A DNA stretch of 30,339 nucleotides, from positions 1 to 30,339 of the forward strand of contig JBDHJS010000042.1 of assembly GCA_039586795.1 (NCBI GenBank). Direction: 5' to 3'. The notes below the pieces were generated by a model. That model was not told the origin of the DNA. It searched no databases and worked only from the letters and a program-made list of their open reading frames with translations. Shown in pieces: positions 1 through 30,339 of the stretch. Each line of letters begins with the position of its first letter. Within the stretch, counting starts at the first letter, position 1. A program made the position numbers and the translations under genes. This DNA comes from Gemmatimonadota bacterium. GTDB taxonomy: Bacteria; Gemmatimonadota; Gemmatimonadetes; Palauibacterales; KS3-K002.

Positions 1-16
1 CCCGAGAGGGGAGCCG

Positions 17-2446
17 TTGAGCCAGTTCAAGAAGTTCATCTCCGAAATCCATCGCCGTTCGATCTGGCAGGTGCTGGCCGTGTACCTGATTGGCGCCTGG
101 CTGGCCTTCGAGATCATCCAGACGCTGACGGAGGGACTAGGGCTGCCCGGTTGGTTCCCAGCGCTGGCGCTGATCCTGTTCATCGTCGGCCTGCCGATCG
201 TCTTGGCGACGGCGATCGTGCAGCAGGGAGGGCCGAGTCCGGGCACCTCCGACCCGACGCTGATACCGGTCGAACCCGGGGACGCGGCGAAAGCGGACGC
301 TGGCCGTCAGGGACTGCTCAGAACGGTCACCTGGAGGAATGCGTTGCAGGCCGGGGTCATCGCGTTCGCTTTGTGGGGCGTCGTCGCGATGGGGTGGCTG
401 TTGCTGCGACCGAGCGGCGATGGGCGACCGACGTCTGGCGAGGTCTCGGCCACGGCGGTGGCGGTCCTGCCGTTCACCTTCCGAGGCGATGAGGATCTGT
501 CGTACCTGGGCGAAGGGATGGTGGACCTTTTGAGCCGGGCGCTGGATGGGGCCGGTGAGCTGCGGGCCGTGGATCCGTGGGCGCTGCTCAGCTTAATCGA
601 GCAGAGTGGCGGCAGCCGTCTCGATCCGCAGATCGCGCGATCCGTCGCCGAGCAGTTTGGCGCCGGCCTGTTCGTGTTGGGGAATGTGCTGGAAACGGGC
701 GGTCAGTTGCGGATCGACGCCGTGCTCTACGATGCCAACGGTAATCAGTTGTCGTCGGTGGAGGCGACGGCCACGGATGAGAGCGGAGTGTTGGAGCTGG
801 TGGACGACCTGGCACGCGAACTCGTTGTGGCAGGCGGCGCTGGTGATGTGCGTCTAACACGAACCGCGGCGGCGACCACGAGCGCGGTGGACGCATTGAA
901 GGCGTATCTGGAGGGCGAGCAGCGGTTCCGCGCTGGAAGGTACGCCGAGGCTGTGGACGCCTTCCAGCGCGCCGTGTCTGTCGATTCTTCCTTCGCCCTC
1001 GCCTACTACCGGATGAGCGTCGCTGCGGAGTGGATCGGCATGTTCGATGTGATCCTGCATGCCTCCGAGCAGGCGGTGCGCTACGGCGAGCGCTTGCCGC
1101 CGCGCGATCGCCAATTGCTCGAGGCTTCGTTGGCGCTGCGCCGGGGTGCTGCCGGAGAGGCGGAGCTCCTGTACGAGGGCGTGCTCTTCAGCTATCCGGA
1201 GGATGTGGAGGCGTGGTACCAGCTGGCCGAGTCGCAGTTTCACTACGGTCCGGTACGAGGCCGATCGATCAGCGAATCGCGCCGTGCGTTCGAGCGAGTG
1301 ATCGAGCTCGATCCTGAAAACGTGATGGCAATCTTCCACCTGGCGCGAGTCGCGGCGCGGGAACGCGAGTACCCGAGGCTCGATTCATTGGTGAACCGGG
1401 CGGTGGAGCTTCAGCCGGAGAGCGGGCGGATTCTGGAGCTGCTGGCGCTCCGTGCCTTCGTCATGGGAGATGCCGAAGAACGTCAGGGTGTTCTGGCGCA
1501 GGCGCGCGACGCTCCCCTGGTCTTCATGATATCGGTGGTCGGTTCGGGCGTATACTCGGAGGAGATCGACGCATCGATCCAGCTCGGCCGGCAGCTGACG
1601 CTGCCAGGACGCGGCCAGGTAGAGCGAATACTAGGCCGTGGGTCGGTCACGATCGGGCAAGCGGGCTTTGGAAGGTTGGCGGCGGCCAGGGCCGAGGCTG
1701 CCTCTAGCTCTGTGCCGGATCAGGTCGGCGAGCCAACGTTTTCGGCGGTCGTCACAGCTCTTTCGGCAGCTCACCCCTTCTACCCTGTATCAGAGCAGGC
1801 CCTCGAGGCTGCGCGTGCGGAACTGCTGTCGTGGAATACGGAGATATGGCCGGGAGATGCTGAGAGCGTTCTGTACGGCCGGGCCGACCAGGCCGAGGTT
1901 ACGCGCCTTTATCTGCTGGGACTGATCAGCGCGCGGATGGGCCAGGGCGCTGCCGCGCGGGACTATGCGACGGAGTTGGAAGGCCAAGGTCCACTGGCCG
2001 AATGGGGCTCGATGGTATCGGATCTCGCGCACACGGTCCGCGCACTGGCGGCTCGGAGCGAGGGCCGACTGGAGGATTCGCTGGCCGAGATCGAGCAGGC
2101 GCGCTACGAGACGCACTACGCGTGGTTGACCACGTCACCACTTCACGCCCAGTCGGCTGGCCGGTTCCTTCGCGCCGAGCTGCTGGAGGTTGCCGGCCGC
2201 GACGAAGAAGCGCTGCGCTGGTACCGGGCATCCACGGAGCTATCCTTCTTCGACGTGATCAACTTGGCACCCGCGCACTTGAGACGGGCTGAGATCTACG
2301 AGCGGCTGGGCGATGAACAAAATGCCGTCCATCACTACGCCCGGTTCATCAAGCTTTGGCAGGATGCCGATCCGGAGTTGCAGCCAATGGTGGAAGAAGC
2401 GCGGCATGCGCTGGAACGGCTGACGGACGAACCGATGCGAAACTGA
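17..2446 (+). CDS. Membrane-anchored TolB-like/TPR repeat protein (adenylate cyclase/kinase-associated sensor-type architecture, no catalytic domain evident)
   Basis: TTG start after GAGGGGAG; N-terminal EIHRRSIWQV motif plus ~3 TM helices; VAVLPF TolB-like domain; multiple TPRs; C-terminal W.DADPELQP motif. Confidence 0.8.
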   Translation: MSQFKKFISEIHRRSIWQVLAVYLIGAWLAFEIIQTLTEGLGLPGWFPALALILFIVGLPIVLATAIVQQGGPSPGTSDPTLIPVEPGDAAKADAGRQGLLRTVTWRNALQAGVIAFALWGVVAMGWLLLRPSGDGRPTSGEVSATAVAVLPFTFRGDEDLSYLGEGMVDLLSRALDGAGELRAVDPWALLSLIEQSGGSRLDPQIARSVAEQFGAGLFVLGNVLETGGQLRIDAVLYDANGNQLSSVEATATDESGVLELVDDLARELVVAGGAGDVRLTRTAAATTSAVDALKAYLEGEQRFRAGRYAEAVDAFQRAVSVDSSFALAYYRMSVAAEWIGMFDVILHASEQAVRYGERLPPRDRQLLEASLALRRGAAGEAELLYEGVLFSYPEDVEAWYQLAESQFHYGPVRGRSISESRRAFERVIELDPENVMAIFHLARVAAREREYPRLDSLVNRAVELQPESGRILELLALRAFVMGDAEERQGVLAQARDAPLVFMISVVGSGVYSEEIDASIQLGRQLTLPGRGQVERILGRGSVTIGQAGFGRLAAARAEAASSSVPDQVGEPTFSAVVTALSAAHPFYPVSEQALEAARAELLSWNTEIWPGDAESVLYGRADQAEVTRLYLLGLISARMGQGAAARDYATELEGQGPLAEWGSMVSDLAHTVRALAARSEGRLEDSLAEIEQARYETHYAWLTTSPLHAQSAGRFLRAELLEVAGRDEEALRWYRASTELSFFDVINLAPAHLRRAEIYERLGDEQNAVHHYARFIKLWQDADPELQPMVEEARHALERLTDEPMRN

Positions 2447-2464
2447 TGGTGCGGTGGAAAGAGA

Positions 2465-4513
2465 ATGATGCTGGGATCGAACGTGCCTTACGGTAGCCGT
2501 CCCATCTCGCGCCGTGAATTCGTTGAGCGCACGGCCGCCGGCGTTGTCGCGCTCTCCGCCTATCCGATGTCGTCAGACGCCGGCAGTTTGGCGTCGAGAC
2601 AGGAGCAATCGGTACGGAACCGACACTACGTGTCCAACCGCGAGCCGCTGACGAGCAACCCATACATCCCGCTCCCTCTCGGCTCGGTGCAACCGGCGGG
2701 CTGGCTGGAGCGCCAGCTCGAAGGCTGGGCGCGGGGCATGACCGGCGAACTGGACGAAGTATGGCCCGACGTCGGCCCGGACAACGGTTGGCTCGGCGGC
2801 GACGGCGACGTGTGGGAGCGCGGCCCCTACTGGCTCGATGGCCTGGTGCCCCTCGCCTATTCGCTAAAGAACGAGCGGTTGATCGAGAAGGCGAACGTCT
2901 GGATCGAGGCGACGCTCGAGAGCGCGCGGCCCGACGGCTTCTTCGGGCCGGAAGATGAGCGGCAGCAGCGCGGCGGGGGTCGGGTGCCGGGTGCCGACTG
3001 GTGGCCGCGCATGGTGATGCTGAAGGTGCTTCAGCAGCATCACGAGGCGACAGGGGACGAGCGGGTGCTCGACCTGATGACGGAGTACTTCCGTTATCAA
3101 CACACCTGGCTGCCGGATCTCCCGCTGGGCGCGTTCACGTTCTGGGGTCAGCGGCGCGGCGGCGAGAACCTGGCGAGCGTGCACTGGCTTTACAATAGGA
3201 CGGGCGATGCGTTCCTGCTCGATCTCGGTGAGCTGATCTTCGAGCAAACGGAAGACTGGACGGCGAACTTCACGACCGATCACGGCATCTGGCACGTCGT
3301 GAATACGGCGATGGGCGTCAAGCAGCCCGGCGTTTGGTACCAGCAGTCGGGGGATCGCCGATACCTGGAGGCGGTGGAGCAGGGGATCACCTACTTGATG
3401 ACGCGGCACGGTCAGCCGCAGGGGATATGGTCGGGCGACGAGATGCTGCATGGTACGAATCCGACGCAGGGCGTGGAGACGTGCGCTGTGGTGGAGTACA
3501 TGTTCAGCCTGGAGACGCTTCTGGCGATCACGGGGAGCGTCGCTCATGCGGACCGGTTGGAGCGCGTCGCCTACAACGCGCTACCGGCAGCGCTCAGTCC
3601 ACACTTTGCGGGTCGTCATTATTATCAGCTGCCGAACCAGATTGCCTGCACGAAGGACTATCACAACTTCAGCACACGACACGAAGACGACGCATTGATC
3701 GGCCTGGAGACCGGTTACGGCTGTTGCACGGCAAACATGCATCAGGGCTGGCCGAAGTTCGTGGCGCATCTGTGGATGGCGACGCCGGATGACGGGCTGG
3801 CGGCGCTGGTCTACGGGCCGTGCGAGGTGACGGCTGCAGTCGCAGATGGTGAGGAAGTCCGATTCGAAGAAGACACATCGTATCCGTTCGAGGAGGATGT
3901 GCGCTTCATCTATCACGGCGCCTCGAACATCGCCTTCCCGCTTTACTTCCGCATCCCCAGCTGGTGCGACGTGGCGGCGCTGCGTGTGAACGATCGCGTG
4001 ATCGATCAGCCGGAGGCCGGCAGCATCGTCCGTCTGGAGCGGCGGTGGGAGAATGGCGATCGGGTCACGCTCCACCTTCCGATGGAAACCCGCGCCTCAC
4101 GCTGGCATGAGCGGTCGGCGACGCTGGAGCGTGGACCGCTGGTCTTCGCGCTGCGCCGGAACGAGAGGTGGACGGCGGTGAAAGGAAGGCAGCCATACGT
4201 CGACTACGTGATTCGCACCGACGAGCCCTGGAACTACGGACTGCTGCGGGAGGACCTGGAGGAGCCGGGTGAAGGCTACGAGGTGCGACGTCTGCCGATG
4301 GAGGATCAGCCCTGGTCGGCGCAGAACGCACCTCTGGAGCTGACCGGCTGGGCACGGCGCGTACCGGAGTGGGAGCGCTACGGTGGCATCACCGGGCCGT
4401 TGCCCTGGAGCCCGGTGCCGTCGCGCATGCCGGACGAAGAGGTGACGCTGGTGCCGTATGGGTGTACGGAGATTCGGATTTGTGAGTTTCCGGTGGTGGT
4501 GAGGACGTCTTAG
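2465..4513 (+). CDS. GH127 family beta-L-arabinofuranosidase-like glycoside hydrolase, Tat-exported
   Basis: SRREFV twin-arginine signal; WERGPYWLDG, HVVN, GDE, ETC and GCCTAN motifs typical of GH127. Confidence 0.88.
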   Translation: MMLGSNVPYGSRPISRREFVERTAAGVVALSAYPMSSDAGSLASRQEQSVRNRHYVSNREPLTSNPYIPLPLGSVQPAGWLERQLEGWARGMTGELDEVWPDVGPDNGWLGGDGDVWERGPYWLDGLVPLAYSLKNERLIEKANVWIEATLESARPDGFFGPEDERQQRGGGRVPGADWWPRMVMLKVLQQHHEATGDERVLDLMTEYFRYQHTWLPDLPLGAFTFWGQRRGGENLASVHWLYNRTGDAFLLDLGELIFEQTEDWTANFTTDHGIWHVVNTAMGVKQPGVWYQQSGDRRYLEAVEQGITYLMTRHGQPQGIWSGDEMLHGTNPTQGVETCAVVEYMFSLETLLAITGSVAHADRLERVAYNALPAALSPHFAGRHYYQLPNQIACTKDYHNFSTRHEDDALIGLETGYGCCTANMHQGWPKFVAHLWMATPDDGLAALVYGPCEVTAAVADGEEVRFEEDTSYPFEEDVRFIYHGASNIAFPLYFRIPSWCDVAALRVNDRVIDQPEAGSIVRLERRWENGDRVTLHLPMETRASRWHERSATLERGPLVFALRRNERWTAVKGRQPYVDYVIRTDEPWNYGLLREDLEEPGEGYEVRRLPMEDQPWSAQNAPLELTGWARRVPEWERYGGITGPLPWSPVPSRMPDEEVTLVPYGCTEIRICEFPVVVRTS

Positions 4514-4514
4514 G

Positions 4515-4546
4515 GATTCTGAGATTCGGGGATAACGAGAGTCGGG
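4515..4546 (+). repeat. Degenerate 8-mer tandem repeat
   Basis: GATTCTGA GATTCGGG GATAACGA GAGTCGGG directly after the GH127 stop. Confidence 0.4.
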
Positions 4547-4654
4547 AGTGTTGGGGTGGAAGCTGTTGCGTTGTTGGAGGTTGAGGGGCATCGTAAGGCT
4601 GCTGTTAGGGTCCCGCCAAATGTAGGGTAATGCATCGCTGTTGGCGCTCTTCCG

Positions 4655-4684
4655 AACCCGCTGTCGGATGGCGGGTTTCTTTTT
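4655..4684 (+). terminator. Intrinsic terminator-like hairpin just upstream of rtcA
   Basis: AACCCGCTGT-CGG-ATGGCGGGTT followed by TCTTTTT. Confidence 0.7.
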
Positions 4685-4700
4685 GGACACCCGGAAATAC

Positions 4701-5714
4701 ATGATCGAGATCGACGGATCCTACGGAGAGGGCGGCGGCGCGATCTTGCGGCAGGCGCTGGGCATGGCGGCGTATGCGCGGAAGGCGATACGCGTGTACA
4801 ACATTCGAGCGGGTCGCGAGAAGCCGGGGCTGGCGGCGCAGCACCTGAGGGCGGTCGAGGCGGCGGGCGCCGTGTGCGGCGCCCGGGTGCGCGGCGCCAA
4901 GCTGGGCTCTTCCGAGGTCCTATTCGAGCCGAATCAGATGCAGTCGGGCGCCTTTCAGTTCGATGTGGGGACAGCGGGCTCGGCTACGCTCATCCTGCAG
5001 ACGGTGCTGCTTCCCTGTCTTTCGATGCCAGGGGAATACCAATTCGAAATCACGGGCGGGACCGATGTGCCCTGGTCACCGCCGGCGGACTACCTCAAAA
5101 ACGTTACGCTACCGGTGCTGGCGAAGCTTGGCGACGGTAAGGTCGCGGTGGTGCGTCGCGGCTACTATCCGAAGGGCGGCGGACGACTTCTGGCGCGATT
5201 GGAAGGCGGTTCGCGCCGCGGCTTCTCTCTCGTCCTGCGCGACCCGGGAGACGTCAGGGGTATCAAGGGGGTGAGTCACGCCACCGAGCAGCTGCGCGAG
5301 CGCAAGGTAGCGGAACGGCAAGCGACGGCGGCGAACCACGTGCTGATGCGGCTAGGCTACGAGGTGAGCATCTCCGTGCAGTACTCGGACGCGTCGAACC
5401 TGGGCAGCGGGATCACGTTGTGGACGGAGTCGGACAACGGTCCGTCCGTCGCAGGTTCGGCGCTGGGTGTGAGGGAGAAGGCGGCGGAAGAGGTCGGGCG
5501 CGAGGCGGCACGTGAGCTGTTGGACGAGGTCAATGCGGGGGCTACTGTGGATCGATATCTGGCGGATCAGTTGATCCCGTTCATCGCCGTGTCGGGTGGT
5601 TCGTTGCAGACGTCGGAGATTACGGCGCACACGCGGTCGTGTATGCATGTGGCCGAGCAGGTGCTGGGGGCGCGGTTTTTGGTGGATGAGACGACGGTTA
5701 CGGCGCGGAAGTAG
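4701..5714 (+). CDS. rtcA: RNA 3'-terminal phosphate cyclase
   Basis: MIEIDGSYGEGGG, NIRAGREKPGLAAQH, GTAGS, GGTDVPWSP, RRGYYPKGGG and YLADQL motifs; start moved to ATG 4701 to match the family N-terminus. Confidence 0.93.
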   Translation: MIEIDGSYGEGGGAILRQALGMAAYARKAIRVYNIRAGREKPGLAAQHLRAVEAAGAVCGARVRGAKLGSSEVLFEPNQMQSGAFQFDVGTAGSATLILQTVLLPCLSMPGEYQFEITGGTDVPWSPPADYLKNVTLPVLAKLGDGKVAVVRRGYYPKGGGRLLARLEGGSRRGFSLVLRDPGDVRGIKGVSHATEQLRERKVAERQATAANHVLMRLGYEVSISVQYSDASNLGSGITLWTESDNGPSVAGSALGVREKAAEEVGREAARELLDEVNAGATVDRYLADQLIPFIAVSGGSLQTSEITAHTRSCMHVAEQVLGARFLVDETTVTARK

Positions 5715-5721
5715 GGGGGCG

Positions 5722-5799
5722 AAAAACAAATCGGGGCTCGCTAGCCCAAGGCCCTTTAAACATACGAGCGGGCGTTTATGGACCCGGGCCGCGAGCCCC
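5722..5799 (-). terminator. Long imperfect hairpin between convergent genes; probable terminator
   Basis: GGGGCTCGC (5733-5741) pairs with GCGAGCCCC (5791-5799), with inner GCCC/GGGC and TAAAC/GTTTA pairing; A-rich run 5722-5730 gives a U-tract on the minus strand. Confidence 0.5.
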
Positions 5800-5837
5800 A
5801 GCGGTCTTTTGACCGGTTATCAGATTCGCGAGATCGC

Positions 5838-6359
5838 TTAAGGCGTCAGCGCCAGCGTCTCGACTGACTCAATCGACGCCAAGCGCGTCGCCCTGATCTG
5901 ATCCTTAACGTCCTCCGGGATATACGGCGAAGTCAGCAGCTTGTCGACTTTCGCCAGATGCCGGTCCACTACCTGCTTGTTGCCTTCGACCCCGGCGATC
6001 CATGCGGCATCCGCAAAGGCCCATACCTCGGCAACGATGTCACCGTAGGTTGCCGCCTCCTCAGCCAGGTTGACCATCGTGCCGCCGGCCGACTGGAAGC
6101 GGTCCTCGTAGTAGTAAGTGTATGCGATTCGACGGAGCGCCGTTTCGGGTAGCACTCCCTGCTCGCGCTGCAGGTCTACTGCCTTACGGTATTCTCCACG
6201 TGCCGATCCATACCTGCCCTCAGCCGCCAACTCATCGCCCCTTACGATGTGGGCTTGAGCGATGGGATCATCTGGCGGATCGGCATTGATGGTGGTGACC
6301 GGAACGAGGAACAACGCTGCTGCAGCTACGCCTGTGGAAATCCTGATCAACGTCTTCAT
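5838..6359 (-). CDS. Secreted TPR-like helical hypothetical protein
   Basis: AGGAGG RBS; signal peptide; TPR-like AHIVRGDELAAEGRYGSARGEY. Confidence 0.75.
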   Translation of the reverse strand: MKTLIRISTGVAAAALFLVPVTTINADPPDDPIAQAHIVRGDELAAEGRYGSARGEYRKAVDLQREQGVLPETALRRIAYTYYYEDRFQSAGGTMVNLAEEAATYGDIVAEVWAFADAAWIAGVEGNKQVVDRHLAKVDKLLTSPYIPEDVKDQIRATRLASIESVETLALTP

Positions 6360-6458
6360 AGCACGCCTCCTAAGGCTCTGGGGGCGTGTCCCTCCTCACG
6401 CCACTTGGGCTGCCCCGGCAATTTGCCCGCTATGTCGACTTGACCAGTTACTCTACAT

Positions 6459-6485
6459 AACGAGTCATCTGTCCCGTAGGTTTCA
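6459..6485 (-). promoter_or_regulatory. ECF sigma-type promoter TGAAAC-N17-CGTT
   Basis: Minus strand TGAAAC ctacgggacagatgact CGTT, ~100 nt upstream of the 6359 start and just downstream of an ECF sigma/anti-sigma pair. Confidence 0.6.
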
Positions 6486-6532
6486 CTCGCCTGTAAATGA
6501 TTGAAAAACAATAGGTTACGGACTCGGACGCT

Positions 6533-7729
6533 TTAGCGAACCCGCTCGGCGAGCGCCCTCAGCGAGTCTCCGCTCACCTCAGCTGCCAACGTCAGCAGAT
6601 AGCCCTCCTCATACCAGCGATACACGTTCATCCCGGATGGCTGGCCGATCAGAACCGCATCGAGTGCGTCCTTTTCCCGGGCTTGTTCCGCCGACGCCTG
6701 CTGCATGGTCAGCACGATCTCGTTGTTCGCAGCGTCCAGATAGATGAGTCGCACGGCGGGTAGCCCAAGCACGCCATCTTCCAACGCGGCTCCCGGTCCG
6801 ACTTCGACTCTCTGCAGTTGCAGATCGGGTAGCGTGCGCAGCTGGTGGCCCAACCACTCGGCGGCTTCGTCCGGTTGCACGGCGAAGAAGCGGCCGACCT
6901 CGTTGGCTTCCGCTTCCGCGGAAACCTGTGCCATGGGCGCCGCGAACTCTGCGTCGGCGGGGACATCAGCCTTGGCGGCGGTGAGTTCGCGCCGTTCTCG
7001 CGTCACATCGTCCCGCAGATGATCTACGGCGGGTTCGGCTGGCGTTTCGTCAGCGGACACTTCCTTCGCCTCGGCGGCCTCACCTTCGCCGCCGCGGCGC
7101 GCGAGGTCGTCACGATCCGCTTCCGCCAGCTCGCGCCCGATTTGTTCTGGCACGCCACGGCTCGGCGGAGCGGCGGGCTCGGCACCGACCGTCGAGGTCA
7201 CGGGCTGTTGGTCCTCGACCTGATCGGCGAGTGATCGCAACGAGGTCTCTTCGACAGCGATAGCCGAAGCGCGGTCGTCGAACGCTTCACCGGTTACATT
7301 TGGCCGCTCCTCGAACTCGACCGCCACGGGTAAAGCCGACGGTTGTACCGTTTGGGAAGCCGGGCTTTGCATCCGGTCGCCCCACACGGGCCAGCTGGAG
7401 TGAGAGAGCCAGCCAACACCGAAGGCGAGTACGATAGATGCTGCCCAGGCGAGCCACGGCCCGACTCTTGGTTTGCGGGGCGCGCGCGCCGCCCGCGCGG
7501 CTGCCCGCTCCTCGATCTCTGTCCAGGGCGGCGGCTGCGAGGCTTCGGGCTCCAGCTCGGACATGAGACCGGAGGCCCGGCCGATGAGCGACTCGGCGGA
7601 CTCGAGTCGCTCGGCGCACGCTATGCAGTCGGCGATGTGCGCTTCGACGTCCGCTCTTCGCCGGTCGTTCAGCTCACCGTCGAGGTATTCGTGCAGGGTT
7701 CCGTCATCAATATGCGACATCTTCATCAC
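6533..7729 (-). CDS. Zinc-binding (zf-HC2) transmembrane anti-sigma factor
   Basis: H..(YLDGEL)..HIADCIAC ZAS motif, one TM helix, overlaps the 3' end of the ECF sigma gene. Confidence 0.85.
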   Translation of the reverse strand: MMKMSHIDDGTLHEYLDGELNDRRRADVEAHIADCIACAERLESAESLIGRASGLMSELEPEASQPPPWTEIEERAAARAARAPRKPRVGPWLAWAASIVLAFGVGWLSHSSWPVWGDRMQSPASQTVQPSALPVAVEFEERPNVTGEAFDDRASAIAVEETSLRSLADQVEDQQPVTSTVGAEPAAPPSRGVPEQIGRELAEADRDDLARRGGEGEAAEAKEVSADETPAEPAVDHLRDDVTRERRELTAAKADVPADAEFAAPMAQVSAEAEANEVGRFFAVQPDEAAEWLGHQLRTLPDLQLQRVEVGPGAALEDGVLGLPAVRLIYLDAANNEIVLTMQQASAEQAREKDALDAVLIGQPSGMNVYRWYEEGYLLTLAAEVSGDSLRALAERVR

Positions 7730-8216
7730 TTCCTTCGGTCGCTATCTCTTCGTACGCGGCGGCGAGTCGAGTCCGTGCCCGGGCCAGAGTGGTTCCGACG
7801 GATCCGCGTGAAAGGCCAAGCACATTTGCGATCTCGTCATAGTTGAAGCCTTCTTCCCACAGGAGGAGCGCCTCTCGATCTCGATCGCTCAACTGGTCGA
7901 GGGCGGCTCTCACCTTCTGAATCGTTTCGCGCCGCTCCAGCGCCACCTCGGGCCCGGGCTCTGGCGGCCGGGCCTCAGCTTCGGCTTTGATCAGCGTCAG
8001 GTGTCGCCTTCGTACCGAGCTTCGTCGGCCTTCATCCCGCGCCAGGTTCGCCGCCACCGTGAACAGCCAGGCCCGCGGTTTGTCCGGCTCGTGCTCCAGA
8101 GCGCGAACGAAAGCCTCTTGCGCCAGGTCCTCTGCGCGAGCCTGGTCGCCGATCCGCCGGTAAAGGAAGCGGACCAGCGACCGATAGTGCTCGCGGTAGA
8201 CTTGGGAGAGATCCAA
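7707..8216 (-). CDS. ECF family RNA polymerase sigma factor
   Basis: Region 2 AEDLAQEAF / AWLFTVAANLARD; region 4 YDEIANVLGLSRGSVGTTLARAR; TTG start after GGAGAGAGG. Confidence 0.93.
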   Translation of the reverse strand: MDLSQVYREHYRSLVRFLYRRIGDQARAEDLAQEAFVRALEHEPDKPRAWLFTVAANLARDEGRRSSVRRRHLTLIKAEAEARPPEPGPEVALERRETIQKVRAALDQLSDRDREALLLWEEGFNYDEIANVLGLSRGSVGTTLARARTRLAAAYEEIATEGSDEDVAY

Positions 8217-8251
8217 GGCCTCTCTCCAGGTTCAGTAACCGGCCGGCCTAA

Positions 8252-10528
8252 TCAAAGGCTCCCCTCGAAGCCTTCCAGCACGGCCCTCAAATCCTTTGAG
8301 CTCAGGTCCGTCGCGCCATCAGCCGTCAGCCTCAGCGCCACGCCGTCGCCACCAATCACCAGCTCCTCACCCAGCGCGAAGTATTCGGCCAACGCCGGGA
8401 TACGGTCGAGCAGCTCGAAGTAGGCTTTGCTGTAAGAAGCTATCTCGACCACCTCCAAGCTGTCATTGTAGCCGATGTCCGTCCAGCTTCCGTCGCGAAG
8501 GACGAAGAGCCGTCGGCCGACGTGTCGTACCCTCTCAGCCGCGTCGCGGCTGCCATCTGCCCGTCCAACGGAGCTGGCAGCCAGGGCTAGGTTCTCGGCC
8601 TCGGCATCGGTGGCCTGCTTCGCCTCGCGCATCCGGCTGCTCCGCTGAGCCGCGTCAAATGCCTCGGCGCCGACCTGCTCCTCGGGCGCCATGGCCGCGG
8701 CCGGCACGATCCCGCGTTCCATGATCTCGTCTGTATCCAGCACGGCGAACTGCGGTTCCTCCACCAGGTACGATGTGTACTCGGTGAGTATGCCGTAGCG
8801 GAGACCGAGCTGGCGGATCTCCTCGATCAGCTCGCGGTCCGGCCCGTTGAGGCGGATCTGCGCGGTCAGCGCGCCTGCCTTGCGAGCGGCCCACAAGCGA
8901 GGGATGAAATCATTGTCGTTCTCGCGGCGCGGCAGCTCCGCACGGTAGGTGAAGCGCTCGGTCTCACCGCCGCGCGTGCCTTCCAGCACCAGCTCACCGC
9001 GCCCATCGCCCCGGTAGCGACCGAACAGCACCAGCTCTTCGCCGTAGAAGAGGTCGGGCAGCGGGTTCGGGTAGAAGTCTTCGAGGTCGGCCGGCGCATC
9101 GACGATCCGCAGGTCGGCCAGCGCCGGGAAGCTGATCTTCCGCGTCAGCGACGAGACCGCTTCCTCGACGTCCTCACCCGGCCGAACGTAGCTGACGCTC
9201 CCGCGCCCACCGTCGGCCATCCGGTCAAGCAGGTACGTGTTCACGTCGTAGCCGACGCCGAACGCGAAGACGCGCTCGCCATCGCGCAGCTGTTCCGCCG
9301 TGTCGGCGATTCGCTCCGGCTCCGTCTCGCCGACCGTGGGTTTCCCGTCGGTCAGGAAGACGATCATCGAGAGGCGGCCGCCGGTCGTTTCAGGCTGTAA
9401 CGCCTCTTGTAGCGCGTCCATGACGTTGGTGCTGCCCTCGGCGCGCACGCCCGCCAGGTAGTCCCGCGCCTCCCGAAGAGTCTCTGCGTCGGCGTTCACG
9501 AAGTCGTCGCTGAACGTGCGAACGTAGCTGCTGAACGTGATGAGCCGGAATCGATCCTCGGGCCGCAGGCCGGCGAGGATCTGGTCGAGGGCGGCCCGCG
9601 CCTGTTCCATCTTGCCGCCGGACATGGAGCCGGAGACATCGAGAACCAGAGTCACGTCTCGTGGTATCTGCACCTCGTCACTCACGGCAGGCGGAGTGAG
9701 GAGCAGCATGAAGTACCCGTCTTCGCTACCAGGCGCGTGAGCGAGCAAGCTGGCTCCGACCAGCGACTCGCGGAGCGGAAGGAAGAGCTCGAAGTCGCGG
9801 GCGGCGCCACCGCCGCGATGCGCGATCTCCAGCTCGCCGTCACGCCGCTCACGGACTTCGATGGCGTGAGTCGGCGAGTACGGCGTTGCGAAGATCTCGG
9901 CGCCGGTGATCCGAACGGTCATCGTGAACGGGTGCGGAGCCCGTGACCGGACATCGATCACAGATACTTCGCGGGGTTCGTCACCGACCAGCGGCACCAC
10001 GCGGGGGTAGCGGAGGCGATACATGTCGCCGTCGCGACCCAACACCTGGGTATAGCGGAGGATGACGCGGCGCTCAGCGCCGGGCTCTATTGGAAAGACC
10101 CGAGCACGCAACATCCCGTGGCCGAGAAGCTCGATCAACGCCGGGTCCTTCCGACGCCGGACGATCTCCTCGTATATCGATCTTGCCCGGTCAGCGGGTA
10201 ACATCTCGCCCCGGAGCTCGTCCTCACCCATGAACAGCGAGAAGTTCGTGAACACGGCTTCAGGCGGAATGGGGTAGACGTAGTCGCCCTCCATCATCGT
10301 GCCCGCCCGGTTCCGGAACACCTCTTCGACCTCGATCAGCGCTATGCGGCGCTCCGCGTCGATGGTCACGAATACGTCGCTTCTCACCCGCTCCACCGGG
10401 GAGCCGGGGAGGAAGCGATGGGTGTCGGGCTCGATCCAACCCTGAGCCAGCACGGTATCGCCCGCCGCCAACATGGCCAGGGCGGCGAGCCCGACGCTTG
10501 CTAGATATCTTAAGTTCTTTATCCACAT
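8252..10528 (-). CDS. Secreted VIT + VWA domain protein (inter-alpha-trypsin inhibitor-like)
   Basis: Signal peptide from ATG 10528 with GGGAGG RBS; VIT domain (YEEIVRRRKDPALIE); MIDAS DVSGSM, FLTDG, FGVGYDVN. Confidence 0.88.
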   Translation of the reverse strand: MWIKNLRYLASVGLAALAMLAAGDTVLAQGWIEPDTHRFLPGSPVERVRSDVFVTIDAERRIALIEVEEVFRNRAGTMMEGDYVYPIPPEAVFTNFSLFMGEDELRGEMLPADRARSIYEEIVRRRKDPALIELLGHGMLRARVFPIEPGAERRVILRYTQVLGRDGDMYRLRYPRVVPLVGDEPREVSVIDVRSRAPHPFTMTVRITGAEIFATPYSPTHAIEVRERRDGELEIAHRGGGAARDFELFLPLRESLVGASLLAHAPGSEDGYFMLLLTPPAVSDEVQIPRDVTLVLDVSGSMSGGKMEQARAALDQILAGLRPEDRFRLITFSSYVRTFSDDFVNADAETLREARDYLAGVRAEGSTNVMDALQEALQPETTGGRLSMIVFLTDGKPTVGETEPERIADTAEQLRDGERVFAFGVGYDVNTYLLDRMADGGRGSVSYVRPGEDVEEAVSSLTRKISFPALADLRIVDAPADLEDFYPNPLPDLFYGEELVLFGRYRGDGRGELVLEGTRGGETERFTYRAELPRRENDNDFIPRLWAARKAGALTAQIRLNGPDRELIEEIRQLGLRYGILTEYTSYLVEEPQFAVLDTDEIMERGIVPAAAMAPEEQVGAEAFDAAQRSSRMREAKQATDAEAENLALAASSVGRADGSRDAAERVRHVGRRLFVLRDGSWTDIGYNDSLEVVEIASYSKAYFELLDRIPALAEYFALGEELVIGGDGVALRLTADGATDLSSKDLRAVLEGFEGSL

Positions 10529-10713
10529 GGCTTTAACCTCCCAGTCGTGGCGGGATTCATCCGCTTTCTGACCGGGAGACGCGCGAGCCCCGCTCCGTTG
10601 CACACGTGGAGGGCCCGCGTGGCGCAAATTGGTCTCCTTTATTAGGTTAGGACTACCCCTTCGACCCTGCCCGATACCGCATCAGCCAGTAACAGGACAG
10701 CCTGGAGCAGGAA

Positions 10714-11103
10714 ATGAAACTCGAGAAAGCCTGGCTTTGGGTAGCGCTCTTGGGGCTAGTGGCGCTGTTCGTCGTGAACGTGCTGGTCGAAGAGCCGATT
10801 CAGCGCGGAATCCTCTCGGTGGTTACGGTGCTGCCGTTGCTCTACCTGACCTACCAGGTCACGGTCGTGGCGGGGCGGGAAGCGGCTCACGAGCGGCGTA
10901 AGTACATGAAGCTGAGGGTGGTTGCGGATGAGTTCATGGGGCAGATCAGAAACCTGAATCGTCTGGCGATCATCTCGAAGAGCGAGAACCCCCCGGAGCA
11001 GACGGAAGAGATGATCGAAGACGTCGTGAACCGCATGCGGGCGATGGTCGATCGGATTCGGGATGCGGCGGGCGAAGAGGACCCCGAGGTTGCCGGGGGC
11101 TAG
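10714..11103 (+). CDS. Hypothetical membrane protein (2 TM helices plus helical C-terminus)
   Basis: GGAGCAGGA RBS, hydrophobic N-terminus, coding-like composition. Confidence 0.75.
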   Translation: MKLEKAWLWVALLGLVALFVVNVLVEEPIQRGILSVVTVLPLLYLTYQVTVVAGREAAHERRKYMKLRVVADEFMGQIRNLNRLAIISKSENPPEQTEEMIEDVVNRMRAMVDRIRDAAGEEDPEVAGG

Positions 11104-11279
11104 CCGTACCCGAACAAGCATACAGACTGAAAGCCGGCGAAGCGCTGGGTCGTCCACCGGGAGAGGCGACGCACCGCGACGCCGGCTTCTTCACGCATCG
11201 TAGTCCGGAGGTGGCACGTGATTTCGGAGCGGCGCTCGGCTAGATTGTCCGAGCCCCACCGATACAACGGAGGTCTACG

Positions 11280-12008
11280 ATGCTTCATGTCCTGATTCTG
11301 GCAGCCGCCGTCATCTTTCCTGCTCAGCAGATCGAATCTGGCGCCGACGTCATTCGCGCCATGCACGACCGATACGAAGGCGAGTGGTACACTAATCTGG
11401 CCCTGATCCAGACCGTCAACTACTACGATGTGGCGTCGGGAGGAGTCGATTCGGTGCGCGTGTGGTACGAGTCGATCCGCCTGCCGGCGACTGTGCGAAG
11501 CGATATTGCACCTCTGAATTCTGGGAACCGGATCTTCTACAAGGATGGGGCCTGGATCACGATCGAGGCCGACTCGGTGGTCAGCAACAACCCCGGACCC
11601 CATCCGCTGCTGCTGCTCGGCTTCGATGTCTACGTGCAGCCGGTTGAAGAGACGTTGGGCATGCTGGAGCGGTTCAGATTCGACCTTTCGCAGCTGCGAA
11701 CGGACGAATGGGAGGGGCGAGAGCACTATGTGGTTGGAGGTGAGAACCGTGAGTTCTGGATCGACGTCGAGACGCTGCTGTTCACGCGGCTGTTTCTGCA
11801 GAACCCGAACACCGGTGCGTCGCGTGAGATCTTGTTCGAGGCGTACGAGCAGCTGGGCGGAGGTTGGATCGCCACCGAGATCAAGTTCATGCGCAGTGGC
11901 CGGGTGGATATGTGGGAGCGGTATGATTACTGGACAATCGATGTGGAGTTCGCGGACGACTTGTTTGCGTTGACGGGTGGCTCGAGGCCGACGTGGGTGA
12001 AGAACTGA
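11280..12008 (+). CDS. Secreted hypothetical protein, possibly LolA-like fold
   Basis: GGAGG RBS, signal peptide, beta-rich FWIDVETLL..RL segment resembling lipoprotein-sorting-like proteins. Confidence 0.7.
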   Translation: MLHVLILAAAVIFPAQQIESGADVIRAMHDRYEGEWYTNLALIQTVNYYDVASGGVDSVRVWYESIRLPATVRSDIAPLNSGNRIFYKDGAWITIEADSVVSNNPGPHPLLLLGFDVYVQPVEETLGMLERFRFDLSQLRTDEWEGREHYVVGGENREFWIDVETLLFTRLFLQNPNTGASREILFEAYEQLGGGWIATEIKFMRSGRVDMWERYDYWTIDVEFADDLFALTGGSRPTWVKN

Positions 12009-12011
12009 TAG

Positions 12012-12054
12012 GGAGTAGGAGTAGGAGTAGGGGGTAGGGGGTCGGAGGTGAGAG
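12012..12054 (+). repeat. G-rich short tandem repeats: (GGAGTA)x3 then heptamers GTAGGGG GTAGGGG GTCGGAG GTGAGAG
   Basis: Directly visible in the intergenic sequence. Confidence 0.7.
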
Positions 12055-12075
12055 TGTGCTGGCATAGGTGGGAGA

Positions 12076-13521
12076 ATGCTTGATCGATTGAGGGAGTTGG
12101 AGGGGGCAAGTCGGCGACTCGAGCCGCAGCCGAATGAGCGGGCGCGGGTGCGGGATGCGGTGGTGAAGTTCGGGGACGAGTTCATCGATGGGATGAACGG
12201 GCTCAAGACGTACGAGATCAGCAAGGAGCAGGCGAAGAAGCTGCGTGGCGCGCCGATCGGAGACGGGCCCACCGATATCGACGAGATTCTGGCGTTGGTT
12301 CAGGAGAGCGTGTTGGAGCCTGGTCTCAATCCGGCACATGGCGGTCACCTGGCGTTCATTCCCGGCGGCGGCATCTACTTCGCTTCGCTGGGGGACTACC
12401 TGGCCGACATCACCAATCGCTACGCCGGCATCAGGTTTGCCGGGCCCGGCGCCGTCGAGATGGAGAATGTGCTGCTCGATTGGATGGCGGAGCTGGTCGG
12501 TTACCCGGCCGGCTCGGGCGGAAATCTGTCGTCGGGGGGCAGCATCGCCAATCTGATCGGGATCGTCACCGCGCGTGACGCCTGCGGGCTGAAGGCCAAG
12601 GACTACGAACGGGCTGTCGTCTATCTGTCTGACCAAGCGCATCATTGCATAGACAAAGCGATCCGCGTTGCGGGGATGGGGGAGTGCATCAGGCGCAAGG
12701 TGCCTTTGGACGACGGCTATCGGATGGTGCCCGGTGACTTGGAGACGATGATCGCCGAAGACCGGTCGGCCGGTCTCATTCCCTGGATGGTGATCGCGGC
12801 GGCGGGAACAACGGACGTCGGTGCCATCGATCCGCTCAGCGAGATCGGGGAGATCGCCGGGGAGAACGATCTCTGGTACCACGTCGACGCGGCCTATGGC
12901 GGCTTCTTCGTTCTGGTCGACGAATGTCGCGCGAAGCTGGCGGGGATGGAGCTCTCCGACTCCATCGTCCTCGACCCACACAAAGGGCTCTTTCTTCCGT
13001 ACGGGACCGGCGCCGTGTTGGTGAAGGATCGTGACGCAATGCATCGGGCGCACTACTACCGAGCGAACTATATGCAGGACGCGGCGTCGGAAGATCCGGA
13101 TGTCATTGACTCGCCGGCAGAGCTATCACCGGAGCTGACCAAGCACTTCCGGGGCCTGCGGCAGTGGCTTCCACTCAAGCTGCATGGCCTGGAGCCTTTT
13201 CGCGCCTGTCTGGAGGAGAAGCTCCTGTTGACCCGGTATTTCTACGAAGAGGTTCAGAAGCTGGGCTTCGAAGTTGGTCCGGAGCCCGAGCTGTCTGTGG
13301 CCACCTACCGTTGGGTGCCGGATTCCGGCGATGCGAACGCGTTCAATCAGGCGCTCGTGGAGGAGATCCATCGGGATGGGCGGATATTCATCTCCTCTAC
13401 CCAGTTGGACGGAACATTCGTGCTGAGGTTTGCCGCGCTAACGTTTCGCACCCACCTTGAACACGTTGAGCTGTTTTTGAAGATCCTGAAGGAGAAGGTC
13501 GGAGTCGTAGCGGACAGCTAG
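12076..13521 (+). CDS. Group II PLP-dependent decarboxylase (aromatic-L-amino-acid/glutamate decarboxylase family)
   Basis: SGGSIAN, AGTTDVGAIDPL, HVDAAYGG and DSIVLDPHK (PLP lysine) motifs. Confidence 0.92.
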   Translation: MLDRLRELEGASRRLEPQPNERARVRDAVVKFGDEFIDGMNGLKTYEISKEQAKKLRGAPIGDGPTDIDEILALVQESVLEPGLNPAHGGHLAFIPGGGIYFASLGDYLADITNRYAGIRFAGPGAVEMENVLLDWMAELVGYPAGSGGNLSSGGSIANLIGIVTARDACGLKAKDYERAVVYLSDQAHHCIDKAIRVAGMGECIRRKVPLDDGYRMVPGDLETMIAEDRSAGLIPWMVIAAAGTTDVGAIDPLSEIGEIAGENDLWYHVDAAYGGFFVLVDECRAKLAGMELSDSIVLDPHKGLFLPYGTGAVLVKDRDAMHRAHYYRANYMQDAASEDPDVIDSPAELSPELTKHFRGLRQWLPLKLHGLEPFRACLEEKLLLTRYFYEEVQKLGFEVGPEPELSVATYRWVPDSGDANAFNQALVEEIHRDGRIFISSTQLDGTFVLRFAALTFRTHLEHVELFLKILKEKVGVVADS

Positions 13522-13534
13522 CAGAGAGGCAGTC

Positions 13535-14938
13535 ATGAGGTACGCAAGGTTGGTCTTGGCGGCGAGCGCCATCGTGGCGCTGGGCTGCGGCGACGACGAG
13601 ATCGTCATCCCCGGTGATGGTGACATCTTCGTAACGACGGCGACGACGGGCGTGGACGTCGACACCGATGGATACTGGGTGAGGTTGAACGGCGGCGCCG
13701 ATTTGGGCATGGGTGTTAACGACACACTGATCTTCCCCGACGTCGAAGAAGGTACGCATTCGGTAACCCTGTCGGGTATGGCGCCCAACTGCGCCGCGGT
13801 GGGGTCGAATCCTCAGCAGGTGACGGTTACGTCGGGGGCGGTCGAGAGGGTCTCGTTCGACGTAAACTGCGTGCAGGCTGGACAGTTGGCGGTGACGACG
13901 TCGACGAGTGGTGACTCGATCGACTTCGAGTACACGGTGACTCTCCCAGGAAGCGGGAGTCGGTTAGCCGCGGCGAACGGGACTGTGAGCTTCGAGACGC
14001 TGATGCCAGGCGACTATACGGTGAGGCTAGAAGGCGTGTCGGTGAACTGCACGGTGGGTGGGGAGAATCCGAGAACGGTGAACGTTACCGGCGGCGCCGT
14101 CGCTGAGACGACGTTCTCCGTGGTCTGTACGCCGGCGTTGCTCGATCGGATCATCTTCGCCAGCGAGCGCGACGGCAACAGCGAGATCTACAGCATGACC
14201 GATCGAGGCACCGACCTTTTTCGGATCACCAACGACCCGGCCAACGACCAGGCGCCGATCATTTCACCTGACGGAACGCGGATTGCCTTCGAAAGCGATC
14301 GGGATGGCGACTTCGAAGTCTACGTTGTGAACATCGATGGCTCGGGGATCGTACAAGTGACCGATAACGTAGTGTACGACGGTGAGCCGACGTGGTCGCC
14401 CGATGGCCAGCAGATCGCTTACTTTTTTAATGATACGGCGACCACCGAGATCTACACCATGAATGACGACGGAACCGGCGACGCCAATCTGACGAATCAC
14501 GCCTCGGAAGACCTGTCGCCGGCCTGGTCGCCGGACGGAGAGATGATCGCGTTCAGCAGCGACCGGCTGACCAGCGCTGAGATCTACGTCATGGAGACGG
14601 ACGGATCGGGAACGCGCGTCCTCACCGCTAACCTCGCAGCCGACGTCAGTCCCGCCTGGTCGCCGGACGGCGCGACGATTGCCTTCGCCACCGACCGAGA
14701 CGGCAACTGGGATGTCTATACGATAGACGTCGCGACGGAGAATGAGGTGAGGGTGACGAGCGACCCGGGGACGGATATCGCGCCCGCGTGGTCGCCGGAC
14801 GGCACGAGGGTAGCCATCGCCACGGATCGCGACGGCGATCTCGAGATCTACTACCACAGCGTTGTCATCCCGTTGATCGTGAAGTTGACGGATGACGGCG
14901 CTGTGGATACTGCGCCCTGCTGGTCCCCAGAGCGTTGA
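13535..14938 (+). CDS. Lipoprotein with Ig-like N-terminal repeats and TolB/PD40 beta-propeller
   Basis: Lipobox ALGC; repeated P.WSPDG..IAF.SDRDG..EIY units. Confidence 0.88.
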   Translation: MRYARLVLAASAIVALGCGDDEIVIPGDGDIFVTTATTGVDVDTDGYWVRLNGGADLGMGVNDTLIFPDVEEGTHSVTLSGMAPNCAAVGSNPQQVTVTSGAVERVSFDVNCVQAGQLAVTTSTSGDSIDFEYTVTLPGSGSRLAAANGTVSFETLMPGDYTVRLEGVSVNCTVGGENPRTVNVTGGAVAETTFSVVCTPALLDRIIFASERDGNSEIYSMTDRGTDLFRITNDPANDQAPIISPDGTRIAFESDRDGDFEVYVVNIDGSGIVQVTDNVVYDGEPTWSPDGQQIAYFFNDTATTEIYTMNDDGTGDANLTNHASEDLSPAWSPDGEMIAFSSDRLTSAEIYVMETDGSGTRVLTANLAADVSPAWSPDGATIAFATDRDGNWDVYTIDVATENEVRVTSDPGTDIAPAWSPDGTRVAIATDRDGDLEIYYHSVVIPLIVKLTDDGAVDTAPCWSPER

Positions 14939-15111
14939 GTTACCGCCTCACGGAAAGCGCAGTCTGAAGGTAGGAATGAAAGAGCCTGCCGCGGCGGACG
15001 CGACGGCGCCACCGCGTTCCGTCTGTAACCAATGATGGACCTTCTCCGTAGTGTAGGGAGTGGGAGAGGGGAAGAGCGTTGGGATGTATACCCAAGACAG
15101 TGGGGTCTTAG

Positions 15112-15453
15112 ATGGTCGAGTTTGTACTTCACATCGGCGTTACGTCGCTGCTGGTGCTGCTGGTCGCCAAGATCGTGGATGGGTTCGAGGTCAAGAACTG
15201 GGGTGCCGCGCTGATGGCCGCCCTGGCCCTGGGCCTGGTGAACGGCTTCGTTCGGCCGCTGATGGTGCTGCTGACCCTGCCGATCACTGTTCTGACGCTG
15301 GGTCTGTTCCTGCTGGTGATCAACGCGTTGATGCTCTGGCTGGCGGCGGCCATCGTGCCTGGCGTACGGATCAAGGGCTTTGGATCGGCCTTCTTCGGCG
15401 CGCTGCTGCTCAGCATCTTCAACCTGATGGTGAGCTGGCTGCCCAGTCTCTGA
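15112..15453 (+). CDS. 4-TM 'phage holin family' membrane protein (YvlD/DUF360-like)
   Basis: LGLVNGFVRPLMVLLTLPITVLTLGLFLLVINALML signature. Confidence 0.9.
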   Translation: MVEFVLHIGVTSLLVLLVAKIVDGFEVKNWGAALMAALALGLVNGFVRPLMVLLTLPITVLTLGLFLLVINALMLWLAAAIVPGVRIKGFGSAFFGALLLSIFNLMVSWLPSL

Positions 15454-15476
15454 TCTACGAGAGAGCCAGCCGCAGG

Positions 15477-15770
15477 TCAGGCGGCAAGGAAAGTGGGAAT
15501 CGAGGGCCGGAACTCGTAGACGGTGCCGTCCACCACCCGGGCGCTGTCCGGGTAGCGTCCAGCAGTTTCGACCGAGATGTAGACGTCCTGGGAAAGTGCC
15601 CCTTGGGGGAAAAAGAGGGCGACGTTTCCGTCGGCGAACAGGAAGCTGCCGCCCGCGGGCCCGACGAGCGTCCCGCTGGGTTCGGTGGGTGAGTCGCCGT
15701 CGCACGCCGCGGCTAGCGTTGCGATGACTGCAAAGGCGAGGAAGGGGAGCGCCCGACGTGAGCGAAACAT
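15477..15770 (-). pseudogene. Short or truncated paralog of the N-terminus of the upstream lipoprotein (97 aa)
   Basis: MFRSRRALPFLAFAVIATLAAAC lipobox, then PTEPSGTLVGPAGG...YPDS..VVDGTVYEF matching the 15781-17685 product; similarity ends just before the stop. Confidence 0.65.
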
Positions 15771-15780
15771 GGCGCTGCTC

Positions 15781-17685
15781 CTACGGCTGCTGCCGGCGGA
15801 GGCGTCCCATGCCGCCGCCCTCGGTGGGCCACCCCTCGGTGAGCGGTGGCGAGTCGCCCCAGAGGGCCAGCAAATAGACCTGCCCTCCACCCCAAGTTTC
15901 CCTGTAGAACAGGTAGATCGTACCGTCATGCGCTACGGCTGGAGATCCCTCGATGTAGCCTCCAAAGTCGGTGCGCCACACGAGGCCCCCATCTAGTCTC
16001 CGCACCCCACAAAGTTCGTTGATGGCTGTGCCACGTTGACGGCTGCACTTGACCAGCAGGTTGTCGTCCGACAACAGGGTAGGGGCGCTTATGTGGTCGT
16101 ACTCCGCGGCGTTGGCCCAGACAGAGTCGGTGGCCCACCGTTGATTTCCAGTAATGTCGTAACTCGCCAAGCCGGTGAAGGTCTGGAAGAAGATATTACC
16201 GTCGGCGTCTATCACAGGCGGCGATTTCGAAGCGGCAATGTCGATCTGCCACAGAAGCGTCCCCGCCGAGTCGAATGCCGCGTAACCTTCGTAGTCGGCG
16301 ATGACCACCCGGTCGGTGATGAGGGCCGGGCCGGTGTAGAGCTCCCTCCCACGGAGCTCTCGCATCCAACGAATCGATCCATTCGTGCCAACTCGCCATA
16401 GAAACCCGCCATATTCGGGTCCTTTCACCTGCGCATAGATATCGCCGTTCGACGCAATCGCCGGGGCGGTCCACTGCGTGATCCGTTCGAGGAACAGGGT
16501 ATCGCGCCAGAGCTCGATACCCTGAGAGGAGATCCGACTGAGCATCACGGCATCTTCGCCATCTGCCCACAGAACAGCCACGGATCCATCTGGACCGACG
16601 GCCGGCGCGGCATCGGTATCACCTGTCGGCACCATCCACTCGATTGACCCATCAAGCGCGTGGCGCTGCGTGCATGAATGCCCGGCGACGTGGGCGCGCC
16701 CGTCCACGGCAACGGCTGGCATCGTGAGTGTCGACGAACATGTCCATTCTCTGAAGAGGAGGTTGCCGTCGCCGTCGATCGCGAGCAGCGTTTGCACTCC
16801 TGCTAACACATAGATTCTGTCGCTTCCGTCGAGCGCTGGGGCACTACTGGAGCCTGGACCGCCAAAGGGCAACGCCAATCGCCATCGTTCGGTCCCGGGC
16901 TCGATATCGTCCGGTCGCGCCGTCCGAATGTTTGCACGGTCAACGAACTGATCTACGAACACCGCATCGAGGATAGCGACGAGGTCCGTCTCGCCCGGCG
17001 CGAGGGCCGTTACCACGCACGAGTCCGCGCCGACCTCATCGATTGAGATTACGTCGGAACGCGACGCCGACCAGCCGACGCTGCCGGGCACCCACGCATC
17101 CGAGGAGTCCTCGACCGCCGCATGGAAGGTCACGCTCTGGCCAACCTTCATCAGCTGATCTGGCGTCGCGATCCGCCCCGTGACATCGGCGGGCACACCC
17201 AGCACACCCATCACGCTGAACCCGTCGATGATCGTGGAAACGGTGTTGTCCGCCTCGTCGACCTCGCTGTCACCGACCGGCTGCCAGAATGCGTCGTTGG
17301 CCTCGTAGATCGCCAGGTCCTGCGCCTCGACGCGGGACGGCCACCGCCCGGGGTCGTACTTGATGATGAGCTGTACCGGGAGGTCGAACTCGATTCCTTC
17401 CGGTGCGAAGCTGTAGACCGTGCCATCCACCACGGTCCAGCTGTCGGGATAGCCGCTCGCCGGATCGACGTTGACCGTAACGTCCTGCGAGACGGCGCCC
17501 GGCGGGACGACGAGGCTGACGGCGCCGTCGGCGAAGACGAAGTTCCCGCCCGCGGGCCCGACCCGAGTGCCGCTGGGTTCGGTGGGCGCGTCATCGTGGC
17601 AGGCGGCGAGGAAGAAAAAGGCCGGCAGGCCGATACAATGGCGGCATGCCGGCGCTCGACATACAGAGTATTTCCCGTACAACAC
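15781..17685 (-). CDS. Lipoprotein with ZU5-like N-terminal domain and PQQ-like beta-propeller
   Basis: Lipobox FLAAC; VGPAGG..VPPGAV..F.P.G.EF..PV.L ZU5-like segment; repeated SPAVA.DGTIY / G...W motifs; exact start uncertain. Confidence 0.78.
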   Translation of the reverse strand: MLYGKYSVCRAPACRHCIGLPAFFFLAACHDDAPTEPSGTRVGPAGGNFVFADGAVSLVVPPGAVSQDVTVNVDPASGYPDSWTVVDGTVYSFAPEGIEFDLPVQLIIKYDPGRWPSRVEAQDLAIYEANDAFWQPVGDSEVDEADNTVSTIIDGFSVMGVLGVPADVTGRIATPDQLMKVGQSVTFHAAVEDSSDAWVPGSVGWSASRSDVISIDEVGADSCVVTALAPGETDLVAILDAVFVDQFVDRANIRTARPDDIEPGTERWRLALPFGGPGSSSAPALDGSDRIYVLAGVQTLLAIDGDGNLLFREWTCSSTLTMPAVAVDGRAHVAGHSCTQRHALDGSIEWMVPTGDTDAAPAVGPDGSVAVLWADGEDAVMLSRISSQGIELWRDTLFLERITQWTAPAIASNGDIYAQVKGPEYGGFLWRVGTNGSIRWMRELRGRELYTGPALITDRVVIADYEGYAAFDSAGTLLWQIDIAASKSPPVIDADGNIFFQTFTGLASYDITGNQRWATDSVWANAAEYDHISAPTLLSDDNLLVKCSRQRGTAINELCGVRRLDGGLVWRTDFGGYIEGSPAVAHDGTIYLFYRETWGGGQVYLLALWGDSPPLTEGWPTEGGGMGRLRRQQP

Positions 17686-17769
17686 GGCTGGTCACCTTCG
17701 TGCAGAGTGCACGGTGCTTCACCCAGCCCATCTATCTATCTAAAGCTACGGCGGCGCGCTGCGGCAGGC

Positions 17770-17804
17770 AAGCAAAGAGCCCGGGAGCGGTGCTCCCGGG
17801 CTCT
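17770..17804 (-). terminator. Intrinsic terminator
   Basis: Perfect 13-bp inverted repeat AGAGCCCGGGAGC-ACC-GCTCCCGGGCTCT followed by TTGCTT on the minus strand. Confidence 0.7.
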
Positions 17805-17838
17805 CTCCGTAACGGAATGTGTTTCCCGTTCGCCAGAC
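17770..17838 (-). ncRNA. Predicted ~68-nt small RNA antisense to the anticodon arm of the adjacent tRNA-like element
   Basis: Bounded by a sigma70-like promoter and a 13-bp terminator hairpin; nt 2-14 (TCTGGCGAACGGG) are the reverse complement of the anticodon arm sequence CCCGTTCGCCAGA. Confidence 0.6.
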
Positions 17839-17844
17839 AATTAA

Positions 17845-17873
17845 AAGCTAGCTGCTCGCTGTTCACCGGTCAA
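17845..17873 (-). promoter_or_regulatory. Sigma70-type promoter TTGACC-N17-TAGCTT
   Basis: -35 at 17873-17868, 17-nt spacer, -10 at 17850-17845, AT-rich discriminator, predicted +1 G at 17838. Confidence 0.6.
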
Positions 17874-17900
17874 GCCGAATGCCGGCGCAGGCTGCGAAAA

Positions 17901-17993
17901 TGGTGGCGTGCCCCCGGTGGGAGTTGAACCCACACGACCTTGCGGTCACCCATCTGGCGAACGGGCGCGTCTACCAATTCCGCCACGGGGCAC
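17901..17993 (-). tRNA. Non-canonical tRNA-Leu-like RNA (Leu body, anticodon positions read GCC, C33); possibly a pseudo-tRNA
   Basis: D arm TGGCGGAATTGGTAGACGCG, long variable arm T-GACC-GCAA-GGTC-GT, T arm GTGGG-TTCAACT-CCCAC (all Leu-type); anticodon arm CCCGT-TCGCCAG-ATGGG; acceptor GTGCCCCG/CGGGGGCAC with one bulge; 3' end GCCACCA. Confidence 0.85.
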
Positions 17994-18014
17994 CTTGGCC
18001 ATGAGATGACGGAC

Positions 18015-18170
18015 TCGGTATCGGGCGCGCTTATCGCCAAACAGCCTCACAGACCGCGACCACAATAGGTCGCGGCTGTCATCAGATCCTCAAAGGGAGT
18101 GAGCTAGAGCTACTGGGAGGGACGAATCGTGTTTGGAAGGGCGCGCCCGACCCTCACCGGACGCTACCGA
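18015..18170 (-). other. Structured spacer (nested inverted repeats) between leuS and the tRNA-like element
   Basis: TCGGGCGCGC/GCGCGCCCGA (10 bp), CCAAACA/TGTTTGG (7 bp), inner CCGCGACC/GGTCGCGG (8 bp), outer TCGGTA/TACCGA. Confidence 0.5.
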
Positions 18171-18172
18171 AA

Positions 18173-20626
18173 CTACCCCACCACGATGTTGATCAGCCGG
18201 TCGGGCACGAAGATCACCTTGCGGATCTGCTTCCCGTCCATGTGACGCTGCACGCCATCCTCGGCCAGCGCCTTCTCCTTCACCTCGTCCTCGGATGCGC
18301 CGCGCGGAACCGAGATGGTGGCCCGCAGCCGTCCGTTCACCTGCACGGCGATGTCGACCTCGTCGGCGACGGCGAGCTTTGGATCGTATGCTGGCCAGTT
18401 GGTACCGGTGAAGATCGAATCGCCATGGCCGAGATGCTGCCATAGCTCCTCCGCCAGGTGGGGCGCGAAGGGCGCGATCATGACGACCAGCGGCTCGATC
18501 TCGGAGCGGCGCGCCGCGCGGCCACTGGCACGCGCGATGTTCAGGTACTCCATCATCGCGGCGATCGCGGTGTTGTACTGCAGGCTGGCGATATCCTCGG
18601 TCACCTTCTTGATCGTGGCGTGCAGCTTCTGCTCGATCTCCTCCGTCTCCGGTGGCCCGTCGCCCAGCTCGCCGTTCGCCGCGTCCCAGACGCGATCGAA
18701 GAAGCGGGCGATGCCGGTGATCCCCTGCTCGCGGAAGTCGCCGCCCTCTTCGTAGGGGCCGAGGAACATCAGATAGGTGCGGAACGTGTCGGCGCCGTAC
18801 TGCTCTACGTACTCGTCGGGTATCACCACGTTGCCGCGGGACTTCGACATCTTGGCGCCTTCCCGGATGATCAGTCCGTGCTTGCGGAACTTCTCGTACG
18901 GCTCCTCGAACGGCAGGTGCCCCAGGTCGTGGAGCGCCATGGTGAGGAAGCGCGAGTACATCAGGTGCAGCACGGCGTGCTCCTCGCCGCCGATGTACAT
19001 GTCGACGGGCAGCCACTTCTTGGTGCGGTTCGCGTCGAACGGAACGTCGTGCCTGTCCGTCGACGGGTAGCGCATGAAGTACCAGCCCGAGTCGAGGAAG
19101 GTGTCCGAGACGTCGGTCTCACGCTTCGCCGGGCCGCCACACTTCGGGCACTCGACGTTAAGGAACTCCGGGTCGCGGGCCAGCGGACCGATGCCGCTCT
19201 CGTCGGGCCGGAAGTTCTCCACGTGGGGCAGGACCACAGGCAGATCTTCCTCCGGCACCGGGACAGCGCCGTCCTTCTCGCAGTGGATGACCGGGATGGG
19301 CGGCCCCCAGTAGCGCTGCCGGGAGATACACCAGTCGTGTATCCGGTAGTTCACCGCGTGCTCGCCGCGCCCCTGCGAGGCGAGCCAGTCGGTGATCTCT
19401 TTGATCGCTTGCGCCGCCGGGACGCCATCGAACTTGCCGGAGTTGACCAGCACCTCATCCTCGGTGTGCTCGGTGAAGGCGGCCTCGAGGTCGGCGTCCG
19501 GGTCGAAACCCTCATATTGGTCGGCCGGGATGACGACGATGCGGATCGGCAGATCGTATTGGGTCGCGAACTCGAAGTCGCGCTCGTCGTGCGCCGGCAC
19601 GCCCATGATGGCGCCGTGCCCGTACTCCATCAGCACGTAGTCGGCCACCCAGATCGAGATCTCCTCGTCGGTGACCGGGTTGATCGCCTTCGCCCCGGTG
19701 TCGACACCGGTCTTCTGTCGCTCCTCTCCTGCCTTGCGTCGTTCGACCAGGTCCATGGCCAGGGCGTTCCGGACGTACGACTCGACCTCGGAGCGGTGCT
19801 CGTCGGTCGTGATCTCCTGCATGTACGGATGCTCGGGCGCCAGCACCATGAAGGTGGCGCCGAACAGCGTGTCGGGCCGTGTGGTGAAGACGCGCAGCTT
19901 CTTGTCCGAGTGGCCGACGATCTCGAAATCGATGTCGGCGCCGTCGGAGCGACCGATCCAGTTCCGCTGTAGCCGCTTGGTCGAATCGGACCAGTCGATC
20001 CATTCCAGGTTGTCCAGCAGCCGCTGGGCGAAGTCGGTGATCTTGAAGAACCACTGGTCGAGGAACCGCTGAGTCACCTCGCTGCTGCAGCGCTCGCAGC
20101 GGCCGTCGATGACCTGCTCGTTGGCCAGCACGGTCTTGCACGACGGGCACCAGTTGACCGGCGCTTGGCGGCGCTCCGCCAGCCCGGCCTTATAGAGCTG
20201 CAGGAAGATCCACTGGGTCCACTTGTAGTACTCGGGCTGGGTGACGTCGACCACCCGGTCCCAGTCGTACATGAACCCCATGCGCTTCAGCTGCCGGGTG
20301 AAGTTGGCGATGTTCGACGGGATCAGCTCCATCGGGTGAGTGCGCCGCTCGAGGGCGAAGTTCTCCGAGTGGATGCCGAAGGCGTCGAACCCGATGGGCT
20401 CGAAGACGTCGTTCCCCTGCAGCTGCTTGAAGCGGCCGTGGATGTCGGCGCCGGTGAAAGCGTACACGTTCCCCACGTGCAGCCCCTCCGCCGATGGGTA
20501 GGGGTACATCATAAGGTTGTAGAAGGGATTCGCCGCCCCGTCTATGTCGACATTGTTCAGGCGGGTCTCATCCCAGCGCTTCTGCCACTTCGTCTCGACC
20601 GCGACCGGGTCGTAGCGCTCAGCCAT
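18173..20626 (-). CDS. leuS: Leucine--tRNA ligase
   Basis: MYPYPS, HIGH-like HVGN, editing domain FTTRPDTLFG and GAIMGVPAHDERD, ISRQRYWG, KMSKS, C-terminal VQVNG.LR. Confidence 0.97.
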   Translation of the reverse strand: MAERYDPVAVETKWQKRWDETRLNNVDIDGAANPFYNLMMYPYPSAEGLHVGNVYAFTGADIHGRFKQLQGNDVFEPIGFDAFGIHSENFALERRTHPMELIPSNIANFTRQLKRMGFMYDWDRVVDVTQPEYYKWTQWIFLQLYKAGLAERRQAPVNWCPSCKTVLANEQVIDGRCERCSSEVTQRFLDQWFFKITDFAQRLLDNLEWIDWSDSTKRLQRNWIGRSDGADIDFEIVGHSDKKLRVFTTRPDTLFGATFMVLAPEHPYMQEITTDEHRSEVESYVRNALAMDLVERRKAGEERQKTGVDTGAKAINPVTDEEISIWVADYVLMEYGHGAIMGVPAHDERDFEFATQYDLPIRIVVIPADQYEGFDPDADLEAAFTEHTEDEVLVNSGKFDGVPAAQAIKEITDWLASQGRGEHAVNYRIHDWCISRQRYWGPPIPVIHCEKDGAVPVPEEDLPVVLPHVENFRPDESGIGPLARDPEFLNVECPKCGGPAKRETDVSDTFLDSGWYFMRYPSTDRHDVPFDANRTKKWLPVDMYIGGEEHAVLHLMYSRFLTMALHDLGHLPFEEPYEKFRKHGLIIREGAKMSKSRGNVVIPDEYVEQYGADTFRTYLMFLGPYEEGGDFREQGITGIARFFDRVWDAANGELGDGPPETEEIEQKLHATIKKVTEDIASLQYNTAIAAMMEYLNIARASGRAARRSEIEPLVVMIAPFAPHLAEELWQHLGHGDSIFTGTNWPAYDPKLAVADEVDIAVQVNGRLRATISVPRGASEDEVKEKALAEDGVQRHMDGKQIRKVIFVPDRLINIVVG

Positions 20627-20649
20627 AGCTCCAACTGGGTCTATATGAG

Positions 20650-20675
20650 AAAAAGGACGGGCTCCCGGCCCGCCC
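20650..20675 (-). terminator. Terminator-like hairpin ~25 nt upstream of leuS
   Basis: Minus strand GGGCGGGC-CGGGA-GCCCGTCC-TTTTT. Confidence 0.55.
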
Positions 20676-20707
20676 CGCGAGTTCGGAAACCCATAATAGA
20701 TATGGAG

Positions 20708-20736
20708 GCCGGGCCGGAATTCAATGCCGGCCCGGC
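20708..20736. repeat. 10-bp perfect inverted repeat
   Basis: GCCGGGCCGG-AATTCAATG-CCGGCCCGGC, 12 nt past the lipoprotein stop codon. Confidence 0.6.
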
Positions 20737-20748
20737 TGTTGGCTCAGA

Positions 20749-21189
20749 TCAGGCCGGAGTGAGGCGCAACTCCACCGATGTGTCAGAGATGTCCGTGATC
20801 AGCACCGCCACCCGGAGGTTGGCGCCCTCCACGATCCCCGTCCAGCTGCCGCCCAGGTTGGGCTCAAGGGTGAAGGTGCTTTCGCTGGTCATCGTGGCGA
20901 TCCCTTCCTCCGAGTAGAGGCCGGGTACCGGCGCTCCGCCGGTCGGCGTTGTCTCGTAGGTTATCGCCATCGTGTAGCGTCCGTCCGGATCGATCGATAG
21001 CGTGCCGGCAGTCACCTCAGTGACCTCCGTCCCCGTGCTGTCCGTCGTTGCAGGCAGCGTTTCGCCGTCCACGTCGAGCAAGCGGTAGAGCCCGGCAATG
21101 TCGGCCGGACTTGTTGTGTCGTCCGAACACGCGATCGCGATTATACCGATCGGAAGGAGAAAAACCAGAGCAATTAGTCTGCGTTTCAT
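20749..21189 (-). CDS. Hypothetical lipoprotein (beta-rich, lipocalin-like)
   Basis: Lipobox AIAC; AG.Y.L..VDG..LPA motif shared with the neighbouring gene. Confidence 0.78.
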   Translation of the reverse strand: MKRRLIALVFLLPIGIIAIACSDDTTSPADIAGLYRLLDVDGETLPATTDSTGTEVTEVTAGTLSIDPDGRYTMAITYETTPTGGAPVPGLYSEEGIATMTSESTFTLEPNLGGSWTGIVEGANLRVAVLITDISDTSVELRLTPA

Positions 21190-21225
21190 GATCTCACTTT
21201 GTTTGCGGTTGCGCTGCTCTCATAG

Positions 21226-21681
21226 TCAGCCGCCGGACTGCTTCCGGAATGTCACGTCGAGCCGACCCAAGAGAAAATCGGGCTCGCCGATACCGACCGT
21301 GATCTCCGTGCCGTCGACCTCACCGAACCATGTGGTTCCCGGCGTCGTCGATTCGAACATCAGCAGACCCTCGCCAAACGTGTAGGGACCGACGTCCGTG
21401 AAGCGTTCCGTTGTCGGGTTTCCCGGCTGTTGCGGATTGGTGATTCGAAAGTCGACAAAGAGCGAGTAGTTCTGGTTTGCCAAAAGAACGAGTCGACCGC
21501 CCGTCACCTCGGTGACCACCAGAGTGTCGCTGGTTGCGATGGTCGCCGGGATCGAACTGCCGTCGGCGGACACCAGATTGTACTCGCCGGCGAGGCTCTC
21601 CGGAGTAATTGGGTCGCTGCAAGCCAGCGATCCCAGCAGCAGTGTAGCGGCTGTCAGATTCCTTAGTGTGATCAACTGCAT
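21226..21681 (-). CDS. Hypothetical lipoprotein, paralog of 20749-21189
   Basis: Lipobox SLAC; LAGEYNLVSADGSSIPAT..VTEVTGG.L. Confidence 0.78.
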   Translation of the reverse strand: MQLITLRNLTAATLLLGSLACSDPITPESLAGEYNLVSADGSSIPATIATSDTLVVTEVTGGRLVLLANQNYSLFVDFRITNPQQPGNPTTERFTDVGPYTFGEGLLMFESTTPGTTWFGEVDGTEITVGIGEPDFLLGRLDVTFRKQSGG

Positions 21682-21749
21682 GGGCCGTCATCCGTTGTGG
21701 TCATCGCGCAGCGAAACTGGCACGCCGATCCGGCGATGGCAAGGTGTTT

Positions 21750-22787
21750 CTACGGCTCCAGTGCGGTCCACGGATCGTCCGCATCCTTGATGGCTTGCGC
21801 TATGTGTTCAAAAGCCGCTGTCAGGCTCCCCGCCGTTTCGTAGATGCTCTTAAAGAGGGACAGACGGTGAAAATAGAGGTGCCGGGCGATCAGCGTCGCG
21901 TTGTTGATGCGCGTTGGGTCGTAGCGAGCGAAGCCGCGGGTTTTCATCTGCGGCGCAAACTCCGTCCTGAACCGCTCGGCGGATTCGGCCAACAGCGATT
22001 CTCTGCGCCCCAGCAGGTCTTCGATGGGCAAGGCCTCGGCGTATAGCTCCTCCAGGTCATCCCACAGCTGGTCCAGGAACTCGCTCAGCAACACGGTGTC
22101 GGTCCATCGGTCGCGAGCCGTCTGGCAAAGCGCTTCGTCCCGGGTTCGCTGGCAGAAGAACTCGACCGCGCCCACCGATCCGACGAAGTTGGCGAAGCTT
22201 TCGTTGAACTTGACTTGCCCGCTGATGAACAGCGTGTTGTGGGTCAGCTCGTGAATGACCGTCTCTACGAGACCGACGCTGTCTTGTCGCAACGCGGTGT
22301 TGAGCAGCGGGTCGGGAAACCAACCCAGAGTGCTGAACGCCGAGGTTGTCCTCAAGTACGTGTCGTAGTTCTTCTCCTCCAGCTTTCGCTGTTCCTTCCG
22401 CGCCGCTTCGAGGCTGAAAAAGCCTTTGTACGGAACGTGGCCGACGATCGGGAACCACCAGGTGTAAGCGGTCAACTGATCGGGTGGGCTAGCGGAGATC
22501 ACGAGAGCGAGGGTGTCGCGACCGATATCGGCATAGGACGTATAGCTGTCGCCGACGTCCAGGTTCAGGTCGCGGCCGGCGAAGGTGCGCGCTTGGACCA
22601 CGAGCTCGAGTTTGCCGCGGGTCACCGGGTCGAGCTGCGGGTCGTCGAGCACCTCTATCATAGGTCGGCGGCGCGCCAGTATCCGCGCTTCCTCCCAAGC
22701 GGCGCGGAGCACGTAACCCGGTGAGCAGGCGAGGGCGGAGGAGGACAGAATGAGCAAGATCGCTGCGCGCCTCACGACGCCTCCCAC
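21750..22787 (-). CDS. Putative zinc aminopeptidase lipoprotein (DUF2265/Aminopep family)
   Basis: Lipobox ALAC; WWFPIVGHVPYKGFF, FSTLGWFPDP, HELTH zinc motif, FNESFA. Confidence 0.85.
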   Translation of the reverse strand: MGGVVRRAAILLILSSSALACSPGYVLRAAWEEARILARRRPMIEVLDDPQLDPVTRGKLELVVQARTFAGRDLNLDVGDSYTSYADIGRDTLALVISASPPDQLTAYTWWFPIVGHVPYKGFFSLEAARKEQRKLEEKNYDTYLRTTSAFSTLGWFPDPLLNTALRQDSVGLVETVIHELTHNTLFISGQVKFNESFANFVGSVGAVEFFCQRTRDEALCQTARDRWTDTVLLSEFLDQLWDDLEELYAEALPIEDLLGRRESLLAESAERFRTEFAPQMKTRGFARYDPTRINNATLIARHLYFHRLSLFKSIYETAGSLTAAFEHIAQAIKDADDPWTALEP

Positions 22788-23857
22788 CGTGACAGCTTTT
22801 TCAGGGCTTGCATCCGGTCGGTTTCTCCGATGCGAGCATGTTGTACAGCCTCCCGTAGCCAGTCGATAGATCGATCGTAGTTCTCGCGATCCACGGGATA
22901 AGGATACCCGTCTTTGCCGCCGTGCGCGAAGCTGAAGCGGGCCGGGTCGCGGTAGCTTGCCGGAGCGCCATAAGAGAGCTCCGCGATCAACGCCAACGCC
23001 CTGACCGTCTTCGCACCAACGCCCTTCAGCGCGAGCAGCGCCTCGAAGTTGTTCGGCTGCGCTTCGTATGTGGTGAGCAGCACCTTCGATAGGTTGCGCG
23101 GGGCGATGTCGGCTCGAACATCGACATGGTGCCGCTTGGGCAATGTCAGGCGGAGCAAGTCGGCCACTTCCTTCTGTGTTCTTCCCGGCTCTTCACGCGC
23201 GATCTGCGCCGCCGCTTGCCGGGCGTCACCCGATTCCCGGGCCACGAAGTTGAGGACCGTCTGTTCCTGCCCGTCGGCGCAGATCGCGGAATGAGGCTCG
23301 CAGACGAAATCGTCGACGGCCGAGCCTAACCAGTGGTAGCGCCGGGCCGCGTTGCCACTCTCTTTCATCCCCTGCTGGACCACCGCCCACTCGCCGGCAG
23401 GTGTGAAGAAGAAGGAGTGGTGGTAGACCTGGAAACCGTCCTGTACGGCCGCGCTATCCACCTTCGCCGACATACGGCTGGAGTAGACCAGCGCCTCGCC
23501 GTCCAGGCCCAACGGTTCCGCCTTGGACCGCAGCTCGTCCGGCGTCTTCCGTGATGCCTTGCCTTTGCCGCCGGCCACGTAGATCGACGTGTCCGCCTCG
23601 GCACCGGCCAGTCCGGCTTTGAGCGCGCCGCAGACGGTGGTGGTCACGCCGCTCGAGTGCCAGTCGAAGCCGAGGACGCAGCCGAACGCTTGGAACCAGA
23701 AGGGATCGGAGAGCCGTCGCAAGAACTCGGAGGCGCCGTGCTCGATCACGATGGCTTCAGTCAGTGCCCTGCCGAGCGCGGTCATGCGGTGAAACAGCCA
23801 GCGGGGCGCCCGACCTGTATGCAGGGGCAGCGTAGCGGTTCCGGTTCTACGGGCCAT
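22772..23857 (-). CDS. DUF763 domain-containing protein
   Basis: LPLH.G.AP.WLF, DPFWFQAFGCVLGFDWHSSGVTT, AKVDSAAVQDG, FSFAHGGKDG.PYPV. Confidence 0.9.
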   Translation of the reverse strand: MARRTGTATLPLHTGRAPRWLFHRMTALGRALTEAIVIEHGASEFLRRLSDPFWFQAFGCVLGFDWHSSGVTTTVCGALKAGLAGAEADTSIYVAGGKGKASRKTPDELRSKAEPLGLDGEALVYSSRMSAKVDSAAVQDGFQVYHHSFFFTPAGEWAVVQQGMKESGNAARRYHWLGSAVDDFVCEPHSAICADGQEQTVLNFVARESGDARQAAAQIAREEPGRTQKEVADLLRLTLPKRHHVDVRADIAPRNLSKVLLTTYEAQPNNFEALLALKGVGAKTVRALALIAELSYGAPASYRDPARFSFAHGGKDGYPYPVDRENYDRSIDWLREAVQHARIGETDRMQALKKLSRWEAS

Positions 23858-24058
23858 CAATTCTGTTCCGGTGATGGAAAAGTCTTGCGTCGTGCGTTAT
23901 TATACTCAACGAAGCTTCTGGCGATCCAGATTCACTCGGATCGCGAGGGCACCCTTCGGGTTTTGAGGGTTACATAGGGGTGGCGTCGGCACGAACCGGC
24001 AGCCGCGGCCAGAGCCGCGGACGGTGGCCGGGAAAACCACTGGGGAGGGGACGAATCG

Positions 24059-24382
24059 ATGGCTGACGATCATGGGGTGGACCCGAACAAGCTCCGGCAG
24101 GATCTGCTTAATCTCGCGGATGCGATCATCAGGCTGGATGAGGAAGGTACGCTTCTGGAGGCGACCCCCGAGCTGATCAAGCTGTTCGGAGATCTGCGTT
24201 CGCACCTTTTCGAATACGAAGTGCGTTTCACGGACCAGTTCTTCCCGGACGAGGAAGATGTCCCGGAGGTCGTGGAGGCGCAGCGGATCGTCAACGACTT
24301 CGCCCGCCAGATGGAGGAAGAGGATCGCCAGTGGTGGCGACGCTGGTCGACCGAAGTCGAGGAGGAAGATGAGTTCGGTTAG
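24059..24382 (+). CDS. Acidic helical hypothetical protein
   Basis: GGGAGGGG RBS, coding-like composition, fills the gap between DUF763 and PhzF genes. Confidence 0.75.
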   Translation: MADDHGVDPNKLRQDLLNLADAIIRLDEEGTLLEATPELIKLFGDLRSHLFEYEVRFTDQFFPDEEDVPEVVEAQRIVNDFARQMEEEDRQWWRRWSTEVEEEDEFG

Positions 24383-24397
24383 GATATACCGAAGCGG

Positions 24398-25300
24398 CTA
24401 GACCCGGACCGTTCCTTCCAGCATCGCGACGGCGCCGCCGGCGATCTCGAGATCGCTGACTGCGCCGTCTTTTTCTTCGACACGCACGATCACGCGCCCC
24501 GGCCGACCCATCAGATCACCCTGCTCACCCTTCAGTTCAGTCCAACCCTCGCTCGCGCTCGGTTGGTTCAGGCTCAGATAGACGACGCCCATCGGCCCCT
24601 GCGCGCTGCCGGTAACGATGTCTTCGTCTACGCCGTGGAACGGCGCGAAGAAACGGAGGAACCAGTCCGAGTCGCGGTCGATGGTGTCGCGGGTGAAGAA
24701 GGTGAAGCAGGCCGTGTCGTCGAAGCCGGCCAGCCGCTCCGCGTCCAGGGTCACCCGGCCGAGGGCCGATCGGTCGCGAACCGGAATGTACCAGTAGTTG
24801 ATGCCGGTGTTTACCAGCCAGTCGCCGGAAAGCTCGTCCAGTCCGATGTTCCAGGTGTCCGCAAACGCCTGGCGATCGAGCCCGAGCGGCGCGAACGTCG
24901 GAACCGGAATCTGCATTGCGATGCGGGGCTTCCCGCCGACCCGCGTGATCCGGATGCGCAGCAGGCCCGACAGGGTCTCCACTTTGAGGACTCGCTCGCC
25001 GCCTTCCTCGACGTCGAACACGCCGTGCTCGGCGGCGGCGGTGAACGTGGCGATAGTGGCGTGCCCGCAGAGGTCGACTTCGGTGGTCGGCGTGAACCAA
25101 CGCAGCCGTATGTCGGCGGCGGGGTTGGAGGGCGGGACCAGGAATGCGGTCTCCGCATGGTTCATCTGCCGGGCGACCAGCTGCATCTCTTCCGGGTCGA
25201 GGTCTTTGGGATCCACGACGACGCCAGCCGGGTTGCCGGCGAACGGCGCCTCGGTAAAGGCGTTGTAGTGGAAGATCTCGATCTTGCGTTCGGCGCTCAT
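24398..25300 (-). CDS. PhzF family phenazine biosynthesis-like isomerase
   Basis: NAFT..PFAGNPAGVV, ETAF, RWFTPTTEVDLCGHAT, ED.VTGSA, EQG..MGRPG. Confidence 0.93.
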   Translation of the reverse strand: MSAERKIEIFHYNAFTEAPFAGNPAGVVVDPKDLDPEEMQLVARQMNHAETAFLVPPSNPAADIRLRWFTPTTEVDLCGHATIATFTAAAEHGVFDVEEGGERVLKVETLSGLLRIRITRVGGKPRIAMQIPVPTFAPLGLDRQAFADTWNIGLDELSGDWLVNTGINYWYIPVRDRSALGRVTLDAERLAGFDDTACFTFFTRDTIDRDSDWFLRFFAPFHGVDEDIVTGSAQGPMGVVYLSLNQPSASEGWTELKGEQGDLMGRPGRVIVRVEEKDGAVSDLEIAGGAVAMLEGTVRV

Positions 25301-25698
25301 GACTCGAAGTCCGCTTCGTCCAGGTCAGCCTGCCTGGCGATGGGATCCTCTTCCTGCTCTTCCTGGCGGATCTTCTGGTAGAGGAACCAGGAGAGCCCGG
25401 CGGCGCCCAGGGCACCGGCCGCTGAAGCGATCACGCCGGCGAACTTGCGTTTACGCTCGGCAGTCGCTTTCTCTCGTTTCTTGCGCGATGGCTTGGACCC
25501 GGCCCACGACCAGAGATGGCGGTCGAGATCATCGCGATACAGCGGTTTCTTGGTACGGTCGCGCTTGCGGCGGCTGCGACGTTCGCGTCCGCTTCGGCGA
25601 TCGTTGCCCGAGCGACGCTCCTTCTTGGATTTCTTGGTCGCTTCGCCGCGAGTCTTCTTGCCGTCGGGTTCGGCTTTGCCCAACCACAGCGGTGACAT
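25297..25698 (-). CDS. Basic Arg/Lys-rich protein with a single TM helix near the C-terminus (133 aa)
   Basis: GGAGG RBS before ATG 25698; stop overlaps the PhzF start (ATGA); ERRSGNDRRSGRERRS motif. Confidence 0.7.
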   Translation of the reverse strand: MSPLWLGKAEPDGKKTRGEATKKSKKERRSGNDRRSGRERRSRRKRDRTKKPLYRDDLDRHLWSWAGSKPSRKKREKATAERKRKFAGVIASAAGALGAAGLSWFLYQKIRQEEQEEDPIARQADLDEADFES

Positions 25699-25844
25699 GT
25701 ATATGTTCCTCCATCGAAACCGGACATCCTGCCGCGGCTTCCGTGGGAAGTTCCACAGTCGCTGCACGTGCTGGCGGCGGGGGAGCGATGCCAGCCGTCA
25801 AAAAGCTATCCGAATAACTATACGCCTTCCACCCAACAAATGTT

Positions 25845-26921
25845 CTACCGGGTACGCACGTAGTAGAGACGCTCGTTGACCTGGTCCCCCTTGTAACGAC
25901 GGGTCTCGCTGTCACGATCCGACCGGTAGCGCTTGTAAGGCTGTTCCAGCCGTTGGTAGGTATCGGCTACGCCGCGTTCCCGCATCACGCTCTCGATCCT
26001 CTCCTCGGAGATGATCCCTTCCGAGTTGTAGCTCAGCAGAATGTGACGGCAGTCGGCAGCGGCGACGAGGTCGCCGAAAGCGCCCTCGCATTGCCGCCGC
26101 CGCGACCAGTCGGATCGCTTGTCGGCGTCCTCGGGCAGTCCCGTCTTGCCCCGTAGCTTCGGCGGTTCGTCGAACCAGCCTTCGGCGATGATCTCGGGGA
26201 TGTGGTAGTAGCCCGCGTACTGGCGCGTGTTGTAGGGCGGGTCGAGGTACAGGAGATCGAATGTCGGCAGGTCCCGAACTACCTCGATGGCGTCCCGCTG
26301 GTAGGCCCGGTGCTCGCGCCCTGTGCCCGTCACGAGAAGGGGCGGCCTGAGGCGGAGCGGGCGTGTGGCGTTAGGCTGCCAGCTCTTCACGTAGGCGGCG
26401 TAGACGCCGGTGGTGTTGGCGACGCGATCGGCGGCTTCGATCAGGCCGGCGAGCAGCACGTAGTACTCGCCGTCGTCGACCAGGCCGGTCGCTTGCCAAT
26501 CATGGATGCGGTGTCGGATCGCGTCGATCTTTCCTGCGTTCTCTGCTGTGAAGTATCGACGCTCGTGCTCCGAGCCGGCATGGCCCTCGGGGCAGAAATG
26601 CTCGTAGATGAAGCTCGACTCCGGATCGAGGGCATTGAGATGGCCGGTGACCGAGCTCAATGGATCGTCGCCGAGCGGGATCTGGTCTGCCAGGCTTCTG
26701 AACGTCGGTGCCGCATCCACCACGACGTAGGCCCATTGCAGGGCGAAGCTGAACGACATGATATCGCTCGTCGTCACCGCGTATTCGTGGCCCTTCAGGA
26801 ACTTCGCCACCGCAGCGGTCCCGGCAAACGGGTCGCACGCCGTCCCACCGGCGATGTCCAGCTCCTTCAGGGCGCCGTTGATGAACGGGATCAGCTTGCT
26901 CTTGTTGCCGATATAGCGCAC
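25845..26921 (-). CDS. D12-class N6-adenine DNA methyltransferase (FokI/NlaIII-like), orphan in this window
   Basis: MRYIGNK, motif I DPFAGTAAV, motif IV LYLDPPYN.RQY, LSYNSEG. Confidence 0.9.
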   Translation of the reverse strand: MRYIGNKSKLIPFINGALKELDIAGGTACDPFAGTAAVAKFLKGHEYAVTTSDIMSFSFALQWAYVVVDAAPTFRSLADQIPLGDDPLSSVTGHLNALDPESSFIYEHFCPEGHAGSEHERRYFTAENAGKIDAIRHRIHDWQATGLVDDGEYYVLLAGLIEAADRVANTTGVYAAYVKSWQPNATRPLRLRPPLLVTGTGREHRAYQRDAIEVVRDLPTFDLLYLDPPYNTRQYAGYYHIPEIIAEGWFDEPPKLRGKTGLPEDADKRSDWSRRRQCEGAFGDLVAAADCRHILLSYNSEGIISEERIESVMRERGVADTYQRLEQPYKRYRSDRDSETRRYKGDQVNERLYYVRTR

Positions 26922-27185
26922 GTCGGATAAGTCCCTGTTCTGGTGGAACGGGTCCGGGCTTCGGGCCTAAGATCGGGAGGGTCTCGGGAGGCAGCAACAC
27001 CTTACCAAAAGGCCCGCCGGCGCCTGCTGACCCCTCGCATCGGGCAGATGGGCTGAGGCTGATTCCACGGGACCAGCCGCACCGACGAGCCTTCTGTGGA
27101 AATCACTATAGGAACGGCCCGTCACCCGAGTATCAGCTGATTGTCAACTGGGGATCGTCCAGCGAATTTGCCTGAGCAGCGGGCC

Positions 27186-27227
27186 AAAAAATCGCGGGGC
27201 GACCACGCATGGCAACCGCCCCGCGAT
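27186..27227 (-). terminator. Intrinsic terminator after the 50-aa ORF
   Basis: 11-bp inverted repeat ATCGCGGGGCG/CGCCCCGCGAT followed by TTTTT on the minus strand. Confidence 0.75.
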
Positions 27228-27247
27228 CCAGTGTCTGGTGGTTGACG

Positions 27248-27400
27248 CTATTTCTCAAACATCCGACGCGGGGACACCCGCTCTTCGAGCTCCTCGGCGG
27301 TCAGCTCGACGGCCGACGCATCCTTGCCCGTGGCATCGCGGATCAGCTTCTTCTGCTCCTCTGTGAGCTCGATCCTGATGGGCTTCTTCTTCTCGTCCAT
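27248..27400 (-). CDS. 50-aa small protein MDEKKKPIRIELTEEQKKLIRDATGKDASAVELTAEELEERVSPRRMFEK, RiPP-precursor-like
   Basis: Below the ORF-track size cutoff; GAGGAGCAGGA RBS, ATG, strong GC3 codon bias, TAG stop, terminator 20 nt downstream. Confidence 0.85.
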   Translation of the reverse strand: MDEKKKPIRIELTEEQKKLIRDATGKDASAVELTAEELEERVSPRRMFEK

Positions 27401-27577
27401 TTTCCTGCTCCTCTAGCTCGTTGGCGATTGACTCTGCTGATCGGTACCGACAGCAGCCAAGATGGCGGAGCGCATAGCGGGGCGCGACGACCCTGGTCAC
27501 GTATGCAGCGTAATGCGCATCGCTATCGCGGGGTGACCCTCGTGTCACGGAAATAGTAGATCGATCACGCCCGATCA

Positions 27578-27593
27578 TGTGACATCGGTCGCA
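27578..27593. promoter_or_regulatory. CRP/FNR-family-like site TGTGA-N6-TCGCA
   Basis: 9/10 match to TGTGA-N6-TCACA in a divergent intergenic region. Confidence 0.35.
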
Positions 27594-27691
27594 GTTATCT
27601 GAAGGGATTCTCCCTTTCTGAACTAACGCTCAGAGGTCTGCATTTGACGCTTCCCGTTGCCGTCGCGCCGTTCACGTTTCAAGTTCAGTCC

Positions 27692-28981
27692 ATGAAGTTC
27701 AGCGAGGTGCTCTACGATTGGGGAACAGAGGGTGTGCGCCGTGTCCTTCCTCACGCGCCCTTCCTGCCGGAGAAGGCGAAGCGGAGCGTCGAGGGCCGAC
27801 GGGAACTGCTGGAGCGGTTCGAGCGATGGGCAACGGATAACCGGACTGACTCACCGCTTGTTTGGTTCCACGCGCCCAGCGTCGGCGAAGGTCTACAGAC
27901 GGGCCCGGTGATCGAGGCGCTGCGCGATCTTCGACCTGACATCCAGATTCTCTACACCTACTTCTCTCCCTCCGCACAGAAGCTGGCGGACCAGATGCCG
28001 GCCGACTTCGCAGACTATCTGCCCTTTGATGTCGTGGATGACCTGAAGAAGGTGATGGAGCTGGTGAGGCCCAGCGCCATCGTGTTTGGCAAGCTGGATG
28101 TGTGGCCGAACGTGACGCGGGTCGCTAGCTGGCGCGATGTGAAGCTCGCGCTGGTCAGCGGCACGCTGGCGCCCAACTCGAGCCGCCTGAAGTGGCCGAC
28201 CCGTGGCTTTCTGCAAACCACGTACGAGCGGCTCGACGCCGTAGGCGCTATCTCCACGGAAGATGCGGCGCGGCTAGCCTTGCTGGGCGTTCACGCCGAC
28301 CGGGTGGAGGTCACGGGCGACGCCCGATTCGATCAGGTCTGGGCGCGGGCGGAGGCCATCGATCGGAGCAAGCCGCCGGTCTCGCTCCTCGATGATCATT
28401 CGGGTGTGACGTTGGTCGCTGGCTCGACGTGGCCGGAGGGCGAGCGACACCTGGTGCCGGCGATCGCGCATCTCCGGGCGCGTCACCCGGAGCTGCGGGC
28501 CGTTCTGGTCCCCCACGAGCCGACCAATGACCACCTGGTCCGTTTGGAAGCTCACTTGGAGATGGACGAGCTGCCGCACGTTCGGTTATCGCAGATCGAG
28601 AACGGCGAAGCACAGCCGGCCGCCGTTGTCGTTGTCGACAAGGTCGGTGTGCTGGGCGAGCTCTACGCGCTAGCCGATATCGCGTACGTGGGCGGCGGCT
28701 TCGCCAAGCGCGGCCTGCACTCGGTCCTCGAGCCGGCGGCGCTGGGCGCGCCGGTCCTCTTCGGCCCGAACCACGCCAATGCCCGGGAGGCCGGCGAGCT
28801 GATCGAACACGGCGGGGCCGTCGTCATCGAAGATTGGGCTTCAGCCGAAGCGAAGCTCGGCCGCTGGCTCACCGACGCGTCTGCACGCAAAGCGGCCGGC
28901 ACCCATGCTCTTGACTATGTGAAAGCCAATCTGGGCGCCGGCCGCCGCAACGCTGAACTCGTACTCAAGCTACTAGACTAG
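27692..28981 (+). CDS. waaA: 3-deoxy-D-manno-octulosonic acid (Kdo) transferase
   Basis: WFHAPSVGE, YLPFD, TGDARFD, VAGSTW, VPHE, YVGGGF and HSVLEPA..G.PVLFGP; start likely ATG 27692. Confidence 0.9.
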   Translation: MKFSEVLYDWGTEGVRRVLPHAPFLPEKAKRSVEGRRELLERFERWATDNRTDSPLVWFHAPSVGEGLQTGPVIEALRDLRPDIQILYTYFSPSAQKLADQMPADFADYLPFDVVDDLKKVMELVRPSAIVFGKLDVWPNVTRVASWRDVKLALVSGTLAPNSSRLKWPTRGFLQTTYERLDAVGAISTEDAARLALLGVHADRVEVTGDARFDQVWARAEAIDRSKPPVSLLDDHSGVTLVAGSTWPEGERHLVPAIAHLRARHPELRAVLVPHEPTNDHLVRLEAHLEMDELPHVRLSQIENGEAQPAAVVVVDKVGVLGELYALADIAYVGGGFAKRGLHSVLEPAALGAPVLFGPNHANAREAGELIEHGGAVVIEDWASAEAKLGRWLTDASARKAAGTHALDYVKANLGAGRRNAELVLKLLD

Positions 28982-28983
28982 CA

Positions 28984-29018
28984 CTACCCCCTACCGTCTA
29001 CCGTCCACCGTCTACTGT
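28984..29018 (+). repeat. Heptamer tandem repeat between convergent genes
   Basis: CTACCCC CTACCGT CTACCGT CCACCGT CTACTGT. Confidence 0.75.
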
Positions 29019-30339
29019 CGACACGGCGCGTTCGGGTCCGGAATCGGTTTGTCCACCACAACGCGGTGATCGAGATCGGCGATCGTCAGGGCGAGCGCGT
29101 ACACAAACTCACTCACCTTCTCCAACTTCTCGTAGTCGATGTACTGCGCCTCATCGGTCAGCTGGTGATAGTCCTGGTGACTGCCAGTGCTGAAGAAGAC
29201 GATCGGTATCCCATAGCGGGCGTACATATAGTGATCGCTGCGGCAGTAGTAGTTCTGTGGGTGGCCGTCGGCGTCGTACTGATAGTCGAACTCGAAGTTG
29301 AAGCCGTCGCGGACGTTCACCTCTTCCACCAGGTCGCCCAGCTCGGTGGAAAGACGACGGGACCCGATCAACTGGATGTAGTTGAGTCCGCCGTTCTCGA
29401 TGTCGCTCGCCTTGCCGCGGCCGACCATGTCGAGGTTGAGCTGCGCCACGACATTCTCTCGAGGTACCGTCGGATTCTCCGTGAACCAGCCGGCGCCGTA
29501 GAGCCCGACCTCTTCGCCGGTGTGCCAGACGAAGATGATCGAGCGCCGCGGCTTCGTGGCGCTGGTGGCGAAGGCCTCGGCGACCTCCAGCATGGCGACG
29601 GAGCCGGAGCCGTCGTCATCGGCGCCGTTGAAGACGGAATCGATGCGGGGCGATCTGATCGCTCGCAGGCTGTCGATGATCGCCTGGACACGCACCGCCT
29701 CTTCGGCGGTCGCCTGCCGGTTCGGGCTCTCGGCGCCCATCGGCCGAACCACGTTGAGGAACGCCCACAGCGAATCGTGGTCCACCGGGGTTCCTGACGT
29801 GCCCACGTGGTCGTTGTGCGACCCGATGGCGACGTACTCGTTCCGAAGCCCGGGGTCGCTGCCGCGGACGATCGCCACCACGTTCCGGGCTGCGTAACGG
29901 GCCGTCTCTTCGACGAAGCCGATTGTCCCCTCGATCGTCGTGCCGCTCGCGCCCACCGCAGCGTCGGCGAGCGGCGCGCCGACCAGTCGCTCCGCCACAT
30001 CCTGACTGACGAACAACCCGAGCGTGCCTTCGGGAACGTCGCCGCCGGACATCACCGTGCGCGGCTGCATCATGAAGTCCGCCCAGCCCGGCGGCAGCAT
30101 CTCAAGCGCCGTTATCGCCACGCCCGCCGCCGACAGGTAGGTCTGAAGCGCCTGGCGGTTGATCGTCTGGATGTTCGGTCGACCTGTAGAAGTGACCGGC
30201 ACGCCGAGGACGACGAGTTTGTCCTCCACGTCGTCAGCGGTGAGGGCGGGGGCATCGGAGGCCGGGCCGCCGTAGATCACCCCTTTCCCGTCGATCGAGC
30301 CCTTCGTGCTGAACGGAAGAAAGGAACCGAGCCGCGGGA
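29012..30339 (-). CDS. M28 family metallopeptidase (5' end lies outside the window)
   Basis: SHNDHVG, NGADDDGSG, GEEVGLYG, NLDMVGR, RSDH, DYH motifs; frame stays open to the window edge. Confidence 0.92.
   Translation of the reverse strand, partial: PRLGSFLPFSTKGSIDGKGVIYGGPASDAPALTADDVEDKLVVLGVPVTSTGRPNIQTINRQALQTYLSAAGVAITALEMLPPGWADFMMQPRTVMSGGDVPEGTLGLFVSQDVAERLVGAPLADAAVGASGTTIEGTIGFVEETARYAARNVVAIVRGSDPGLRNEYVAIGSHNDHVGTSGTPVDHDSLWAFLNVVRPMGAESPNRQATAEEAVRVQAIIDSLRAIRSPRIDSVFNGADDDGSGSVAMLEVAEAFATSATKPRRSIIFVWHTGEEVGLYGAGWFTENPTVPRENVVAQLNLDMVGRGKASDIENGGLNYIQLIGSRRLSTELGDLVEEVNVRDGFNFEFDYQYDADGHPQNYYCRSDHYMYARYGIPIVFFSTGSHQDYHQLTDEAQYIDYEKLEKVSEFVYALALTIADLDHRVVVDKPIPDPNAPCRQ

Follow-up and report, generated by a model that had tools for sequence, protein, structure and literature searches.

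The window, that is, the whole stretch of 30,339 nt analysed here (contig JBDHJS010000042.1 of a Gemmatimonadota bacterium, genome G000 in the following), carries beside leuS a cassette of ~330 bp without a protein, in which a promoter, a 64 nt-long leader, a tRNA, a second promoter, a predicted sRNA of ~70 nt and a terminator hairpin follow each other on the minus strand. The tRNA-precursor promoter (18062-18093) consists of a direct repeat with an 11-bp period (TTGAGG at 18093-18088, ATGACA at 18082-18077) and the -10 element TATTGT (18067-18062); a -35 element at 17 bp is absent in this copy. The leader (17992-18055) was recognized in the alignment of copies as a degenerate inverted copy of the 5′ half of the tRNA, which itself occupies positions 17909-17991, has its anticodon GCC (reading the glycine codons GGC and GGU) at 17956-17958 and is followed by the trailer CGCCA (17904-17908), A73 being position 17909. 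The sigma-70-type promoter TTGACC-17-TAGCTT (17845-17873) precedes the antisense sRNA, whose predicted ends are 17838 and 17770 and which comprises block 1 (17825-17837), complementary to the anticodon arm, block 2 (17807-17817), complementary to tRNA nt 5-15 (17988-17978; 11 bp including two G-U pairs), and a terminator-like hairpin of 13 bp with a short U-tract (17776-17804) that is common to the sRNA and probably also to the tRNA precursor. The ORF list of the window contains no frame of at least 80 aa confined to the cassette, and when the cassette was searched for known families in Rfam, the tRNA family (RF00005) alone exceeded the gathering score.

A preliminary description had placed the sRNA promoter with a +1 at G17838, and the sequence bears this out, with TTGACC at 17873-17868, a spacer of 17 nt, TAGCTT at 17850-17845 and G17838 seven nt further on. 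The 13-bp hairpin is present as well, and the 13-nt complement to the anticodon arm is exact: 17837-17825 is the reverse complement of 17965-17953, the window contains no match beyond these two, and none of 100 shuffles gave any. G-U pairs, one of which had been proposed for the first nucleotide of the sRNA, lengthen the block 1 duplex to 16 bp. Genome-wide the seed is not unique, as three further places in G000 match at least 13 nt, and the evidence therefore lies in its proximity to the tRNA together with covariation. A strict scanner called neither the sRNA promoter (its -10 element matches at 3/6 positions) nor the terminator (short U-tract) at the window copy, so that the support for both is their conservation across copies, in most of which the spacing between TTGAC and a -10 element of the TA..T type is constant; the fold z-score of the sRNA (-5.9) stems mainly from the terminator hairpin. 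The place of the CCA needed adjustment: a CCA does exist ahead of the -35 element, at 17906-17904, but two nt beyond the canonical place, and the gap, previously given as 28 nt, comes to 27-30 nt, according to which CCA is taken. Three contigs of 151 nt assembled from RNA runs match the window exactly (X1 at 17798-17948 and 18026-18176, X2 at 18056-18206, depth ~3; the stretch was found in two of four runs), but they come without strand or ends and transcription is not established by them.

The anticodon loop, first taken as anomalous, turned out to be a normal 7-nt loop with the anticodon GCC placed on the body of a leucine tRNA. ARAGORN calls the RNA tRNA-Gly(GCC), an anticodon also assigned by comparison of the copies, and the Rfam tRNA model matches with 34.7 bits. 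Set against the native Leu tRNAs, the body shows A73, A15-U48, G18G19, A20a, a long variable arm and a D arm identical to that of tRNA-Leu(CAG) of G000. In E. coli, A73, A15-U48, G18G19 and A20a are the determinants of tRNA-Leu, and not the anticodon (excerpts of PMC9976931). The window copy has six acceptor pairs and a bulge, with one C fewer than its relatives, and C33; it may be an attenuated allele or misassembled, and a sister with a 7-bp stem (L002) has the same arm and seed.

After 26 damaged, inserted or false rows and three with Pro anticodons had been set aside, 97 rows left 68 intact copies, in which A73 is kept in 68, U48 in 67 and C2 in 66. A73 and U48 lie outside the search pattern, whereas D-loop identity bases were part of the search patterns, the T-loop was part of the rule for intactness, the patterns for the metagenome and class sets in addition required purine 37 and a non-leucine anticodon, and the copies are related, so that counts overstate independence. 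Cassette tRNAs carry the bacterial tRNA-Leu identity list (A73, A15-U48, G18G19, A20a and T-loop contacts), its D-loop and T-loop bases having been selection criteria. The cloverleaf, leader stem and terminator are 99.3% paired, with compensatory changes in 5/5 pairs of the anticodon stem. The anticodons of the intact copies are GCC (19), GCG (19), GGC (7), CAC (6, added by a second search pattern), CGC (5), GTC (4), GAC (4), ACC (2), GCT (1) and AGC (1), belonging to the Gly, Arg, Ala, Val, Asp and Ser classes; among the 36 copies found without an anticodon constraint, none has a leucine anticodon and 35 have purine 37. The nine anticodons known at the time of the count read 27.5% of codons; among 200,000 random sets 89 reach this share, and among 200,000 GC-matched sets 2,635 do. 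The codons read include ranks 2, 4, 6, 7 and 8 in G000 (1,237 long ORFs). ArgRS might charge the GCG copies and ValRS the GAC copies correctly. Because all five Leu tRNAs and the Gly set, including a normal Gly(GCC), are present in G000, a role as a missing tRNA or as an editing guide was rejected.

If such a tRNA is the toxin of a toxin-antitoxin system, it might also act without decoding, being un- or poorly charged and causing ribosome stalling or a stringent response, or titrating LeuRS or EF-Tu. U33 is present in 21/36 family copies (44/60 in the wider set) and hence missing in 15/36, CCA is encoded in place in none of the 68 intact relatives, and some allo-tRNAs are lethal to E. coli without suppressing, or are charged yet unused in translation (parts of PMC5389517), all of which would suit such a toxin. 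However, the native tRNA genes of G000 mostly do not encode CCA either, the leucine determinants outside the search pattern are intact, and purine 37 and anticodons that match abundant codons are as expected for decoding, which makes a non-decoding toxin unlikely.

That the predicted sRNA pairs, and co-varies, with the anticodon arm of its own tRNA, as first proposed, is strongly supported at the sequence level. In an alignment of 27 copies, compensatory changes occur in 15/15 pairs of the block 1 helix, and the block 2 helix, in which the conserved UUCCGUCACGG faces tRNA nt 5-15, is 98.5% paired; block 2 is present in 66/69 modules, with a compensatory change in L095. Over 25 sRNA-tRNA pairs, 93.9% are kept and 16 have two-sided changes (0/500 shuffles). 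Cognate duplexes have a mean energy of -31.9 kcal/mol versus -17.4 kcal/mol for non-cognate ones (36 copies with 29 distinct arms, five damaged copies left out; 0/50,000 permutations), the cognate sRNA ranking first in 19/36 cases only. A duplex-energy cut-off of -20 did not discriminate, as 34/61 controls passed it, and was replaced by a test for an anticodon-covering run, in which pairing of at least 9 nt was observed for 61/64 intact tRNAs (two others have 8 nt and one has 7) and for 2/61 controls. In cofolding, the sRNA is predicted to open the acceptor/D side and the anticodon arm of its own tRNA, and the pairing appears antitoxin-like and specific to the putative toxin RNA: the window sRNA gave -11.8 with its own tRNA and 0 with the five native Leu tRNAs, the native Gly tRNA and the second odd tRNA of G000, which lies on contig C22 and has another arm and a complement of its own; the sRNA of that second copy bound the window tRNA weakly (-5.4).

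The sRNA had also been described as folding into a hairpin, AACGGGA/UUCCGUU, with a free 5′ tail. The hairpin forms in the window copy, but across the copies UUCCGU(C/U)ACGG is kept as an antisense block that faces tRNA nt 5-15. A free tail is not general: in 62% of 69 sRNAs the anti-anticodon triplet is mostly unpaired, and it often lies within a hairpin loop. No good antisense block was found at L157 and at three loci with Pro anticodons (L147, L156 and L158). The latter (L147:1494-1580 in the first case) are intact leucine-type bodies with the anticodons TGG or CGG and without an antisense RNA, and thereby a counter-case to a toxin tRNA that is kept only with its sRNA; Fic or HTH-IrrE genes lie upstream of them, and a small basic ORF comes after them.

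The leader and the sRNA both resemble inverted duplicates of the tRNA 5′ half, and deletions between the leader, tRNA and sRNA repeats have occurred in several copies (L061, L087 and L442), as might be seen if these were inverted repeats at the level of DNA only, homogenized by template switching or a mobile-element mechanism and with no RNA function. However, departures from complementarity are more often G-U than A-C (25:12, 86:10 and 73:27), and this strand-specific excess argues for RNA pairing on this strand and not for DNA symmetry; given also two conserved promoters, the terminator and a cloverleaf under pairing constraint, we regard the purely DNA-level explanation as extremely unlikely. 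Template switching may nevertheless be the way in which arm and seed change together.

Two of the three functions guessed at the outset, namely that the tRNA-shaped RNA serves as a sponge or decoy to the sRNA, or that it is the ligand of an attenuator upstream of the gene at 17685, start from the same pairing, which is real, and the three other seed matches of at least 13 nt in G000 and the persistence of orphan sRNAs would be compatible with them. Yet the sRNA seed tracks the arm of its tRNA (rank correlation 0.60) and not any fixed target, it differs between the copies of one genome, the flanking genes are unrelated from copy to copy, and the downstream genes are convergent at 38/61 loci. 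A sponge fits these observations poorly and an attenuator ligand is not supported by them, and we consider either role very unlikely.

By its sequence, the leader would be a weaker cis antisense copy. Its GGTC faces the variable arm, 18044-18034 the anticodon arm, and 18030-18026 and 18013-18006 the D arm, and its closing stem (18052-18045 with 18006-17999) is 97.7% paired, with compensatory changes in 3/8 pairs. The fold-back over the D and anticodon arms is the MFE structure in the window copy; across copies, the leader alone lowers the mean anticodon-stem probability modestly, from 0.49 to 0.34, its cognate preference is weak (first rank in 4/32), and near-identical leaders occur on different arms. 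As there is no terminator between tRNA and sRNA, a full-length precursor would contain the sRNA sequence as well, and its anticodon stem is then predicted to be open in almost every one of 27 copies (mean probability 0.003). Furthermore, C74 (67/68 intact copies) and A73 can pair with G-2 and U-1 (56/68), giving a longer acceptor stem of up to 9 bp in the precursor.

Cassette tRNAs were detected in 17/31 genomes of the home family, with up to five per genome at unrelated loci, and in several other Gemmatimonadota families. Exact pattern matches in the named genome collection numbered ten, all of them in Gemmatimonadota, and 23 metagenome loci contain such tRNAs; the pattern of a Leu D arm with a non-Leu anticodon matched 31/401 genomes, and a scan of 401 genomes, with two candidates scored per genome, identified at least seven. 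Outside the home family, a downstream complement of at least 11 nt follows 24/29 tRNA-shaped matches examined, compared with 5-9 nt for native Leu tRNAs. The relatives hence carry similar odd tRNAs with cognate complements, and not the canonical tRNA-Leu without a complement that had been named as speaking against a two-RNA system. Viral contigs gave no match to three family-specific patterns; a loose pattern matched at least 120 loci there, 15 of them tRNA-shaped, and among the matches listed none has a downstream complement longer than 9 nt. In plasmids (1 record) and phages (14 records) the tRNA part matched and the cassette was not found, and the two unannotated top matches are ordinary tRNA-Leu. 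Four loci on viral contigs (L257, L262, L207 and L240) are AT-rich stand-alone leucine-like tRNAs with the anticodons GCC, GTC or GCG and broken acceptor stems; some are flanked by promoter-like and hairpin sequence, and the antisense partner is absent. On another viral contig (L185), the acceptor stem is intact and the downstream complement measures 9 nt.

From one copy to the next, the cassette has unrelated neighbours, and no partner protein was found among the nearest flanking ORFs; about a dozen of 59 cassette loci adjoin toxin-antitoxin or defence domains, a raw count without a baseline. A fixed link to leuS was rejected, since neighbours vary and the leuS site of G001 keeps a fusion only. 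In this genome of the same genus (locus L019), the leader end is fused to the terminator just after leuS, and no tRNA cassette is kept there. A stretch between leuS and the cassette of the window (18105-18170, minus strand) resembles, as judged by eye, the post-leuS stretch in G001 and G024 and is a possible relic of an older leader; judging from this relic and the fusion in G001, such cassettes appear to have occupied the leuS site earlier.

In L050 (490-850), a complete cassette flanked by an 18-nt direct repeat lies beside a truncated copy and an orphan sRNA. A two-hairpin insertion of 61-63 nt is found at the same T-loop position, after GGGT, in six copies with five different anticodons (L017, L035, L056, L058, L059 and L092), and L039 has a scar-like G55 at this position; there is no other occurrence of the insertion in G000 and none in viral contigs. 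It may be a tiny intron, and to us its second hairpin recalls the inverted repeats of IS1111-type elements. A short repeat, TTGAGGATTAGGTGTT, occurs in many intergenic regions of G000 (e.g., C55:78079 and C75:3457), in some cases beside four-helix-bundle genes.

Orphan sRNAs are common, and intact tRNAs without an sRNA are nearly absent. Of 32 readable sRNA 3′ ends, 20 lie after a tRNA, eight belong to complete orphans, three to stubs or fusions and one is unreadable, and in the copies without antisense, L007 and L162, the tRNA is damaged. These orphan antitoxins and damaged unprotected tRNAs, together with the toxin-antitoxin neighbours, make an RNA-RNA toxin-antitoxin system the best of the three initial guesses. 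The same asymmetry of loss, with the toxin often lost and the antitoxin kept, is known from toxTA of H. influenzae (PMC6957337, in part).

The promoter of the tRNA precursor has the form TTGA-N7-(T/A)TGA at a fixed distance from the -10 element in 48 cassettes. A matrix derived from cassette promoters alone identified 14 sites of at least 18 bits in G000, with one in the reversed-genome control, and these sites include both cassettes, recA, recQ, dprA, yraN, topA, a pilin-like gene and an integron-integrase fragment; ssb is just below 18 bits, and with the repeat alone, comEA and radC are picked out as well. Candidate competence boxes of this form lie at C24:44454, C50:34021, C49:791, C49:69988, C49:59685 and C57:13074, before recA, comEA, dprA, radC, ssb and recQ. 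A gene set of the recA/dprA/comEA/radC/ssb type is typical of competence regulons. Across the home family, the box was found at recA in 25/27, at dprA in 15/19 full-length matches and at comEA in 24/25, versus 1/31 at lexA and 0/27 at uvrB (three short loci in all dropped from the comEA and uvrB counts), by which SOS regulation of the cassette promoter in this family was rejected. These sites suggest that the cassette promoter would be induced at competence. In family f3, a first promoter model yielded three sites and failed; a second one revealed a related box that among 14 genes was clearly above controls only at radC in G104 (17.0) and comEA in G413 (15.0). The repeat part of the box also occurs elsewhere in the window, at 27147 (minus strand, 20.4 bits), ~210 nt upstream of a D12-class adenine methyltransferase gene (25845-26921). 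TTCGG direct repeats with an 11-bp period, a candidate SOS box, stand before one lexA paralogue of G000 and before recA in other families (L293, L408-L412), and most home-family genomes have two lexA-like genes.

The promoter box in common with competence genes would also suit a device that serves the host instead of addicting it, the sRNA gating a sublethal mistranslation or an arrest of growth while the cell is competent, and a like role has been proposed for toxTA (part of PMC6957337). However, patchy presence (17/31), up to five copies, broken copies and diversifying specificities are the pattern of a selfish element, and a host-serving device appears quite improbable to us.

We consider it fairly probable that the cassette is an all-RNA toxin-antitoxin system whose toxin tRNA inserts leucine at abundant non-leucine codons and which is armed at competence. 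The preliminary description did not recognize that a leucine body bears a foreign anticodon, that a second duplex can form, that the leader is antisense and that the promoter of the precursor is of the competence type. The toxin tRNA would be charged with leucine by LeuRS, an enzyme that does not read the anticodon, and since the anticodon of this tRNA decodes one of the abundant codons for Gly, Arg, Ala, Val, Asp or Ser, mistranslation would be proteome-wide. The competence-type promoter would give rise to a precursor that is inactive owing to the fold-back of its leader, its lengthened acceptor stem and its own 3′ sRNA sequence, and from which refolding and normal tRNA processing would slowly release active tRNA. 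The antitoxin sRNA (~70 nt), expressed from its constitutive-looking promoter, would pair with the anticodon arm and nt 5-15 and unfold its own tRNA only; when the DNA is lost or sRNA synthesis is halted, the stable tRNA would outlive the sRNA, resulting in arrest or death. Ser-identity allo-tRNAs with Leu anticodons do kill E. coli (PMC5389517, in part). The anatomy, recurrence, covariation, conserved cloverleaf, asymmetric decay and shared promoter box are established by sequence analysis, and we infer transcription, processing, leucylation, decoding, toxicity, sRNA instability and competence induction of the cassette RNAs. More tentatively, a leucine-charged mistranslating toxin with interchangeable arm/sRNA pairs, loaded at competence, might kill cells whose incoming DNA deletes the cassette, an addiction against transformation-mediated curing that we regard as possible but doubtful. 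The removal of selfish elements by natural transformation is the subject of the curing hypothesis (excerpts of PMC12378983).

If true, the toxin in this natural system would be a tRNA, one that falsifies the genetic code and has an RNA as its antidote, and the cassette would represent a third kind of RNA-RNA toxin-antitoxin system beside the two listed in TADB 3.0. It would suggest a purpose, open to testing, for tRNAs in which identity and anticodon do not match, something that the allo-tRNAs had left unanswered, and through its link to competence one could test directly if small selfish elements withstand being removed by natural transformation. The dozens of near-orthogonal tRNA/antisense pairs would be a natural set for turning tRNAs off, the cassette tRNA genes are annotated, wrongly, as normal tRNAs for Gly, Arg, Ala or Val, and the analysis also gives a candidate competence box for the Gemmatimonadota home lineage.

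The preliminary description knew of no family with such a layout, and a literature search that covered few subscription papers likewise gave no description of a tRNA with a dedicated antisense antitoxin, so that the cassette family was found undescribed so far. The type I system hok/Sok resembles the cassette in having an antisense antitoxin with its own promoter, but its toxin is a peptide, in contrast to the conserved cloverleaf that is the putative toxin here, and its antisense gene overlaps the target, whereas that of the cassette is a separate, imperfect inverted duplicate. The inert fold-back precursor of hok/Sok is activated by processing, for which the cassette would have a counterpart. 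The toxTA system of H. influenzae has a competence promoter, as proposed here, but is a type II protein pair at one locus (part of PMC6957337). The allo-tRNAs of Acidobacteria (Mukai et al., PMC5389517, in part) share the mismatch of identity and anticodon, act by lethal missense suppression in E. coli and lie near toxin-antitoxin genes, but they have an 8/4 or 9/3 fold and Ser or Ala identity; cassette tRNAs have a canonical 7/5 acceptor branch on a leucine body in intact copies and were therefore rejected as allo-tRNAs. The words 'antisense', 'complementary' and 'Gemmatimon' have no occurrence in the main text of PMC5389517. At the sequence level, the cassette appears to agree with the definition of type VIII systems in that both partners are RNA and the pairing is specific. 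SdsR-RyeA, one of the two, also has two RNA partners and antisense neutralisation, but SdsR is an mRNA-targeting sRNA that RyeA overlaps on the opposite strand, whereas the cassette genes stand in tandem on the same strand (excerpts of PMC10767807 and PMC8610362); with no overlapping opposite-strand genes and no such Rfam match, this identity was rejected. In CreTA, toxin and antitoxin are RNAs as in the cassette, but CreA, an antitoxin that resembles a CRISPR repeat, acts via Cascade on the creT promoter, and the complement in the cassette is to the RNA and not to a promoter (same sources, in part); with no Cas family among the 21 window proteins or the 121 nearest flanking ORFs, CreTA was rejected as well. 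In contrast to the toxins of SdsR-RyeA and CreTA, the putative toxin of the cassette is a tRNA.

Follow-up and report, generated by a model that had tools for sequence, protein, structure and literature searches.

A leucine-bodied tRNA with a glycine anticodon at the core of a conserved RNA-only cassette of Gemmatimonadota: a candidate all-RNA toxin-antitoxin module

The DNA analysed here, called the window, is a stretch of 30,339 nucleotides from a Gemmatimonadota bacterium (contig JBDHJS010000042.1 of assembly GCA_039586795.1). Its minus strand carries a tRNA gene that joins a leucine-type body to the anticodon GCC, and this gene is the core of a cassette of about 320 nt that is made of RNA genes only (Table 1). 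The cassette has four parts, namely a promoter, P1, with a leader that is an antisense copy of part of the tRNA, the tRNA itself, a second promoter, P2, and a predicted small RNA complementary to the anticodon arm. P1, P2 and the terminator are putative elements recognised by their conservation; a generic promoter and terminator scanner missed all three. Alignments A1/A2 of the cassettes contain no conserved open reading frame. The cassette is multicopy and sits at scattered sites in the Gemmatimonadota family of the source organism, with relatives in further lineages. An earlier note on this DNA had described the tRNA gene; the main features lie outside the part that it covered, namely the leader antisense to the tRNA, a promoter of competence type and, further downstream, the sRNA against the anticodon.

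Table 1. Features of the cassette and of related elements. Positions are those of the window unless a contig or locus is named.
Feature	Position	Strand	Remarks
leuS, single ordinary LeuRS	18173..20626	-	neighbour only, outside the cassette
P1 upstream box, direct repeat TTGA-N7-(A/T)TGA	18079..18093	-	11 nt before the -10 hexamer; common to recA, comEA and dprA promoters
P1 -10 hexamer TATTGT	18062..18067	-	no variation at A2 or T6 across 37 distinct cassette sites
5' leader of the precursor	17992..18056	-	start predicted from the -10; antisense to tRNA nt 7-40, imperfectly matched
Leader segment against the anticodon loop	18034..18042	-	9 bp in the window; family-wide, 73% of cells are paired
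Leader segment against tRNA nt 7-21 (D arm)	18006..18020	-	86% of cells paired in the family
tRNA, Leu-type body, GCC anticodon	17909..17991	-	G1 = 17991, A73 = 17909; one C short in the assembly
tRNA body marks	17909..17991	-	A73, Leu D loop, variable arm of 4-5 bp
Anticodon arm, target of the sRNA seed	17949..17965	-	loop UCGCCAG 17960-17954, anticodon GCC 17958-17956
3' trailer CGCCACCA	17901..17908	-	conserved part is C-G-C-C only; pairs with the leader in the precursor
P2, sigma70-like TTGACC-17 nt-TAGCTT	17845..17873	-	same layout in 40/41 distinct cassettes; below the generic scanner threshold
Predicted antisense sRNA, about 70 nt	17772..17839	-	start predicted from P2
sRNA seed	17825..17837	-	13 nt, exactly complementary to the anticodon arm
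sRNA second box	17807..17817	-	against tRNA nt 6-16, two G-U pairs; also a small hairpin
GC-rich hairpin and short U tail, terminator-like	17772..17804	-	ends sRNA and read-through precursor alike; U tail missed as too weak by the generic scanner
TTGA-N7-TTGA-N11-TAnnnT sites, source genome	C24:44454, C50:34021, C49:791 and 59685, C57:13074, C50:56503, C22:7262		
Partnerless Leu-body tRNAs	L034:1501-1561, L038:2501-2561, L050:2501-2562, L078:1356-1415, L031:1501-1563, L055:2501-2561		
Phage GUU tRNAs on viral contigs	L353, L357, L364, L378, L384, L385 and others		
T-loop insert sites	L012:1670-1730, L021:1668-1730, L027:1587-1649, L082:1440-1500, L100:642-702, L159:1562-1624, L137		
T-loop element in Lys-like tRNA halves	L544, L550, L552, L553, L557, L558		

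ARAGORN calls the window gene tRNA-Gly(GCC). The determinants of tRNA-Leu are A73, a Leu-type D loop, the A15:U48 pair and a variable arm with a short stem, and all of them are present; tRNA-Gly has a class I body with U73, which the long variable arm and A73 of the window gene do not match. The gene shares its D arm letter for letter with the genome's own tRNA-Leu(CAG), and its D and T/variable halves score best with the gene's own paralogue, followed by the genome's tRNA-Leu(CAG) and tRNA-Leu(UAG). We thereby confirm the leucine-type D, variable and T arms that the earlier note had described for this minus-strand gene, as well as its reading of the loop with C33. The acceptor and T stems form a 7/5 branch in the consensus fold and a 9/5 branch in the precursor. 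Nothing in the window matches Rfam at the gathering threshold; at the level of E-values the generic tRNA model is the only fit. The source genome (G000; 4.68 Mb, 62% G+C, 97.8% complete by marker count) encodes one LeuRS, an ordinary housekeeping copy, and many of its tRNA genes have no encoded CCA. A look at its leucine and glycine tRNA set, which had been suggested along with the first description, found five ordinary tRNA-Leu genes and ordinary tRNA-Gly genes with the anticodons GCC, CCC and UCC; a second gene with a leucine body and GCC lies on contig C22. By codon use in 1764 long ORFs, GGC ranks 4th, GCC 5th and CGC 13th. The ARAGORN list of this genome holds a tRNA-Sec and has no tRNA for Ser(GGA/CGA), Lys(UUU), Gln(CUG) or Arg(CCG); these are probably unassembled.

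The acceptor end had looked odd, with a bulged G, a CCACCA end and an upstream GGC (18000-17998) that might lengthen the helix. Contigs from two DNA runs of different studies, 99-100% alike the window and of low depth (2.85 and 3.8), carry one more G behind 17986: X1 over 269 nt with 0 other letters differing, X3 over 790 nt with 1. A complete pair stands at that column in 30 of 32 aligned homologues. Given that both contigs carry the base and 30/32 homologues have the pair, we attribute the bulge to a slip of the assembly or to a private deletion. Nor is the CCACCA end conserved: in alignment A2, G-C-C is kept after A73-C74 in about 28 of 32 rows, followed by the final A in only 13, and a 14-bp acceptor branch ending in G-CCA was dropped as a candidate for the same lack of a conserved final A. 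What stands of the extended acceptor is an extension by two pairs, G-2:C74 (32/32) and U-1:A73 (31/32), best read as precursor pairing. The helix with the upstream GGC does not stand, as the consensus fold puts 18000-17998 into a leader hairpin and pairs the trailer GCC with the first GGU of the transcript. The oddities of the acceptor end are therefore either an assembly or private variant or precursor pairing.

The tRNA follows the leuS stop by 181 nt, which agrees with its description as lying directly behind leuS; as a rule of the family this linkage fails, being found at 2 of the 24 leuS loci with at least 300 nt available downstream, those of the source genome and of G009. Another such locus (L328, genome G017) has an orphan sRNA with the window's seed, and L327 carries a deletion scar in which the leader is fused to the terminator. 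Across loci the neighbouring genes are unrelated (90 ORFs scanned). Two of the roles first suggested, a leuS-tied decoy or feedback element of LeuRS and a non-ribosomal leucine donor with an extended, bulged acceptor, would suit the position in these two genomes and the conserved two-pair extension. The decoy or feedback element loses its basis with so rare a linkage, such varied neighbours and a single ordinary LeuRS; as to both roles, no transferase gene is shared between loci, the bulge is absent from the reads, and neither role accounts for a promoter of its own or for the sRNA. Largely refuted by the missing leuS linkage, these roles are in our estimate very improbable, and among the three options of the earlier note the insertion of leucine at non-leucine codons fits best. 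A gene for RtcA (RNA 3'-terminal phosphate cyclase) lies in the window at 4641-5714, 12 kb from the cassette, and no link between the two was seen. Between leuS and P1 (18120-18150) there is a fragment of a GC-rich palindromic repeat that gives 7 BLAST pieces on 3 contigs of the source genome and that also adjoins cassettes or orphan sRNAs at L326, L329, L480, L485 and L509.

We find that the predicted downstream sRNA is matched in sequence to its own tRNA. P2 begins 36 nt behind A73, and the seed follows P2 by 7 nt. Its exact complementarity to the anticodon arm is 13 nt long in the window and 10-16 nt long at most loci of the family. As controls, 11 ordinary Leu tRNAs yield exact matches of 3-7 nt, and viral tRNAs that share the D arm reach no more than 9 nt. 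In 41 of 45 family rows (four were dropped, two of them at contig ends, one whose tRNA is interrupted by an insertion and one that has lost its seed) the mean duplex energy of arm and seed is -24.8 kcal/mol for cognate and -12.1 kcal/mol for non-cognate combinations; the cognate arm is the best in 32/41 and among the top three in 38/41, and 0 of 20,000 permutations reach the observed sum, where kin do not count as independent. Likewise, cognate pairing beats swapped pairing in all 13 hand-picked disjoint pairs with different arms, in one of them by 0.3 kcal/mol only and with one same-arm pair excluded; these pairs come from a mostly unresolved tree built without the arm, the seed and the anti-anticodon part of the leader. 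With the register set by the best run, positions 34-36 are paired in 41/41, and several types of pair occur at positions 32, 33 and 36-39. Both sRNAs of the source genome prefer their own tRNA (-46.6 and -43.9, against about -33 for the paralogue), and prefer it over all host tRNAs as well. The second box of the sRNA is highly conserved. Of two RNA runs, X19 yields two exact contigs of 151 nt across the promoters, which show no starts, ends or strand and may be DNA, and the contigs of X16 do not cover the cassette. A loose sRNA pattern run on 401 genomes of the phylum was dropped, its matches being mostly due to chance.

Outside the family, the same layout of tRNA, promoter, antisense RNA and hairpin recurs in Gemmatimonadota (L041, L045, L059, L065, L073, L076), in an acidobacterium (L060), in an unclassified bacterium (L049, L051) and on metagenome contigs (L095, L096), and more weakly at L033 and L052, with z from -3.1 to -8.1 for this outside set. 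The sRNA model trained on the family scores six of these outside loci (E 3e-6 to 0.01, a rough measure). The cassettes at L095 and L096 have a second anti-anticodon copy, placed directly behind A73, in addition to that of the sRNA. Thirteen other tested pattern matches, among them L031, L034, L038, L050, L055 and L078, have no antisense partner. Such partnerless Leu-body tRNAs, with UUGCCAA or UUGCCAC loops, come from a viral contig, Clostridia, Verrucomicrobiae and others, and four of them have a broken or bulged acceptor, yet promoter-like and terminator-like flanks of their own. A viral scan of at least 120 stretches without anticodon constraint found no further cassette. About twenty phage tRNAs combine a GUU (Asn) anticodon with a Leu-like D arm and an expanded variable region.

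The second antisense copy is the leader, about 63 nt between P1 and G1. When the leader is folded onto the tRNA in alignment A2, 82% of the cells are paired, as compared with 33-42% when the two are slid against each other, and there are 45 double changes against 22 in shuffled alignments, a value reached in 0 of 500 shuffles. The consensus program instead prefers a cloverleaf in which the leader forms a hairpin of its own and the first GGU pairs with the trailer GCC. Folding of 33 single precursors favours the antisense fold in 18 and the cloverleaf in 13; the anticodon part of the pairing is weak in several clades, and the window precursor favours the shut fold whether the extra base is included or not (0.91 and 0.88). 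We infer from these models that leader and tRNA may form a two-state precursor, inert until refolded and cut. A pseudoknot of T-box kind on the anticodon alone had been considered for the leader and was replaced by the full antisense hairpin.

P1 has the layout TTGA-N7-TTGA, 11 nt, TAnnnT. A matrix built from the cassette sites alone, with a threshold of at least 15 bits, finds this box at the family's loci before recA (26/27), comEA (17/23) and dprA (13/19), before lexA in 0/28 and in 0 of 1000 random genome windows; the repeat is visible in 23/23 comEA rows and 17/19 dprA rows. In the source genome, the only one in which the ssb, recQ and pseudopilin sites were checked, it also stands before recQ, ssb, a pseudopilin, an integrase fragment and some protein toxin-antitoxin and four-helix-bundle genes. 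Genes for recA, comEA, dprA, ssb and pilins make up the usual competence set, and P1 may thus belong to a candidate competence-type regulon of this Gemmatimonadota family; a DNA-damage regulon that includes uptake genes is possible. The constant distance from box to -10 suggests an activator. A LexA box was rejected on the lexA count, and a PafBC-type element found no WYL-domain match in the source genome. As the exact form of the box occurs in just 8 of 151 genomes of the class, the competence link is limited to this family, for which P1 is the first candidate competence box. A weaker copy of the repeat, at 27115-27147 of the window on the minus strand, reaches 16 bits and lacks a -10 at the expected spacing; it precedes the ORF at 25845-26921, whose product of 358 aa has no NCBIfam match and by eye resembles a DNA adenine methyltransferase at its start.

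How is the cassette kept and lost? A pattern without anticodon constraint finds 29 tRNA copies in 16 of 31 family genomes, at most four in each. An sRNA covariance model run on the 31 genomes gave a list of some 150 matches and counted a further 39 beyond it, and our survey of loss covers 71 distinct sRNA copies among the matches listed (30 loci, 40 regions and earlier loci). Intact tRNAs precede 28 of the 71, and each of these 28 has P2 and forms its cognate duplex at -20 kcal/mol or below; 11 follow a broken tRNA, 29 have no tRNA and 3 are unclassifiable. Viewed from the other side, all 35 intact tRNAs that have 200 nt of sequence after them are followed by the sRNA hairpin. L522 comes closest to a counter-example, its seed being lost, but its tRNA carries A7:C66 and U56, and the poorest seeds (L012, L087, L522, L140) all accompany damaged tRNAs. 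Loss is thus one-sided, the sRNA outliving the tRNA. We found no transposase or terminal repeat that would account for the mobility of the cassette. Deletions of the tRNA or of the D arm at L327, L503, L524, L140, L505 and L081 join short repeated words that are common to leader, tRNA and sRNA, and from these joints the antisense copies appear to act as recombination substrates.

Are these copies relics? Broken tRNAs, nearby repeats and accessory genes might suggest a decaying pseudo-tRNA or the remnant of an integration site with an accidental inverted duplication. Compensatory changes, up to 14 of 32 rows per pair in the anticodon stem and found in seed and leader too, are not expected of decay, nor are two conserved promoters and a presence across genera and in Acidobacteria; we regard decay as scarcely credible. 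The earlier view that repurposing explains this tRNA better than decay gains support from the conserved multicopy family and from the anticodon-stem changes.

Among the 29 orphan sRNAs, 9 keep P2 and their seed and 4 keep a remnant of the leader or of P1; 18, with neither P2 nor remnant, may be mere terminator-like repeats. The 9 with P2 also fit an independent function of the sRNA, so that the sRNA could be the effector, a repressor of mRNAs like RocR, and the competence-induced tRNA-like RNA its sponge. The high conservation of the second box would suit such a role, and sRNAs that repress competence genes exist, as the accessible text of PMC12378983 describes. The seeds, however, track the tRNA and not a shared target, a sponge has no need of an intact leucine body, and the source-genome sRNAs give no pairing signal with the start regions of recA, comEA, dprA, ssb, recQ and the pilin (at most about 1.5 sd over random windows). 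A sponge seems to us quite improbable.

The tRNAs themselves speak to decoding. The 28 intact copies carry the anticodons GCC (15), GCG (8), ACC (2), GGC (1), GCU (1) and GUC (1), and none for leucine; A73 is present in 27, the exception being a register shift from a one-base deletion, purine-34 in 28, purine-37 in 27 and U33 in only 15, and positions 32 and 38 are often unusual. This variety rests on searches without anticodon constraint, in which the loops ACC, GGC, GUC and GAC were also met; patterns that require G34-C35 are therefore uninformative on anticodon conservation. Relaxed positions 32, 33 and 38 also fit an RNA that never decodes. Such a toxin would sink LeuRS or EF-Tu, or stall A sites and raise the stringent response, with the loop serving as a handle for the sRNA, and the asymmetry of loss would be the same as for a decoding toxin. 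Against it, the purines 34 and 37, the seven-nucleotide loop and a covarying stem of 5 bp are kept, distant members have canonical UUGCCAA or CUGCGAA loops, and a sink need not avoid leucine anticodons. We hold a non-decoding toxin to be improbable.

Given the matched seed, the antisense leader, the shared promoter box and the one-sided loss, the cassette is probably a protein-free toxin-antitoxin module whose toxin is a mistranslating tRNA. P1 would fire with the recA/comEA/dprA regulon and give a precursor shut by its antisense leader, a fraction of which would refold to the cloverleaf, be cut by RNase P, trimmed to A73 and supplied with CCA. Bacterial LeuRS generally ignores the anticodon, and the housekeeping enzyme, reading the body, would charge the tRNA with leucine. 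The window tRNA would then deliver leucine at GGC/GGU and poison the proteome, other copies would do so at CGC/CGU, GCC/GCU, AGC/AGU and GAC/GAU, and loops without U33 would damp the rate. The sRNA, made constitutively from P2, would nucleate on the anticodon loop, zip into the D arm and unfold or destroy the tRNA; upon loss of the cassette or a stop of transcription the labile sRNA would be gone first and the stable tRNA freed. Timing by competence would put a penalty on cells whose incoming DNA deletes the cassette, a chromosomal curing, or would arrest competent cells. We advance more tentatively, as a conjecture we would not yet wager on, that the cassette is a selfish all-RNA element, in which a Leu-charged tRNA that miscodes the commonest Gly, Arg and Ala codons, held by two antisense guards and triggered by competence, poisons the transformants that delete it; the sRNA seed would then diversify with the anticodon loop in the manner of an incompatibility group.

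Published work bears on several of these steps. In the accessible text of PMC11415595 the independence of LeuRS from the anticodon is stated in general terms, and natural mistranslating tRNAs are described as often having A33 or G33, with G33 curbing the rate; C33 is therefore a mild fit rather than an objection. A serine-identity tRNA with a leucine anticodon killed E. coli (PMC5389517, main text). Counting against the proposal, no mistranslation could be detected in vivo for the nematode tRNAs that carry Gly anticodons and are charged with Leu, according to the available part of PMC4300185. Transformation has been proposed to cure chromosomes of accessory DNA, which elements counter in several ways (PMC12378983, in its accessible portion).

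The same promoter could serve the host. A domesticated brake would release mistranslation in a controlled pulse, or slow translation down, when cells are competent or under DNA stress, leading to growth arrest and phenotypic diversification without addiction, with the sRNA setting the threshold. P1 carries the box of a host regulon; growth often stops in competent cells (as reviewed in the accessible text of PMC12378983), and mistranslation by tRNA-ProX has been proposed to be programmed (PMC11415595, in the portion available). Yet the cassettes are patchy, multicopy, scattered and often deleted, and anticodon and seed diversify among paralogues into private pairs, which is typical of selfish modules and not of a core function. 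We judge the brake unlikely, while deserving of some weight.

Among known systems, the mistranslating toxin-antitoxin proposed here stands closest to type VIII, where creTA and SdsR-RyeA likewise consist of two adjacent RNAs on the same or opposite strands, as far as the available text of PMC10767807 describes them. The tRNA and the sRNA of the cassette are both non-coding, each with a promoter, and there is no protein toxin; that the antitoxin is specific for its cognate toxin is an in silico result. The cassette fits the two-RNA definition and is a candidate member of type VIII, pending toxicity and rescue. By the same source, CreT sequesters a tRNA and CreA acts on transcription through CRISPR Cascade, and the partners SdsR and RyeA overlap on opposite strands, whereas the presumed toxin here is itself a tRNA and the antitoxin a separate gene on the same strand that pairs with the anticodon arm. 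No cas family occurs among the 90 neighbouring ORFs or 20 window proteins, and creTA is not matched. In hok/sok and tisB/istR-1 the primary transcript is inert, folded by its leader and activated by processing, and the antisense RNA comes from a second promoter; it is also part of the logic of these type I systems that the toxin side has a stress-regulon promoter and that orphan antitoxins occur. The cassette resembles them in this control logic and differs in that it has no toxic peptide and no conserved frame, that the antisense target is a tRNA and that its box does not precede lexA.

Allo-tRNAs, as the main text of PMC5389517 presents them, likewise combine a mismatch of identity and anticodon with diverse anticodons, cause lethal mistranslation in E. 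coli and are found near protein toxin-antitoxin genes; they have 8/4 or 9/3 folds and Ser or Ala identity, unlike the 7/5 fold and Leu identity of the cassette tRNA, whose 7/5 branch (9/5 in the precursor) is not the 12-bp branch of allo-tRNAs. That main text mentions no antisense or complementary partner, and the available portions of PMC7609411 and PMC11415595 mention no antisense RNA. The tRNA-ProX/ProRSx pair of Streptomyces (PMC11415595, accessible part) is also a bacterial mistranslating family with several anticodons per body and bases other than U33; tRNA-ProX has proline identity and a dedicated synthetase isoform, as opposed to the housekeeping LeuRS and the two antisense RNAs of the cassette. 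Nematode nev-tRNA-Gly(CCC) shares the long variable arm, the Gly anticodon and the leucine charge, but is eukaryotic, with no antisense partner described in the accessible text of PMC4300185. RocR/RocRp and other devices against transformation are likewise RNA-based means of accessory DNA against natural transformation (PMC12378983, available text); RocRp silences competence mRNAs, whereas the cassette sRNA targets its own tRNA, and the cassette RNA, unlike RocRp, would be switched on by a competence-type box. The same portion of that review does not mention tRNA. In the open literature, which excludes subscription papers and supplements (such as that of PMC5389517, on irregular tRNA polycistrons), our searches brought up neither a natural antisense RNA directed at the anticodon arm of a tRNA, nor a toxin-antitoxin system in which a tRNA is the toxin, nor any account of the P1 box. 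The cassette is real, conserved and outside the described systems, and the mechanism, read from sequence, is plausible.

If the mechanism holds, it would explain why identity-mismatched tRNAs are retained, a standing question for allo-tRNAs and tRNA-ProX, add a further mechanism to type VIII and supply a library of orthogonal tRNA off-switches for work on the genetic code. Because the toxin promoter would then be wired to a DNA-uptake regulon, the cassette would also offer a direct test of the chromosomal-curing conflict. Annotation calls for caution, as cassette tRNAs are named tRNA-Gly, tRNA-Arg or tRNA-Ser by their anticodon.

Seven cassette tRNAs with six different anticodon loops carry, at the same position in the T loop, an insert of 61-63 nt with two hairpins. 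The element also occurs in duplicated 3' halves of a Lys-like tRNA, several per contig, and its presence in cassette tRNAs is therefore no specific evidence of selection against toxicity. With 20 matches in 10 of the 31 family genomes and none in the source genome, it looks like a protein-less mini element that targets T loops.
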